From positions 11,669-75,668 of the forward strand of contig DASPSR010000042.1 of the NCBI GenBank assembly GCA_035623825.1: a stretch of DNA of 64,000 nt, given 5' to 3'. This DNA is from Nitrospirota bacterium. Lineage in GTDB: Bacteria > Nitrospirota > UBA9217. Positions within the stretch are counted from its first letter, which is position 1; every line of letters begins with the position of its first letter. Shown here one piece after another: positions 1-64,000 of this stretch. The notes under the pieces are model-generated. The model was not told the DNA's origin and did not search any database. It saw only the letters and a program-made list of their open reading frames with translations. Position numbers and translations under genes: made by a program.

Positions 1-396
1 GCGTGCGATCGTCTTCATGATCTTGTACATCATGTTCTTATCGCTGTGCTCAAATGCCTTGAAATCTTCCGTCGTGAGACGATAGACTTCGGTGGCATCG
101 ATTGCTGTTGCATCCGCGCCGTGGGTCTTTTTGTCCTCAATGACTGACAGCTCACCGAAGATCTGATTCTCCGACAGGATGGCCAGCGTCTGCTTCCAGC
201 CATCGGGAGTGGTCTTTGAAATTTCCACCCTCCCCTTCTTGAGGAGGTAGATGCCCTTGGTGGACTCGCCTTCTTTAAAGATCGGCTTTCCTTTGATATA
301 GCTTTCGACGGAGATCTTATTTGCGATCATACCGAGCTCGGCGTCGGTCAAGTCGCTGAAAAGAATCTGCTTCTTGAGTTCAGATTTGTCGGCCAT
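1..396 (-). CDS. Cyclic nucleotide-binding (cNMP/Crp-type) domain protein; C-terminal part runs off the window edge
   Basis: Hand translation of the reverse strand gives MADKSELKKQILFSDLTDAELGMIANKISVESYIKGKPIFKEGESTKGIYLLKKGRVEISKTTPDGWKQTLAILSENQIFGELSVIEDKK..., which carries the FGELS/GE motif of cNMP-binding beta-barrels. The ATG is at 394-396 with a GAGGAGGAAACG Shine-Dalgarno just upstream. It is absent from the ORF track because it is truncated by the window edge. Confidence 0.7.
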   Translation of the reverse strand, partial: MADKSELKKQILFSDLTDAELGMIANKISVESYIKGKPIFKEGESTKGIYLLKKGRVEISKTTPDGWKQTLAILSENQIFGELSVIEDKKTHGADATAIDATEVYRLTTEDFKAFEHSDKNMMYKIMKTIAR

Positions 397-530
397 CGTT
401 TCCTCCTCTTCGGGAATCTCAAAACATAACCCTACCGTTTCACAGAAGTCAGAGAACGCAGAGAGAAAGCCAATTTAAATTCCTAGCTCCGAGCTTCCTG
501 TGTGCTCTGCGGTTACCAGTTCCAAGAGAA

Positions 531-3203
531 TCATGCCTTTTCTATCCGTACCGCTGAGACCTTAAGCGATGGGATCTTTGCCACGGGGTCGAGCGAGCTG
601 TTGCTCGTGAGCGCATTGGCTGCCGCTTCCTTAAAATGAAAGGGGATGAACACCACGCCCTTCGCCGGTCGCTTCGTCACGACCGCCTTTACCGTGATGG
701 AGCCTCTGCGCGAGATCACTTTCACCTTCGCGCCGCTCTCGATCGCAATAGCCTGGGCATCTTCAGGGTTGATCTCGATATACGATTCCGGAGATATTTT
801 GTCGATCGGCTTCACCCTCCGCGTCATACTGCCGGTATGGTACTGGAACAGCTGCCTGCCGGTAGTGAGGATGTAGGGATATTCCTTATCTGTTTGCTCA
901 GCAGACGGTTTGTACATGACAGGGGTGAACTTACCCTTGCCGCGCGGGAACCCGCCCTTGAACAAGAACGGTGTGCCCGGGTGATCCGGCGTAGGGCATG
1001 GCCACTGGAGACCGCCGTCTTCAAGCCTGGCGTAGCTTATGCCGGCGAGTGCAGGCCAGACCTGCCCCATCTCGCGAAATATCTCGACAGTATGCGTATA
1101 GGACATCTCATAGCCCATCTTCTTGGAAAGCTCCATGATGATGAGCGAATCCTTCATGGCAGCTCCTGGAGAGTTCACTGCCCTTCTGACCCTCTGCACA
1201 CGCCGCTCGGTATTCGTGAACGTCCCGACCTTCTCGGCAAATGATGAACCCGGCAGGACCACATGCGCAAGCTCGGCCGTCTCTGTCATAAAGATATCCT
1301 GGACCACGAGTAAGTCGAGAGCCTTGAGCGCCTTAATCGTATGTGCCATGTTGGGGTCGGAAAGAACCGGATTCTCACCCATTATGTACATGGCCTTGAG
1401 CTTCCCCTTCTCAGCTGCCGCAAGCATCTCTGGAGCGGTTAGTCCCTCTTTGTCCGAAAGCTTTGCGTTCCAGAGCGCCTCGAACTTTTGCTTTATCGCC
1501 GGTATGTTTACCCGCTGATATCCGGGATACATGTTCGGGATGCAACCCATGTCCGTGGAGCCCTGGACGTTGTTCTGTCCACGCAAAGGGTTAACGCCGG
1601 CGCTCTCCTTGCCGAGGTTCCCGGTCATCAACGCAAGGTTAGCAATGGCAAAGACGTTCTCTGTGCCGTGGGCATGCTGAGTAATTCCCATCGTATAGTA
1701 AATGCCGGCCTTCTCCGATCCGGCGTAGAGGCGCGCCGCACGCACGATCGTTTCGGTGGGAACACCCGTGATTTTCGATGCGGCTTCGGGTGCGTACTCC
1801 TCGAGGTTTTTCTTGAACTCATCGTCAAAGCCCTCGGTCATGGACGAGACGAATTCTTCTTTGACGAGACCCTCTTTCACGATCACGTGCATCATTCCGT
1901 TCAGGAGCGCCACGTCCGTGCCTGGCTTATGCTGCATCCAAATGTCGGCGAACCTGACGAGCGGAACACGTCTCGGATCGGCGATGATGAGCTTCGCCCC
2001 TTTCCGCTTGGCCTTGATCATCCTGAGCGCGATGATTGGATGGTTCTCCTTTGTGTTCGAGCCGATGATAAACAGCAAATCGTTGTTCTCGATCTCCTGG
2101 ATCGAGTTCGTCATCGCCCCGGAACCAAACACTGTGGCCAGACCGGCCACCGTCGCGCTGTGTCAGAGGCGGGCGCAGTGATCTACATTGTTCGTGCCGA
2201 TTGCGGCACGGATGAATTTTTGGAAGAGATAGTTCTCCTCGTTGGTGCACCGGGCAGAGGACAGGCCGCTGATGGCATCAGGGCCATGCTTCTGCCTGAT
2301 GGCGCTGAACCGCTCGGTTATATATCCGAACGCCTCATCCCAGGATGCCTCGATAAACTTTCCGCCTTTCTTGATGAGAGGTGTCTTAAGCCGGTCCGGA
2401 CTGTTGATGAAATTATATCCGAACCGCCCCTTGACGCAGAGCCAGCCCTCGTTGATCGTATCCGGTCGAGAGGTGACTCGCACCACTTCGTTCCTGCTCA
2501 CGTGCAAGGTAAGGTTGCACCCGCACCCGCAATAGGGGCAGACGGTCTCGACTGCCTTGACGTCCTTTTGTCTGCCCTTGCCGAGCGACTGCTTGCTTAT
2601 GAGCGCTCCAGTAGGGCAGACGCTGACGCACTGGCCGCAAAACTCGCAGTCGAGATCTTTTTCGAAGGGCGGCGACACTTTAGCGCTGAATCCCCTCCCT
2701 GCGATATCGATTGCACCGAGCCCCTGAACCTCGTCGCACACGCGTACGCACTTGCCGCAGAGGATACACTTCTCCATGTCACGCTCGATGAAGGGGTTCA
2801 TGTCCTTCTTGGTGTACTGCCGTCGCTCTCCGTAGAAGCGGTTCGACCGGAGGTCGTAGAAGTAGGCCAGTTCCTGAAGCGTGCAATCGCCCGCACGCTC
2901 GCAGACCATGCAGTCGTTCGGATGGTCGGAGAGGAGGAGTTCAACAATGGTGCGGCGCTGGCGTTCTACCTGATCGCTCGATGTCTCCACATCCATTCCC
3001 TCAGAGACCGGCGTTGTGCACGCAGTCACCGGCCTGGGCATGCCTTTCACCTGGACCAGGCAGAGCCTGCACCCGCCGTACGGCTCGAGCCGCGCATCGT
3101 CGCAGAGCGTGGGGATATGTATGTCATTACGCCGTGCTGCATCGAGGACGGTTGTTTCATTTGGTACGGATATCCGTTTGCCGTTTATTGTCAGATTAAT
3201 CAT
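531..3203 (-). CDS. fdhA: NAD-dependent formate dehydrogenase catalytic (alpha) subunit, selenocysteine-containing; the in-frame TGA at 2163-2165 joins the two tracked ORFs 2163-3203 and 531-2150
   Basis: The N-terminal ORF has 2Fe-2S/4Fe-4S ferredoxin motifs (CDDARLEPYGGCRLC, CILCGKCVRVC, CEFCGQCVSVCP) and ends ...GTNNVDHCARL-TGA. The next ORF continues HSATVAGLATVFGSGAMTNSIQEIENNDLLF..., which aligns to the E. coli FdhF Sec region CARV-U-HGPSVAGL. The molybdopterin oxidoreductase body follows. Joined length is 890 aa. Confidence 0.85.
2134..2150 (-). other. SECIS-like hairpin 12 nt downstream of the UGA (mRNA GUGGCC-GGUCU-GGCCAC)
   Basis: Perfect 6-bp stem with a GGUCU apical loop, which matches the apical-loop motif of the E. 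coli fdhF SECIS as recalled. It begins 12 nt after the in-frame UGA in the fdhA mRNA. Confidence 0.6.
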
Positions 3204-3206
3204 ATG

Positions 3207-4985
3207 CTACCCTTTTTTTATCGCTTTGAACTTGCAGGTCTCGAAGCAGGCGCCGCACTTGATGCAGATGTCTTGGATGATCTTGTGCGGTTTTTTCTTC
3301 TCGCCGACAATAGCGCCAGCGGGGCAGACGCGCATGCAGGCAGTGCAACCCTTGCAGAACTCATCGAGGATGCTGTACGACAAGAGGTCTTTGCACACGC
3401 CCGCGGGACAGCGTTTCTCGTAGATATGCGCTTCATACTCATCACGGTAATACTTGATCGTGCTCAAAATAGGATTTGGCGCTGTCTGACCAAGGCCGCA
3501 GAGCGATGATGTTTTGACATCGCTGCTCAAGGTTTCGAGCAGGTCGATGTCCCCTTCCCTCCCTCGGCCTTCAGTGATGCGGGTCAGGATCTCGAGAAGG
3601 CGCTTGGTCCCGACCCTGCATGGCACGCATTTGCCGCAGGATTCGGATTTGGTGAACTCGAGAAAATACTTGGCAACGTTCACCATGCAGTCGGTCTCGT
3701 CGAGGACCACCATTCCGCCTGAGCCCATGATGGAGCCAACCTTGCCGAGCGATTCGTAATCAACCGGTGTGTCGACGATGCTCGCGGGGATACAGCCGCC
3801 GGACGGACCTCCGGTCTGGACCGCCTTAAGCCTCCTCCCGCCCTCGATTCCGCCGCCGATATCGTAAATGATCTCTTTAAGCGGGATTCCCATGGGCACT
3901 TCGATCAAGCCTGAATTCAGGATCTTGCCGGTAAGCGCAAAGACCTTGGTCCCCTTACTTTTCTCCGTGCCCATGCTTGCATACCACGCAGCGCCCTTCG
4001 TCATGATGTACGGCACGTTTGCGAGCGTCTCGACATTATTGATGATCGTGGGTTTGCCCCAGAGGCCTTTCTGGACCGGGAACGGCGGCTTGGCGCGCGG
4101 CTGTCCGCGCTTGCCTTCGATTGAGGCGATGAGCGCCGTCTCTTCCCCGCAAACGAATGCGCCTGCGCCAAGCTTGACCTTAATGTTGAAATCAAATCCT
4201 TTGCCGAGTATGTTCTTGCCGAGTAAACCTCGCTCCTTCGCCTGCCTGAGGGCGAGATGGAGCCGGTCAACCGCTAGCGGATACTCTGCCCTAATGTAAA
4301 CGTATCCATAGGGTGCACCGATCGCATAAGCACCGATGATCATGCCCTCGATCACGGCATGTGGGTTTCCTTCTACCACCGAACGGTCCATGAACGCGCC
4401 AGGATCTCCCTCGTCGGCGTTGCAGATGAGGTACTTGACGGGGCCAGGGGCCTTGATCGCCATATCCCATTTCACTCCAGTTGGGAAGCCGGCGCCTCCG
4501 CGGCCGCGAAGGCCCGATGCCTTGATGACCTCTATCGTCTCTTGGGGGGTCATGGTCGTGAGGACCTTCTTCGTCGCCTCGTATCCTCCACGGCTGATGT
4601 AGGAATCGATGTCTTCGGGGTCCACCTCGCCGCAGTCTGAGAGCACCACCTTGACCTGTTTGTCGTGAAAGGTGTGGTAATCGTCTTTCACGAGCCAGTC
4701 GCTCACGGGCGCGCCTTCTAAAATGTGCTCGGTCACGATCCGCTCGACCATGTCAGGTTTGATGTACTGATACGTTGATTTGTCTCCATTGATGATCACA
4801 TCGACGAGAACGTCGCGAGCGCAGAAGCCGCGACAGCCGACCTTATGCACCGAGCAATTTTTCTCTACCGACGCCTTAATACCGGCGGCCGCAAGCGTCT
4901 TCTCGAAGGAGGACATCACCTGCACGCCTCCGGCGGCGATTCCCCCCGTGCCCATGCACACTTTAATCGAGATATCTTTATTCAT
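3207..4985 (-). CDS. Formate dehydrogenase beta subunit / NADH dehydrogenase 51-kDa (NuoF-like) flavoprotein with N-terminal thioredoxin-like and C-terminal ferredoxin domains
   Basis: NuoF signature GRGGAGFPTG, an SLBB fold region, CGKCVPC, and two C-terminal CxxCxxCxxxCP motifs. ATG at 4983-4985 preceded by GGAG; the tracked start at 5006 is a TTG. Confidence 0.85.
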   Translation of the reverse strand: MNKDISIKVCMGTGGIAAGGVQVMSSFEKTLAAAGIKASVEKNCSVHKVGCRGFCARDVLVDVIINGDKSTYQYIKPDMVERIVTEHILEGAPVSDWLVKDDYHTFHDKQVKVVLSDCGEVDPEDIDSYISRGGYEATKKVLTTMTPQETIEVIKASGLRGRGGAGFPTGVKWDMAIKAPGPVKYLICNADEGDPGAFMDRSVVEGNPHAVIEGMIIGAYAIGAPYGYVYIRAEYPLAVDRLHLALRQAKERGLLGKNILGKGFDFNIKVKLGAGAFVCGEETALIASIEGKRGQPRAKPPFPVQKGLWGKPTIINNVETLANVPYIMTKGAAWYASMGTEKSKGTKVFALTGKILNSGLIEVPMGIPLKEIIYDIGGGIEGGRRLKAVQTGGPSGGCIPASIVDTPVDYESLGKVGSIMGSGGMVVLDETDCMVNVAKYFLEFTKSESCGKCVPCRVGTKRLLEILTRITEGRGREGDIDLLETLSSDVKTSSLCGLGQTAPNPILSTIKYYRDEYEAHIYEKRCPAGVCKDLLSYSILDEFCKGCTACMRVCPAGAIVGEKKKPHKIIQDICIKCGACFETCKFKAIKKG

Positions 4986-5071
4986 GACTACTCCAGACGA
5001 AACCAAGCCCCACGCCCAGCATTTTCATATGACACCATACACCGCTCATGCCATGAATTCTCAGCTTTTCC

Positions 5072-5554
5072 TTAAATATAGTCAGTGTACTCCCGCTTCC
5101 CTTCCTTGAGTGTCTTGATCTCCTTCATGAGCTTGTCCGGCGTCATCTTGCCGTTGACGGTTTTATTAATGATGATGACCGGAGCTATGCTGCAAGCCCC
5201 CACGCAATTGACTTTTTCAACGGTAAACTTAAGGTCTTCTGAGGTATCGTCGCCCTGCGCGATACCGAGCTCTTTCACAAGACTGTTTATCAGCCGCTCT
5301 GAGCCCTTGACGTGGCAGGCGGTACCGCAGCATGCGGTGATTACGTTCTTGCCCCTGGGTCTGAGATGAAACTGGGCGTAAAACGTCGCAATACCGTAAA
5401 ACTTGGCTGGCGGAACATCGAGCCGTTCCGAGAACCAGTAGATCGCGTCCTCGCGGAGAAAACCGAATTCGTTCTCGATGTCCTGCAGGATTGAGATCAA
5501 GTTTCCTTCGTTTTCCTGGTACCGCGCAAGTATGCCTTCGAGTTTTTCTTCCAT
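5072..5554 (-). CDS. NuoE-like 24-kDa 2Fe-2S thioredoxin-like subunit of the formate dehydrogenase/diaphorase module
   Basis: MEEKLEGILARYQENEGNLISILQDIENEFGFL... with Cys motifs CCGTACHVKG and CVGACSIAP. ATG at 5552-5554 with a GAGGAAGGGA Shine-Dalgarno. The tracked upstream extension to 5797 has no domain and was rejected. Confidence 0.8.
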   Translation of the reverse strand: MEEKLEGILARYQENEGNLISILQDIENEFGFLREDAIYWFSERLDVPPAKFYGIATFYAQFHLRPRGKNVITACCGTACHVKGSERLINSLVKELGIAQGDDTSEDLKFTVEKVNCVGACSIAPVIIINKTVNGKMTPDKLMKEIKTLKEGKREYTDYI

Positions 5555-5839
5555 CGTCCCTTCCTCTTGAGATAAAAAAGGCCGCCTAATTTTTCCCGGC
5601 AGCCCAGTCTTGAAAATGTCCCCGTCGTGAGTCTGGTGTGTGCCCGTTTGGCACGCTCTCGGCCGCGACAATTCAGCGGCATGTAGCTCTGCCGCCACTT
5701 TCAATTGCTTCCACACATTGGAAAAGACCGCTATTCCCCAGTGAAGAATACTGGTCTTTTCTTGATCGTGAGACCACTCATGGAGCCTGCCCCGCATTGC
5801 AAGGCTCAGGATGAACGAGAAATACCGTCTTCCAGCCTA

Positions 5840-8041
5840 TCAGAACATCGGGTCCATGGTGAGCGCCGGATGCCCCTTCTCGGTCAGGAAGGCCAGCAGT
5901 TTCTCGGAGTCCTCCGCCACGGATTCGTCCGCAATCTTGTCCAAGAGATCCGGGACGCCCTCTTCCTCGGCACGTTTCTTGAAGGCCTCGGCGAACGATT
6001 CCTTCAGGTTCTTGGTCATCCAGACGATGCGCTTGAACCCACCGTCAGCAGAGAGAAACTTCTTGCTCGTGAGGAAGAACCTGCCGATACCCATGAAGCC
6101 GGGCGTCTGAGCGCCGCCGCCCACAGTGCCTGCCAGGGTGGAGAACTTCATGCCGATGGGCGTCATGCCGGTATAGCCGCGGTTCACAACCATTACGCCA
6201 TTGGCCTCGGGCACGATGGCGACAATGCACTCAAAGCACCCGCAAGAGGTCATCGGTGCGTCCATGATGGTGTAGGCGTTGAAATACTCGAGTGCCTGGT
6301 GCGAGTTAGTGTATACGTATTCGTCCACGCCCTTCCATCTGCCCTTCAGTGCATCGAGGACTTCTCCCTTGGCGACGGGCTGGTTTGCGCCGTTGGGATC
6401 GATCTCGAATGCCGCCTTCGCATCAAGCCAGTTGTAGGCCCCACAGAGACCCAGACGTTCAGGTGACACCACGCACACGTGGTTCGGCGCAAAACTCTGG
6501 CAGAGAATGCAGGAGTAGAATATGTCCACGGACTCGTCCGTCATCGTAGCAAGGCGTACGTCGCGTTCGAGATATGCCTTCCGCGCTTCTTCAAGCTTTG
6601 CTTTTACATCGGAGTCATCAACGTAGAAGGTCACCTGAGCCTTATCGACGATGTTCGCAAACTTGTGCTTCATCTGCGTCGTCAGAATATCTCCAAAATG
6701 CTTGAGCACGAAACCTTCCTTCATGGCGTTGATGCTCACCCTGAGCCAGTTCTGATCGCGCTGTCCCATATGCCAGATGCCCTGCGCTTCATTGATAAAG
6801 TGGTGGATCTTGCGCTCGAGCACTGGCTCGAAGTCCTTTTGCATCTTGCGGCCCGCCACCTCGACCATGATTCCGAGCGGCATCTGGCCGCCCTTCTGAT
6901 ACCGACCGTCGGCATCGGTACCAACGATCATGACCTTGCCGTCCTCCACCTTGTCGAGATCGACAGTATGGAGCCATTCAAACGCGGGCGTACGCTGGCC
7001 GCCGAACTCAATGTGCATATCTTCTTTGCGGATACGCTCGCCTTCGAATGCCGGACCATAGGCAACGGGAATCGGCGGCTTTGAGACCGTGATCTTGAGG
7101 CCGCGCACCTCGATGCATTTCTCCACGAGCTTCTTGGGGTCGAGTTCCTTGGCCACTTCTTCATAGATAGTGACGCCCGTGGGATGGATGGTCGGTATAT
7201 CCGTGTTCGCGATAGCGGGGAAACCCATATTGATAGCGCCTGCTCCTGTGGTCCAGATGCGATCGTTCAAGGGACCTAGAACCATGGCGAAGGCGAACAC
7301 CTTGTCCTTGGAATATTTCAGGATCTTCCTGAAGTCCCCGCCCTTCATGCCGCCGAATGTGATTCCTGCGCGGGCCGCCCAGTCAAGCGCATAAATGGCG
7401 TGCTCGACCTCGGGTCCGAGCGGGACGAGGCGGGTGTCCCAGCCGAGTTGCACACCCTTCCGGAGGAGTTGCTTGGTCATGCTCTCGCCGTTCACGTTAC
7501 CGCACAGGAAAGTGAGGATATTTTTCTGCTGGAGGTCCCTGGCGATCTCAAAAGCCTGGTCATCACTATCAGCAGCGCCAATGATGCAGACGTAACCCGG
7601 CATGGATCCGTCCACGAGCTGAACTCCCAGGTTCCGGAGTATGGTATCAGATATGAATCCATTGTAGGTAAGTCCGATAGAGTCGTCCCTTACCGGTTCC
7701 TGCCCATAGATGTACCGGATCGCCATGATGATCTCCTGGGCGAAGAGGGCTGCCATGCCGGCGTCGAGCGCCTCGCCCAGATAGGGCTTGTACAGTTTGT
7801 CTTCCGGCGCATTCGTGAGGAGCGGCTTCACGTGCTGTTCAAGCGCTGTCTTCATGTCGCCTACGGTTCGCACCTCGTACCCCGTCATGGAAAAGATTTG
7901 GGGGAGGAAATATCCGGTATCCGGAAACTCGAACTTGAAGTCCGGGCCTTTCTCGGAGATGGCCTTCTCGACGAGGGCCTCCGCCTGCTTGACGTAGTAG
8001 TGGGAGCCCAGAATGGCCCCGGTTGCAATCACTTTTGACAT
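5840..8041 (-). CDS. acsB: CO dehydrogenase/acetyl-CoA synthase complex, acetyl-CoA synthase subunit (AcsB/CdhC type)
   Basis: 733 aa, matching M. thermoacetica AcsB at 729 aa. A-cluster region ...SCGCFECIVAIVPEANG... Shine-Dalgarno AAAGGAG is upstream of the ATG at 8041. Confidence 0.85.
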   Translation of the reverse strand: MSKVIATGAILGSHYYVKQAEALVEKAISEKGPDFKFEFPDTGYFLPQIFSMTGYEVRTVGDMKTALEQHVKPLLTNAPEDKLYKPYLGEALDAGMAALFAQEIIMAIRYIYGQEPVRDDSIGLTYNGFISDTILRNLGVQLVDGSMPGYVCIIGAADSDDQAFEIARDLQQKNILTFLCGNVNGESMTKQLLRKGVQLGWDTRLVPLGPEVEHAIYALDWAARAGITFGGMKGGDFRKILKYSKDKVFAFAMVLGPLNDRIWTTGAGAINMGFPAIANTDIPTIHPTGVTIYEEVAKELDPKKLVEKCIEVRGLKITVSKPPIPVAYGPAFEGERIRKEDMHIEFGGQRTPAFEWLHTVDLDKVEDGKVMIVGTDADGRYQKGGQMPLGIMVEVAGRKMQKDFEPVLERKIHHFINEAQGIWHMGQRDQNWLRVSINAMKEGFVLKHFGDILTTQMKHKFANIVDKAQVTFYVDDSDVKAKLEEARKAYLERDVRLATMTDESVDIFYSCILCQSFAPNHVCVVSPERLGLCGAYNWLDAKAAFEIDPNGANQPVAKGEVLDALKGRWKGVDEYVYTNSHQALEYFNAYTIMDAPMTSCGCFECIVAIVPEANGVMVVNRGYTGMTPIGMKFSTLAGTVGGGAQTPGFMGIGRFFLTSKKFLSADGGFKRIVWMTKNLKESFAEAFKKRAEEEGVPDLLDKIADESVAEDSEKLLAFLTEKGHPALTMDPMF

Positions 8042-8198
8042 CGCTAGCTCCTTTAATAAGTATCTTTACGCAGAGGCTGCAGGAAATCATGATGATCAGT
8101 GCTAAGGGAAATCCTGCAATCTCCCGTTCTGTGGTTTCTGCCCCCGATGCGGGCTTTATTTTTTCTCCGCGTCTTTTTTGGTAAATCTCCTCATTAAA

Positions 8199-9539
8199 TT
8201 ACGCCCGACCCTTAAGGAAGGTCGGGAGCTGGTTTGCTTCACGCGGACCGACGGTGATCTTCCAGCCCGGCATCTTTTCTTCAAGAGAGCCGGATAGGAC
8301 GGCCACATAACCGGGAATAATGAGCTCTTTGTGGCTCACGTTCTTCTCTACGCCGCTTTCGGCGATAAACTGTGCGATTTTACTTGCCGTGAACTTCCCG
8401 GCCGCCCAAGCCGTAAGCACCGACAGCCCTTCGTTGTCCATGACCGCTAACCACGACGGGACCTTGCTGTTCTCTACTTCGCCTCGGACGATGAAATAGG
8501 ACAGCGAGAAGTTGGTCGTTATCATGAGGGGCGAATTCTCTTTAGCGTCGCCGACCTTGTAGATGTTCTGGGCGACCTGCATCGGCACCTGCGGGTCGGT
8601 GTAGATATTTTGCCGGAGAGACAGAAGCGCCAGCATCTTCCATTTCTCGACATTGTTCACGATGATGATGGAGGCGTACTTCATTGTACCGATGGCCGCA
8701 GCGATGGTCTCGGAAATGGAATTATCGCGGGTTGCAAATGAAATAACTGGATATCCCAGAGGCTTGAAGTTCTTTTTGATGGCAGCCCGCCGGATGATCG
8801 TGAAGTGCTCGATCATGTCCTTAGCCGTGCGCGCGCCGGAGTCAAGCACCAGGTCGTCTATACCGAGACCCTTGACCCTTTCGGCAAGGGCGGTGAGAGC
8901 GTCAAGCCCTTCTGCTGCCACAGCAAGAGACGCCTTTTTCTCTTTCGCGATTTTTGCCATGGCATCGGCGTTCTCTGCCGTCGCCGCGTAGATCAGGGGC
9001 TTTTTGTCCGCGCAGTGCGCGATGCCCGCCTCGATGGTGGCAGGAGCCTTACTAACAAGGATCAGGGGAACGCCCGGCGCTCCATCCACGACCTGCTTAA
9101 CGACTGAGGAAAACTTCGCTGCATCGCCTCCTTCGTCGGTCACTGCGATGGCGTCGACACGTAGCTTCTGGCCTACACGGTCGATCTCGGAGGTCTTGAC
9201 AGCTGCGATCTTGTTGGCTGCGGCGTCACCGGCCTCGGACGCCTTGATTGCAACAGCGAATATGTTGGGGTTGAAGAATTTCTTTTCGTGGCGGAACATG
9301 CAGATCTCATCGCCTACCTTCACGGCCTTGTCGCCCGACCCGATTGTGATTCCGCGGATCGGCGGTGCCGCGGCCTCGCCGAGGAGTTTCTTCGCGTCCT
9401 CGGATGCATCCGGGCAGGAATCGAGACTCGCCTGCTTGGCCGCGAGTTTCATGGCAAAGGCAAGGCACGTTGGGTGACCGCACTTCTTGCAGTTGGTCTT
9501 CGGGAGATACTTGAATATTTCAACACCAGAGAGTGCCAT
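8199..9539 (-). CDS. acsC: Corrinoid iron-sulfur protein, large subunit (AcsC/CdhE)
   Basis: 446 aa. N-terminal 4Fe-4S motif CKKCGHPTCLAFAMKL, followed by a TIM-barrel and a corrinoid-binding region. Confidence 0.85.
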   Translation of the reverse strand: MALSGVEIFKYLPKTNCKKCGHPTCLAFAMKLAAKQASLDSCPDASEDAKKLLGEAAAPPIRGITIGSGDKAVKVGDEICMFRHEKKFFNPNIFAVAIKASEAGDAAANKIAAVKTSEIDRVGQKLRVDAIAVTDEGGDAAKFSSVVKQVVDGAPGVPLILVSKAPATIEAGIAHCADKKPLIYAATAENADAMAKIAKEKKASLAVAAEGLDALTALAERVKGLGIDDLVLDSGARTAKDMIEHFTIIRRAAIKKNFKPLGYPVISFATRDNSISETIAAAIGTMKYASIIIVNNVEKWKMLALLSLRQNIYTDPQVPMQVAQNIYKVGDAKENSPLMITTNFSLSYFIVRGEVENSKVPSWLAVMDNEGLSVLTAWAAGKFTASKIAQFIAESGVEKNVSHKELIIPGYVAVLSGSLEEKMPGWKITVGPREANQLPTFLKGRA

Positions 9540-9665
9540 TCTTTGTGCTCCTTTCGGAAGATCGAATCACATTTATCGTCTATCGTCGGGCACGCAAATA
9601 GCCTTGGGCATTTCCCAGAGCATCTTGCGGCCCCCGCTGCGTCCTTCTGCGGTGAATGAAGCTTG

Positions 9666-10607
9666 TTAACCTGCCAGCTCGGCGATGAACTCCTTCGCCT
9701 TTGCCGCAGCCCCGGGATGGCGCATGATCAGCAGGTCAGCGCCGGCCGTCAGCATTGCCCCGGCAGTCACCGCCTCCCATGCCAAGGCACGATCCTCAAG
9801 GCTGCCCCACTCCGGCATTTCTGCATCAGGCGCGATGGTTTCCTTGACCTTCCAGACGTTCGCGCCGATATCGCAGACTATCGGGGTCTGCATCATGGGA
9901 TCGTTCTGAAGAAGGGCTGCCAAGCGGATGCGCTCCATGACACTGTAGGTATATTCGAGGCCATATCCCAGAGCAGACGACATGGGGTCCATAATGATGC
10001 GTTCTTTGTCGAAGCCCATCTGGGTCAGCAGGATGTTGAGCTGTTTTGCCAGGTTCACATCAAGCTGGCTCATGGCAATTAGCTTGTGGTCGTTTGCCAT
10101 AGCTGCTGCCGCGATGGTTTTATAGTTCTCTTCCAAGGCCTTGCCAATTGCGCAATTCTTGCCTCGCGTTGCCGCTGCCGCGGCCTGGAGCACCTGGGTG
10201 TCCTTTTCCACGTGTCCGCTGCCGAGGATTACAAGCGGGATGTCAATGGCCGCCGCGACTTCAGCTGCAACCTTAGCCGCCTCTTCGGGGCTCTTGTTCT
10301 TCTGGTCCGGGTGCGTGCCTACCAACCGGAGCGCTACCGCGTCGGCGCCGCTCTGCTGGCAATACTTGGCCCACTGCACCGGGCTTGCCGAAGCACCGCT
10401 AAGCGCTTTCTTCAAAGTCTCAGGCCAGTCATCGGGAGTGATGTCCATAACCTCGAGCGCTATGGCTGGCTTATTCGGGAATGTACCCTCGAACCCCAGG
10501 AAGGGAAGGGCTGAAGCGCCACCGATAGTCACGGCCTTTGCGCCGGTGCCTATCTGTACGTTGAAAATCTTGCCGCTATAGGTCTCCTTAGGTATTACGA
10601 GCGCCAT
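9666..10607 (-). CDS. acsD: Corrinoid iron-sulfur protein, small subunit (AcsD/CdhD)
   Basis: 313 aa of pterin-binding-like TIM-barrel sequence, placed between acsC and acsE. Confidence 0.8.
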   Translation of the reverse strand: MALVIPKETYSGKIFNVQIGTGAKAVTIGGASALPFLGFEGTFPNKPAIALEVMDITPDDWPETLKKALSGASASPVQWAKYCQQSGADAVALRLVGTHPDQKNKSPEEAAKVAAEVAAAIDIPLVILGSGHVEKDTQVLQAAAAATRGKNCAIGKALEENYKTIAAAAMANDHKLIAMSQLDVNLAKQLNILLTQMGFDKERIIMDPMSSALGYGLEYTYSVMERIRLAALLQNDPMMQTPIVCDIGANVWKVKETIAPDAEMPEWGSLEDRALAWEAVTAGAMLTAGADLLIMRHPGAAAKAKEFIAELAG

Positions 10608-10797
10608 GAAAACCTCCTCAAAAAGTAGTGCACATAGTAACAGATTTCCCTGTTCAGAACAAGAGCTAAATGGTGCTGATTAACATTAAACCATGAAAGA
10701 ATATCCGGGCTCAAAAAGTTCAAAATTAACAAGGAAAAAGGTCTCGGTTGTCGATTTGGCTTCGCTTGTTATTTTTGCTTAAAATGAGTGCTTCCCT

Positions 10798-11586
10798 CTA
10801 CATCTCCAGATACGAATGGGCATACATTTTCTTTCCCATAATCATCTCAACGGTCTTGACAGTGTCCATCATATCCTTGTCAAGCGGGTCAATGATGGCA
10901 GCGGAAAGCCCTTCGTAAATGAGCATAGTAAGGAAGTTCCTGTTGATGATGGGACGAACATGCTTGGGCGCCCCGTTGGAGATATTCGAGAGACCTACGA
11001 CGGTCTGCATAGGCGGATCGTTCAGCTCTTGGAACATCTTGATTGCTCGAATTGCCTGCCGGCCCTGATCCTGCATGGTGCAAATCTGGAGAATAAGCGG
11101 GTCCAAGAACAGGTTCTCCATGGGCACACCGAACTCCATGGCACGAGCCATAATCTCGGAAGCGATGACGCAACGATCCTCGGCATCTGCCGGGATGCTG
11201 CCCTTGCCCAGGGTAAGCGCGATAATCTTGGCGTTGTACTTTCCGGCGAGCTCCATCATGGGATACCGCTCAGGCTCGTTGGAGGTAGAGTTAATGATCG
11301 GTGCACCCCAATCGTTGTTGTGAGCCTTAAGACCCGCTTCCATTGCTTTCAGGTTAGTCGTATCGAGGCAGAGTGGCTTCTGCACCACTTCATGCACGAC
11401 CTTTACCGCCCAATCCATGAGCTGCTGCCCGTTCTCTTCGGCTGGTCCGATGGAAACGTCGATATAGTGCGCACCTGCCTTTGCCTGCGCCACGGCGAGT
11501 TCCTGGAGCGGCTTGGGGTCAAGCTTCTGAAGCGCCTCACGCACCTTCTTTGCAATAACACTGATTTTTTCTCCGATTATAATCAT
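10798..11586 (-). CDS. acsE: Methyltetrahydrofolate:corrinoid/iron-sulfur protein methyltransferase (MeTr)
   Basis: 262 aa, identical in length to Moorella AcsE. Pterin-binding domain. Confidence 0.85.
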   Translation of the reverse strand: MIIIGEKISVIAKKVREALQKLDPKPLQELAVAQAKAGAHYIDVSIGPAEENGQQLMDWAVKVVHEVVQKPLCLDTTNLKAMEAGLKAHNNDWGAPIINSTSNEPERYPMMELAGKYNAKIIALTLGKGSIPADAEDRCVIASEIMARAMEFGVPMENLFLDPLILQICTMQDQGRQAIRAIKMFQELNDPPMQTVVGLSNISNGAPKHVRPIINRNFLTMLIYEGLSAAIIDPLDKDMMDTVKTVEMIMGKKMYAHSYLEM

Positions 11587-11703
11587 GCTCTATAACATCT
11601 CCTTTCGAATCTGACTCGATCAATGCATCATGCAGGACGCCGATTTGCGCGGATAAACGAAGATGTAAAATCGCTATTTTTGTTCATCGGCGTCCATCAG
11701 TTT

Positions 11704-12621
11704 TTATCCGCATCCAAAAGGTTTTTCTTGCTTATCGACTACCAGTTTCAACAGTTCCTCTGCCTTGTCCTGGCTGATGCTCCCCCGCTCCCTGGCCACG
11801 GAGACGGTCTGACGCGCCAAATCCTTATAAAGACTCAAAAGATCTGGCGCACGTCTCCGCATGGCTTCAACGTGATCGAGCACGGTCTGCGTGTCTCCTC
11901 GCATGATCGGGCCGGTGAGTGCATCCGGTATCCCGAGAGTCTCTATATTGTGAAGCGTCCCCCGGATGAGCGGAAGCACGGCCTTGAGCGCTTCTTTCTT
12001 GTCGGCGCCCAGCGCTTGGTAAAATTTAAGCCCGTAATCGACGAGCGCAACAAAGTAATTTGAGACCGCCACAGCGCCTGCGTGGTACAGTGCGGCAGAG
12101 TCTTTGTGAGAGCTCCACTTCGGCATCACAAGCTCGATGCCTCCCAGAGCCTTCACGATGTCCTTCGCCGCCTTGAGCACCTCGGGATCAGCTTCGATTC
12201 GAAAATAAGACCCCGGGAGCATTTTGGCGCCCTGCTCGCAGCTCGCCAGCGACTGAAGCGGATGAAGAACTGCTCGATAGGCCCCGGTTCTTCGCGCCGC
12301 GTTAAGGAGGTCAAGCTCGTGAGCGCCGGACATGTGTATAACCAGTGCGCCTGGCCTGAACCCCGCAGCTGCCGCGATCTTATCGCAGACTTCTTTTATA
12401 ATCCCGTCAGGAGTCGTGATGAAAACAAGCTCAGCACCGGCTGCAGCCATCACCGCATCTGTCGCAGGCTTCCCCTCGCCGATGAAGCCAGAGGCCCGCA
12501 CCGCAGAAGCCATGGTCCTTGCAACAACCGCAGTCACGGGATACCCTGCCCGCTTGAGCAGGTAGCCCACGGAACTGCCCACGCGACCTGCGCCTATGAT
12601 GGCCACGGTTTTTATGTTCAC
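11704..12621 (-). CDS. Rossmann-fold NAD(P)-binding protein, DUF2520 / F420-oxidoreductase-like family
   Basis: N-terminal GxGxxG (IIGAGRVGSSVG) and a pyrroline-5-carboxylate-reductase-like fold, sitting inside the acs cluster. Confidence 0.6.
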   Translation of the reverse strand: MNIKTVAIIGAGRVGSSVGYLLKRAGYPVTAVVARTMASAVRASGFIGEGKPATDAVMAAAGAELVFITTPDGIIKEVCDKIAAAAGFRPGALVIHMSGAHELDLLNAARRTGAYRAVLHPLQSLASCEQGAKMLPGSYFRIEADPEVLKAAKDIVKALGGIELVMPKWSSHKDSAALYHAGAVAVSNYFVALVDYGLKFYQALGADKKEALKAVLPLIRGTLHNIETLGIPDALTGPIMRGDTQTVLDHVEAMRRRAPDLLSLYKDLARQTVSVARERGSISQDKAEELLKLVVDKQEKPFGCG

Positions 12622-12628
12622 CTTGAAA

Positions 12629-12691
12629 TCTCCCTCACCCTGACCCTCTCCGCGAGGGGCGAGGGAGCAATCCCTCCCTGACGGGAGGGAT
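12629..12691. repeat. Two adjacent GC-rich hairpins between cooC and the DUF2520 gene
   Basis: CTCCCTC...GAGGGAG at 12630-12667, and a perfect 9-bp stem ATCCCTCCC-tgac-GGGAGGGAT at 12670-12691. Confidence 0.6.
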
Positions 12692-12714
12692 AAAGGGAGT
12701 GCAATGCTTTCGCT

Positions 12715-13485
12715 TTACGGGATCAATTTGTCCAGCATAGCAAAATAACGCATAAGCGCCTTTGACTCTGCCGGAAGCTGGATAAGCGGCTTACCGTTTA
12801 AGTCATACTCAAAGATCAGATGATCCGCGGGAACGAATCCCGCGAACTCCACGCCCTGTTGCTTAATCGCCTGCTGGAGGGCTTTGTCCTCGCCCGTCCC
12901 ATCCTGCACACGGTTCACGATTAGGACCGAGCGCTTGACGTTCAACCCCAGCTCTTTTACCAGCTCGCCGATGCGACCGGCGGTCATAATCCCGCGAACA
13001 GACGAATCGCTGATAATGAGGAGCAGGTCTGTGTCCTGGGTCGTGCGGCGCGAAAGGTGTTCGAGGCCGGCCTCGTTATCCATGACCGTATACGAGTACG
13101 AGTCCGCCAGCTTGTCCATATATTTTCGGATGATGTTGTTCGCTGCGCAGTAACAGCCCGCACCCTCAGGCCTGCCCATGACCAGCAGGTCGAAACCCTT
13201 TGCCTCAATGAGCGCCTGTTGAATCTGGTAGTCGAAGAGCTGCTCCATGCTCATACCGCCGGGCCGGGGCGCCGTAGACTTGACCGCTTCAAGAGAGGTC
13301 TCCCTCAGCGCGCCCACGGTAGCATGGACATTGACACCGAGGACGTCGTTCAGATTCGCGTTGGCGTCGGCATCGACAGCGAGCACCGCACGGTGCTTTT
13401 TTTCCGTCAAATATCGTATGGTAAGGCCGCAGAGGCTGGTCTTGCCCGTGCCGCCCTTGCCTGCTACTGCTATTGAAAAACCCAT
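12715..13485 (-). CDS. cooC: CODH nickel-insertion accessory ATPase (CooC/AcsF family)
   Basis: Deviant Walker A GKGGTGKTS and MinD/ParA-like fold. A CYC motif is present. Confidence 0.85.
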   Translation of the reverse strand: MGFSIAVAGKGGTGKTSLCGLTIRYLTEKKHRAVLAVDADANANLNDVLGVNVHATVGALRETSLEAVKSTAPRPGGMSMEQLFDYQIQQALIEAKGFDLLVMGRPEGAGCYCAANNIIRKYMDKLADSYSYTVMDNEAGLEHLSRRTTQDTDLLLIISDSSVRGIMTAGRIGELVKELGLNVKRSVLIVNRVQDGTGEDKALQQAIKQQGVEFAGFVPADHLIFEYDLNGKPLIQLPAESKALMRYFAMLDKLIP

Positions 13486-13553
13486 GTGACCTCAACTACA
13501 GGATTTGGGGGACGAGGTCAAGGATACGGCCTATCCTGATTCTGACCCCCCTC

Positions 13554-14291
13554 CTAACTCACCGCTTTCTTTACTCTGTACTTCTTTCTGACTTCTTCTA
13601 TTTTGCCGCACGTCATCTTGCCTTCGGGACAAGCGGCATATAGACAGCCAGGACCTGACTTGGCGAAGATTGTAGGAGCCACGCCCTTTACGAGGGCGAG
13701 CATGCGCTCGGCCATTTCCCGGATCTCCCACTGCGCCCGGTTACAGCATCGCACGCGGAAAAAGTGCAGAAGCTCACGTGCGTTCATGGTGACGACTATT
13801 TTCGTCTCCGCCGCGTTCGGCAGCAGATACCTCGCATCCTGTTGCCCCGACTCACCCTTAAACCCGAGCTCGTCGAGGCGCCTTAGAACCCTGGTGTAAT
13901 TCTCCTGAGCCTCGGCCATGCATTTCTCGAACTCTTTCGCAAGCGCCGGATCCTGCTTGATGCTCGGCGGAATTACATAATCGAACTGCTCTTCCTTCAC
14001 ATACCGCTGGCTCTGCTGCGAGTACGAGGCCACGCGGTGTCGGACGAGCTGATGAGAACAGGCCCGGGAGATTCCCTCGATACCGAAGGAGAAGGAAACA
14101 TGCTCAATGGGAGAAAGGTGCCCGATGGACGCCAATTTCTCCACGAAGGCTGCTTGATCCTTGGCCTCGATCTTCTCTTTGAGTTCCTCTACACCAGACG
14201 GGCTGTAGCAAAGCTTCGCAGCCATTGCCACAACCTCTTCGGGTTCCGGAGTATACCGAAGGAGAACAACATTCAAAGCTGTTTCAGGCAT
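13554..14291 (-). CDS. thyX: FAD-dependent thymidylate synthase ThyX
   Basis: ThyX motif RHRVASYSQQSQRY. ATG at 14289-14291 with a GGGGAGACG Shine-Dalgarno. The tracked 14-codon upstream extension was rejected. Confidence 0.85.
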   Translation of the reverse strand: MPETALNVVLLRYTPEPEEVVAMAAKLCYSPSGVEELKEKIEAKDQAAFVEKLASIGHLSPIEHVSFSFGIEGISRACSHQLVRHRVASYSQQSQRYVKEEQFDYVIPPSIKQDPALAKEFEKCMAEAQENYTRVLRRLDELGFKGESGQQDARYLLPNAAETKIVVTMNARELLHFFRVRCCNRAQWEIREMAERMLALVKGVAPTIFAKSGPGCLYAACPEGKMTCGKIEEVRKKYRVKKAVS

Positions 14292-14506
14292 GCTGTCGTC
14301 TCCCCTCGGAATGCCCCCGGCTGCATGGCGCAAGAATGAGATAAAGAGGGAAAATACGAATGCCGGGGAAGAATATTATATCCAGCGCGTATCCCATGAG
14401 TCAAGGAAAAATCAGAACGGTACTGTGAATTTTTTTAATTAACATATAAATTTCATTGATGAAATCGACCTGCTCCGCAAGATGCGGCCGGCCGTTTGCT
14501 GTCTGA

Positions 14507-15307
14507 TTATTTAAAACTATGCTCCTCCGCTGGGAATTTGCCGTCTTCCACATCCTGTCTGTATTCTTTGACCGCTTTGAGCGCCTGGTCCTTGAGGTTC
14601 ACATACTTCTTTACGAATTTCGGGGTGAATCGGTCAAAAAGCCCCAAAAGGTCATGAATGACGAGGACCTGTCCATCGCAATCCGGACCAGCGCCAATTC
14701 CAATGGTTGGGATGCGGAGGATGTCATGAATCTCCTTTGCAAGTGAAGCAGGCATAGCCTCGAGCACAACTGCGAAGGCTCCCGCGTCTTGAACTGCGCT
14801 CGCATCAGCCAGGATCTTCTCCCGGGCCTCCTCGTCCTTGCCCTGGACCTTGAATCCGCCGAGGGCATGCACATACTGGGGGGTGAGCCCGATGTGTGCC
14901 AAGACCGGAATACCGGCGTTCACGATCGCGCGAATGACATCGGCCATCTGTGTGCCGCCTTCCAACTTCACAGCTTCGGCACCTGCCTCCTTTAAAAACC
15001 GGCCAGCGTTTAACACAGCATCGGAAACGCTGGTCTGGTAAGAGAGGAACGGCATATCGCCCACAACCATTGCGGATTGCGTCGCTCGAGAAACGAGTTT
15101 AGTGTGGTAGAGCATCTCGTCCATCGTAACCGGGAGCGTGCTCGCTACACCTTGAACCACCATGCCGAGGGAATCCCCAACGAGAATTATATCGATCCCA
15201 GCCTGGTCCACGATCTGAGCAGTGGGGAAGTCGTAGGCCGTGAGTACGGTGATTTTCTTGCTTTCGGCTTTTTTCTTATATATATCGAGGATGGTTATCT
15301 TCCGCAT
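14507..15307 (-). CDS. panB: 3-methyl-2-oxobutanoate hydroxymethyltransferase (ketopantoate hydroxymethyltransferase)
   Basis: 266 aa with PanB family sequence across the whole length (VGDSLGMV, GGxxVQG...). Confidence 0.85.
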
Positions 15308-15517
15308 ATTTCCCCCTAGTGGGGCAAGCTTAAATTTTCAGATCCAGGCGTAAACCTGGCTTAAAAAATAATGTCTAATATGCAGTGTCATGGTCTCTTT
15401 TGGCACTCCATCATCCATTTGGATTTTGAGATTTGATATTTGTAATTATCTCAGGCAGCTATTCTAATACTTCGCGATTTAGTTTTTTCCCAAATCCCCG
15501 ACCCGTGACTTCGCAAT

Positions 15518-16489
15518 TCACACCTGTGGCCTCGGATAAAGTCCGGCTGCCTTCACAATCCCTTCGATGGCGCTCTCCCACTCGATGGCCTGGATGTGCA
15601 CGCCCTTCACGCCGGGCGTCTCCAGGGCTTGATGAATGAGTTCTACCGTGATCTTGAGTCCTTCCTGCTCCTGCAGTTCCTTGGCCTTCTTCTTGTCCTC
15701 GCCCGCGGCTGCCTTGGCCTTGTTCATCCGGTCGATCATGGACTTCGGAACTGAAACGCCCGCAACGGAGGAATCCATGTATTTTAGCATCATGGCGCTC
15801 TTGGGCACGATGATGCCAGCGAGGATTGCTGTCCTCTCGTGGAGGCCCATATTCCGGATCTTGGCCATCTGCTCGCGAAAAAGCGACATATCGTAAATGC
15901 CCTGGGTCTGAATAAAGTCTGCGCCTGCGTTCACTTTTTTGAGAAGATTGATCGGCCGGAAGTCAATGGGATCTCCCATGGGCGTCCAGGAAGCGCCGAT
16001 AAAGAATTTCGGCGCGACTTCCAAGGGATCACCGCCTTCCTGCGTGCTCTCATCGCGCATCTTCTTCAGGATGCCGACGAGCTGGCAGGTGTCGACATCG
16101 TAGACGTTCTTTGCCCCGGGATGCCCCTTGAGTTTTCCCGCTGCGCTGAACTTCTGATGGTCGCCGGCCAGGCAGAGACAGTTCTTGAGGCCCAGAGCTG
16201 AAGCGCCCAGGAGGTCGGCCTGCATCGCGATCCTGTTCCGGTCGCGACAGGTCATCTGCATCACCGGCTCGAGTCCGTTCTGGAACGCGATGGCTGCGGC
16301 TGCGATGCTCGATATTCGCACAACCGCGGTCTGGCAGTCGGTGATATTCGCCGCATCGCAGAATCCCCTGAGCATCTGAGCTTTCCTGACGACCTCATGG
16401 CCGTCGGCGCTCATGGGCGGTCCGAGTTCAGCGGTAACCGCGGGCTTGCCGCTTGAAATGACTTTTTCCAGATTGCTTCCGCTCTTCAT
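15518..16489 (-). CDS. metF: 5,10-methylenetetrahydrofolate reductase, acetogen/SRB type
   Basis: 323 aa MTHFR TIM-barrel, lying next to the MetV-type gene. Confidence 0.8.
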   Translation of the reverse strand: MKSGSNLEKVISSGKPAVTAELGPPMSADGHEVVRKAQMLRGFCDAANITDCQTAVVRISSIAAAAIAFQNGLEPVMQMTCRDRNRIAMQADLLGASALGLKNCLCLAGDHQKFSAAGKLKGHPGAKNVYDVDTCQLVGILKKMRDESTQEGGDPLEVAPKFFIGASWTPMGDPIDFRPINLLKKVNAGADFIQTQGIYDMSLFREQMAKIRNMGLHERTAILAGIIVPKSAMMLKYMDSSVAGVSVPKSMIDRMNKAKAAAGEDKKKAKELQEQEGLKITVELIHQALETPGVKGVHIQAIEWESAIEGIVKAAGLYPRPQV

Positions 16490-16603
16490 TAATCCAAACC
16501 TCCAAAAGGATTGTCCACGTTATTTTTTTTTATGGGATTACGGGATAAAATCGGATTGACAAAAATCCTCTCAATCCCGGCGTTCCGTAAAAAGATTTTT
16601 ATC

Positions 16604-17311
16604 TCACTTCCCGGTCTTCGCCGCTTCTTTCTCCTCGTACTCCTGGATGTGCTCAAGCGATACCCTGCGCGGCCCCCCGTCGCGCGAGGTGGCCCAATTC
16701 CGTGGCGGCAGGACCTTGGTCAACTTGTCGAGCTGGCCAAGCTTGGTCATGCGCTCCACGATGAGGTACCAAGCGCAGTCGATCTCGCCCGACACCTCGC
16801 ACTTGCCCTTGTTCGTGCCTCCACAGGGGCCGTTCATCAGCGTCTTGGCGCACCGCGCAATGGGGCAGATACCGCCGGTTAGGTGCAGGATGCAGTCCCC
16901 GCATCCGGCGCAAAGCTCCTTGAACTTGCCCGGTGCCTCAACGGCTCCGTAGAAGGAAGTGTTGATGCCCGGGACCACGGGCACCGTACCGGTCCTGTCG
17001 GAAAGGAAGTTCACGCCCACTCCGCAGGCCGTGGAGACCACAATATCGTACTTCTTTACGTCTTCGATTACAGGATCGAAGTACTCGGGCTCGCAGTGAC
17101 GCATCACGCCCATATGGTCTATCTCCATAGTTTTCCCCTCCTGGGAAGCCTTCATCCGGAGGAGGGATGCAATGGTCTCGGCCTCCTTCTCACCTCCGGC
17201 ATGGCAGATTGCCACGCATGTGTTGCAGCCGAACACCAGCACCTTCTTCTTGTCCTTCACCATGTTCCAGATCTCATCGATTGGCTTCTGCGATCCGACG
17301 ATCATGATCAA
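16604..17311 (-). CDS. metV: MetV-type zinc-finger protein (MTHFR C-terminal-domain-like), partner of MetF
   Basis: Cys-rich motifs CNTCVAICHAGG, CAGCGDC and CAKTLMNGPCGG, typical of MetV. Confidence 0.75.
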   Translation of the reverse strand: MIMIVGSQKPIDEIWNMVKDKKKVLVFGCNTCVAICHAGGEKEAETIASLLRMKASQEGKTMEIDHMGVMRHCEPEYFDPVIEDVKKYDIVVSTACGVGVNFLSDRTGTVPVVPGINTSFYGAVEAPGKFKELCAGCGDCILHLTGGICPIARCAKTLMNGPCGGTNKGKCEVSGEIDCAWYLIVERMTKLGQLDKLTKVLPPRNWATSRDGGPRRVSLEHIQEYEEKEAAKTGK

Positions 17312-17350
17312 TGCTCCTTTTCATTTGTACTCGCTGCGGGGACAGGACCG

Positions 17351-19453
17351 CTATCTTGTCCTGATCCCCAGCACCTTCACCGCTTCTGAGAATTCCGTGC
17401 AGACGTGTGTGTACGGATGCCCTCCATCGCCCGAGGGCACTGCTGTCAGGACTGCGATGCGCTCCGGTTCCATCCCGAGCGCCTTGATCAGATCCTGACC
17501 GCGCTTAACCCTGGCGTTCACCCGGGGCTCGACCTTGATGTACTTGCAGGAATCAATGCCGCAGCGAACGACAGCTACGGCGTCCGCTCCGTGCTCAAAG
17601 GCCTTCAGCATGTCCAGAACATCCACTCGGCTGGTGCAGTGAACCGGGAAGGGCCGGTAATTGGCCGGCAGGTCCGCACCATGCACGCCAAGACGGTTCG
17701 TGCAGACGAAAGCGACGATGAGCGGCTCGGTACGCGACCCATCAACACAGCCCACGGTCGTTGCCATGGACCCACGAATCTCCTTCACGTCATAGGTAAC
17801 CATGCTAATAGCCTGGGCAGGGCACTCCGGCGCGCAGAGACCGCAGGCCTGACAGTAGTCAGGCCGGATCTCGGACCATGCCTTGACCACCGGCGCGCCA
17901 TAGGGGCAGACACGGAGGCAGGTGAGGCAGGCCATGCACTTGTTCGGGTCCACCACAGCACCGCCGCCGCACCCGCGGCACCGCGCTGCCTCGGCCAGCG
18001 CTTCCCGCTCGGTGTAGGCGATTTCGAAATGGTCCATGGTTTTGACGCGTTCAGCTGGCGCCACGTGCCGGATCTTCTCGCGCGGGATCTTGCAGATCTT
18101 CGCCAGAACCTCCTGCGGCATCTGGTTGAGGCTGTCCTTCTCCTGCTGCGGCAGCTTGCCCTCGATGGTTTCGCCCTGCAAGAAGAGGTGCATAGCAAGC
18201 GCCGCGCGGTGGCCGTTCTCCACGGCGGCAATCGCAGAGCCGGGCCCAGTCACGACCTCGCCGGCAACAAAGACGTTCTCGGCGCTGCTCCTTTGCGTCT
18301 TCGGGTCCCACTCCACCCGGCCGCGCTCATCAGCTTTCACCCTACTATCCTTGAGTGGCGACAGGTTCGCCATCTGGCCAATGGTGATGATTATCGTGTC
18401 AGCCTCGAACAGGGTTATCTGGTTCTCATCGAATGTCGGGCTAAAGCGCTTGTTGGAGTCGAACACCGACAGGACCCTTTTCGCCTCCAGGCCCAGCACT
18501 TTGTCTCCGTCGCGCTTGACCGCCTTGGGTCCCCAGCGGAAGTTGATCTTAATCGCCTCTTCCACGGCCTCGTCCACTTCCCATTTCCACGCCGGAATCT
18601 CCTGCTCGTTCTCGAGGCAGACCATCTCCACATTCTCCACACCGAGCCGCCGGGCTGTGCGGGCCACGTCCATGGCGACGTTACCTCCGCCGATGACGAG
18701 CACCTTCTTGCCGAGATTCGGTTTCCTATTAAAGGCAACATCCTCGAGAAAAGGGATCGCGAGCAGCACGCCTGGACCATTCACGCCCGGGATCGGGATC
18801 GAGCGGCTGAGTGACAGGCCAATGGCCAGCAGCACGGCATCATGCATCCTGGCCAGGTCGTCGAGCTTGGCGTCCTTTCCGACCTCGAAGTTCGTCTTGA
18901 CGTCGATGCCGCGGCTGACCACATCATCGATATCTTCCTTGAGAATTTCGCGGGGAAGCCGGTATGGCGGAATGGCGCTGGCTAACATGCCGCCGAGCAC
19001 GGGGTGTCGCTCGTAGATCGTTACCGTATAGCCCAGATCTGCCAAGTCCCGGGCTGCGGTCAAGCCCGACGGGCCGGAACCGATGACACCTACGCTCTTG
19101 CCCTTGTTCTTCTCGACGAGCTTGCGCTTGTTCCGGCGGTATTCCTTCGCCTGCTCGATGGCGAACCGTTTCAGGTGGCGCACCGCAACGGCCTCGTCGA
19201 TGCCACAGCGGCGGCAGGACTGTTCGCAGGGATGGTGGCAAATCATGGAACAGACCGACGCGATGGGGTTAGGCGCCGTAATCACCTCGAAGGCCTCGGT
19301 GTAACGGCCTTGAGCGATGAGGCCCACATAGGCTTGCACGTCGGTATGTGCCGGGCAGGCGGCCCGGCAGGGGGAGTAGGGCCTCGTTTCCTTGATTTCT
19401 GCGCCGTAAGGCCGATACGGCTCCAACAGTGTGCAGCTGTCTTGCTTCGCCAT
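17351..19453 (-). CDS. FAD/NAD(P)-binding iron-sulfur oxidoreductase: GltD/NfnB-like N-terminal region fused to 4Fe-4S ferredoxin and MvhD-like C-terminal domains. Putative electron carrier for MetFV.
   Basis: Two dinucleotide-binding motifs (VGVIGSGPSGLTAARDLADLG and VLVIGGGNVAMDVARTA), ferredoxin motifs CMACLTCLRVCP and CQACGLCAPECP, and a Cys-containing C-terminal MvhD-like region. Confidence 0.6.
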   Translation of the reverse strand: MAKQDSCTLLEPYRPYGAEIKETRPYSPCRAACPAHTDVQAYVGLIAQGRYTEAFEVITAPNPIASVCSMICHHPCEQSCRRCGIDEAVAVRHLKRFAIEQAKEYRRNKRKLVEKNKGKSVGVIGSGPSGLTAARDLADLGYTVTIYERHPVLGGMLASAIPPYRLPREILKEDIDDVVSRGIDVKTNFEVGKDAKLDDLARMHDAVLLAIGLSLSRSIPIPGVNGPGVLLAIPFLEDVAFNRKPNLGKKVLVIGGGNVAMDVARTARRLGVENVEMVCLENEQEIPAWKWEVDEAVEEAIKINFRWGPKAVKRDGDKVLGLEAKRVLSVFDSNKRFSPTFDENQITLFEADTIIITIGQMANLSPLKDSRVKADERGRVEWDPKTQRSSAENVFVAGEVVTGPGSAIAAVENGHRAALAMHLFLQGETIEGKLPQQEKDSLNQMPQEVLAKICKIPREKIRHVAPAERVKTMDHFEIAYTEREALAEAARCRGCGGGAVVDPNKCMACLTCLRVCPYGAPVVKAWSEIRPDYCQACGLCAPECPAQAISMVTYDVKEIRGSMATTVGCVDGSRTEPLIVAFVCTNRLGVHGADLPANYRPFPVHCTSRVDVLDMLKAFEHGADAVAVVRCGIDSCKYIKVEPRVNARVKRGQDLIKALGMEPERIAVLTAVPSGDGGHPYTHVCTEFSEAVKVLGIRTR

Positions 19454-19579
19454 AAATTACTCCATAACGGGAAATGAATCTTTCGCAGAGGCGCAAGAGG
19501 CTTAGTGTAAAGAGGCATTGAAACTCTTTGGAACTTTCTTCCTCTGCGTTCTCTGCGTCACCAAGAGAAACGTGTACAT

Positions 19580-20143
19580 TTACTCTTTCTTCGTAAGCAG
19601 CTCCAGCATTTCCATGCGAGTGGACTCTTTCGTGCGGAAACTGCCGCGCACCGCGGACGTGACCACCCGGGATCCGGGTTTTTTCACGCCACGCATGCTC
19701 ATGCACAAATGCTCTGCGTCGATGACCACCATCGCCCCCTTTGGCTTGAGACGCTCAACGATCAGGTCAATGAACTGGGACGTAAGACGTTCTTGCACTT
19801 GAGGCCGCTTAGCAAACGCCTCCAGGGCCTTGGCGAGTGCGCTGATGCCCACAATCTTCCCTGCGCCCGGGATATAGGCGATGTGCGCTTTGCCAAAGAA
19901 CGGCAGCAGGTGGTGCTCGCACACGGAGTAGAACGGGATGTCCCGGATCATCACCATTTCATCGTGGCTTTCGCCCGCCATGGGGGTGAGCAGTTTCTCG
20001 GTCTCCATGGAGATCCCGGAGAAAATCTCCTCGTACATCTCGGCTACACGCTGTGGCGTGCTCTTGAGCCCCGGCCTGTCAGGGTCCTCGCCAATTCCCT
20101 CAATGAGCAGCCGGACGCCCTTTTCGATTTTTTTTATATCCAT
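19580..20143 (-). CDS. folE: GTP cyclohydrolase I
   Basis: 187 aa with the FolE core ...[18 protein letters not shown]... Confidence 0.85.
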
Positions 20144-20188
20144 GATAAAATAAAATAACCAATGACCAAACTTGTGATTTGGTGCTCG

Positions 20189-20746
20189 TTACTTGGCATT
20201 CGTTTCTATTACCCTTTTTTCCGTCACTATCTTTTCCATCGGTACATCATGAGGATCAGCGTGAATCCGCGGCACGATTTGATTTTCGAAGGCCAGGGCC
20301 ACAATCGCCTTTGTGAATGCATGCAAAAGCCTATCGTAAAACCCCGCTCCATAACCAAGCCGGTTCCCTCGGCCATCAAAGGCTACCCCGGGAACTACAA
20401 TAAGATCTATTTCTGCCAAATCAATCGGGTTAGACGCAACGGGTTCCGGAATACCCCAAGCACCGGGAGAAACGTCTTTTTGAAAATCTCTGATCTCAAA
20501 GAGTGCCAGATCTTTCCCTTTTACTTTTGGAAGGATTACCCTCTTGCCGGAGGTCAGTGCATGCCTGATCATCGGACCGGTGTCGACCTCGCTTCGGAAT
20601 GAAGCAAAGAACATCGCGACTCGTGCTGACTTGAACTCAGGAAGAGCAAAAAGCCGCTCTCCGATCTCCCGGCTTTTTGCTGCTCGCTGTTCCGGCGGCA
20701 TGCCGTCTCGTGCCGCCAATACCTGTTTTCTGATTTTTGTTTTCAA
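20189..20746 (-). CDS. 5-formyltetrahydrofolate cyclo-ligase (MTHFS) family protein
   Basis: 185 aa with MTHFS family features (GxGxGYYDR-like GYGAGFYDRLL). Confidence 0.8.
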   Translation of the reverse strand: MKTKIRKQVLAARDGMPPEQRAAKSREIGERLFALPEFKSARVAMFFASFRSEVDTGPMIRHALTSGKRVILPKVKGKDLALFEIRDFQKDVSPGAWGIPEPVASNPIDLAEIDLIVVPGVAFDGRGNRLGYGAGFYDRLLHAFTKAIVALAFENQIVPRIHADPHDVPMEKIVTEKRVIETNAK

Positions 20747-21534
20747 GAGTAGGATTTATTTTTCATCAACTCATCAAGCGAGGCCTTGATCGCCCTTGCT
20801 TCTTCTACTGCGCGGGGCGAGGCGTCATATGCGGATTTGCCTTCCACGTCCGCTCTGACCGTATCGTTGCTGTAACTCATAAACCCAAGGACTTTCATGC
20901 CCTGAAGGTGCTGCCTGAGAAAGTCTTTGTCCGCTTCCTGCTTGATTTTGTTGCCGACGACGAAAACATCCTTGATCCCGAGGCCATGTGCCAGGCCTTC
21001 CACGTGCCGAGCGGTCTGAAGGCTCCGTTGGCCCGGTTCAACGACTACAATGAACGCATTCACGCCGCTGGCAGTGCCCCGCGTCAGGTGCTCAATGCCT
21101 GCCTCCATATCGAGGATGACCACCTCGTTCAGTTTGAGGATGAGATGGCTGATCAGGCGGCGCAGGAGCACATTCTCGGGGCAGTAACAGCCGGAACCCG
21201 CCTCCTTGGACTTCCCCACGACCAGCAGGCGGACTCCTTCATGCTGTACGCTATAAGCATCTGGGATGTCGTCTACTTTGGGGTTGATTCTGAACATTCC
21301 ACCCGGTGCACCGGGTCTCGAGCCGGTACGCTCCTCAATCAGGTCTGCCTGTTCGGCAAGCGGCAGAGCGCGGGAGGCCATTTCGGGTGATATGCCGAGC
21401 GCTGAAGCAAGATTCGCATCTGGATCAGCGTCAACGGCCAGTACTTTCATGCCCTCCGAGGCATAAAGGCGAGCTAAAAGGCCGGCCAGCGTGGTTTTTC
21501 CCACGCCGCCCTTGCCTGTAATAGCGATTTTCAA
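20743..21534 (-). CDS. Second CooC/AcsF-family nickel-insertion ATPase, TTG start
   Basis: LKIAITGKGGVGKTT Walker A. TTG at 21532-21534 with AGGAGA 7 nt upstream. The tracked ORF extends to 21768 without any domain. A 4-bp overlap (ATGA) joins it to the MTHFS gene. Confidence 0.75.
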   Translation of the reverse strand: MKIAITGKGGVGKTTLAGLLARLYASEGMKVLAVDADPDANLASALGISPEMASRALPLAEQADLIEERTGSRPGAPGGMFRINPKVDDIPDAYSVQHEGVRLLVVGKSKEAGSGCYCPENVLLRRLISHLILKLNEVVILDMEAGIEHLTRGTASGVNAFIVVVEPGQRSLQTARHVEGLAHGLGIKDVFVVGNKIKQEADKDFLRQHLQGMKVLGFMSYSNDTVRADVEGKSAYDASPRAVEEARAIKASLDELMKNKSYS

Positions 21535-21638
21535 GCAAAATCTCCTGGAAAATAGTAGGACAAAATAACATCTATCAAGCGAGGGTGTCAAGGGTTTTTT
21601 GCTGCTGTGCCAGAAGAGACAAATCGTAATCTCTCCCG

Positions 21639-21691
21639 GCAGGCATGGGGAAGGAGGCTGGGATTTACGGAGGGAAATGCCTGCCTTTTTT
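21639..21691 (+). terminator. Plus-strand intrinsic-terminator-like hairpin (9-bp stem GGCAGGCAT/ATGCCTGCC, 29-nt purine-rich loop, then TTTTTT) in the leader region of the minus-strand cooC2 operon
   Basis: The stem and U-run were read directly from the sequence. There is no plus-strand CDS upstream. Confidence 0.4.
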
Positions 21692-22126
21692 ACCATGTTC
21701 ACTGTAATGCTAAAGTACTGAGCGCGTTTGCTGGTAGAATATGTCCGATTATACTGAGAAAAAACCACAGATGCTTTTTCTCTTTCTTGTAATATCCATT
21801 CTCCTTCCTGTCACTTGACGGCAATCTCTTCCGGTGGAAGCATGGACGGCAGGATTGGCGGACCCGGTGTTCCCGATCTGCTCAAAACTTCCCGCGCAGT
21901 TTCCGTGCATCCTGAAATACCTCCCTGCAATTCATTCCCTTTTGGCGGCCTTCCTGAAGCGTTCAATGCATTCACGTCGGCATAGTCCGTATGACCATGC
22001 CACGGAAGCCCAAGTCCTGTCACAACTATAGAAAAGAAAAGTTGCTTTCCAATCCAAAGACAAGCAATGTTGCTTTTCCTCACAAAAGGTGTTAATGTTT
22101 TATGAAAGATTTTTTATATCTAACGG

Positions 22127-23227
22127 ATGATCCCTTCGAAGTCAAACATAAAGAGCTTTACTCCCGATGAACTTGCATTACGCTTGGTCGCAATGGGCCT
22201 CAAGAAGTACCGCGCAGCGCAAATATGCGAGTGGATATACCGCAATCAAGCGACTTCGTTCGAGGAGATGACAAATATCGCGAATGCAGAGCGCGGTTTG
22301 CTCGCGACCACCTTTGTCATTTCGTCCCTCAATAAGCTTCATGAGGAGCGTGCTGCCGATGGTACGCGGAAGTTTCTGTTCGGGCTTGAGGACGCCCATA
22401 CCATCGAAAGTGTCCTCATCCCCGATGAAGACCGCTTGACACTCTGCATCTCGTCACAAGTGGGATGCGCACAGGCCTGCCGGTTCTGTCTGACCGGAAA
22501 AAGCGGATTCATGAGGGATCTCAGGGCCAATGAAATATCCGACCAAGTACTTGAGGTTTCGCGCATCCGGAGAAATGAGGGGGGACGAAGCATCACCAAC
22601 ATTGTGCTCATGGGCATGGGAGAACCGCTCGCGAACTTCGACGAAGTGATGCGAGCACTAAAAATTATTACCTGGGACCGGGGGCTTGGTTTTTCACCGC
22701 GCAAGGTGACGCTCTCCTCCGCTGGGCTTGTTCCGGAGATTGAACGACTTGGAAAAGCAGACGTTCGGATAAACCTTGCGATATCGCTGAACGCATCGAC
22801 GAACGAGGTGCGGAATAGAATTATGCCCATAAACCGACGGTATTCAATTGAAGAGCTTCTGTCTGCTTGTAAACGATTCCCTCTCGAGCCGAGAAGGAGA
22901 ATCACTTTTGAGTATGTGATGTTAAAAGATGTGAATGATACCCCGGATGATGCCGTGCGACTTGCAAAGCTGCTGAAGGGCATCAAATGCAAGGTAAACC
23001 TTATCCCGTTCAATCCATTTCCGGGGAGCGAGTTCGGCAGACCTGATGATGCAGCCGTCAAACGCTTCCAGAAAACACTGTTGGACCACCACTATACCGC
23101 TCCGGTGCGCGAGTCGCGCGGAAGGGACATCTCGGCGGCATGCGGACAGCTGAGGGAGAGGAAAACTGAAAATACCGTCTCTCCGCCTCTCGGAAGCGCG
23201 AATGTCAGAGTGTCGGAACGCATATGA
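22127..23227 (+). CDS. rlmN: 23S rRNA (adenine2503-C2)/tRNA methyltransferase, radical SAM
   Basis: CxxxCxxC radical-SAM motif CAQACRFC, and MGMGEPLANFD. 366 aa. Confidence 0.85.
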   Translation: MIPSKSNIKSFTPDELALRLVAMGLKKYRAAQICEWIYRNQATSFEEMTNIANAERGLLATTFVISSLNKLHEERAADGTRKFLFGLEDAHTIESVLIPDEDRLTLCISSQVGCAQACRFCLTGKSGFMRDLRANEISDQVLEVSRIRRNEGGRSITNIVLMGMGEPLANFDEVMRALKIITWDRGLGFSPRKVTLSSAGLVPEIERLGKADVRINLAISLNASTNEVRNRIMPINRRYSIEELLSACKRFPLEPRRRITFEYVMLKDVNDTPDDAVRLAKLLKGIKCKVNLIPFNPFPGSEFGRPDDAAVKRFQKTLLDHHYTAPVRESRGRDISAACGQLRERKTENTVSPPLGSANVRVSERI

Positions 23228-23242
23228 ACGATTCTCCTGCAG

Positions 23243-23280
23243 AATAAAAAAGGACGAGAACCCATGTTGTCTCTCGTCCT
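23243..23280 (-). terminator. Rho-independent terminator for the minus-strand chemosensory operon (AGGACGAGA-loop-TCTCGTCCT followed by UUUUUUAUUCU on the minus transcript). It also sits just after the rlmN stop.
   Basis: 9-bp perfect stem at 23251-23280 with an A-run at 23244-23250 on the plus strand, which is a U-run on the minus transcript. Confidence 0.6.
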
Positions 23281-23320
23281 TCACCGCTCATTACTCTTCT
23301 CTTCCCGCTTGTCTCGCCCG

Positions 23321-23701
23321 TTATCCTTTGTTTCCCAATATCTGATTGACAATGTTCAGGAGGTCGGCGGTCTGAATGGGCTTTGGGATGTAGGCGTTGG
23401 CGCCTAAAGCGAGACCGCGCTTGCGGTCTTCCTCGGCGCCTTCGGTCGTAATGATGATGATCGGGATGGATTTGTGTGCGGGGTCGTTTCGAACCATTGA
23501 CACGAGCTTTAAGCCGTCCATGATTGGCATGTTGATATCTGTCAGGATGATGTCGAACTTCTGGGTCGAAAGTTTTTTGAGCGCGTCGATTCCATCATTG
23601 GCTTCAACGATTTTGCTCCCCGGAATACGCTTGAGCGCAAAGGAGATTAGCTGCCTCATCGTCGGGGAATCTTCAACCACCAGAAAATTATGCTCGGGCA
23701 T
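23321..23701 (-). CDS. Single-domain CheY-like response regulator
   Basis: 126-aa REC domain containing DINMPIMDG. Confidence 0.85.
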   Translation of the reverse strand: MPEHNFLVVEDSPTMRQLISFALKRIPGSKIVEANDGIDALKKLSTQKFDIILTDINMPIMDGLKLVSMVRNDPAHKSIPIIIITTEGAEEDRKRGLALGANAYIPKPIQTADLLNIVNQILGNKG

Positions 23702-23713
23702 TTCCTACCTCCG

Positions 23714-24535
23714 TTATTTTTCTTTGAGCAGATCAAGAAAGCTCTGGATCGTGGTAAGCTTGCGCTCGGACTGAGAATAGAGTTTCGAAGAAAAGAGCGC
23801 CGTGGCGGCGTGTCCAGCAAGCATAGAGAACAGCTCATAGTCAACGTTCGAAAACTCGCTTTTCTGGACGAGGAGTTTGTAGATCACAATAGCCCCGATC
23901 ACGTGTTCCTTGATCTTGAGGGGGATGCAGACCAAGGGGTGAGTGTAGTCCACTCCCTTGAGATCTGTTGGATCTCCGTTCCGATAGTATGCCTCACCGC
24001 CTTTGACTGACTGCCCGATGACCCCATCCCCCAATTTGATACTTGATCGCGCCTCTGGTCCCATGCCTTCCTGGGCCACGATCGACAGCTCATTCGTCTT
24101 TTCATCGACGAGCATGATCGAGAACTCTTCCGCGCCAATCAGGTTCATGACGATCTCGAGGATGATCTTGAGCGATTCGTTGAAATCCAAGGTGGAATGG
24201 AGCTGGTAGCTCGCCACATAGAGGTTCGCGAGGTTATTGTTCTCTGCCTCCACCTCGACATATCGGTTGGCAAAATCCTTGTTCTCTTCTTCTACCTGGT
24301 GGTAACGGTCGAGAAGATTCTTGTTCTCCTCCTCAAGGAACTTCACCCTTTCTTCGAGGCCATGAAATTTGAAGTTCTCTTCCCTGCCTGAGAACTTGGC
24401 GACTTCTTCGAGTTGCGCGACCTTGTACCTGAGCTTTTCGTTCTCCTTCAGCAGTTCCTGAGTGAACTCTTCGCCCTTCCTGAAGACCTGGAGAAACTCT
24501 TCAACTTTTTTCGTGATCCCTATTTCCTTTTCCAT
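23714..24535 (-). CDS. Coiled-coil plus GAF domain protein
   Basis: The N-terminus has heptad repeats rich in E/K/L. The C-terminal half is GAF-like. ATG at 24533-24535 with a GAGGAGGG Shine-Dalgarno. Confidence 0.6.
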   Translation of the reverse strand: MEKEIGITKKVEEFLQVFRKGEEFTQELLKENEKLRYKVAQLEEVAKFSGREENFKFHGLEERVKFLEEENKNLLDRYHQVEEENKDFANRYVEVEAENNNLANLYVASYQLHSTLDFNESLKIILEIVMNLIGAEEFSIMLVDEKTNELSIVAQEGMGPEARSSIKLGDGVIGQSVKGGEAYYRNGDPTDLKGVDYTHPLVCIPLKIKEHVIGAIVIYKLLVQKSEFSNVDYELFSMLAGHAATALFSSKLYSQSERKLTTIQSFLDLLKEK

Positions 24536-24729
24536 CAAACCCTCCTCGCATTTGCCGGGGTTACTGTCCCGCTCACACCGCATCTATCCGGAACGAAGAG
24601 AAAACTTCTCGTGCAACTGCATCCGTAGCTTGTTGCACCGACAGCGGAATAGGACAAGCCCTCATCTGCAAAAGAACCAGATAAGTTTTTTTATTATAGT
24701 CAAGTCCGCTGAAATTATCAAGGTCGATT

Positions 24730-25821
24730 TCACGATACAGAGCTCCCGCCGTCGCTTCTGCCCCAGCGGCATCGTTCGATTATTTCTTCCGCCATCCTGC
24801 TGAGCGGCAGTACCTTGTCCACAGCGCCGGTGCGGATTGCCTCCCGCGGCATGCCGAAAATGACCGCGCTTTCTTCGCTCTCGGCGAGGCACTGCCCTCT
24901 TTTACGTTTAATCGCATTAACTCCCTCGACGCCGTCTCTTCCCATCCCGGTAAGCACTACGCCGAGGGCAGCTGGGCCGCAGGCATCTGCGATGGAAACC
25001 ATCATGCGATCCGCAGACGGCACATACTTGTCCTCCGGGCTCCGGGCAACGAGCTCCGCAATGAACCCCGTGCGGTCTTTTTTTACAATCAGATGGTGGC
25101 CCCCGGGCGCTATGAGCACGGTTCCCGGACCGATGCGGTCGCCTGCTGAAGCCTCGCTCACCACAAGGGATGTCAGCTTGTTCAACCGCTCCGCGAAGCT
25201 CTTCGTAAAACCCGGAGGCATGTGCTGCGAAATCATAATGGCTGCGCCAAAGTCAGGTGGCAATGAGGTGAGAATTGCCTGAATCGCGGGCGGTCCTCCC
25301 GTAGACGACGCGATGGCCACCATTTCGATGGGGCTTCTCTCGACGCGCTCATCATCTTCTTTCCGCGCCGGAAAGGTAACTCGTTCCCGGGAAATGAGCG
25401 CGATCGTCGACTTGACCTTGTCCATCTCCAGGTTCAGGACGGCGTGAACCTTGGACACAAGCTCGTCCCGGATACTCTCGATACTCTTCGAGATCCGTGC
25501 CTCGGGCTTGGCAAGAAAATCCACAGCGCCAAGTTCCATGGCGCGGAAGACGCTGCGGCTGTCAGAGCGAGAGGAGAGCACGAGCACAGGCGTCGGGCAT
25601 TCCTTCATGAGCCACCGCAGGAAGGTAAACCCGTCCATGTTCGGCATTTCAAGATCAAGGGTAATCACGTCCGGCTGGAGCCGAAGCGTCTTCGCAATGG
25701 CATCCACTCCGTCATTTGCGCTCCCGATGACCTCAATCTCTTCATCGCTTGTGAGCATTCGGGTGATGACCGTTCGGTTGTATGCGGAATCGTCTACCAC
25801 CAGGGCCTTGATCTTGTCCAT
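24730..25821 (-). CDS. cheB: Chemotaxis response regulator protein-glutamate methylesterase
   Basis: REC domain followed by the CheB methylesterase domain (ASSTGGPPAIQ, GMGRDG). Confidence 0.9.
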   Translation of the reverse strand: MDKIKALVVDDSAYNRTVITRMLTSDEEIEVIGSANDGVDAIAKTLRLQPDVITLDLEMPNMDGFTFLRWLMKECPTPVLVLSSRSDSRSVFRAMELGAVDFLAKPEARISKSIESIRDELVSKVHAVLNLEMDKVKSTIALISRERVTFPARKEDDERVERSPIEMVAIASSTGGPPAIQAILTSLPPDFGAAIMISQHMPPGFTKSFAERLNKLTSLVVSEASAGDRIGPGTVLIAPGGHHLIVKKDRTGFIAELVARSPEDKYVPSADRMMVSIADACGPAALGVVLTGMGRDGVEGVNAIKRKRGQCLAESEESAVIFGMPREAIRTGAVDKVLPLSRMAEEIIERCRWGRSDGGSSVS

Positions 25822-25944
25822 TAAAGACTCTCCGTGATGAAGCTCGAATCATGAACGAACATCATATGAACGTCAAGTGCCGAGCACAAAGCTCCAAGCG
25901 TCCTGAAATGCGCGCCCTTGAGCTTGTGATTTATTGCAGATTCA

Positions 25945-26823
25945 CTATTTGAAACTTGGGATTCCAATTTTCGTCCTCACAGGCTTCTCGTACACCATAT
26001 CGTTCTTAAGCGTGCGCAGCGCAAAGGCGTTCGAGATATTAATCAGGGATTCCGAGTGCCCCAAGAGGAGATACCCGCCCTCACGGAGCTTTTCGTAAAA
26101 ACTCTCGATCACCTTTTTCTTCGCCTCCTTGTCGAAATAGATGATGACGTTCCGACAGAAGATGACATCCATGTTACTAATCAGGCTGGTTTTATGCGGG
26201 TCAAGAAGGTTCAGGTAGCTGAACGAAACGAGCTCGCGCACCCGGTCGGCGATGCGGTAATTCCCTTTTTCCTCTTCAATGAAGTATTTCGCCAGCATCT
26301 CCGGGCTTGTCACCCGGTGCGCGCTTTTTTTATAGACTCCCTTGCGTGCGGTATGTAGAACCCTCTGGTTGATGTCGCTTCCCAGGATCTCCACACGCCA
26401 GTCGCGCCACCAGTCCCCGGACTCGAACAGGAGGATAGCGATGGTATAAGGCTCCTCCCCGGTGGAGCATCCGGCGCTCCATATCCGAAGAACCTTGCGA
26501 TCAGCAAGTGTCTCACGTAAGTCGGGCAAGATTTCCTCGGAAAAGGCGCGGAGCTGCGGGCCCTCGCGGAAAAAATAGGTCTCATTCGTGGTGAGGTTGT
26601 CCACGAGAATGGCGAGTTCCTCTTCCCTCTTCCGGTCATAGCGGAGAAAATGGTAATACTCTTCGAAGCTCTTGAGCTGACGCTGCTCGAGCCGGCGCGT
26701 GAGCCTGCGCTCCAGCAGGAACTTGGAGCCGTCGTCAAAGTAAATGCCGCAGTATCCGTGGATGAACTCCCGGAGAAGCCTGAAGATGTCGTCAGGCAGC
26801 GGAATTGTCATTTCTTCTAGCAT
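25945..26823 (-). CDS. cheR: Chemotaxis protein methyltransferase
   Basis: CheR N-terminal helical domain plus SAM-binding methyltransferase (VLRIWSAGCSTGEEPYTIAILL). Confidence 0.9.
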   Translation of the reverse strand: MLEEMTIPLPDDIFRLLREFIHGYCGIYFDDGSKFLLERRLTRRLEQRQLKSFEEYYHFLRYDRKREEELAILVDNLTTNETYFFREGPQLRAFSEEILPDLRETLADRKVLRIWSAGCSTGEEPYTIAILLFESGDWWRDWRVEILGSDINQRVLHTARKGVYKKSAHRVTSPEMLAKYFIEEEKGNYRIADRVRELVSFSYLNLLDPHKTSLISNMDVIFCRNVIIYFDKEAKKKVIESFYEKLREGGYLLLGHSESLINISNAFALRTLKNDMVYEKPVRTKIGIPSFK

Positions 26824-28818
26824 TTATCTCCTCAACGCATCCTTCGCGGCCTGTCGAACGGCCGTATCCGGATCTCCGTCGGCAATTCGCTCCAGCACAG
26901 GTTCGGCCGATGTGTCCTTTTTCTGCTTAACGATCTCTATCGCTGCCTTTCTCACGCTCCAGTGAGGATCGGACAATCGAGAAAAGATGATTTGCCGGAC
27001 AGAGGCCCAATGATAACCGGAAAGAGCCACGAGCACCGTTTTGCGCACCTCAGGATCGGCGTGGCTAGCGAGCCTGAGGAGCGGATCCAGCGCGAGCTCC
27101 GTTCTAAGCTTTCCCACGACATCCACGAGGGCAAGAAGAAAAATGTCCGTCGCTGTATCCAGATGCACCGCAAGAACCTCTCCGGCCTTCTCGCCGCCGA
27201 ACCTTCCCAGACCGCGTGCGGCAGCTGCCCGCACCCAGAGGTCGTCGTCCTCAAGGAGCGGGATGAGGATATCGGGAACTTCGGGGGCACTTGTATTGCC
27301 GAGCGCATCAGCGGCCATCATCCTGACCTCAGGGTCGTCATCGGTAACGGCGTGTATCAATGAACGTAGGGCCTTATCTCCCGAAATGTTGCCGAGAGCA
27401 CGGACAACGGCCTTTCTTACATCTGGCTCCTCGTCCTTGAGCGCAAAGGCAAGAGCATCGGCTGCCTTGTCGGTCGTGAATCTGCCGAGCAGGAGCGCGA
27501 TGTTCCTGCGCATGGGTGCGTCCCGAGACGTAAAGTCCTTTACAAGGTCATCGAGGGCGGACTCGTCGCCGATCTCCGCCAGTGCTCGTATTGCCGATTC
27601 CTGAACGCTCGGATATTCGTCTGTGAGCACATCAAGGAGTGGTTTGACGGCTTTCCGGCTCCTCAAGCGCCCGAGCGCCTCCGCTGCCGCGCTACGCACA
27701 TGACCGTTCTCGTCCATCAGTAGACCGATAAGGGGATCTTCAATATCCCGGCCCCCGGCGTCGCCGAGCACCCTCGCCACCGTCCTTCTCACGAGCGCAT
27801 TATCGTCGGAGAGATAACCCAGCAGAAAAGGCACACGGTCTCCGTCTATGTTCCTAAGCGCTTGTGCTATCGGTTCTTCCATGTCCTCATCTTTCAGAAG
27901 TGCAAGCAGTTTTTTGATGGAGGTCTCCCTCCCGGCCCACCCGAGCACCGCGACGGCCGACTTCTGGAGCTCTCCTGTGCTCGTGATGAGCATCTCTTCC
28001 AGAAGGTCTACTGCCCGGTCGTTCATGTTGGCACGAATAGTCCTTATCATGCGTTCCCGATCATCATGCGTGCTCTTTCGGTATATCGCAGTCAGTGCTA
28101 CCATAGCGACCTCGCGCACGATTCTAAGCGTATCGGCAAGGCCCGCGATGAGCGGCATAAGCGTATTGACATTACCAATCTTGCCGATTGATTCGATTAC
28201 CGGCTCTCTCAGGCTGCCCCGGCAGAGAGCTGCTATGAGCGGTCCGAGGGCTCGGTCGTCACCGATTTCTCCCAGAGCCTCGGCAGCGGCATAGTTAAGC
28301 CAGCTCTGGTGGTCTCGAGTCAGACAGGCAAGCAGCGGTTCGACTGCGCGGCGGTCCTTTATCTTGCCAAGCGCTTCGGCTGATGCCACACAGATATTAT
28401 CATCGGGGTCCTTTGCCAGTACCCCGATCAGGGCGGGTACGGCCCTTGAATCCCTGATATCTCCGAGGATGTCGACAATAAATTTGCGAACATCTGCATC
28501 CGGCGTTTCAAGGGATATAAGCAGGGCATCGACAGCTGGGGTGCCGATCTTGACCAGAGCTTCAATCGCCGAGTTCCGCGAACCGGCGTTGTCATCGGCG
28601 GAGAGGGACCGGATGAGCCCCTCGATGACATCATTGCTGCCGATTGCCACTAGTGCCTCGACTGCCGTCTTCCGGACTCGCCAGTCAGTATCACCCATGG
28701 CACTGAAGAGCAGGGGCACGGCATTCCGGCCTACGCGGCTAAGATCGACAGCCGCCTCCCGTCGCTCCTCCGCATCGCTATCCTGCAGTTTCTTCCTTAA
28801 AAATTCAAGATTCGGCAT
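26824..28818 (-). CDS. HEAT-repeat (PBS-lyase HEAT-like) protein, 664 aa
   Basis: Roughly 20 tandem ~30-aa repeats of the form VRxxAxxALGxIGdxxAvxxLixxL. Its stop abuts the cheR start, and its start overlaps cheW by 14 nt. Confidence 0.8.
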   Translation of the reverse strand: MPNLEFLRKKLQDSDAEERREAAVDLSRVGRNAVPLLFSAMGDTDWRVRKTAVEALVAIGSNDVIEGLIRSLSADDNAGSRNSAIEALVKIGTPAVDALLISLETPDADVRKFIVDILGDIRDSRAVPALIGVLAKDPDDNICVASAEALGKIKDRRAVEPLLACLTRDHQSWLNYAAAEALGEIGDDRALGPLIAALCRGSLREPVIESIGKIGNVNTLMPLIAGLADTLRIVREVAMVALTAIYRKSTHDDRERMIRTIRANMNDRAVDLLEEMLITSTGELQKSAVAVLGWAGRETSIKKLLALLKDEDMEEPIAQALRNIDGDRVPFLLGYLSDDNALVRRTVARVLGDAGGRDIEDPLIGLLMDENGHVRSAAAEALGRLRSRKAVKPLLDVLTDEYPSVQESAIRALAEIGDESALDDLVKDFTSRDAPMRRNIALLLGRFTTDKAADALAFALKDEEPDVRKAVVRALGNISGDKALRSLIHAVTDDDPEVRMMAADALGNTSAPEVPDILIPLLEDDDLWVRAAAARGLGRFGGEKAGEVLAVHLDTATDIFLLALVDVVGKLRTELALDPLLRLASHADPEVRKTVLVALSGYHWASVRQIIFSRLSDPHWSVRKAAIEIVKQKKDTSAEPVLERIADGDPDTAVRQAAKDALRR

Positions 28819-29332
28819 TGCCCGCCTCCGCCAGCGCTGAGCGCTCCTGCTGGCTTAAGATCTTGGTTATGTCAAGAAGAATTATAAGCCCGTCGGCCAC
28901 TTTCCCCATGCCGGTGATGAAATCGCCGCTCGCTCCCGTGGCCACTTCCGGCGCAGGTTCGATATCTTTTTTTGGAACATGGAGCACTTCGTTCACACCA
29001 TCCACGACCAGACCGATCAGACCTCTCCCGGTGCCATTAGCACCTTGGAGGGCGCCCCGCATGATCATCATGCGCATCTTCCGTGGATTGTCGTGAATCG
29101 TTGCCAGTGCAAAGCGCTTGCGCAAGTCAATGATAGGGATGATGGCTCCGCGCAAATTGATCACACCTTCTATAAACTTCGGCATCCGCGGAAGTGGTGT
29201 GATTCTGTGCGGGCGAACGATCTCGGTGATCGAATTGATCTCCAGCCCGTACACCTCCGGCCCTATGTGGAATGTAACGAGTTGAAGGGTTTCATCCGCA
29301 ACAACCGCCTGTTTTGCTTTCTTGTCGTTCAT
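28805..29332 (-). CDS. cheW: Chemotaxis coupling protein CheW
   Basis: 175-aa CheW domain (LVTFHIGPEVYGLEINSITEIV...INLRGAIIPIIDLR). Confidence 0.9.
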   Translation of the reverse strand: MNDKKAKQAVVADETLQLVTFHIGPEVYGLEINSITEIVRPHRITPLPRMPKFIEGVINLRGAIIPIIDLRKRFALATIHDNPRKMRMMIMRGALQGANGTGRGLIGLVVDGVNEVLHVPKKDIEPAPEVATGASGDFITGMGKVADGLIILLDITKILSQQERSALAEAGNAES

Positions 29333-29416
29333 ATTAAAAGTCTCTCACAATCAACGATAGATGCAAAAAACAATAACGGCTAACAGCAGTCAATATATAT
29401 CCTTCATCTCCCCGTC

Positions 29417-31504
29417 TTACATCCTGAATTTCTGGATCTCATTCTTGAGCGAACCAGCCTGGTCGGCCATAATTTCCACGGCACTGTTGAGCCCAGCAGC
29501 CTGACTTGCATTTTCCTTGGCTATTTGCTTGATGCGCTCGATTGCCTTTACGATCATATTGCTGCCGGTCTGCACCTCACCTGTCGCTCTGTTCACCAGA
29601 GTGATCTTTGCGCTCATGTTCTCGACCGCCGCCGTGATGTCTTTCCCGGCCTTTGCCTGCCCTTCTGTTGATGTTCTGACAAATCGCGTGATCTCGCTCA
29701 TTTTCTCGGATGCCCGCGCAATCTGCTCACTGGCCGATTTCTGCTCATTAGCGGCCTTGGCGATCTGGAGGGTCATCCCGCTGATCCGTTCGACGGCTTC
29801 GCTTACCTGCCTGATGCTCCGCACTTGTTCTGCAGCCGCGCGGTTGATGCTCCTGCTCATGTCACGAGACTGGTCCGCCCGTTCCAGGATCTTTCGAAGT
29901 GTCTGACCCGCATCCTTGGAAAGCCGCATTCCCTCTTCCACGATAGCGACCCCTTCCTGCATGACTCCGGCGGCTACTTTGGATTCTTCCTGCACAGAAG
30001 CAATGAGATTGCCGATTTCCTGTGTTGATGCGGCCGTACGGTTCGATAGGTCGCGTATTTCCGCAGCCACCACCGAAAAACCCTTGCCGTGCTCTCCCGC
30101 CTGTGCCGCGAGGATCGCGGCATTCAGGGCAAGAAGGCCTGTCTGATCCGTAATATCCTCAATGACAGTAAGAATGCTCCCGATACTCTCGACGCGACCG
30201 ACGAGACGGTTCACCACATCGGCGGTCCGCCGCGCTGCTGCATCGATTCTGCCCATGCCCTCGATGGTCTTGTCGATAGAGTGCATGCCAAGTTGCTGGG
30301 CATCAGAGGCAACCGCCTCCGAAAGAGCAAGAGACTGTCTTGCGGTCTCCTCGACCTCTTTTACCGATGTGCTAATCTCGGACGATGACGCCGCTGTATC
30401 CGCTGCAGCAGCTGAAAGCAACTCGACGTTTCCAGCGATCTGCCGGATCGCGACGGACATCTGGGCTATAGCCGAAGTTGTTTCCTCGATAGATGCCGAA
30501 AGTTCGTGCATAGTCCGTGCCACCTCGTCCACAGAGGCGACCGTTTCGATCACGGATGAGGAGGTCTGCGTCGACGTTGCAAACAGGTCTTGAGCGGTTC
30601 CTGCGATTTCCTTGAGGGCAAAATGCATCTCGTTTACAGATGATGCCGCCTCGTCGACGGACTCGGCCTGCGTGCGGCTCCCGGTTGCTATCCGGGCGGA
30701 AGCTCCCTTGACTTCGGTTGAGACCGACTCCACATTCATCGCTGCCTGCTGTACATTTCCGATCATGCCCTTGAGTCCGGTGATCATGCGATTTAGTCCC
30801 CTCCCGAGCATCCCGAATTCGTCATGGGATGCGATGCGTACGCTCTGCGTGAGGTCTCCGGCGGCGATGTTCGATGCCACGGACACCGCTTCCTTCGTCG
30901 GCACAACGATCATCTTCCGCGCCATCATATAGACCATCGCAGCCAACGCGAGCACGATCGCAACGCTCGTTCCGAGCAGCAGGAATACTATTCCTCGGAC
31001 GTTCTGCTTCGCCCCAGTCCTCGAGAACCCCATCCAGACCGTGCCTAGCTTGGTTTCTCCGGTCTTGATGTCGACCGGGATTTCAAGGACATCGAACTGC
31101 GCCTTCACCTTGGCTGCAAGTGCGGGCGCGCTGTCCGATGTGTTCTGCAAGAGGAATTCATGCAGTTCGGGATTCTCCCGGTTGAAACTGGTTACGACAT
31201 TGTTCAAGACCGCGTCCGACGAATCCGTAACATAGGTGTAAAGCATATCCTGAGTTTTGACCGCATCGGCAACAAGGCTTTCAAGCTTTTTCATGTCTTT
31301 CTGGAGAATTGGGTCCGTTACTGCCTTGCCGAGGAACATTCCCAGATCCTTCCCGTGCGTCTCGATATGCCGGTACTGATCGGCTGACATGGTCCGGGCT
31401 ACAAAGGCCGTGCCCAGAACCATAAGCGCAAGAATAACACCGGTGATTACGACGGCGAGCTTTAAGCCCATGCTTGCCTCGATCTTTTCCTTCAGATCCA
31501 GCAT
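29417..31504 (-). CDS. Methyl-accepting chemotaxis protein with a periplasmic sensor domain, HAMP, and a long methyl-accepting signalling domain
   Basis: TM1, a periplasmic region of about 140 aa, TM2, HAMP, then the MA domain (LLALNAAILAAQAGEHGKGFSVVAAEIR). Confidence 0.9.
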   Translation of the reverse strand: MLDLKEKIEASMGLKLAVVITGVILALMVLGTAFVARTMSADQYRHIETHGKDLGMFLGKAVTDPILQKDMKKLESLVADAVKTQDMLYTYVTDSSDAVLNNVVTSFNRENPELHEFLLQNTSDSAPALAAKVKAQFDVLEIPVDIKTGETKLGTVWMGFSRTGAKQNVRGIVFLLLGTSVAIVLALAAMVYMMARKMIVVPTKEAVSVASNIAAGDLTQSVRIASHDEFGMLGRGLNRMITGLKGMIGNVQQAAMNVESVSTEVKGASARIATGSRTQAESVDEAASSVNEMHFALKEIAGTAQDLFATSTQTSSSVIETVASVDEVARTMHELSASIEETTSAIAQMSVAIRQIAGNVELLSAAAADTAASSSEISTSVKEVEETARQSLALSEAVASDAQQLGMHSIDKTIEGMGRIDAAARRTADVVNRLVGRVESIGSILTVIEDITDQTGLLALNAAILAAQAGEHGKGFSVVAAEIRDLSNRTAASTQEIGNLIASVQEESKVAAGVMQEGVAIVEEGMRLSKDAGQTLRKILERADQSRDMSRSINRAAAEQVRSIRQVSEAVERISGMTLQIAKAANEQKSASEQIARASEKMSEITRFVRTSTEGQAKAGKDITAAVENMSAKITLVNRATGEVQTGSNMIVKAIERIKQIAKENASQAAGLNSAVEIMADQAGSLKNEIQKFRM

Positions 31505-32097
31505 CAGATCCTCCCGAGTGCACGCACCGCATGAAGCGGGCCCGTCACGTTCCTCATCTCATGATTTCCGCGCGCATACCTCATGCGCTCTGGACGGCTG
31601 ACAATCCGAGATACTGACAGTCTGAGAAAGAGTATAAGAATGATAAAAATGGCGGGATACTCGAACAGGGCGCCCGCTGCATAGGCCGCAGGCTTGCTGT
31701 CGAGATCGGCGGGGTATACGGAGATGCGGTTTTCTCCCGGCCTTCTCTGGTCCAGAGAGATCGGAAGCGGCCCAATCGTGATGCGTTTGTCGGCGAGAAC
31801 TGGCTTTCCGATATGACCGAGCGATTTCCTGCTGATGTCGGTTACTGTCAGCTCCTGAGCATCGGGCCGAGACAGAAAATTTTGATCCATGATGTCTTTC
31901 CCGCTGAGGTTCGTCATCAGCAGATACGGCGCGGCACGCTCAGGTATGAGCTTAAAGAACTGTTCCCCATTGATCCGGGTATTTGCCAGAATATTCCGTG
32001 TCTCCGCGAAATACCGGCCAGTCCCGATCAGGCTCATGGTCACAAAAAGCCCCGAAACGGTCAGAAAAATGATGCTTTGTCGAACACCAATCTGCAT
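31504..32097 (-). CDS. Small two-TM membrane protein with a ~120-aa periplasmic domain, translationally coupled (ATGA overlap) to the downstream MCP
   Basis: N-terminal TM (IIFLTVSGLFVTMSLIG), a periplasmic segment, a second TM (YPAIFIILILFL) and a short tail. Its stop TGA overlaps the MCP ATG at 31502-31506. Confidence 0.5.
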   Translation of the reverse strand: MQIGVRQSIIFLTVSGLFVTMSLIGTGRYFAETRNILANTRINGEQFFKLIPERAAPYLLMTNLSGKDIMDQNFLSRPDAQELTVTDISRKSLGHIGKPVLADKRITIGPLPISLDQRRPGENRISVYPADLDSKPAAYAAGALFEYPAIFIILILFLRLSVSRIVSRPERMRYARGNHEMRNVTGPLHAVRALGRI

Positions 32098-32201
32098 ACG
32101 CTATCTCTGTTGATCCTCGCAACGAAGTACAGGAGTCAGACATATCACGATGAGTCATGCTTTCTCGGGGCTGCTGTTGTTATCGATCTCTAAAGTCCCT
32201 C

Positions 32202-34295
32202 TTAAAACTTGAAACCTTGCAACTCCGCCTGGAGCGCATCTGCCCGCGACTTCAGCGTCTGCGCTGCCATATCCATCTCGACCGACACATCGACGTTTTC
32301 CCGGGTGATATTCTGGATGCGGTTGACCGCGTTGCTAATCTGCTGCGCCCCGACGCTCTGTTCTGATGTGGAGCGAGCGACCTGGGTGGCCTGCGTCTTC
32401 ACTGAATCGATGGTATTGGCAATATGCCTGCTTCCAGTGGTCTGTTCTTGGATTGCTATCTTCATCTGCCGGGTGATGTCACGCATCTTTTCCGAGGCGT
32501 TAGCTATCCGCTCGCTACCTCTCCGCTGCTCTTGCATTGCGCCTGCGATCTGCTCGATCTGGCTTGCGATACTGACAGCGGCCTCCGTGATCTGGGAAAT
32601 ACCCCTGGTCTGTTCCGCTGTCGTCCTCTCAATGGCACGGGCCATGTCCGCTGACTGCTTCGAGCTGTCCGAAACCTGCTGCAGCACGTCGCTGGTCACG
32701 TGCACGAGAGCGGAGCCGGTCTCAACGGCCTTGAGACCTCTATCCATGGCCTGCATGCTTTGTTCCGTTTCTTCCCGCACAGCGACGATCAGGCTCGTGA
32801 TCTCCTGGGTCGAGGCCGCGGTGCGCTCGGCCAGGTCCTTGATCTCTTCGGCCACCACCGCGAATCCTTTCCCGTGTTCTCCAGCCTGAGCAGCGAGAAT
32901 AGCGGCATTCAACGCGAGGAGGCTCGTCTGATCCGTTACTTCGTCAATGACCTTCAATATCTGGCCGATCTCTTGGGAGCGTTTGCCGAGGCGGTTTACC
33001 ACGTCCGCTGTCGCCTCGACAGTTTCCTTGATGTTGTTCATCCCCCGTATCGCCTCTTTTGCCGCGTTCATCCCGCGGTCCGAGGCCTCTGTCGAGACCC
33101 GTTCCGCCAGCTGGGCAGCTTCCAAAGCGCGTTGTTCGACTTCTTTCACCGTGGAACTCATCTCAGTGATGGACGACGACGTCTGTTCCGCTGATGCTGA
33201 GAGCGTCTCCGTATTTTCAGACACCTGTTTAATGGAAGCAAGCATCTGCTCGATGGACGACGCCGTGTCCTCGGCCGCCGCGGAGAGTACGCCAGCGTTT
33301 TTTGCCACCTCTTCGACCGATGAGGCCATTTCCGACGCTGACGATGAGACATCCGTTGCTGCTTGGGACATTTCACTTGCATTTTCCGCGACTCCCTTGA
33401 TCGAGGCGTTCATCTGATTCACGATCGTCGCGGTCTGTTCGGTGGCCTCCTGCTGGACCTTGGCGCCTTCACCCATCTTCACCGTGGCGCTAGTCATGAG
33501 TTTCATGGCGTCGCCCAGGCTCCCGCTCGTCTGCTTGATCTTACCAAGCATCTCCCGCAGGTTCGATGACATCGTGTTGATTGCCGACCCGAGGGACATA
33601 ATCTCGGACCCTCCCGCGGCAGTGATCTCCCGAGAGAGGTCTCCTGCGGCCATCATGGCCGCAGTCTTCGACATATCTGTTATCGGCTGAGTGATTTGCC
33701 TATCAACAAACAGGTTGACTAGAGCCAAGGCCACCAGAAAACTGATGACACCTACCACCAGGGACCACATGAGCAGGCTGTGGACCTGTCTGTTGACCGC
33801 CGACTCTTTCAACGCAATGCGGAAAACCCCGATCTTCTTTCCATCGACACTCATAAGAGGAATGACTTGCTCATAGTGTCCCCCGTGGGCATCTGAATAC
33901 GAATGGACCATGGGCGCTGTTGCCGCGATCGCGTTCCTAGTGGGCTCATCGTTTAACACCGTGCTCTCCATTGTCTTGTCGCTCGAATAGAGCACCTTGC
34001 CATCCGTGTCCAAAACCATGGCCCGCGAGAGGTCCTTGTCTTCATCCGCCAGTCCGCGAAGTTTGTCCCCCATGCCGTCAAGCGCGTTCAGGGGAAGTCC
34101 GAACCCCACGGCCTTGGTAATGTCCTTCTTGATGCCATCGGCAAGAGAAGCGGTCCTGGCGATGAGCGCTTCCTTGTACCTGCTTGTTGCACTATAAATG
34201 TTGATCAGCGTATTGAACGCCAACACCAGCAGGAGGATGCTGGACGTCACAAGCACGGCTCTGTTCTTCAGATTCATTGAGGTTAGTATTTTCAT
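32202..34295 (-). CDS. Methyl-accepting chemotaxis protein (second paralogue)
   Basis: Same architecture as the first MCP; signalling-domain core LLALNAAILAAQAGEHGKGFAVVAEEIK. Confidence 0.9.
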   Translation of the reverse strand: MKILTSMNLKNRAVLVTSSILLLVLAFNTLINIYSATSRYKEALIARTASLADGIKKDITKAVGFGLPLNALDGMGDKLRGLADEDKDLSRAMVLDTDGKVLYSSDKTMESTVLNDEPTRNAIAATAPMVHSYSDAHGGHYEQVIPLMSVDGKKIGVFRIALKESAVNRQVHSLLMWSLVVGVISFLVALALVNLFVDRQITQPITDMSKTAAMMAAGDLSREITAAGGSEIMSLGSAINTMSSNLREMLGKIKQTSGSLGDAMKLMTSATVKMGEGAKVQQEATEQTATIVNQMNASIKGVAENASEMSQAATDVSSSASEMASSVEEVAKNAGVLSAAAEDTASSIEQMLASIKQVSENTETLSASAEQTSSSITEMSSTVKEVEQRALEAAQLAERVSTEASDRGMNAAKEAIRGMNNIKETVEATADVVNRLGKRSQEIGQILKVIDEVTDQTSLLALNAAILAAQAGEHGKGFAVVAEEIKDLAERTAASTQEITSLIVAVREETEQSMQAMDRGLKAVETGSALVHVTSDVLQQVSDSSKQSADMARAIERTTAEQTRGISQITEAAVSIASQIEQIAGAMQEQRRGSERIANASEKMRDITRQMKIAIQEQTTGSRHIANTIDSVKTQATQVARSTSEQSVGAQQISNAVNRIQNITRENVDVSVEMDMAAQTLKSRADALQAELQGFKF

Positions 34296-35221
34296 TTGAT
34301 CACCTTCGTCGCGTCTGTAAGTAGATCGATGGGCACCTTGATTCCCATATCATTCGCTTCCTTGAGGTTCAGCACGAGCTCAACCAGCCGAGGGACCTGC
34401 GGGGGAATGCTCGCTGGGTTTTCGCCTTTGAGAAGACGCGCGACGATATGCGCCGCTGCTTCACCTTGTTCCACAGGGCTCGCCGCGAGCGTCAGGATAA
34501 CCCCCTTCTCAGCTGAACCGCCGGTCTGGCTGATCGTGGGTATCTTGGTTCCATGCGCCGTTTTCACGATGGTATCGATCGCCTCGTTTGCGGCCGCGCT
34601 GACAGATATGAACACTGCATCCGCCTTGCCTGCAAACACAAGCTTTCGGGCATCGTCGACCTTTTTAATCGGCATTCTCACCGTCTGGAATCCGTACTGG
34701 CTCTCAAGCTGAGCCAGCTCATCTGCCTGCTTCATGGAATCGGGTTCCGATTCATTGTAAATAATAGCGACCTTCGTGAAGGGCGTGATTTTTTTCAGGT
34801 ATTTTAACAAGCTTGTCATCGGCACCTTTGAGCTTATGCCCGTCATATTCCTTGCCGAAACACCAACTGATCCCGGATCATAGACGCCTGCATACACGAG
34901 CGGAATATCCTTTGTCTCCTTGATCGATGCGAGTGCCGCCGGCGCGCCGTAGGTCACGAGCACATTGACATCGGCCACCACCAGCTTCCGGGCTGAGTTC
35001 GTCCAGGACATCGGATCGGGCGAGGGCATCTGCAGCACCGTGTCGACCTTTCGGAAGTCGAACCCCTCCTTGGCCAGGGTGCCTACGAAGGTCTTATGCA
35101 CTTCCTGATAGTACCCGACGTTCCCGGACATGATCACGCCTACGGTCTTGTCCGCCGCCTCGACCGTCGCTGCGCAGCACACCAGCGTAATCGTTAATAA
35201 CCAGTTTAGTCGTCTCATCAT
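34292..35221 (-). CDS. Periplasmic substrate-binding protein (ABC_sub_bind / BMP-like family), translationally coupled to the MCP
   Basis: Signal peptide MMRRLNWLLTITLVCCAATVEA and a type-I periplasmic-binding-protein fold. A 4-bp ATGA overlap links it to the MCP start. Confidence 0.7.
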   Translation of the reverse strand: MMRRLNWLLTITLVCCAATVEAADKTVGVIMSGNVGYYQEVHKTFVGTLAKEGFDFRKVDTVLQMPSPDPMSWTNSARKLVVADVNVLVTYGAPAALASIKETKDIPLVYAGVYDPGSVGVSARNMTGISSKVPMTSLLKYLKKITPFTKVAIIYNESEPDSMKQADELAQLESQYGFQTVRMPIKKVDDARKLVFAGKADAVFISVSAAANEAIDTIVKTAHGTKIPTISQTGGSAEKGVILTLAASPVEQGEAAAHIVARLLKGENPASIPPQVPRLVELVLNLKEANDMGIKVPIDLLTDATKVIK

Positions 35222-35228
35222 CCCTCCC

Positions 35229-37187
35229 TTACCATTTCATGGACAGGGTGGCCAATAGAGTTGCAAACTCGCCGTCCTGGGTGTTGTCAATTTTATCGTC
35301 ATACTGCTGATACTGGTAGCGGATCTCTCCGTCCGTGTTCTTGCCGAGCCCCATTTGAACACCGAAAGCATAGACGGTGTCGACGACCCTCATATTCGAT
35401 AACTCAGGGATTCCTCCCACGTTGGTCACGCTGCTCGTCCCTGTAAGGCAGAAATTGCCCCGCGAGTAGCTCCTGCTTCCCGATGCCGTGAGATTCATTC
35501 TATCTATCGGAGAATAAGTCAGTGCAAGTGATCCTACGTGGGCAATGTCTGCGTAAGGGACACCTGGTTCGAGCGACAAAGCGCCTGTCCCGTCTTGAAA
35601 GGTGACGGTCTGATTGACATTGTTTTGGAAGTAGGAGTAGCTCGCCGTGATCGAAGAGCGGTTGCCGACCAAGAGCGTAACGCTGGCAAGGCCCTGATCG
35701 CGTCTGACCTCCCTGCTCCCGCCGGCCAGAGGCGCCACCAGATCATTCCGGCTCTCCCGCACAGTACTGTAACTGAGCAGGGTATTGATCCTCGTCGCAG
35801 GCGTCCAGGTGAGCGATGCCTGTCCAGACTGCGCCCGGTCAGGGTCGGTATCGTAGGCCGGGTTGTTAATCGCCGTATAAGCATAATCCCCGCGGAAGGT
35901 AAGCCTATTCATGATGCGGTACGCAAGTTCTATCCTCGCTGTTCCCTTGGTGGTCTTATCCGGCAGGTCCCAGAATGCCTGGCCGCCTGGAGGAAATGGC
36001 AGAGAGGTCCCAGGAACCCCTACGGAGCGGTCAATCATGTCCAAGACATACTGGCCCTTAAATGTCAGACGGTCGGTTGCCCGGTAACGGATTGTTCCAT
36101 CCACAACGTCCCGTGTCGAAGAGATGGCGTCCCTGACACTGTTCGGGCCACTGACTATGGTGGGGACTGGGGTTATGTTATTGACCATGCTGGGGTTGCT
36201 TTCATCCTTATCGTAGTGCCGATATTTGAGGACGAACATCACGCTGGTCACGGGCAATAACATAAGGTCGCCCCCCGCATTCCAGTATTGCACCTTCGCT
36301 CCGCTGGAGTCATTTTTTGAGTCCCCGTTCGTGACAGTACCCGCAGCAACTACTTTCCCTGAATACATCGTGTGGATCTTCACCGTATCGGACGAGGATT
36401 CAAGAGTGGGAGTTAAATTATGCGGGACCGGATTGGACCCTGGGGCGTACGTGTCGTACAGTACGTTGCTGTCGTACGATGTGAACCGCTTATCCATGTG
36501 GCTGTAATCAACTTCTACCGGTCCGAGGTGGCTGTTCGCGCCAACCGTAACCTCCCGTGTAAACCAATCGATATCCCTGGACTCTGAGATCTTGTTGAGG
36601 CCACCGGAAAATCCGCGCAAGAATATCTGCTGTATGGTCCCTTCCCGCTCGACGGTCCGCAGGTCTGCGTACAGGTGGAAAGGATAGTCCGGCGTCTTAA
36701 AGCGGATGAATCCATTCTCCAGCCTGTTCTCAGCGCCATACATGGCCCCGGGGTTTAAGTCGGTGAAGGTCGGCGTGCCTGGCGGCGCTGGTGCGGGAGG
36801 AAGATTTTCGGTTAAATGATTAAGATTATGGAACATGTCTCTCGCAACCCAGTTAAAGAGCACGATATCCTTGAAGGCGTAATCCGTCTCAACGAAGTAA
36901 TCCTTGGTATTCAAATAATAGGACTCAACTGCAACGCGGTGAGGCAGCGGGTCCCATTCCAGGTCCAGCGCGCCGATGGCAGAAGACCTGAGATAATCAT
37001 ACTCTCCGGCGTGAGCGGGATTCCCTTCCTGATCTATAGTCCGATAGCCCAGGCTGATCCTGCCTTCAAAGGCCTCCAGACGCTCCCCCGCAGCGGTCTC
37101 TGCCGTGCTTGTCCCCGAGGGTTGCTGTGCTAGAACCGGGGAGGCCCAGAGCATCAAAAATGCGATTATGAGAATGGTCTTTTTCAT
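35229..37187 (-). CDS. MtrB/PioB-family outer-membrane beta-barrel porin (porin-cytochrome conduit sheath)
   Basis: Signal peptide MKKTILIIAFLMLWASPVLA. 652 aa with an alternating amphipathic beta-strand pattern rich in Y/T/G/N/D. The C-terminus is ...LSMKW. It lies immediately downstream of two decahaem cytochromes in mtrC-mtrA-mtrB order, and the sizes (644/341/652 aa) match Shewanella MtrC/A/B (671/333/697). Confidence 0.7.
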   Translation of the reverse strand: MKKTILIIAFLMLWASPVLAQQPSGTSTAETAAGERLEAFEGRISLGYRTIDQEGNPAHAGEYDYLRSSAIGALDLEWDPLPHRVAVESYYLNTKDYFVETDYAFKDIVLFNWVARDMFHNLNHLTENLPPAPAPPGTPTFTDLNPGAMYGAENRLENGFIRFKTPDYPFHLYADLRTVEREGTIQQIFLRGFSGGLNKISESRDIDWFTREVTVGANSHLGPVEVDYSHMDKRFTSYDSNVLYDTYAPGSNPVPHNLTPTLESSSDTVKIHTMYSGKVVAAGTVTNGDSKNDSSGAKVQYWNAGGDLMLLPVTSVMFVLKYRHYDKDESNPSMVNNITPVPTIVSGPNSVRDAISSTRDVVDGTIRYRATDRLTFKGQYVLDMIDRSVGVPGTSLPFPPGGQAFWDLPDKTTKGTARIELAYRIMNRLTFRGDYAYTAINNPAYDTDPDRAQSGQASLTWTPATRINTLLSYSTVRESRNDLVAPLAGGSREVRRDQGLASVTLLVGNRSSITASYSYFQNNVNQTVTFQDGTGALSLEPGVPYADIAHVGSLALTYSPIDRMNLTASGSRSYSRGNFCLTGTSSVTNVGGIPELSNMRVVDTVYAFGVQMGLGKNTDGEIRYQYQQYDDKIDNTQDGEFATLLATLSMKW

Positions 37188-37200
37188 TTATGAGCCTCCT

Positions 37201-38226
37201 CTACTGTATGAAATGGCCCTGGCCGCTTGGTGACGGCAGGTCCGAACCGTGTATCTGTGAATGGCAGTCCGTGCACCGCGTATAGAATGCTGTCTTCTGC
37301 GCGGCAGTCGTCGCTGCAGCCGGGGGCGCACTGACGATCGGGTGGGTCGGATGGCACTGCAGGCAGAGGAACGGCTCGCGCAGGAGGAGCAGGTTGCTGT
37401 TCACCGACCCGTGCGGCGTATGGCAGGCGCGGCAATCGTCGGTAAGGTCAGCATGCTCGTACACAAACGGGCCCTGCTTCTCCGCATGGCACTGGGTGCA
37501 GGTTGCCTTCACCGTTTCCCGCCTCAGGTTCCTCTCTCCGCCTCCGCCATGCGGATCGTGGCAGTCGGTGCAGAACACCTTCTTTTCCGGCACGGGATGG
37601 TGGTTCGGCAGGGAGAACGCAGCCTGCACGTCCTGGTGACAGCGCTCGCACATTTCTGCTGTGTCTTTGAGCTTGACCTTGAGGTTGTGTCCTCCGTGGA
37701 TCTTATGGCAGTCGGAACACGACACGTCGGCAACGTTGTGGATGCTCGAATTCCAGTTATGCAGGTTGAACGTCGCGTTGGCCGTATGGCACTTCAGGCA
37801 GATAAGTGATTTTGCCTGGGCGGGCAGGTTCTTGATGTCGATTAGGGTCTTGAAGTCGCAGGCCGTCTTCTTTCCGGCCTTGGCATCGGCAGCGAGCCTC
37901 TGCGGTGTCAGAGGATCTATGGCGAGGCTGCCCGGACCGTGGCAGCTCTCGCAGTTCACCAGCGGCAGACCCGATTCCCTCGAGAGCTGAGCGCCCATGG
38001 TCGAGAGGTCGAAATCGCGCCTCTTCTGGTCGTGCTCGTGGCATGCCTTGAGGCAGTTATCCGTGCCTACATAGTCGGCGTCGAGCCGGCCGGCAATCAT
38101 CTTCTCGTAATCCTTGATCGGGAAAATCGGCCTTGCTTCCTTGAGAGCCGCACATCCAGCGGCAAAGAAGGCGCCGAGAATCCCGATTGCCAGCCATTTC
38201 TTCCATGTGAATAGTCGTTCCATCAT
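37201..38226 (-). CDS. Periplasmic decahaem c-type cytochrome, MtrA/DmsE/PioA-like
   Basis: 341 aa with a signal peptide. There are 9 canonical CxxCH motifs (CESCH, CLKCH, CSDCH, CERCH, CTDCH, CTQCH, CRACH, CLQCH, CTDCH) plus one CxxxCH (CLKACH). Confidence 0.8.
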   Translation of the reverse strand: MMERLFTWKKWLAIGILGAFFAAGCAALKEARPIFPIKDYEKMIAGRLDADYVGTDNCLKACHEHDQKRRDFDLSTMGAQLSRESGLPLVNCESCHGPGSLAIDPLTPQRLAADAKAGKKTACDFKTLIDIKNLPAQAKSLICLKCHTANATFNLHNWNSSIHNVADVSCSDCHKIHGGHNLKVKLKDTAEMCERCHQDVQAAFSLPNHHPVPEKKVFCTDCHDPHGGGGERNLRRETVKATCTQCHAEKQGPFVYEHADLTDDCRACHTPHGSVNSNLLLLREPFLCLQCHPTHPIVSAPPAAATTAAQKTAFYTRCTDCHSQIHGSDLPSPSGQGHFIQ

Positions 38227-38252
38227 CTAGCCTCCTTTACCTAAGCGTTGGG

Positions 38253-40187
38253 TTAGGGCCGTTCTGCCTCGCTTCCGAATCCACCCGGGTATGCGCCATT
38301 CCAGAGCGGCCCGTTTGGAAGAAGATATGCCTTGGCTCCCTGGCACCAGGCGGGCGGTGTGCCGCCGCTGCACGCGGTGCTGAGAGTCGCACCGACCGAA
38401 TAGTTCATTATCCCGTCATCGAGCCAGTCGAGAGAGTCGTAGATCAATCTTTTCGCAAACCTGCTGTTATGCACATAGGCGCCCCATTCATGAGTGAGGA
38501 GGCTGAAGTTAAACGCGGCACCCAGATTGTTTTTGCCGGTCGTGTTGCCCGTTATATCCGCATCACCGGCGGAAAGCCAGTTTTTGTTGGCGAAATACGG
38601 ATAATTGGTGGTGAATGTATAACCGGATATAATGAGCTCTGCTTGGAGTGCCTGCAAGGCAGAATCGAAGTTGTTCTTTTCGTCCTGCACTACCGTACCA
38701 AAATCTATGCTGGAACCGGCATGGCAGGCAAAACAAACCGCGCTCGATACAACGATGTTCCCCATATTCGTACTGATTGGCTCAAAGAGATGGTTGCCAC
38801 TCATGCCCGTCCGGTCCATATGGCATCCGACGCAAGGGCCGTTCGAGCCGGTGTTCGGGGCATTTGGCGTGCCGATCTGATTGTGCTTGAACGAAGCGGG
38901 GTCAGCATAGTTCCTCCCGGCATATACGTACGGCGTGCCCTTGAACATCGTTCCGCCTGCGGAGAGGTAGTGTCCGTCAGGGAAACTGAAATTGCTGAAA
39001 TTCACGGTTGCTGTCTGTCCGGTATTCAAATCGCTGACCGCCGTGCCGTTTACGCGCCCCGTGTGGCAGGGAATACAGACATTCGAGATGGATAGATCAG
39101 GGTACTGGAAATATGCTGTAGAGCTCGGGGCGGAGCCGATCGTATACGTTGCCTTATAGGCTCCCGGATTCCTGAGGTCACCCGCATTGTCTGTGTGACA
39201 GCCTCTGCACTCGAGCATTTCGGGCTTGAAGTTCAAAGCAGAGGGTACAAGCGCTATGCCGCCGGCTACAATGGTTGCGGCCAATGATTGGTTTCCCGCC
39301 TGAAGCGCATCGGCATACGTCGCAAAACCGGTTGTCGTATGACAGCGCTGACAGGCGGTCCTGCTCGCCAGCGACCAGTCGTAATGAGCCCAGGCATCTG
39401 CCGCAAGCATATCCGCATGCTTCGAACTGGCCCAATCTCTGTTGATGTCGGCATTCTTATGCGGATTGTGGCAGTCGGTACAGACGGTATCGCTCGCAAA
39501 ATTCATGGCATAACCGGTAATATTATTGCTATTTTGACTAGTTCCTGACGCCCCCCAGTTGCCGGGGGTGGCAAAGTGCGTGTCAGTGATAACGTATTGA
39601 GTTCCATTGGGGGCAGGTGCCCCTGCTAAATGGGTCGGCGAAGCATTAAGAGCTCCTGTTGAGGTATCGAGCAGATTATGACAAGCCGTGCACATGACGA
39701 ATTGTCCAGAGACCGCTACGGCGCCGAAGCTTGTCCCCGTCGTGTTCGAAAGGAGGGATATCGGCCCGGCCCCGCCGGCATCTGCATGCAGGCTCCCGGG
39801 ACCGTGGCAAGCCTCGCAGCCGACCACCGGACGAGGAACATTCCCCGTGTATCCTGCTGTGAGATTGTTGCTGTCCCCGTCAGGGTCATGACAACTGATG
39901 CAGCCTGAGCCGCCTGCCTGGACAAGACCCACTGTCGGAACGCCTGCACTGTACAGGTTACCTGCAGGATCGAGATTCCCGTGTTTGCTCATAAGCCAGT
40001 CGGCTGTTTCGGTGGTATGACATCCTGCGCACCTATTCAGTCCTGCAGTCGTAGTCGCTGCAGAAAGAACGCTTGAAGTCGCCGGCCCGATAGCCGAATC
40101 GGACTTGCCGCAACCTCCGAGCATGGCGATACATGCAAGCATGAAAAGAAAAACGAGGACTGTTCTGCTTCCCTTCTTTGTATTCAT
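38253..40187 (-). CDS. Outer-membrane lipoprotein decahaem c-type cytochrome (functional analogue of MtrC/OmcA)
   Basis: Lipobox MLGGCGKS. Ten CxxCH motifs (CAGCH, CISCH, CEACH, CTACH, CTDCH, CQRCH, CRGCH, CIPCH, CVGCH, CFACH). 644 aa. Confidence 0.8.
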   Translation of the reverse strand: MNTKKGSRTVLVFLFMLACIAMLGGCGKSDSAIGPATSSVLSAATTTAGLNRCAGCHTTETADWLMSKHGNLDPAGNLYSAGVPTVGLVQAGGSGCISCHDPDGDSNNLTAGYTGNVPRPVVGCEACHGPGSLHADAGGAGPISLLSNTTGTSFGAVAVSGQFVMCTACHNLLDTSTGALNASPTHLAGAPAPNGTQYVITDTHFATPGNWGASGTSQNSNNITGYAMNFASDTVCTDCHNPHKNADINRDWASSKHADMLAADAWAHYDWSLASRTACQRCHTTTGFATYADALQAGNQSLAATIVAGGIALVPSALNFKPEMLECRGCHTDNAGDLRNPGAYKATYTIGSAPSSTAYFQYPDLSISNVCIPCHTGRVNGTAVSDLNTGQTATVNFSNFSFPDGHYLSAGGTMFKGTPYVYAGRNYADPASFKHNQIGTPNAPNTGSNGPCVGCHMDRTGMSGNHLFEPISTNMGNIVVSSAVCFACHAGSSIDFGTVVQDEKNNFDSALQALQAELIISGYTFTTNYPYFANKNWLSAGDADITGNTTGKNNLGAAFNFSLLTHEWGAYVHNSRFAKRLIYDSLDWLDDGIMNYSVGATLSTACSGGTPPAWCQGAKAYLLPNGPLWNGAYPGGFGSEAERP

Positions 40188-40292
40188 GGTTCATACCTCC
40201 CCTAATGGCTTCACCTGCTGAACCCGGGTTGCTGAATGAAAGCTCATCACTTTACTCTCCTATTCCGAATTCAGCATGTTTATATCGGCGAT

Positions 40293-40955
40293 CTACGCCC
40301 CTACCGCTTTGTGCAAGTCCAGCAGGATGTAGAGCCTGTCGTCTTTTCGCGCTATCCCCTTTAGGAACTCTGCACCTTGTTCGATGGTCTCCGGTGCAGG
40401 ACGGACGGCGTCCGGTGAGATCCGTACCACCCCGGTCACCTGATCCACGAGAATTCCCGCGTTCTCGTCATCTGGGCTTATAATGATAATCCGCGCCTTC
40501 TCGTCCCTCACGGCGGGCGGAAGGCCTAGCCGCCTTCCGAGATCCAGTACTGGCAGGACCGTTCCCCGGATCGATGTCACCCCGATGACATGTGACGGTG
40601 AATTGGGGACCATGGTGAGCTCCCTGCTTTTCAGCACTTCCTGTACATCATCTACGGGCAGGACATACTCTTCACTGCCGAGGCGGAACGAGAGCATCTC
40701 GATCTCCTGTGTGTGAATTCCACTTGCCACTCCTTCTTCAGGCTCCGGCGTGTCCCTTCTTCCGATTTCTTCCACTGCGGCGTGTTTGGCCGCTTCCGGT
40801 TGTTTCCCGACAGCTGGAGATGACGGCACAGGGCTCGCGCTGCCAGAGGGCTTTTCCGTCTGGGCAGGTTGAGCAGGGGCCGTTTCTTCGGTCTCGAGTT
40901 TGTTTTGTGTGCGTGTCCACTCCGCTGCCTTTTTCCGCGCTGCCAAGATATCCAT
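40293..40955 (-). CDS. CheW-like protein with a ~90-aa low-complexity, Pro/Ala/Glu-rich N-terminal extension
   Basis: C-terminal CheW domain (LSFRLGSEEYVLPVDDVQEVLK...SIRGTVLPVLDLGRRLG). Confidence 0.8.
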   Translation of the reverse strand: MDILAARKKAAEWTRTQNKLETEETAPAQPAQTEKPSGSASPVPSSPAVGKQPEAAKHAAVEEIGRRDTPEPEEGVASGIHTQEIEMLSFRLGSEEYVLPVDDVQEVLKSRELTMVPNSPSHVIGVTSIRGTVLPVLDLGRRLGLPPAVRDEKARIIIISPDDENAGILVDQVTGVVRISPDAVRPAPETIEQGAEFLKGIARKDDRLYILLDLHKAVGA

Positions 40956-40984
40956 AGGTCGCTAACGCTCCTACCGAAAAAAAC

Positions 40985-41866
40985 TTACAGAGAGCAGAGG
41001 ACATGGGACATATGGGAAACCATGGCCCCTCTTCTCTTTGCCTCATGCCGAATGCCCTTTCCGTCCTTCGCCCGCCCTTCTCTCACTATGCTCTCGATGA
41101 TCTCCTGGTCTATTATCTTGAGGCCCTTGCCGAAACCTTCAACGAGCGCATTGCCCGCAATGGTGTTGATAATGCGCGGAACGCCTCCTGAACGCTCGAA
41201 CAAAGCCGTGTTCGCTTCTTCATCAAAGAGCAGCGTTTCCCTCCCCGCTACCCGGAGCCGGTGCTTCACGTACTCTCGTGTCTCGTCCTCGTCAAGCGGG
41301 CCCAGGTGATACTGCATTCCGATCCTCTGCCGAAGCGCCCTGTACTGGCGTCGGTCGAGCCGCTCCCCGAGCTCTGTCTGGCCGATAAGCAGGATCGCGA
41401 GAAGGTTGCGGTCATCGAGCTGGAAATTCGTAAGCAACCGCAGTTCCTCGAACGTGGCCTTGCCGGAGATAAGCTGCGCTTCGTCAATGATGACCACCGG
41501 TCGCTTCCCGGCCTCGAAGAACTCATACAGCTTTGCATTGATTCCCTCAATGATGCTGTGGCAATCCCGGCTCGAGCACTCCATCTCGAGGCCGAGGGCC
41601 ACGGTTCTCAGAAGATGTAGCGGCGAAAGCCGCGGGTTGATTATCAGCATCGGATGAAAGCTCCCGTCCAGCGAATCGATGAGCGCACGGGAAATCATCG
41701 TCTTGCCCGTACCGATATCGCCGGTCAACAGGGCAATGTCCTGGTCCTCTGCCGCAAGCTGTAGCCGGGCGAGGGCCTCGGCATGCTTGGCGCTCTGGTA
41801 GAAAAAACGCGGGTCAGGCGTCTTTTTGAACGGCTTTTCGCTCAGTCCGTAAAATTCTTCATACAT
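40985..41866 (-). CDS. ExeA/GspA/MshM-like AAA ATPase (AAA_22)
   Basis: Walker A GDIGTGKT and Walker B VVIIDEAQ. The N-terminus YGLSEKPFKKTPDPRFFYQS is typical of the ExeA family. Confidence 0.7.
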   Translation of the reverse strand: MYEEFYGLSEKPFKKTPDPRFFYQSAKHAEALARLQLAAEDQDIALLTGDIGTGKTMISRALIDSLDGSFHPMLIINPRLSPLHLLRTVALGLEMECSSRDCHSIIEGINAKLYEFFEAGKRPVVIIDEAQLISGKATFEELRLLTNFQLDDRNLLAILLIGQTELGERLDRRQYRALRQRIGMQYHLGPLDEDETREYVKHRLRVAGRETLLFDEEANTALFERSGGVPRIINTIAGNALVEGFGKGLKIIDQEIIESIVREGRAKDGKGIRHEAKRRGAMVSHMSHVLCSL

Positions 41867-41998
41867 AATTTAAGTCCCCGGGCCAGACGACAGGTACTAG
41901 ATTGAAGCTTTTCTTTTTGCCCGCTTATTCTGTCTGAAGTCCATTATCTGTTATCTGCCCTCGTTCCTTATTCCCCCGTCTTTGCCTCCGCCCGTGGT

Positions 41999-44008
41999 CT
42001 ACTGTCTGCTGACAACGACCGATCTTTTGAGAGCCCCTTCGATGAGTGATTCAACATCCAGCACGAGCACAACGCCGCGTCTGTCTCCCAGCTCCGTGGC
42101 GCCAGCAATGCCCGGTATCTCCGATATCCGCTTTCCAAGAGGCTTGATGACGATCTCCTGCTGGTCCCGGAGACCGTCAACCATGATCCCCAAGCGGCGC
42201 TCTGCGAGACCCACGAGGATGAGGTAGAATGAGTTGCTGCTGGGCTTCGGGGTCAGTTTGAACGCCTTCGTAAGCCGATAGAGCGGTATCGTGTCGCCAC
42301 GGATGGCCATCACCTCGCGTGTCTCCACGGTCTCTACCTGGTCATGCGTCGCCTGAATGATCTCGAGCACGGCGCTGAGAGGCACGGCAAACACCTCTCC
42401 GCCGGCCTCCACTACGAGTGCCTTGATGATGGCAAGGGTTATGGGAAGCGTGATGATGAATTTCGTTCCCATACCCGTCTCGGTATCGATATCAATCATA
42501 CCGGACAGCTTGGAGACATTCCGTTTCACCACGTCCAAACCCACACCACGGCCCGAGATTTCGGTTACGGTCTCGCGGGTGGTGAAGCCGGGAAGGAAAA
42601 TGATATCCAGAATCTCTTTGCGGTCGGTCTCAGGATCAAGGCCATGGTCCGAGGGGAGAACCGCTTTCTGCACTGCCTTGGCCAGGATATTCTTCGTTTC
42701 TATCCCCGCTCCGTCGTCTTCGACGGTGATCACCACATGGTTGCCCTTGGGGAATGCCGCGAGCTTTACCACACCGTGTTCCGGCTTTCCCTGCTGTTTC
42801 CGTATTTCGGGGAGTTCGATGCCGTGGTCAATGGCATTCCTTATGAGGTGCATGAGCGGGTCGGCAAGGTCCTCGATCATAAGCTTGTCGAGTTCGGTCT
42901 CTTCTCCCGAAAGATGGAGATCGATCTCCTTTCCCACTTCTTTCGCGTACTTTCTGACCATCTGTGAAAGGCGCGTAAAAATCTGGCCGATTGGAACCAT
43001 TCTAACCTCAAGGATCCCCTCCTGGAGGTCGTTCAGCTTCCTCTCCAGGCTGCGCTGCGCCTTGTGCAGATCCACGGAAAGTCCTGCGAATCCGTGCATG
43101 GATCTCAACTCACGCGCGATGCGACCGATGATGTTCTTGGTGAGGTGCATCTCACCGACTACGTTCATAAGGCCGTCAAGCTTGTAGATATCCACGCGGA
43201 CAGTATTGCTCACCGACTTGATCGCACCCGTTTCCGATACCGCCCGTTGCTCTTCCACCTTCCGCCCCTCGACGTACGTTATCGGGTCGAAGGACACCTT
43301 TGGCATATTGATCGCCGACATGAGCTCGTCACGTCCCATTGCGGTGCCGGCCACAATGGTAAATCCGATGCCGCCTGCGGCCGCGCCGGCCGTGGGCAGG
43401 GTGCAGATAATTTCAGCGTTCTTTTTGAGCACATCATTGAGGTTCTTGATGCCTTTTTCGAAATCGGTAAGCTCGAACAACGCCTTAATGGTGAAAAGGT
43501 TTTTGTGCTCCCTGATATTTTCCTTGAGTCGGTATTCTTCGTATTCCGTAAGGACTTGGAGGAGCCCGCGGTCAATTTCTATCTGATCCAGGATAGACCG
43601 GTCAGCGGCTGTGGAAGGCTTGGCTTTGAGGATTCCGTCGATGCGGTCAAGCGCGGCCGCTATGTCTTCCGGCTGCTCCTTGTTGCCCACTTGCTGCACA
43701 TGCCGTCCGAGCAGGGCCACGGTCTCGAATAGCACATCGAGGACGTCCCGGCTGAGCGCTGTTTTCCCGAGACGGACCTCGTCGAGGAGGAACTCCAGTT
43801 TGTGTGAGAGCTCTGAGGGGGCCTTGAGCCCGAACATCCCGGCGAGTCCCTTGAAGGAATGGATTGCGCGAAAAAGGCCGTTCACCAGATCCGGAGCCGA
43901 GCGCCCTGCGGCCTGTTCGGACTCAAGCGAGAGCATCGTCTGGTTGGCCGTTTCGAGAATGTCTTCCGCCTCGGCTAGAAAATCCTTTATAGAACGGTCT
44001 GATTTCAA
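41999..44008 (-). CDS. cheA: Chemotaxis histidine kinase CheA
   Basis: Hpt domain (HSFKG), dimerisation domain, HATPase_c (GRGVGLDVV) and a C-terminal CheW-like domain. 669 aa. Confidence 0.9.
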   Translation of the reverse strand: MKSDRSIKDFLAEAEDILETANQTMLSLESEQAAGRSAPDLVNGLFRAIHSFKGLAGMFGLKAPSELSHKLEFLLDEVRLGKTALSRDVLDVLFETVALLGRHVQQVGNKEQPEDIAAALDRIDGILKAKPSTAADRSILDQIEIDRGLLQVLTEYEEYRLKENIREHKNLFTIKALFELTDFEKGIKNLNDVLKKNAEIICTLPTAGAAAGGIGFTIVAGTAMGRDELMSAINMPKVSFDPITYVEGRKVEEQRAVSETGAIKSVSNTVRVDIYKLDGLMNVVGEMHLTKNIIGRIARELRSMHGFAGLSVDLHKAQRSLERKLNDLQEGILEVRMVPIGQIFTRLSQMVRKYAKEVGKEIDLHLSGEETELDKLMIEDLADPLMHLIRNAIDHGIELPEIRKQQGKPEHGVVKLAAFPKGNHVVITVEDDGAGIETKNILAKAVQKAVLPSDHGLDPETDRKEILDIIFLPGFTTRETVTEISGRGVGLDVVKRNVSKLSGMIDIDTETGMGTKFIITLPITLAIIKALVVEAGGEVFAVPLSAVLEIIQATHDQVETVETREVMAIRGDTIPLYRLTKAFKLTPKPSSNSFYLILVGLAERRLGIMVDGLRDQQEIVIKPLGKRISEIPGIAGATELGDRRGVVLVLDVESLIEGALKRSVVVSRQ

Positions 44009-44099
44009 TCGTCGCTACGCTCCATTGAAAAATGTAAAAAGAATATTAATATTTTGATTTCTGATCTTTACTATATAACCCGGCACGCAACGCCGCCGT

Positions 44100-44471
44100 C
44101 TATTCACCCTCCAACGCCTTGTTCACTGCAGCCATTAGATCTTCCTTCTTGAAAGGTTTAACTACATATCCGGTAGCCCCGAGCGCTATGCCCCTTTTTT
44201 GGTCTTCCTCGCTCTTTTCGGTGCTCACGATGATTAGGGGAATGTCCTTATAAGCGGCATTCGACTTTACAAAGCTGATCAACTCAAGGCCGTTGATGTC
44301 GGGCATATTGATGTCAGTGATTATCAGGTTGAAGCGTCGTGTGGGAAGGGTTTTGAGGGCTTCAAAGCCGTTCCCGGCTTCCACCGCAAAGAACTCTCCC
44401 ATTTCCTCGAGAGAGACCCGCATCATCGAGCGTATGGCCTTGGAATCCTCCACGATAAGGACGTTCTTCAT
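44100..44471 (-). CDS. cheY: Chemotaxis response regulator CheY
   Basis: 123-aa REC domain with DINMPDING and KPF. Confidence 0.9.
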   Translation of the reverse strand: MKNVLIVEDSKAIRSMMRVSLEEMGEFFAVEAGNGFEALKTLPTRRFNLIITDINMPDINGLELISFVKSNAAYKDIPLIIVSTEKSEEDQKRGIALGATGYVVKPFKKEDLMAAVNKALEGE

Positions 44472-44599
44472 TTTCGCTCCTTCTGAAGGTCGGCAGGTCT
44501 CTTTTCCAGCAGGCCCTTTTCCAAGACCATCCCCGCCTGATTGATGAATATCTCGAGAGTATCCACGCCTTTGATCGGTTTCTGATCGGGCAAGTTGTC
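44290..44599. repeat. Copy 1 of a ~310-bp diverged direct repeat (~93% identity) covering the cheY 5' end plus a DUF4388-gene 3'-end remnant
   Basis: Aligned by eye to 45016-45326. There are about 20 substitutions plus a 1-bp indel. The remnant still reads in frame as ...FINQAGMVLEKGLLEKRPADLQKERK-stop, overlapping the cheY ATG. Confidence 0.8.
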
Positions 44600-45015
44600 T
44601 CCCTATGCGTTATCAACGCCCAAGATTCTCTTCATTTTGTTCCAAGCGCTATTACTGTTTTTTTATCGCATCCTTATGAATCCATCCTATGCTCGACTTG
44701 CAATATTTATACTAAATTTATATTTTAAAATATGTCAATAAATCAATTTGTTACAGCGCGTGAAACGCTTTCCCCAGTGTTGGAAAATACTACACTGATG
44801 GAATCTTAACGGACAAAATTTGACAGAGCAGTCTTGGCTCTTTAAAAATCTCGGGGCGCTTTTCGAGAGAACAGCGGCTCCCGGTTGAGCTTGGCTAAAC
44901 TGGGTTCAGATATTTCTTGGAAGAGCAGGGAAACAGCTTCGTATTCAATCGCGATCACTTGGTGACGGTGTACGTCGTATGCGACGGAACAGGCGTTACA
45001 AAGCTGATTGGAAAA

Positions 45016-45194
45016 AGCCGTTGATGTCGGGCATATTGATGTCAGTGATGATCAGGTTGAAGCGGTTTGCGGGAAGAGTTTTGAGGGCTTCAAAGCCGTT
45101 CCCGGCTTCCACCGCAAAGAACTCTCCCGTTTCCTCGAGAGAGACCCGCATCATCGAGCGTATGGCCTCGAATCCTCCACGATAAAGACGTTCT
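45016..45194 (-). pseudogene. cheY N-terminal fragment, about 60 codons, frameshifted and truncated
   Basis: It begins MKNVFIVEDS... with the same ATGA overlap to the DUF4388 gene as the intact pair. A 1-bp deletion relative to intact cheY sits at about 45160. Sequence then diverges into the AT-rich spacer. Confidence 0.7.
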
Positions 45195-45326
45195 TCATTT
45201 TCGCTCCTTCTGGAGGTCGGCAAGTCTCTTTTCCAGCAGGGCCTTTTCCAGGGCCATCCCTGCCTGGTTCATGAATATCTCGAGAGTATCCACGCCTTTG
45301 ATCGGTTTCTGATTAGGCAAGTTGTC
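45016..45326. repeat. Copy 2 of the direct repeat, covering the true 3' end of the DUF4388-GAF gene plus a truncated, frameshifted cheY 5' fragment
   Basis: As copy 1. The two copies are separated by 416 bp of ORF-free, AT-rich sequence (44600-45015). Confidence 0.8.
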
Positions 45327-46340
45327 ACCATATACAACCAGCGCTATCTTTCCGTCCACAATCAGCGGTATTGCGAGTACCATATCGGGCTTGACCCCGC
45401 CGAGCTCATTGACGAGGTAGTTGTTGCTCTCATTCGATGCAAGCTGACCGAGAAAACTTCGTCGGTTTTCGATCACCGTAAGGAACAGCGACGGTTGATT
45501 GAGCGGGATTTTGATATTGCGGACGACCTGGTCGGCGGACATGTTCTTGAGGTCTATCCCGAACTGGCCGAGACCTCGAACCTCGTCCTTCTTCACCATG
45601 AACAAGATAGCACGGTTGACAACCTCGCTCGCATACCGCAGGATGAGGAGCGTCACCTCTGCCGTTGCTGTGGGGAACCTTAGTTCGTCGAACATGGACT
45701 TGAGCACAGTGATCTCTCTGCGCGGTACTTCTGTCTCTATGCGGGTGAGGAACTCTTCTTTGGCCGGTTCGTAGCTGACGCGGTGAGTGGCCGGAGCTTT
45801 TGATGACGGGGCGGCTGTCTTGTGCATGCCTTTCCGCTTCTCATCGAGGATCCGCGTTCCCTCCATGAGGAGATACTCGGCACTGATGCCGGACTTGAGC
45901 AGGAACTCCTGGGTGTCTATCTCGAAATTGTCCTTTGAGGCTATATCTCCGAGCTCGAAGTTGAAAAAGCCCTCTTCCCACGCAAGCAGATCATAGATGA
46001 TCTCCTCAATCTGTTTACGGACGACGGTCTCGAGCGTTTGTGCGGGCACGACCCCCATCTCCACGAGGATCATGCCGAGTGGCTTGTCGACTTTCTCCTT
46101 TTGCAGCGCCAGCGCCTGGGACAGCGCCGTTTCGGTCAGCATTCCCTGCGAGACAAGGATATTTCCAAGGGAATCGCGGATACTGTCACTAGCGGCCTGA
46201 ATTACCTGGCCGCCCTTGAATACGACCATCCCTGTTCCCTTGCGGCTACGCACAAGGAGGGTGCCGGTTTTCTTACTCAGACTAATGATCTGGAAGATAT
46301 CGGGTAAAGCAAGATCTTCCAGCCTGCCAACAAGGCTCAT
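45195..46340 (-). CDS. DUF4388 (PATAN-like) N-terminal domain protein with a C-terminal GAF-like domain
   Basis: N-terminal LEDLALPDIFQIISLSKKTGTLLV matches the DUF4388 signature. 381 aa. Confidence 0.6.
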   Translation of the reverse strand: MSLVGRLEDLALPDIFQIISLSKKTGTLLVRSRKGTGMVVFKGGQVIQAASDSIRDSLGNILVSQGMLTETALSQALALQKEKVDKPLGMILVEMGVVPAQTLETVVRKQIEEIIYDLLAWEEGFFNFELGDIASKDNFEIDTQEFLLKSGISAEYLLMEGTRILDEKRKGMHKTAAPSSKAPATHRVSYEPAKEEFLTRIETEVPRREITVLKSMFDELRFPTATAEVTLLILRYASEVVNRAILFMVKKDEVRGLGQFGIDLKNMSADQVVRNIKIPLNQPSLFLTVIENRRSFLGQLASNESNNYLVNELGGVKPDMVLAIPLIVDGKIALVVYGDNLPNQKPIKGVDTLEIFMNQAGMALEKALLEKRLADLQKERK

Positions 46341-46424
46341 GCACTCTCCCTGTTACTCATTTTCAACAAATTATATCAACTTGAAAAAAAGAAGCAAGTT
46401 TAATCATCGGTCAGGTAGACAGGA

Positions 46425-46460
46425 GCTTCCGCTCAAAAAAACCGGAATGCAGATATGAAC
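46425..46460 (-). terminator. Weak hairpin plus U7, a possible terminator after yajQ
   Basis: Minus transcript reads CCGGA...UCCGG followed by UUUUUUUGAGC. The stem is short. Confidence 0.3.
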
Positions 46461-46462
46461 TC

Positions 46463-46960
46463 CTATGTGCTCCGGTAATTCGTAAACTGAAGCTCAAGGC
46501 CAAACTCTTTTTCTTTTAGGAGCTGAATGACAGCCTGGAGGTCGTCCCGGTTCTTGCCGGATACCCTGACCTGGTCTGCCTGGATCGACGCCTGGACCTT
46601 GACCTTGGAATCCTTGATAGCTTTCACGATCTCCTTGGCCTTATCCGTCGGAATCCCCTGCTGGAGCTTCGCATGTTGCCGTACGGCGCCACCCTGAGCA
46701 GGCTCCACTTTGCCGAAGGAAATATTCTTGATCGGCACTCTACGCTTGACGAGCTTGCCCTCAAGAATATCGACCACGCTCTTGAGCTTGTACTCGTCAT
46801 CGGAAACGATTACAAGCGCATCCTTCTCCTGCGTAATGTTTGATTTGCTTCCTTTGAAATCGAACCGCTGGCTGATCTCCTTTAGAGCCTGGCTCACCGC
46901 GTTCGTTACCTCGGCCATATCAATTTTCGAAACAACATCGAATGAGTTTTCCGCCGCCAT
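46463..46960 (-). CDS. yajQ: YajQ-family (UPF0234) nucleotide/cyclic-di-GMP-binding protein
   Basis: 165 aa, collinear with the YajQ family (MPSFDIVSEVD-like N-terminus; here [11 protein letters not shown]). Confidence 0.8.
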
Positions 46961-47032
46961 GAGTCCTCCTTAGTAAAGCAGAAGTCCGTCTGAAGTTTCA
47001 TTAGTCGATCCTCTATTTGCTGTGTCCTGAGG

Positions 47033-47698
47033 TTACTGCTCGATAGTCTCCGTGCCCTTGGGAGCCGTGAAGGTGAACAGCTTGCTGTCGAGACCCGTAT
47101 CTTCCCTAAGGTCCGTAAATTCTATCTCGGTGATATTGCCCGTAATGCCGAATATGATCAACCTGACGATGCGCCCAACCTCATCAGTCTGAATCCTGAG
47201 CTTCCTCATGGCTGCACTCGTCTTCTTCGGAGTAAGCTCGACAAGGCGGGGATTTTTCACCTCCGGCTGAAATGCCTCGAAATCATCCCGGATATGTGCG
47301 GCGCCGAGCAGGAATGCAACGGGTATGTTCATCTGTTCAATGTCCGTGAAGGTTTTTTTAACCACCTGCTCGGTGTTCTTCGAATAGAAAAGGGCCGCTT
47401 TGCCGTCAATAAGTATGAGCTGGCCATTCGTGTATTTGAGCCTGAGTTTACCCGGTTTTTTGATCCAGAGCATCCCTTCGAAAATCTGCGTCTTGTCGAT
47501 GGCTTTTAGAAAATTCTTCTGGGTCACCTTTGCCGTGAGGTCCCTGAGCTCCTGATAATGATTTTCAACGACGGGGACCACTTGGTCAACGCTTTGGGCG
47601 AAGGCATGATTCGCCGCAGAGGACGCAAAAAAACCGATCAACAGACCCCAAAAAACAAAGATTCGATCAAGACTGCGCTTAACTCCCGGATGCATCAT
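47033..47698 (-). CDS. lolA: Outer-membrane lipoprotein carrier protein LolA
   Basis: LolA fold features and the conserved ftsK-lolA synteny. The start (47698 versus 47722) is uncertain. Confidence 0.7.
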   Translation of the reverse strand: MMHPGVKRSLDRIFVFWGLLIGFFASSAANHAFAQSVDQVVPVVENHYQELRDLTAKVTQKNFLKAIDKTQIFEGMLWIKKPGKLRLKYTNGQLILIDGKAALFYSKNTEQVVKKTFTDIEQMNIPVAFLLGAAHIRDDFEAFQPEVKNPRLVELTPKKTSAAMRKLRIQTDEVGRIVRLIIFGITGNITEIEFTDLREDTGLDSKLFTFTAPKGTETIEQ

Positions 47699-47714
47699 CA
47701 GCAACCCACAACCG

Positions 47715-49901
47715 CTAGTCATTAAGACTCCTTGTTGTGCCGTCCATATTCTTGCGTACCAGCACTTCCCGCGGTTTGGCGCCGTCTGCCGGTCCGACGA
47801 TTCCGTCCTCTTCCATCATCTCGATCATACGGGCGGCACGGTTGTACCCCACGCGCAGTCTGCGCTGGATGAAGGACGTCGATGCCTGGCCGTTCATCTG
47901 GACGAGATCCACGGCTCGCGCGTACAGCTCATCGCGCTCGCTGTCCTCGACTTCCGCGACTTGGGCCTCGGCAACTTCCCTCACGCGCTGGGCCAAGAGC
48001 TCGTAGTTGGGCTTTGCCTGCTTCTTCACGAACTCAACCACGCGTTTGATCTCGGTCTCGGATACGAAGCAACCGTGCACACGGATGAGATGGGCAGTGC
48101 CAGGCGGCAGGAAGAGCATGTCGCCCATGCCGAGGAGGTTTTCCGCTCCGTTCGCGTCGAGGATGGTGCGTGAATCTGTCTTGGACGAGACCTGGAAGGA
48201 GATCCTCGCCGGAAGGTTGGCTTTTATAAGTCCTGTAATCACGTCGACGCTGGGGCGCTGGGTGGCCACGATGAGATGAATACCCGCGGCACGCGCCATC
48301 TGGGCCAGGCGCATGATGGAGTCCTCAACCTCGCGCTGGACTGTCATCATAAGGTCAGCGAGCTCATCGACGATCACGACGATGTACGGAAGGCGCTCTG
48401 CCTCGGTCACCGCTTTGTTATAGGAATCAACGTTCTTAGACCCTTTTTCAGCGAGTTGCCGGTATCTGCGCTCCATCTCGGCCACGAGCGCTCGGAGTGT
48501 TTCAGCGGCGCGCCTGGGTTGGGTAACCACGGGCGATAGAAGATGAGGGATATCATTATAGAGGGAGAGCTCGAGCATCTTGGGATCAACTAGTATGAGC
48601 TTCACCTCGCTCGGCCGTGTGTTGTACAGGAGTGCGAGGATGATGGTGTTGATGGCGACGCTCTTTCCTGATCCCGTTGCGCCGGCAATGAGGAGGTGAG
48701 GCATCTTGTCGATACTTGACACCACGGAAGTGCCGAAGATGTCCTTGCCCAGAGGCACCTTGAGCTTGCTTTTCTGAGACACGTACTCCGGCGATTCGAG
48801 GATTTCGCGGAAGTAGACGGTCTCGCGCGTGTTGTTCGGCACCTCAATGCCCACGGCGCCCTTTCCCGGGAGCGGCGACACAATCCGGACAGAAGACGAC
48901 TTCATTGCCAAGGCCAGGTCGTCAGCGAGATTCACGATCCTGCTAACCTTCACACCTGGCGCGGGTTCGAACTCAAACATGGTCACTACGGGGCCAGGGT
49001 AGACCTGGGTCACGCGGCCCTGAATGTCGAAGTCGAGCAGCTTGTGCATCAAGAGCTCGGACTGGGCGAGCATATCCTCTTTCGAGACCTTTTTCGCTGC
49101 CGGCGGAAGCGGATCCAGCAGGCCGGGAGAGGGGAGTTGGTACGTTCCTTTGGACTCTTTGCTCTCCATGAAATCGAATGCTGCCTGAGACGGTTTGGTC
49201 AGCTTTGGCTCGCGCGACGACGCAGGTTGTTGTTTCTGCGTTTCTATGATCTTGGGCGGTTCTTTCGGGAGCACAGGCCGCCGCATCGCCTCTTTGGCCT
49301 TTTCCTTACGTCCCCGGTATACTGTGATCAGGATTTCGACCTGCTCCGCGAGGCGACCGGAGAGAGCATGCAGCCACGCGATGGCCTTGAGCAGTGAGAA
49401 CGGTGTGAGCAGCATGAGCCCGATGACTAGTGCGGTAATCGTGATGATGTACGCGCCAGTGGCGGAAAAACCCCGAAGCAGTAGCGTGGAGATGAAACCT
49501 CCAAGCATTCCGCCAGAAGGCAGGTCCTCTCCGAACAGCCGGGTAGTCCCGCTTCTGAGCCCGAAGAACGCCGAGGCGGAGAAAAACAGAACGATACCGC
49601 CGACTTTTTTGAGGTACGGATGCACTGCCTCTCTGCCAACCACAAGGAACACTGCGTACCCGAAGAAGAAGAGCGGGATGAAGTAAGCGGACAGGCCGAA
49701 AAGACGCAGGAGCGCGTCGGAGAGATACGCGCCGATGATCCCGATGAAGTTTTTCGTTTCGGCGCCGGTGCCAGAGGCGCTGAAGCACGGGTCAGATGCA
49801 CTGTACGAAACGAGGCTGAGCGAAATCAGGAGTCCAATGGCGAATAGGAGCAAGCCTGTCATCTCGTTCCAGTGCCTATGTTTTTCTGATGTGCCCGCCA
49901 T
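47715..49901 (-). CDS. ftsK: DNA translocase FtsK/SpoIIIE
   Basis: Four N-terminal TM helices, a Pro/Gln-rich linker, an FtsK motor with Walker A GATGSGKS, and the C-terminal gamma winged-helix domain. Confidence 0.9.
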   Translation of the reverse strand: MAGTSEKHRHWNEMTGLLLFAIGLLISLSLVSYSASDPCFSASGTGAETKNFIGIIGAYLSDALLRLFGLSAYFIPLFFFGYAVFLVVGREAVHPYLKKVGGIVLFFSASAFFGLRSGTTRLFGEDLPSGGMLGGFISTLLLRGFSATGAYIITITALVIGLMLLTPFSLLKAIAWLHALSGRLAEQVEILITVYRGRKEKAKEAMRRPVLPKEPPKIIETQKQQPASSREPKLTKPSQAAFDFMESKESKGTYQLPSPGLLDPLPPAAKKVSKEDMLAQSELLMHKLLDFDIQGRVTQVYPGPVVTMFEFEPAPGVKVSRIVNLADDLALAMKSSSVRIVSPLPGKGAVGIEVPNNTRETVYFREILESPEYVSQKSKLKVPLGKDIFGTSVVSSIDKMPHLLIAGATGSGKSVAINTIILALLYNTRPSEVKLILVDPKMLELSLYNDIPHLLSPVVTQPRRAAETLRALVAEMERRYRQLAEKGSKNVDSYNKAVTEAERLPYIVVIVDELADLMMTVQREVEDSIMRLAQMARAAGIHLIVATQRPSVDVITGLIKANLPARISFQVSSKTDSRTILDANGAENLLGMGDMLFLPPGTAHLIRVHGCFVSETEIKRVVEFVKKQAKPNYELLAQRVREVAEAQVAEVEDSERDELYARAVDLVQMNGQASTSFIQRRLRVGYNRAARMIEMMEEDGIVGPADGAKPREVLVRKNMDGTTRSLND

Positions 49902-50144
49902 GTCAGAACTTCCATCCCCTTTGCCAGTAAGATCCCGGCAGAGAGACGGCCATGAACTCGATTTTCCCTTCCACGACGCCCAAAATCGGACCTTTTATAA
50001 AGAAGGATAAGATACACATCTCCCGAAAGCCACTCAGTAACAGGGCGCGGAAAACCGCTGCTCCGAGAATTTTCCCAATAAAGATTGTCTGACAGTCATC
50101 CGTCTGCCTGCCGGCAATTGTTCCGCAATCACGGTCCAGGCATA

Positions 50145-50654
50145 TCAGCCATGTCCGAACCACACGCCTCCGGCAACGGCAGACATGCTGATGACCAGCA
50201 AAGCCCAGTGCATTCCGTTTATAATCTTGAGTGCATTGTTCATATCGATCTTTTCAGGATCGGCAAAGATCTTGCTAAATATTTTTCGCTCGGACAGCAG
50301 GATCACTGTATAGAGCGTCCAGGCAAAAATCATGATGAGGATGCCTATGCCCTGCCGCTGTGCCAATATCCCAAAGCCATATTTGGAATACAACAACCAA
50401 AACCCTGTTACGCCCACAATCGCGATAAGCCACCGGACCATCCCGGCGAACCGATGCTCGACACGCTGGAACAGGAGCGCTTTCTCGAGGGACCCCTCGG
50501 TCTGATACATCATGGGGAAGATCACCATGGTCACAAAAGCCACCCCACCGATCCAGATGATGACACCGATGACGTGGATGATAAGCAGGATTGTAAGTAA
50601 CATGGTTGTCCCCAAGGCTGCGAGAAAATCAAGACTATACCATTGCGTGAGCAC
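50145..50654 (-). CDS. Hypothetical integral membrane protein (4 predicted TM helices)
   Basis: The protein is hydrophobic throughout. No motif was recognised. Confidence 0.4.
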   Translation of the reverse strand: MLTQWYSLDFLAALGTTMLLTILLIIHVIGVIIWIGGVAFVTMVIFPMMYQTEGSLEKALLFQRVEHRFAGMVRWLIAIVGVTGFWLLYSKYGFGILAQRQGIGILIMIFAWTLYTVILLSERKIFSKIFADPEKIDMNNALKIINGMHWALLVISMSAVAGGVWFGHG

Positions 50655-50821
50655 ATTATTTCACAAAGCTGTATGGATTTCAAGATGTTTTGAGAGCGAG
50701 ATAGAAGAAAATAGCAAATAACGATTAAAAGCAGTCAATGAGAGAAAGAAATCCGCCGTGATGGGGCTAACGTAGTGCGGTATCAGGCTTCTTTGCTCTT
50801 GGTTAGGTCAGGCTTATATGT

Positions 50822-51850
50822 TCACCAGATCTTTACGACGATCTTCCCGAAAAACTGCCTGCTTAAGAGCTTTTCATAAGCCTTCTGAGCATCGGCAAAC
50901 TTAAAAACGGAGTCGACGACGGTCTTGAGCCGATGAGGGAAGAGCCTGAGATATTCTTGCACCGCGGCTTTCGGCCCGACGTAAATCCCATGCAATGAAA
51001 TGTTTTTACCGAATATGTAACGGAGGCTCAGCGGCACTTCATCCCCGCTTGTGGCGCCAAATGTCACAATCCTTCCACCTTTCTTGAGGCATGACAAAGA
51101 CTTGTTGAACGTGGCAACGCCCACGTGATCTACTGCGATATCAACCAGATCGCCCTTCGTTATACGCTTCACCGCCTCAGAGAAATCCTCTTTCTGGTGA
51201 TTGATGACAAAGTCCGCGCCGAGCTCTTTCGCCTTCTGAATCTTCCACTCATCACCCACCGTGGTGATGATCGTGGCATTATACAGCTTTGCCACCTGGA
51301 TGAGGGCCGTGCCCACGCCGCTTCCTGCCGAATGGATCAATATTGTATCACCTTGCCTGATGCCCCCGCGAAGCACGAGCGAGTTCCATGAGGTTGTGTA
51401 GGTTACACCGATGCCCGCTGCCTCTTCAAACGAGAGGCCTTCCGGTTTCTTAAAGATATTCGATGCGGGGACACTCACATATTCCGCGGACACACCATTA
51501 TTCTTGACCCCAAGAATGGAAAAATCCTTACACTCATTGTCGTGCCCGCTCATGCATCGATCACAGTGTCCGCACGACAGCCCGGGAAAGACGATCACTT
51601 CATCCCCAGCCCGGATGTGCTGTATATTCTTTCCGACCTTCTCGATGATCCCTGACGCGTCGGAGCCGAATACATGGGGAAGAGGAACCTGGACCGGGTA
51701 TTTCCCATCCATGACCCAGACGTCGAGATGGTTGAGTGAGAAGGCCTTGACTCGGACCAAAACTTCGTTCTCGGTAGTCTCCGGAACAGGCACGTCGCCG
51801 GTCTTGATTCCCCTGTATCCATTCAGTTCTTCGTAGTAGAGTGCTTTCAT
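50822..51850 (-). CDS. Zinc-dependent alcohol dehydrogenase / quinone-oxidoreductase-like MDR family protein
   Basis: GHE-like zinc site region (SCGHCDRCMSGHDNEC) and the Rossmann motif GSGVGTALIQ. Confidence 0.8.
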   Translation of the reverse strand: MKALYYEELNGYRGIKTGDVPVPETTENEVLVRVKAFSLNHLDVWVMDGKYPVQVPLPHVFGSDASGIIEKVGKNIQHIRAGDEVIVFPGLSCGHCDRCMSGHDNECKDFSILGVKNNGVSAEYVSVPASNIFKKPEGLSFEEAAGIGVTYTTSWNSLVLRGGIRQGDTILIHSAGSGVGTALIQVAKLYNATIITTVGDEWKIQKAKELGADFVINHQKEDFSEAVKRITKGDLVDIAVDHVGVATFNKSLSCLKKGGRIVTFGATSGDEVPLSLRYIFGKNISLHGIYVGPKAAVQEYLRLFPHRLKTVVDSVFKFADAQKAYEKLLSRQFFGKIVVKIW

Positions 51851-52137
51851 GTCAGTGCCACTTTTATTAGTGCTCCACTGCTTTTACTTTCCACGCGGTC
51901 TCGGTGTATTTACGGATGGTACGGTTGCTTGAAGACGGCCATAACCAGCCATGATCAGGATAGCCCGTCCGGTCCACTCTCTTCGGAATCGTAGCACGGT
52001 TCATCCACTTCGTCCTGACGCGGCAACGTTAGGAGGCTCAGTCCGAAAGCGCATGAAATGATCGCCGTATCCGATAAACAGATCGACACAATTCTTGCGT
52101 CCGGTCAACCTCCCTGCCTGCCGATCCATCGATTCCG

Positions 52138-53874
52138 TCATATTTCCATGATAATGGGCAGAATCATGGGCCTGCGCTCCATGCGCTTGTATATGAACTT
52201 CTTGAGCGCACTCCGCACCCGGGCCGAGACAAGAGACCATTCGCCCTTTGCCTCGGGAATCATGAGGAGGAGGGTGTCCATGACCACATCCTTGACCTCG
52301 GCCAGAAGCTCCTGCGACGCATCTTCAAACACGAAGCCTCGCGACACAATATCCGGCCCCGAGACCACCTTGCCCGAGGTCTTCTCGATGCCCAGGATCA
52401 CGATCACCACTCCGTCATGGGCCAGCTTCATGCGGTCCCGGAGAACGACCGTATCCACGCCGGTGTCCGCAGTGGATCCTGCGGTTTTCCCGTCGATATA
52501 CACCCGGCCGATGTTCACCACGCCGGCGCGAAGCGCCGTGTTCTCAGTGAACTCCATCACCTCCCCGTTTTCGAGGATGAAGATGTTCTCCTCGGGAATG
52601 TTTACCTTCCTAGCGAGCTGAGCATGGTATACAAGATGACGGTACTCGCCGTGCACGGGAATGAAATATCTCGGTTTGATGAGGCTCAGCATGAGCTTGA
52701 GCTCTTCCTTGGACGCATGTCCAGAAACATGGATCTCGGACACCTTTTCGTAGAACACTTCCGCACCGTGCTTGAACAGGTGGTTGATGATCCGTGTTAT
52801 GCCGCGTTCGTTCCCGGGAATCATCTTCGACGAGAGCACGATGGTGTCCCCTTTCTTGATCTGGAAGTGCTTGTGCTCATTAGCGGCCATACGCGAAAGC
52901 GCGCTCATAGGCTCGCCCTGGCTTCCGGTGGTTATCATCACGATCTGGTCGTCAGGCAGGGTCTTGAGCGCGTCGATCCGGTGCCATGTGTCTGGCGGGA
53001 TCTTGAGGGAGCCGAGGTCGAGCGCAATCTGGGCGTTCGCGATCATGCTCTTTCCATTCAGGATCACCTTCCTATTGTACATCACGGCAACGTCGATGAT
53101 CTGCTGCACGCGGTGGATGTTCGAGGCGAAGGTCGCGACGACGATCCTGCCTCGGGCGCGCCCGAATATTTCCTCAAGCCCACGCCGCACTTCCTTCTCC
53201 GAAAAGGTGTATCCGCCCTGCGACGCGTTCGTGCTGTCCGACAGAAGGACAAGGGTCCCTTTGTCGCCGTACTCTGCAAAGGTACGAAGGTCCATGACCT
53301 CGCCGTCAACGGGGGTGGGGTCGATCTTGAAGTCCCCCGTGTGGACCACGCGGCCCACAGGCGTCGTGATGCCGAAACCGCAGCCGTCGACAATGCTATG
53401 AGTCACGCGGATGAACTCCACACGGAAGCAGCCGAGATCCACTACGTCACGGGGCCGGACAGAAATAAGCTGAATCTCGCTGTCCAGGCCGTGTTCTTTG
53501 AGCTTTTCTCTGACAAACCCGAGCGTGAGCCGGGTGCCGTAGACCGGAACCCGTATCTCTCTAAGGAGGAAGGGAAGCGCCCCGATGTGGTCCTCGTGCG
53601 CATGGGAGAGCACCACCCCGCGGATGCGGTTCTTGTTATCGGTCAGATAGGAGAAATCAGGGATCACAATGTCAACGCCGAGCATCTCGGCATCAGGGAA
53701 CATGAGGCCCGCGTCGATGACCAGGATATCGTCCCCACATTCGAGCACGGTCATGTTCAAGCCGATCTCACCGACACCTCCGAGCGGGATAATGGTGAGC
53801 ACGGGGTCGTTTGTGGCCGAGGGGAGAGTGGAAGCGGATGGATCTGACACCGGAGTCGATTCTCCTCGTTTCAT
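52138..53874 (-). CDS. rnj: Ribonuclease J (metallo-beta-lactamase / beta-CASP family)
   Basis: HxHxDH motif LSHAHEDHIG, beta-CASP region and an RNase J C-terminal domain. 578 aa. Confidence 0.85.
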   Translation of the reverse strand: MKRGESTPVSDPSASTLPSATNDPVLTIIPLGGVGEIGLNMTVLECGDDILVIDAGLMFPDAEMLGVDIVIPDFSYLTDNKNRIRGVVLSHAHEDHIGALPFLLREIRVPVYGTRLTLGFVREKLKEHGLDSEIQLISVRPRDVVDLGCFRVEFIRVTHSIVDGCGFGITTPVGRVVHTGDFKIDPTPVDGEVMDLRTFAEYGDKGTLVLLSDSTNASQGGYTFSEKEVRRGLEEIFGRARGRIVVATFASNIHRVQQIIDVAVMYNRKVILNGKSMIANAQIALDLGSLKIPPDTWHRIDALKTLPDDQIVMITTGSQGEPMSALSRMAANEHKHFQIKKGDTIVLSSKMIPGNERGITRIINHLFKHGAEVFYEKVSEIHVSGHASKEELKLMLSLIKPRYFIPVHGEYRHLVYHAQLARKVNIPEENIFILENGEVMEFTENTALRAGVVNIGRVYIDGKTAGSTADTGVDTVVLRDRMKLAHDGVVIVILGIEKTSGKVVSGPDIVSRGFVFEDASQELLAEVKDVVMDTLLLMIPEAKGEWSLVSARVRSALKKFIYKRMERRPMILPIIMEI

Positions 53875-54354
53875 TTAAAAGCTTCTCGCACCCGGATACA
53901 AGGATACCGTATTTTTCGCAGCAGTTCAAGGTGATTTTGGCGGGTAGTTTTCTTCAAGCGAAACTTTTGACGATTGCGGGAATCACGCTGCTTTTCGGGA
54001 GAGCACCTTGTTGCCGGCTTCCGTGAAACCGGACTTGTCAGATTTTTTGGTGCCCTTTCGAGGCGACAGATACCCGAAGGTCACCTGGGTCAGGGAGCAA
54101 AAAGCCTCATAGCCGAGGAAATCCGCATCGTGGCGGACCTCGTTTTCCATATGGGCCAGCTTCAGGAGGCGCCGTAGACAACCACCGGCTCTATTGAAGT
54201 AGTGTTTCACACTATTCTTATCGGAATCGATTTAAGGAACTTTAGCAGCCCCCTGGGTTGCCCCACGCGAACGTAACGGGCCGAATCATCAAAGAGAGAG
54301 GTCATGGCTGTCTTTGCGCAGACACGCATTTCTTTGAAGCCGCATATTTTCATC

Positions 54355-56442
54355 TTAACGGGCCATCTGCAACTTTTCGATCACAAAAAGGAGCTGGCCT
54401 TCCTGAACGGTGTCGTTGATCTTGATACAAACCTCAGCAACCTGTCCTTCGAGTGGAGCGAGAATCGCATTCTCCATCTTCATGGCCTCAAGATTCGCGA
54501 TCTCCTCTCCCTTGTGAACGATATCGCCAACCTTGATGGTCCCTCGTTCGGGGTTGCCGATTCTCCAGATATTGCCGCTGATCGGCGCGCCGACATCGCT
54601 CGGATTCTTTGCCACCCTAACTTCAGCCTTTTTTGCTCTTGGCGTCGCGACGGTATACACCCGTGTCTTGTTGTTCACTCTCATCACCACATAGACAAAG
54701 CCCTCATGTTCAGCGCCAACCGACACCAGCTCAAGTGAATACGGCTTGCCCCAGAGATCGAAATTCACCCGGTCTCCCGGTTTTTTTAGCCCTTCCCGCC
54801 ATACACCCGTTGGAAGGGCCAGCGGCGCATCTCCGTACTTGTCCCTGAATGCGATGAATTCCAGGGCGTCCTTCGGATGCATAAGATACAGGACAAACTC
54901 TTCTTCTGTTGCCGCCCGCGCGAGGTTGTCCGAAAGCTCCTTTCTTAACCTGTCGAGGTCGTCGTCCGGTACCGAATCGAGCGGGGAAAGCTCTTTTCGT
55001 TCTCTCATCTTGGTAGCCCATTCTTCTCCGAAGGCGCTTCGATATACCCATTCTGCAGGCCAGCCTACTGGGAGTTTTCCATAATTTCCTAGCAGCAGAT
55101 TCTTGAAGTCTCCGGGCGCGTTCCTGAAGAGCAGAAGCAGTTCTTCCCGCTCATCATTCGTCATGTCGTCAAAATCCTGCCCCTTATCCTCTACAAATTT
55201 TATCATGAGTTCGATGATATGCTTAACGCCTGCGTCACCGCGTTCTTTGGCATACCTGTTGATGATTCCGCTGCAGGTGACCCACGTAATCTGAGAGCCG
55301 GGCGTAACATCAAAATATTTCACAATCCTGTTGTACAGGGACATGAGCTTCAAGATCGCTGGCATGAGATGGAGGAACTCAGCCTTTTGAGCCTGCTCAA
55401 AAGAGCTGGGAAATGCGCCACCGGGCATTTTGTGAAGCGTCACCGTGTGATCAAGGCCTTTGAAAGGTGATTCGGCCCATTCGTATTGCCCTATCCATTC
55501 GCGCACCTGTCGGACCGCGCCTTCCGCTTCTGATCGCTTGAGGTGTACGGGAATCCCCGATTCCTCAAAAATGGCGTGAACAGCAAGTATAGGCGAGTGG
55601 CCGTAGAAGCGAACCAGGGAGTCTTCTTCCACATCAAATATCTTAGCGCCAGCCTTCGCTGCCGATAGAAGGGCAGGTATTGCAAGCCCGTCGGTAATGT
55701 GACGGTGATAATTTATCACCAATCCCGGATAGGCTTGTTTGATCGCATCAACGAGATTGCCAATTCGGGTCACGTCGCCGACACCGGCCATGTCCTTCAC
55801 GCACAGGACAATCTCATCAATTCCTGAGCACAGGTCGACGATATCCCTGATAACCTTTAGATAGTATTCGTTGGTTGCCCAGTCCGCCGTCGTAAAAGAA
55901 ATGGTCGGTTCGAAAAGCCGACCTCTCTTCATGACGACTTCAGCGACGCTGCGCATGTTCCTTACATCGTTCAGGAACGAGAAGCATCTCCAGACATCGA
56001 TGTCCACCTGTGAGACGGCGTGCTCTATCACGTTTTTGGGATAGGGCCTGTAGCCCCAGAGATTCGTCTCCCGTATGAGGGTTTGGAGGAGTACGCGTGG
56101 CATGAGTCCCCGAAGAAGAGCGGTCTCTTCAAAGGGGCTTTCCCTTCTATTCATGATGCCTACATGCCACCGTGCGCCGCCGTGACACTCGGAGCTGAAT
56201 AGACCCATATTGTTGTAGAAAGGTGCAAGGGTTTTCAGGTCGTACATGCGGTGTCGGTTTTTAAAATCTGATTGGCCGGCATCCCGCATTCCTACAGAGG
56301 TCAGACAAACCCCCGAAAGTCCGCGGACTGCCTTGATAATCTCTTTGGGCGTCATCTCTGGCCGCGCAAAGGTGCCTTCCGGGCTTCGTACGGCCTTATT
56401 GGAACTTGTTATATCTTTCTTCTGTCCCTTGTCCTCTGCCAT
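54355..56442 (-). CDS. pycB: Pyruvate carboxylase subunit B (5S carboxyltransferase domain plus C-terminal biotinyl domain)
   Basis: Carboxyltransferase TIM-barrel and a C-terminal biotin attachment motif EAMKMEN. It lies directly downstream of the biotin carboxylase gene. Confidence 0.75.
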   Translation of the reverse strand: MAEDKGQKKDITSSNKAVRSPEGTFARPEMTPKEIIKAVRGLSGVCLTSVGMRDAGQSDFKNRHRMYDLKTLAPFYNNMGLFSSECHGGARWHVGIMNRRESPFEETALLRGLMPRVLLQTLIRETNLWGYRPYPKNVIEHAVSQVDIDVWRCFSFLNDVRNMRSVAEVVMKRGRLFEPTISFTTADWATNEYYLKVIRDIVDLCSGIDEIVLCVKDMAGVGDVTRIGNLVDAIKQAYPGLVINYHRHITDGLAIPALLSAAKAGAKIFDVEEDSLVRFYGHSPILAVHAIFEESGIPVHLKRSEAEGAVRQVREWIGQYEWAESPFKGLDHTVTLHKMPGGAFPSSFEQAQKAEFLHLMPAILKLMSLYNRIVKYFDVTPGSQITWVTCSGIINRYAKERGDAGVKHIIELMIKFVEDKGQDFDDMTNDEREELLLLFRNAPGDFKNLLLGNYGKLPVGWPAEWVYRSAFGEEWATKMRERKELSPLDSVPDDDLDRLRKELSDNLARAATEEEFVLYLMHPKDALEFIAFRDKYGDAPLALPTGVWREGLKKPGDRVNFDLWGKPYSLELVSVGAEHEGFVYVVMRVNNKTRVYTVATPRAKKAEVRVAKNPSDVGAPISGNIWRIGNPERGTIKVGDIVHKGEEIANLEAMKMENAILAPLEGQVAEVCIKINDTVQEGQLLFVIEKLQMAR

Positions 56443-56451
56443 CTGGCTACC

Positions 56452-57909
56452 TCACATCCATTTCTGCGGCCCGAGAGCTGATATCTCCGCCACATATCGT
56501 GCAATCTTGAGAACCTCATCCTCGCTGTTCTTTTCCCTGAACATTGAGATAAGCTCGTCCATATGCTCCTCGATGAACCGTGTTGAGAATTCCCCGGAGA
56601 TGAAGGATGGGTGCCGAATGATGGAGAGTAGCAGAGGCTGAAGCGTCTTCACCCCCTCTACCCTAAGGTTCCTGCCGAGAGAGCGGTCCATGACCCTGAT
56701 TGCGTCCTTGCGGTCCGCACCGGCGGTCATGAGCAGCATAAACAGAGAATCGTAGTATGCGGGAATGTCTCCACCCTCGTAAACTCCCGAGGCCACGCGC
56801 ACGTTCGGTCCCATCGGGATCTGAAGTCTGGTGATAGAGCCGAAGGAGGGGCTGAAGCTCTTCGGGTCTTCGGCGTTCAGCCGAACCTCGAGCGCCCATC
56901 GGTTCGGCCGGATGGCGGACTGCTTGAAGGGCAGCTTCTTGCCCAGGGCCACATCGATCATGATGCCGACGATGTCCAATCCAGTGATCAGCTCCGTGAT
57001 GCCGTGCTCGACTTGGAGGCGAGTGTTCACTTCGAGGAAGTAAAATTTTCTCGTTGCGGAATCAAAAATGTACTCGACGGTTCCGGCCGTTGTGTAGCCA
57101 ATCTCACGCATCAGCTGCGTCGCGGTGGAACAGATCTCGTTCCGGAGGTTCTCATCGAGGCTGGGCGATGGCGCCTCCTCGATGATCTTCTGATTCCTGC
57201 GCTGGAGCGTACACTCCCTCTCGTAGAGGTGAACTACATTCCCATGGGCGTCGGCCACGATCTGGACTTCGATATGCCTGCCACGCTCGATGTACTTCTC
57301 CACGAGGATGGTATCGTCGCCGAATGACTTCTTGGCCTCGGACCGGGCTCGGGACAGCGCCTGCGACAGCTGCTCGTCGTTCTCTACCTTGACCATGCCC
57401 TTCCCGCCGCCACCTGCTGCGGCCTTGATCATGATGGGATAGGCCACATCGTCCTTCTTCATCCAGATCTTGATCTGCTCGACGTTTGTGACTGCGTCGA
57501 TGCCTGGAATGATGGGCACATTGGCCTTCTTGGCCAGTGCCTTGGCCCCGATTTTGTCTCCCAGCTTGCCGATGACCTCGTGAGAAGGTCCGATCCAGGT
57601 GAGGCCCGCATCAGTCACCTTTCGCGCGAATTCCGCATTTTCCGCAAGGAACCCCCAGCCCGGGTGGATCGCGTCAGACCTGCTCTCAAGGGCAGCCCGG
57701 ATCATCTTGTCCATGTTGAGATAGGACTCTGCCGGTGGCGCCGCTCCGATGTGGACTGCCTCGTCAGCCATAAAAACATGGTGGGCAAGACGGTCGGGAT
57801 CGCTATAGACCGCAATGGTCGGAATCTTCCGGTCCCTGCATGTGTGCATAACTCTGACCGCAGGGACCCCTCGGTTCGCAACCAAGATTTTATTTATCTT
57901 TCTGTCCAT
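56452..57909 (-). CDS. pycA: Biotin carboxylase (pyruvate carboxylase subunit A)
   Basis: 485 aa with an ATP-grasp fold (GGGGKGM) and biotin carboxylase N- and C-terminal domains. Confidence 0.85.
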   Translation of the reverse strand: MDRKINKILVANRGVPAVRVMHTCRDRKIPTIAVYSDPDRLAHHVFMADEAVHIGAAPPAESYLNMDKMIRAALESRSDAIHPGWGFLAENAEFARKVTDAGLTWIGPSHEVIGKLGDKIGAKALAKKANVPIIPGIDAVTNVEQIKIWMKKDDVAYPIMIKAAAGGGGKGMVKVENDEQLSQALSRARSEAKKSFGDDTILVEKYIERGRHIEVQIVADAHGNVVHLYERECTLQRRNQKIIEEAPSPSLDENLRNEICSTATQLMREIGYTTAGTVEYIFDSATRKFYFLEVNTRLQVEHGITELITGLDIVGIMIDVALGKKLPFKQSAIRPNRWALEVRLNAEDPKSFSPSFGSITRLQIPMGPNVRVASGVYEGGDIPAYYDSLFMLLMTAGADRKDAIRVMDRSLGRNLRVEGVKTLQPLLLSIIRHPSFISGEFSTRFIEEHMDELISMFREKNSEDEVLKIARYVAEISALGPQKWM

Positions 57910-57930
57910 AACTGTCCCCCGTGCCTATCA

Positions 57931-57993
57931 GAAAAAAAGACCTTTACCCGACGAATAGCAGGTCCCGATTCTATTCACCCTGGCAAAGGTCTT
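57931..57993 (-). terminator. Intrinsic-terminator/attenuator-like nested hairpin plus U7, 20 nt upstream of the pycA start codon
   Basis: Outer stem AAGACCTTT/AAAGGTCTT (57937-57945 and 57985-57993), inner stem GAATAG/CTATTC, then UUUUUUU on the minus transcript. Confidence 0.5.
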
Positions 57994-58384
57994 GATTGTC
58001 AAACTACACCAGTCTACAGCATCGCCGGACGGCATCTTTATGATTGTATGTCCGCAGGCTGAAGATATTCCCATATCGGCTGCGCCGCTACAGGTAAGGT
58101 TCATAATATTTGAGTATCCCGCTATTTGTCAAGTTATAATTTGGTCCTCTATTCCTTCTTCTCTCGATACTTCAGGGCTCAGTATCCTAAGAAACATGGC
58201 CTGAAAGGATTAATCTCTTGCTTCACTGACCGGTGCGGTGCCGGCGACCGCAAAGACGCGGCTGCAGGCATCTGCGATAAGGCATAGGTTCATTGCCCAA
58301 TCAATCAGGGTCTGGCGGCCTGCGTATAAAAAAGGAGAATGCAGGACGGGAGCAAGAATGGTCAAATTAGATTGCTAAGGTGAG

Positions 58385-59998
58385 TTAATCCTCGAAACGC
58401 GTCACGAACGCGCCGATGAAGTGCATCGAATGAACATAGTCTGTGAAGGGAACCTCTTTCACTGCACCGCCGCCGGGATTTCCCTCTTTTTCCTTGACGC
58501 CGGCGGCGTGAATCAGGTAAGGCTTGCCGGATTTAATGTGGACGATCGAGAGGTGGGCGATAATTTCCTCGACAGTGCGCTTCTTCGGATCCTTGGCCCA
58601 GTAGATGATGTCGCCATCCTGAAGTTTTTTCTGAAAGGATCTCGTCGCAAGAACAGACTTCGGGAGGATGTCCACGGTGTCCTTGCCGCGGGAACCGGGA
58701 ATCGTTCTCGGGGTCCCGAGCTCAGCAGTGATGTTCTTTCCCCACTTGCCGCTGAAGACCATGTCTTCGCCGTATTGGAAGCGGTCGTCATAGTTCGTGA
58801 CGAGGCCGTCGGAGAGCTTGCCTTGGGTTTTGAACCGTAGCGTGAGCGCCTGTTCTATAGCTTCAGCCGGCGTACTGCTCTTGGCTAGTTCGACGGAGCG
58901 GAAAGCATGGTACATGCAGTCGACCTTTTCGTCCGCCACGATACGGTTCGTGCGCACATAGAGGCCCAGGGGGTCAGGGTCGTACGGCGTGCCGATGAAG
59001 CGGCTTGCCCAGTACGAGATTCTTTTGCCGAGCGGAAGCCTGGCGGTCCGCGCCTGCGTAATGAGGATCTCATCAGCGGTCATCTCTGACGTCGTCTTCT
59101 TTTGGTCCGGATCGGCACCGATGATACGAAGCCCGTACTGGAGGGCGTTGGCATATCTCCGATCGTAGATGCCAGCAAGCTGAACGGAATGCTTTTTCGA
59201 AGATTGGAGAAACCTGCCGCTCCCGAGAAAGAGACCCTCATTCCCATCGTAGAATACAAGAATATCGCCGGGCTGGAGATCATGCTTCAGCACGCGTTCC
59301 GCTTTTGCCTTGAGCGATGCGCTGTCCGTGCCTATGGGGAAACCGTGAATACGGTAGGCAATGTGAATTAGCCCACGGGTATCCATGCCCTGAGCAGTGA
59401 GCCCGCCCGGAAGGTATCGCACGCCGAGGAACTTTCTTGCAGTCGTGGCGATCTCCTCGGGCGTGGTGTCGTTTACAATGGGATCGATGGGCTTAACGGG
59501 AATTGCATCTGACGGATCAATGATAGCGACAGAGCGGTCGGGGAACTGAACCGTGAACCCGTCCGACTTTTTTTCGAGCACGGGAAGACGCGTGCCGGCA
59601 TAGAGCGGAACCTTGTGATTGCCCGTCTTGTCCAGAATCAGCGCCTCGGTCTTGGGCACAGCAATCACGATCCACTGACGGTCGGCATTGAGATAGTGGC
59701 GACCCTTGTCCTTTGGAATGTGGACCGCCTCCTGCTGTATCCAGCCTTCACGGTTGTCTTGGTTCGGGATCGCGATCCGGTACCGGTAGTCCTGCTTTTC
59801 GAGGATGAGCACCTCATCAGCCATAAGCACCTGGGTCACGAGGCCTGATTTTGGAATCGGTTCCTCATGCACATTGGCGAGGGGCGCCGATATGATGCCG
59901 ATGATGGTGTTTTTGGTTTTTGGTTCCTGAGGAGATGCAGCAGCGGAAAGCAGCAGCGCGGTGCAAAGAATGATGAATATATGGGAAAGCTTTTTCAT
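58385..59998 (-). CDS. Secreted SH3b-like / NlpC-P60-like / DUF1460 (papain-fold) multidomain protein. The first NlpC/P60-like domain lacks the catalytic Cys and His.
   Basis: Signal peptide MKKLSHIFIILCTALLLSAAAS. The NlpC/P60-like block ARKFLGVRYLPGG...GMDTRGLIHIAY...QPGDILVFY has DCSG replaced by DTRG. The C-terminal DUF1460-like block retains the Cys (VDCMY) and His (IAHLSIVH). Confidence 0.55.
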   Translation of the reverse strand: MKKLSHIFIILCTALLLSAAASPQEPKTKNTIIGIISAPLANVHEEPIPKSGLVTQVLMADEVLILEKQDYRYRIAIPNQDNREGWIQQEAVHIPKDKGRHYLNADRQWIVIAVPKTEALILDKTGNHKVPLYAGTRLPVLEKKSDGFTVQFPDRSVAIIDPSDAIPVKPIDPIVNDTTPEEIATTARKFLGVRYLPGGLTAQGMDTRGLIHIAYRIHGFPIGTDSASLKAKAERVLKHDLQPGDILVFYDGNEGLFLGSGRFLQSSKKHSVQLAGIYDRRYANALQYGLRIIGADPDQKKTTSEMTADEILITQARTARLPLGKRISYWASRFIGTPYDPDPLGLYVRTNRIVADEKVDCMYHAFRSVELAKSSTPAEAIEQALTLRFKTQGKLSDGLVTNYDDRFQYGEDMVFSGKWGKNITAELGTPRTIPGSRGKDTVDILPKSVLATRSFQKKLQDGDIIYWAKDPKKRTVEEIIAHLSIVHIKSGKPYLIHAAGVKEKEGNPGGGAVKEVPFTDYVHSMHFIGAFVTRFED

Positions 59999-60061
59999 CA
60001 GATGAATTCAGGAAAGCGATATGGCGTATGGTGCTGCCTGCTGCCGCGAACGGTGAACAGA

Positions 60062-60148
60062 GTGGTGCCGAAGGGGGGACTCGAACCCCCATGGGTTGCC
60101 CCACACGCCCCTCAAACGTGCGTGTCTACCAATTCCACCACTTCGGCA
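60062..60148 (-). tRNA. tRNA-Leu (anticodon GAG), class II with long variable arm; CCA encoded
   Basis: Reverse complement GUGCCGAAGUGGUGGAAUUGGUAGACACGCACGUUUGAGGGGCGUGUGGGGCAACCCAUGGGGGUUCGAGUCCCCCCUUCGGCACCA. Anticodon stem CACGU/GCGUG, loop UUGAGGG, T-arm GGTTCGAGTCC. It aligns well to E. coli tRNA-Leu. Confidence 0.85.
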
Positions 60149-60256
60149 CTTGAAAACACTATATAACCACAGATGAAAACGGAAACGGACCTACGGCAAT
60201 CCATTCGGCTTGCCGCGCTACCGGTTACTCAGTGTCCATCCGCGGGAAATCAATTT

Positions 60257-61207
60257 CTACTTCTTCACGGCAGGCTGCTTCGCATAGACAAACGTGAGCC
60301 AGTCCTCGTGCCGGTTATGCCTGCCGTTCACGATATCAAAAAACGCGGCCTGGAGCTCCGCGGTGACCCGTCCGGGCTTGCCTTTCCCGATCTGCCGGTT
60401 GTCCACTTCACGAATCGGCGTAATCTCAGCCGCCGTGCCAGTAAAGAACGCCTCGTCGGCAATGTAGAGCTCGTCCCTCGTGAACCGCTCTTCCACGAGA
60501 CGCATGCCACGCTCCGCAGCAAGGTGGATGATCGTGTCCCGGGTGATGCCTTCGAGGATGGACGTGAGGGGCGGTGTCTTGATCAAGCCCTTGCGCACAA
60601 TAAAAATGTTCTCACCGCTTCCTTCCGCGACATAGCCGTCGGTATCGAGCAGTATTGCTTCGTCATAGCCATCCTTGAGCGCTTCCCGTTTGGCAAGAAG
60701 GGAGTTCGCATAATTGGCCGCGGTCTTGGAGCGCACCATTGTAGCGTTGACATGTGGCCGGACAAAGGATGAGATCTTGACACGGATCCCGTTCTTGATC
60801 CCTTCCTCGCCCAGATAGCTGCCCCAGGGCCAAACGGCAATGGCAAGGTCAACCGGATTATCTTTAGGAAAGACCCCCATGGCGCCGTAGCCTATATATG
60901 CGAGTGGCCTGATGTAGCATGCGTCGATCTTGTTCTCGCGGATGGTTTCGAGAATCGCCTCGGCGACGGCTTCGCGGGCAAACGGGATCTGCATCTGCAA
61001 GATGTGCGCGGAATCGAAGAGACGGTCCACGTGCTCATGCAGCCTGAAGACCGCCGGTCCATCATTGGCCTTGTAGCAACGGATGCCCTCGAACACCGCG
61101 GTGCTGTAGTGAAGCGAATGAGTCAGGACGTGAACCTTTGCGTCATCCCACTTCACGAACGCACCGTTCATCCATATTTTTTCCGTGGCTTGCAGCATAG
61201 GAAACAT
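60257..61207 (-). CDS. ilvE: Branched-chain amino acid aminotransferase
   Basis: PLP fold-type IV family sequence (EGSGENIFIV, GITR). 316 aa. Confidence 0.85.
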   Translation of the reverse strand: MFPMLQATEKIWMNGAFVKWDDAKVHVLTHSLHYSTAVFEGIRCYKANDGPAVFRLHEHVDRLFDSAHILQMQIPFAREAVAEAILETIRENKIDACYIRPLAYIGYGAMGVFPKDNPVDLAIAVWPWGSYLGEEGIKNGIRVKISSFVRPHVNATMVRSKTAANYANSLLAKREALKDGYDEAILLDTDGYVAEGSGENIFIVRKGLIKTPPLTSILEGITRDTIIHLAAERGMRLVEERFTRDELYIADEAFFTGTAAEITPIREVDNRQIGKGKPGRVTAELQAAFFDIVNGRHNRHEDWLTFVYAKQPAVKK

Positions 61208-62060
61208 TTATAACAGCCTGTATTAAAATTGTCAATCGTTTTTTCCGTTCTTCGTTTTCACTCACGGCCAATGGCGCGCCCGGTGGCTCGAATCCTGAGA
61301 ATGTGAACCAGATGAAAGGCGCAGCGAGTACTGCTTCGCAGGGATAGTTCTCATGATTACAGAGGTTCGCAAATACGCCTCAATAGGCTAATACGGCTGC
61401 CCAGAATGCGCTCGATGCGGTTATGGGGAAACATTAAACATTATCATCAATTCTGTGGTAACGGAGACGACGAAGTCATGGAGGGCAACTTCGAGAAGTT
61501 TCCTTGCCGAACATATAACATATGATGTTAAGATGTATTCGAAATACACGAAATCTGATCTATGATCTCATAATTTATAGGGATTTAGAGAAACCTGCTT
61601 CCCATAACGCGCTCTTTCAATAAATTTATACCGTTGTGATGAACGCTCGTCTGTTTTAAATAAACACTGCTGATAACCATTCGAATATAGTGGAAGGTCA
61701 GTAACTTGTTGATATTTTATGCTTTTTCATCTTATTTGCAATATATGATGTGCTACCACTAGCGTTCACAATTAGTCCTATGATTAGTGAATGTTTAGGA
61801 AACATTATTTTTCAAAATGTTTTTTTTTAGAGGTCTTGACAATTCACATTCGTTCAGAGCTTATGCGCTAACCTGAATTCGCTGAAGGCGTCTTGCAGGA
61901 AGGCCCGAAAGGGTGGGACCTTTGGTCGGTCCCATTATGAAGATTGTGGCAGATTGTTGTTGACGTGGGGAAGCGTCTGCAAACACAGAGTCGAGGTTAC
62001 CATTCCTGCGTATATTATTGTTAGAAAATGGGTATAAGCGTTTTTTGGATGATCGTCAGG

Positions 62061-62255
62061 CTAGCCGACCGTGTCTTTCTTCTCCAGATAGTCCCTCTTA
62101 GTTGCCGCAGGACCCTTTTCTGCTTCAAGCAAATAGAGTATTTCCTGGATACGCTTCTGTAAACGGGACACTGCCCTCTGAATTTCTGCGTCTTTTTCCT
62201 GTTCGCTCATGAGAAGGTATTTTTCCAGGCTCGTTCTCTTTTCTTCTGTCTTCAT
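62061..62255 (-). CDS. Hypothetical small coiled-coil protein; weak call
   Basis: ORF MKTEEKRTSLEKYLLMSEQEKDAEIQRAVSRLQKRIQEILYLLEAEKG... with no convincing Shine-Dalgarno. Confidence 0.25.
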   Translation of the reverse strand: MKTEEKRTSLEKYLLMSEQEKDAEIQRAVSRLQKRIQEILYLLEAEKGPAATKRDYLEKKDTVG

Positions 62256-62564
62256 ATTTATTGTGTGTTCTGCTTCCACCGCCGTCACCTCCTGATGTGT
62301 TGTTTCCAACTGATATCTGCAACACACAAAACGCAAGGCGCAAGCACTTTGTTCCAGTCAGCCGATCGAGGCTTGCGAGATCTACAAACAAAAGTCTACG
62401 TCAAAGCTACTTGAGTTTATAATCAAAGTAAATCGCCTGATATGGGTATTTTCGGGGTATGACGAGAAATTACAGGAGCAGCAATGGAAATCGTTATGAA
62501 ATACCGGTATAGAAACGAGGATTCCGCAGAATTTTGCAAGATTCTGATGCGTAATGCGTTCGCG

Positions 62565-63191
62565 TCATATGATGCCTGTTTTCCTGGCCTTGAGGAGAGC
62601 TTCGCCCCTGTCTTTGGCCTGCAGCTTTTCGTAAATGTTCTTGATATGGGTGTGCACCGTGTGCGAACTTATTTTTAATTTTATCGAAATCTCCTTGTAA
62701 GTCAAACCCTCTTCAATGCACCTGACAACGTCTTTTTCACGTTGGCTCAAGATGTATTGCTCACTGGTTATACTCTCATCTTGAAATTCGTGGATTACCT
62801 TACGTGCTATTTTGGGGCTCATGGGAGCGCCGCCTTTATGAAGTTCGTGAATGGCTTCAACGATCTCTCTAGGACTGCTTCCTTTCAGGATATACCCAGA
62901 TGCCCCCGCTTTTATTGCGGAAAAGACATTTTCCCGGTCTTCAAACACCGTATGGGCCATGATTTCTACTCCTGGAATCTCTTCCTTTGCTTTTTTGATA
63001 AGTTCTATTCCCGACATGCCCGGTAGGCCCAAGTCGACAAGCATGATTTCCGGGGCAGCCTTCCCAAGGGCTTGCAGGGTATCCTCCGCTGAACTGAAGG
63101 CGCCCACAACAGCAATGCCCGACTCTCCGCTCAGGAGCAGCTTGAGGTTTTCCAACAAAAGTGGATCATCTTCAACGATCATTAATCGCAT
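62565..63191 (-). CDS. NarL/FixJ-family response regulator (REC plus LuxR-type HTH)
   Basis: REC domain followed by the HTH LTYKEISIKLKISSHTVHTHIKNIYEKL. Confidence 0.85.
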   Translation of the reverse strand: MRLMIVEDDPLLLENLKLLLSGESGIAVVGAFSSAEDTLQALGKAAPEIMLVDLGLPGMSGIELIKKAKEEIPGVEIMAHTVFEDRENVFSAIKAGASGYILKGSSPREIVEAIHELHKGGAPMSPKIARKVIHEFQDESITSEQYILSQREKDVVRCIEEGLTYKEISIKLKISSHTVHTHIKNIYEKLQAKDRGEALLKARKTGII

Positions 63192-63216
63192 GAGATTAAC
63201 CTTATCATAAAATTAC

Positions 63217-64000
63217 TTATAATACCACTCCTTTGTCGTTGTATTTCACAGGGATGGGCAGTTCGACGAGAACCCGGGTGCCGGAGTCTGAGAGTATAGT
63301 TATCTTTCCACCTAGTTCCTCAGCCCTGGTCCGCATATTGGACAATCCCCTGCCGCTCTTAATTTGTCCCAACCCAACGCCATCGTCTTCGATGGAAAGC
63401 AAAAGTTTCCCCGTCCCGATCTGAAGGTTTGCGTTAACGGTCCTCGCCCGCGAATGCTTTATGACATTTGTCAGCGCTTCCTTGTAAATCTTGAATAGAT
63501 TCACCCAGAGAAGGCTGCCGGGCGGCTCAAGCGTCTCATCGAAGGAAGTTTTCAGGTCAAAGGCGATCGCGTGGGGTTCGACCATATTGGTGCCCTGATT
63601 CCGGAGCTCTGCCGTTAAAGTCCGCCAGTTGAGGTCTGTGTAGTCAAGGCTGTGCATGAAGCCCCGAATCTCCGATATACCCTCTTTGGAAAGCCTGGAT
63701 ATGACGGACACGGTATTCTTGATTTCAGGGAGGGATGGCGCCTTTTGTGCGAGTTCGGCGAGAATGCTGATGTTGGTCGTTATGCCTCCGATGCCGTCAT
63801 GGAGGTCCATGAGGATTTTCTCTTTTTCTATCCGGAAGCGCTTCTCTTCTTCAATTCTTTTCTGATACTGCTTGACACTCTCTTCGTAAAAATTCTCCTT
63901 TTCTTCCTCCGCCTGTTTGCGTGCGGTAATATCGAAGAGCGTAGCGATGATCGCAGGCTCTCCTTGATACTCGATGATTCCCGCGGTAAGATTGACCCAG
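63217..64000 (-). CDS. Sensor histidine kinase (PAS ... HisKA_3 ... HATPase_c); the N-terminus continues beyond the window
   Basis: H-box LMDLHDGIGG, HATPase block EDDGVGL. Hand translation upstream of the tracked Met continues in frame through ...GEPAIIATLFDITARKQAEEEKEN..., which is the end of a PAS domain, right up to position 64000. Confidence 0.8.
   Translation of the reverse strand, partial: WVNLTAGIIEYQGEPAIIATLFDITARKQAEEEKENFYEESVKQYQKRIEEEKRFRIEKEKILMDLHDGIGGITTNISILAELAQKAPSLPEIKNTVSVISRLSKEGISEIRGFMHSLDYTDLNWRTLTAELRNQGTNMVEPHAIAFDLKTSFDETLEPPGSLLWVNLFKIYKEALTNVIKHSRARTVNANLQIGTGKLLLSIEDDGVGLGQIKSGRGLSNMRTRAEELGGKITILSDSGTRVLVELPIPVKYNDKGVVL

Follow-up and report, generated by a model that had tools for sequence, protein, structure and literature searches.

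An old insertion scar between DUF4388 and cheY, common to one clade of uncultured Nitrospirota, with a candidate internal promoter for cheY-cheA

The architecture of sigma-54 promoters that are enhancer-dependent and bent by IHF is familiar from nifH, glnHp2, and Pu. Sigma-54 has been widely linked to motility genes (PMC3162934), and PatA-type (PATAN-REC) response regulators are found in type IV pilus chemosensory systems (PixG, PixH, Synechocystis; 10.1101/2021.06.11.447907; PMC11181946). The locus described here lies in a 64,000-nt stretch of a Nitrospirota contig (GCA_035623825.1, DASPSR010000042.1; hereafter the window) and has in common with PatA-type regulators the tie of a PATAN/DUF4388 domain to a CheY-like receiver beside CheA. 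Unlike in those regulators, PATAN and receiver are separate genes here, overlapping or abutting ancestrally and 727 nt apart in the clade that carries the insertion. Taken as a whole, we consider it fairly probable that one old insertion-duplication, followed by gene conversion, would account for the locus, with the inserted DNA (S) serving as an internal promoter for cheY-cheA.

The duplicated DUF4388-cheY junction

The genes concerned are all encoded on the minus strand. An intact DUF4388 (PatA_N, PATAN) gene of 381 aa (45195 to 46340; Pfam PF14332, 1.5e-32, with a weak GAF-like match at the C-terminal end) has homologs at 64 to 96% identity, and its final ~64 codons form part of the duplicated unit. 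It is followed by intact cheY (44100 to 44471, 123 aa; Pfam Response_reg, 3.2e-27) and by cheA, the next gene of the operon (41999 to 44008, 669 aa; Pfam Hpt, H-kinase_dim, HATPase_c, and CheW). The chemosensory cluster also holds a porin-cytochrome module. The layout described below was found in ~19 to 20 distinct lineages (L014, L015, L069 to L074, and L076 to L087).

As an earlier note on this DNA had described, the junction between the DUF4388 3' end and the cheY 5' end occurs twice, here confirmed on the minus strand by repeat search, BLAST, and MAFFT; the ATGA stop/start overlap was likewise borne out in both copies by the MAFFT alignment. Copy B (44996 to 45333), upstream in gene direction, comprises the DUF4388 3' end, the ATGA overlap, and the 5' part of cheY, and copy A (44267 to 44606), downstream, is joined to intact cheY. 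BLAST aligned the two at 91.5% identity over 340 nt with two gaps. The repeat search returned two gapless segments, 44443 to 44606 against 45170 to 45333 (92%) and 44286 to 44440 against 45014 to 45168 (95%), whose start-to-start spacings of 727 and 728 nt imply a 1-nt indel, and nothing comparable to this junction repeat arose by chance. Weaker homology lengthens both copies, to ~44635 for the DUF4388 remnant and to ~44966 for the cheY stub, so the truly foreign core is ~330 nt (44638 to 44966) and not the 416 bp first reported. The spacer had also been called AT-rich and devoid of ORFs; the former is true of its cheY-proximal half only (GC 0.35 to 0.39 at 44600 to 44900, but 0.49 at 44800 to 45000), and the latter of conserved ORFs, small unconserved ones being present.

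The cheY stub (44955 to 45198, minus strand, ATG at 45198), located by tblastn and nhmmer, loses its frame through a 1-nt deletion in codon 10 (~45170), and with a profile of the parental region it is recognizable by nhmmer as far as ~cheY codon 74 to 80 (model position 814, ~44966). Its ORF is 15 aa long in the window and an intact 76 to 81 aa in nine other listed loci, with lengths of 7, 15, 30, 36, and 76 to 81 aa across lineages, and its start codon is lost in L072, L083, and L078. Among relatives, dN/dS was 0.5 to 2.0 for the stub versus 0 to 0.09 for live cheY; a functional truncated CheY is ruled out by this dN/dS of ~1 and by the repeated disruption. On the other side of S, the DUF4388 3' remnant (44472 to 44635, minus strand, ~residues 318 to 381; tblastn and extended homology) matches DUF4388 residues 338 to 381 at 89% by tblastn. 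It had been described as an in-frame remnant of 26 codons, but 44 codons are open (41 from a TTG), up to the cheY ATGA. The remnant contains the conserved cheY Shine-Dalgarno sequence, GAAGGAG (44477 to 44483). A conserved leader peptide encoded by the remnant was considered and rejected, since in five lineages (L014, L015, L079, L082, and L084) its frame is interrupted by a 16-nt deletion. Frameshifts and start-codon losses in the stubs arose independently between lineages and, to judge by their sequences, the cheY stub and the DUF4388 remnant are both pseudogenes; annotation should flag them as such. Gene callers label stub fragments of 52 to 81 aa "Response_reg" proteins. The palindrome that had been placed in the spacer, CGTCGTATGCGACG (CGTCGCATACGACG), is present at 44973 to 44986, but inside the decayed cheY stub, and as a terminator it was rejected, having no T-tract, lying within the stub, and being only partly conserved.

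Conserved islands in the insert and control of cheY-cheA

S (44638 to 44966, minus strand) is unique, noncoding DNA of ~330 nt, delimited with an nhmmer S profile and a metagenome motif scan. By local alignment and nhmmer, this central ~330 nt had no homology to the parental region, profiled from 49 species as the 3' 600 nt of DUF4388, cheY, the intergenic region, and the 5' 200 nt of cheA; this absence of parental homology excludes a simple tandem duplication with a decayed parental middle. DNA nearby, including that upstream of DUF4388, was also rejected as the source of S, since across the window and 75 loci (867 kb) the S profile matched the orthologous site only. By alignment, then, S is foreign to the parental region. 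Over its whole length, 26% of columns are invariant versus 24.5% at 4-fold sites, a pattern consistent with DNA that is mostly neutral but holds conserved islands.

Four islands stand out in the alignments, all on the minus strand. Farthest from cheY is a near-dyad, GTCAAATTTTGnC (GTCAAA-T-TTTGnC; 44812 to 44824), unique in the window and found at fixed spacing in each of the 18 lineages compared, five of which (L072, L073, L074, L076, and L080) have single-base variants; it is a candidate regulator-binding site that precedes the core element described below by ~110 nt. Conservation within the insert is highest in the 29-nt Block I, GATTCCATCAGTGnAGnnTTTTCCAACAC (44777 to 44805), single copy in the window, in which 23 of 30 columns are invariant across 11 lineages against an expectation of 24.5% (P ~3e-9), including an invariant run of 11 nt (P ~1e-4). 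This block is a candidate upstream activating sequence. Next comes TAACAAATTGATT (44741 to 44753), the reverse complement of WATCAANNNNTTR, which we take to be the IHF consensus; its TAA and TTGAT parts are conserved and the NNNN between them variable, and 16 of the 18 lineages match exactly, the distance to the core downstream being 39 nt in every case. The core element itself, TAGTATAAATATTGCA (44699 to 44714), was defined from the alignments and the lineage table. It reads TGGTATAAATATTGCT (TGGTAYARATATTGCT) in 12 other lineages, with the sigma-54 -24/-12 spacing (GG-N10-GC), and TAGTATARATATTGCA, without GG-N10-GC, in the window and five relatives. Within it, GTATA.ATATTGC has a single variable column (12 of 13 invariant) in 16 lineages, and one more column varies in L072 and L087. 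Spacings between the islands are fixed in the 18 lineages (20, 50 to 51, and 39 nt), with the near-dyad and Block I 90 to 110 nt upstream of the core and no indels between islands, versus frequent indels elsewhere in S. Together the islands form a composite element of ~125 nt, whose core lies at a variable distance, 222 to 258 nt, from the cheY ATG.

All islands are oriented towards cheY and hence, as far as motif conservation can tell, are best read as an internal promoter: they most likely constitute an activator-dependent promoter for cheY-cheA and the downstream genes. Compared with promoters of the nifH, glnHp2, and Pu type, order and spacing match, with the putative upstream sites at ~-136 to -89, a perfect WATCAANNNNTTR at ~-65 to -53, and TGG-N8-TTGC with GG-N10-GC spacing in 12 lineages. 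They differ in that GG is replaced by AG in the window and the five lineages closest to it, and in that the -24 hexamer deviates from TGGCAC at the third and fifth bases. The background frequency of TGG-N8-TTGCW was 0.029 per kb, TGGNA-N6-TTGCW had no match anywhere in the window, and no sigma-54 motif was found upstream of DUF4388 in 16 kb from relatives. Among the annotated ORFs of the window, none encoded rpoN, a bacterial enhancer-binding protein, or ihf.

With AG in place of GG, sigma-54 recognition of the window's core should be crippled. A sigma-70 scan of the window found TTGACA-18-TAGTAT on the gene strand (44738 to 44709, TTGACA at 44733 to 44738; 10 of 12 matches). TAGTAT occurs in six lineages only, the others having TGGTAT, and the -35 varies among lineages (TTGACA, TTGAAA, TTGAAT, and TTTAAT). 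The core may take a sigma-54 -24/-12 form in most lineages and be better read as sigma-70 (TTGACA-N18-TAGTAT) in the subclade of the window. A new promoter in front of cheY-cheA had been proposed before, and conserved promoter-like elements in S favor that idea, but not the site then put forward, a TTGACA-N17-TAAAAA sequence (44820 to 44849), which is present but on the plus strand, antisense to the genes, with a -10 that is not conserved in relatives; its TTGACA is the reverse strand of the conserved near-dyad. With such elements aimed at cheY-cheA, the suggested uncoupling of these genes from DUF4388 is plausible; since cheY has retained a GAAGGAG ribosome-binding site, it no longer needs coupling to DUF4388. 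If the promoter reading is true, an operon can acquire regulatory DNA ahead of its internal genes and the clade would control CheY/CheA separately from the PATAN protein, with consequences for how a chemosensory cluster that includes a porin-cytochrome module is understood.

It is possible, though unlikely, that the insertion is instead an old, fixed scar with no function, with transcription of cheY-cheA running on from the DUF4388 promoter, translation starting at cheY's Shine-Dalgarno, and the islands unrelated or due to chance. AT-rich DNA often contains hexamers that resemble promoter elements, S overall evolves at the 4-fold-site rate, GAAGGAG is conserved, and the window's core has no sigma-54 GG. 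Moreover, no terminator was found on the gene strand between DUF4388 and S, or on to cheY, so read-through may suffice and S need do nothing. Neutrality, however, sits poorly with Block I (23 of 30, P ~3e-9) and the 12/13-invariant core, which far exceed its expectation, and with an island spacing kept free of indels in 18 lineages in which the rest of S accumulates them frequently.

At the other extreme, and quite improbable in our view, S might be a foreign, self-contained, activator-dependent promoter cassette of sigma-54/IHF type, captured in one insertion-duplication, that rewired the chemosensory operon of this one clade and parted CheY/CheA control from the PATAN protein, its core switched to sigma-70 in the subclade of the window through one G-to-A change with the upstream sites kept. 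The repeat arms, kept alike by recurrent conversion, might then also let S be excised or amplified on occasion, at which the hybrid contig L010 would hint.

We regard it as very unlikely that the conserved part of S codes for a separate product, whether a small or leader RNA from the gene strand or an antisense micro-protein (VLENTxLMES). For the spacer as a whole, folding is slightly stronger than in shuffled versions (z = -1.9), but for the putative 5'UTR it is not (z = -0.14), Rfam returned no match at the gathering threshold or even at E <= 1, and an alifold scan gave no covariation and only weak consensus folding (0 to -8.5 kcal/mol). The hidden small RNA raised in the earlier note thus finds no counterpart in Rfam, in conserved structure, or in folding energy. 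In most lineages a short ORF can be read that shares this core peptide, in the window as 25 antisense codons (44732 to 44809, plus strand), but its start and stop shift between lineages, the stop falling after LMES in the window's lineage, L015, L079, and L084 and after LM(E/Q) in L074, L076, and L080, and it was judged noncoding. Block I overlaps this micro-ORF, and two of the three variable sites within Block I are at first codon positions; the near-dyad stays conserved where it lies outside the micro-ORF.

Age, origin, and later history of the repeat

Across 2.4 kb, the locus was 99.96 to 100% identical on contigs of nine metagenome assemblies (JGI and ENA records, some of which may re-assemble the same samples), which disposes of the suspected assembly artefact, and in the relative L014 the matching layout lies inside a 957-kb contig. 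Lineages bearing the insertion are monophyletic (100% bootstrap) and span 4-fold-site identities down to 0.51 to 0.6, and S is orthologous in all of them, aligning from end to end. The layout was absent from 54 more distant Nitrospirota loci. In 53 of 55 related species loci, and likewise in L075, DUF4388 and cheY overlap or abut, and on this comparison the ancestral state is a single-copy junction with the two genes overlapping or abutting. An insertion-free allele was sought among close relatives and none was found, P0003 (96%) and P0023 (86%) both carrying the insertion. Relatives that share the duplicated structure under purifying selection had been named in advance as the mark of an old, fixed feature rather than a recent event. 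The shared structure was found, which makes the feature old and fixed; the selection was not, the stubs having been kept alike by gene conversion. Judged by its clade-wide layout and orthologous S, the repeat is an ancient, fixed insertion scar common to one clade of uncultured Nitrospirota, as one of the first suggestions had it.

The metagenome-contig motif scan for S gave 10 matches, all at this locus, and the viral contigs scanned gave none. Neither did S itself have terminal inverted repeats, its only inverted repeats being short, imperfect, and internal. The window, ~870 kb of loci, and the metagenome scan likewise yielded no further copy, which together with the missing terminal repeats speaks against the MITE-like element first envisaged; target-site duplications made by transposition are far shorter than the ~340 to 430 nt duplicated at the flanks. 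A recent tandem duplication, an active mobile element (MITE or IS fragment), or an artefact in the window's genome is accordingly improbable in the extreme: the window's repeats are 91 to 95% identical and two short contigs break at the repeat, one of them (L010) with a hybrid 5' end, but the same locus recurs across nine assemblies, with orthologous S and layout in ~19 to 20 lineages as divergent as noted, no further copy in the window, loci, metagenome scan, or viral contigs, and a ~430-nt flank.

In the ancestor of the clade, a single insertion-duplication event would have split the translationally overlapping DUF4388(PATAN)-cheY junction, an origin that we take as shown by the sequence comparison. 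It would have left ~330 nt of foreign S flanked by a ~430-nt direct duplication (DUF4388 codons ~318 to 381 and cheY codons 1 to ~78). In the resulting R-S-R topology, truncated cheY faces S on one side and truncated DUF4388 on the other. Two routes would fit this topology equally, a tandem duplication with filler DNA or a Campbell-type single crossover of a small circle carrying R and S. Both have R-S-R in common with the locus, with the upstream copy intact at its 5' end, the downstream copy at its 3' end, and the duplicated segment internal to the operon; unlike those cases, the event here was natural, ancient, and fixed, with no vector or circular donor known. An overlapping gene pair can thus be split with both genes kept, in this instance with ~430 nt of duplicated flank.

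Identity between copies A and B within a genome was 89.5 to 93% in the window's lineage (WIN), L069, and L071 and 73 to 82% in six others. In WIN, A and B were 89.5% identical, versus 79% between its copy B and that of L014 and 82% between the respective A copies. In L073, L074, L014, and L015, copies instead clustered by position (B-B 84 to 94%, A-A 89 to 97%, A-B 76 to 82%). Of the differences between A and B, 12 of 37 are common to WIN and L069 and 30 of 59 to L014 and L073, versus only one that WIN has in common with L071 and 3 of 58 with L014. Conversion tract edges are sharp (44606/45333 and ~44290/45016). The duplication behind the copies is single and older, yet in such a genome as WIN the paralogous copies are closer than the orthologous ones. 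In the WIN lineage before its split from L069 and, separately, in L071, the stubs would have been re-homogenized through gene conversion with the live copies; elsewhere the truncated copies would have drifted neutrally, broken independently by lineage. We regard this later history, neutral drift and then gene conversion in two lineages, as shown at the level of sequence. Repeats from a far older event are ~92% identical because gene conversion re-copied the dead fragments from their live neighbors, and high repeat identity can mislead on age where, as here, conversion has reset the clock.

This pattern resembles concerted evolution between a gene and a nearby partial duplicate or pseudogene, in which paralogs within a genome are more alike than orthologs between genomes, likewise with sharp tract edges and independent conversion in two lineages. 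It differs in involving no multigene family, with no sign of a selective role for conversion; the partners are two half-gene stubs, one on either side of an insert, and for each the live gene on the opposite side was the source of conversion.

Structure of the duplicated junction

The insert locus lies at the head of a long minus-strand chemosensory cluster (23714-46340), in which the first three genes are, in order, DUF4388/PatA_N (45195-46340), cheY (44100-44471), and cheA (41999-44008). The claim of an earlier note that the junction between DUF4388 and cheY is present twice was confirmed, with corrections. A repeat search of the window returned two gapless segments, 44443-44606 versus 45170-45333 (92%) and 44286-44440 versus 45014-45168 (95%), which BLAST joined into 340 nt at 91.5% identity with 2 gaps. 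On alignment, each copy runs from the final DUF4388 codons across the ATGA stop/start overlap to about cheY codon 68. In the copy adjoining DUF4388, the cheY stub goes out of frame in codon 10; in the copy adjoining cheY, 44 codons of a DUF4388 remnant are in frame. Using a parental-region profile built from 49 single-copy species, both copies were extended at lower identity, the stub to about cheY codon 74-80 (~44966) and the remnant to about DUF4388 residue 318 (~44635), and no parent was detected for the central ~330 nt between them, hereafter S (44638-44966). A terminator-like hairpin, CTCTCTCGAGGAAAYGGGAGAG then TTCTTTGCGG (44394-44415, minus strand; duplicated in the stub at 45122-45143), falls within cheY codons ~19-29 and may be coincidental with coding sequence.

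The stubs are pseudogenes. Their dN/dS was 0.5-2.0 versus 0-0.09 for intact cheY, start codons are missing in some lineages, and stub ORF length varies by lineage (7, 15, 30, 36, or 76-81 aa). In five lineages, a 16-nt deletion breaks the frame of the remnant. Gene callers name the stub a 'Response_reg' protein (52-81 aa) and the remnant a hypothetical protein (41-71 aa); these pseudogene fragments are so annotated at L001/L002 7187-7345, L071 4143-4388, L086 3643-3873, and equivalents.

Distribution, age, and origin of the insertion

A scan limited to a single genome for each species gave 55 related Nitrospirota loci, 53 of which have single-copy DUF4388 and cheY that overlap or abut. The stub, spacer, and remnant are all present in the closest two, L014 and L015 (88% protein identity). 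Further carriers were found among homologs at 96-86% identity (L069-L074, L086, and L087) and by scanning metagenome contigs for motifs (L076-L085); the insertion was absent from L075 (86%, 380 aa). Carriers were monophyletic with 100% bootstrap support in a concatenated DUF4388, cheY, and cheA tree, and the spacer was alignable end to end in all of them, hence a single event in the clade ancestor. Since 4-fold-site identity among carriers fell to 0.51-0.6, the insertion is old. Carrier monophyly and these identities establish the locus as the ancient scar suggested previously, and we consider this evolutionary account very probably correct. A recent event is rejected by the same 4-fold-site identities and by the orthologous spacer in all carriers. 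An assembly artifact is dismissed, as identical DUF4388 and cheY proteins occurred on contigs of nine metagenome assemblies (JGI and ENA records) and the 2.4-kb region was 99.96-100% identical across all contigs that span it.

The topology, in order, is intact DUF4388, truncated cheY, S, truncated DUF4388, and intact cheY. Two routes would each give this arrangement: about 430 nt was duplicated in tandem and ~330 nt of filler came to lie where the copies meet, or a small circle bearing the ~430-nt segment and S integrated by a single crossover. Neutral divergence across the carrier clade is near saturation. The locus represents a new instance of already known processes.

Within genomes, the downstream (A) and upstream (B) copies were 89.5% identical in the window, 91% in L069, 93% in L071, and 73-82% in L070, L072, L073, L074, L014, and L015. 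In the L073/L074/L014/L015 group, copies clustered by position, upstream with upstream and downstream with downstream. Twelve of the 37 A/B differences of the window were common to L069 and one to L071, and three of the 58 L014 differences were common to the window. It follows from these identities and shared differences that the copies were homogenized by gene conversion twice independently, once in the ancestor of the window and L069 and once in L071, which makes the repeats look younger than they are. On contig L010 (1-372; ENA ERZ27251256 k141_1163258), the first ~80 nt resemble the downstream-type DUF4388 remnant of a slightly different strain, followed by the upstream-type copy (frameshifted stub, S, remnant, and cheY); a cross-strain assembly chimera at the repeat would explain this, as would genuine R-S-R-S-R amplification via unequal crossing-over.

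Conserved islands within S

Invariant columns made up 26% of S versus 24.5% of 4-fold sites, therefore most of S drifts neutrally. Its four short conserved islands comprise a near-dyad, GTCAAATTTTGnC (44824-44812), recognizable in 18/18 lineages and exact in 13; Block I, GATTCCATCAGTGnAGnnTTTTCCAACAC (44805-44777), in which 23/30 columns do not vary (P about 3e-9); TAAnnnnTTGATT (44753-44741), the IHF consensus reverse-complemented, exact in 16/18 lineages; and a core, GTATA.ATATTGC (within 44714-44699), with one variable column in 16 lineages and two in 18. The inter-island spacings hold at 20, 50-51, and 39 nt throughout the 18 lineages; the core lies 222-258 nt from the cheY ATG, depending on the lineage, and other parts of S have frequent indels. 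The IHF consensus is WATCAANNNNTTR and that of sigma-54 is TGGCACG-N4-TTGCW. The core is TGGTAYARATATTGCT in 12 lineages, with the sigma-54 GG-N10-GC spacing; in these loci, TGG-N8-TTGCW had a background of 0.029 per kb per strand. It is TAGTATARATATTGCA in the window and five relatives. In the window, TTGACA precedes it by 18 nt, giving a gene-strand sigma-70 promoter score of 10/12. Sigma-54 has a broad tie to motility genes (PMC3162934). From island order, spacing, and orientation, we infer a fit to an activator-dependent promoter facing cheY-cheA. A putative new promoter for cheY-cheA, an option also raised in the earlier note, is the best-supported function of S, with our confidence evenly balanced. 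A joint statement of the evolutionary account and the putative promoter we regard as rather likely.

S had no homolog in the window or 867 kb of related loci, the metagenome scan placed it at this site alone, and viral contigs gave no hit; these results and the lack of terminal inverted repeats reject a MITE-like element. Similarly, a small RNA is rejected given no Rfam match, no conserved RNA structure, and folding energy that was not unusual. No conserved ORF was found in S. An antisense 25-codon ORF, MSINQFVTARETLSPVLENTTLMES (44732-44809, plus strand), overlaps its most conserved block, with a core, VLENTxLMES, readable in most lineages and start and stop positions that shift. The arms of an imperfect inverted repeat, GATTCCATC / GATGGATTC (44797-44805 and 44678-44686, minus strand), lie ~110 nt apart and flank the IHF-like site and core; both are in conserved blocks, yet showed no covariation.

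The surrounding chemosensory cluster

From the insert toward lower coordinates, the cluster encodes cheA, an AAA_22 ATPase, and cheW; two multiheme cytochromes and an MtrB/PioB-like porin; a substrate-binding protein, two MCPs, cheW, and a HEAT-repeat protein; and finally cheR, cheB, and a GAF protein. The AAA_22 ATPase gene (40985-41866, minus strand), an unusual component of a che operon, occupies the same position in relatives. The porin-cytochrome module (35229-40187, minus strand), comprising the MtrB/PioB-like beta-barrel (35229-37187) and multiheme cytochromes of 341 and 644 aa, separates cheW from the MCP genes on the same strand, which suggests that chemosensing is linked to extracellular electron transfer. 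Type IV pilus chemosensory systems are known to include PATAN-domain regulators (10.1101/2021.06.11.447907; PMC11181946). Upstream of DUF4388 (46341-46400, minus strand), TTGCTT-N16-TATAAT was read by eye as the likely native promoter of the operon, after a hairpin/T-run 3' of yajQ; the promoter scan left it unflagged because its -35 matches only 3/6 positions. Elsewhere in the window, a Wood-Ljungdahl/C1 block (531-21768, minus strand) encodes a formate-dehydrogenase-like molybdopterin enzyme, NuoE/F-like subunits, ACS/CODH beta and delta subunits, a pterin-binding protein, MTHFR, and an HdrA/FlpD-like protein, a gene set that fits an anaerobic Nitrospirota lineage.
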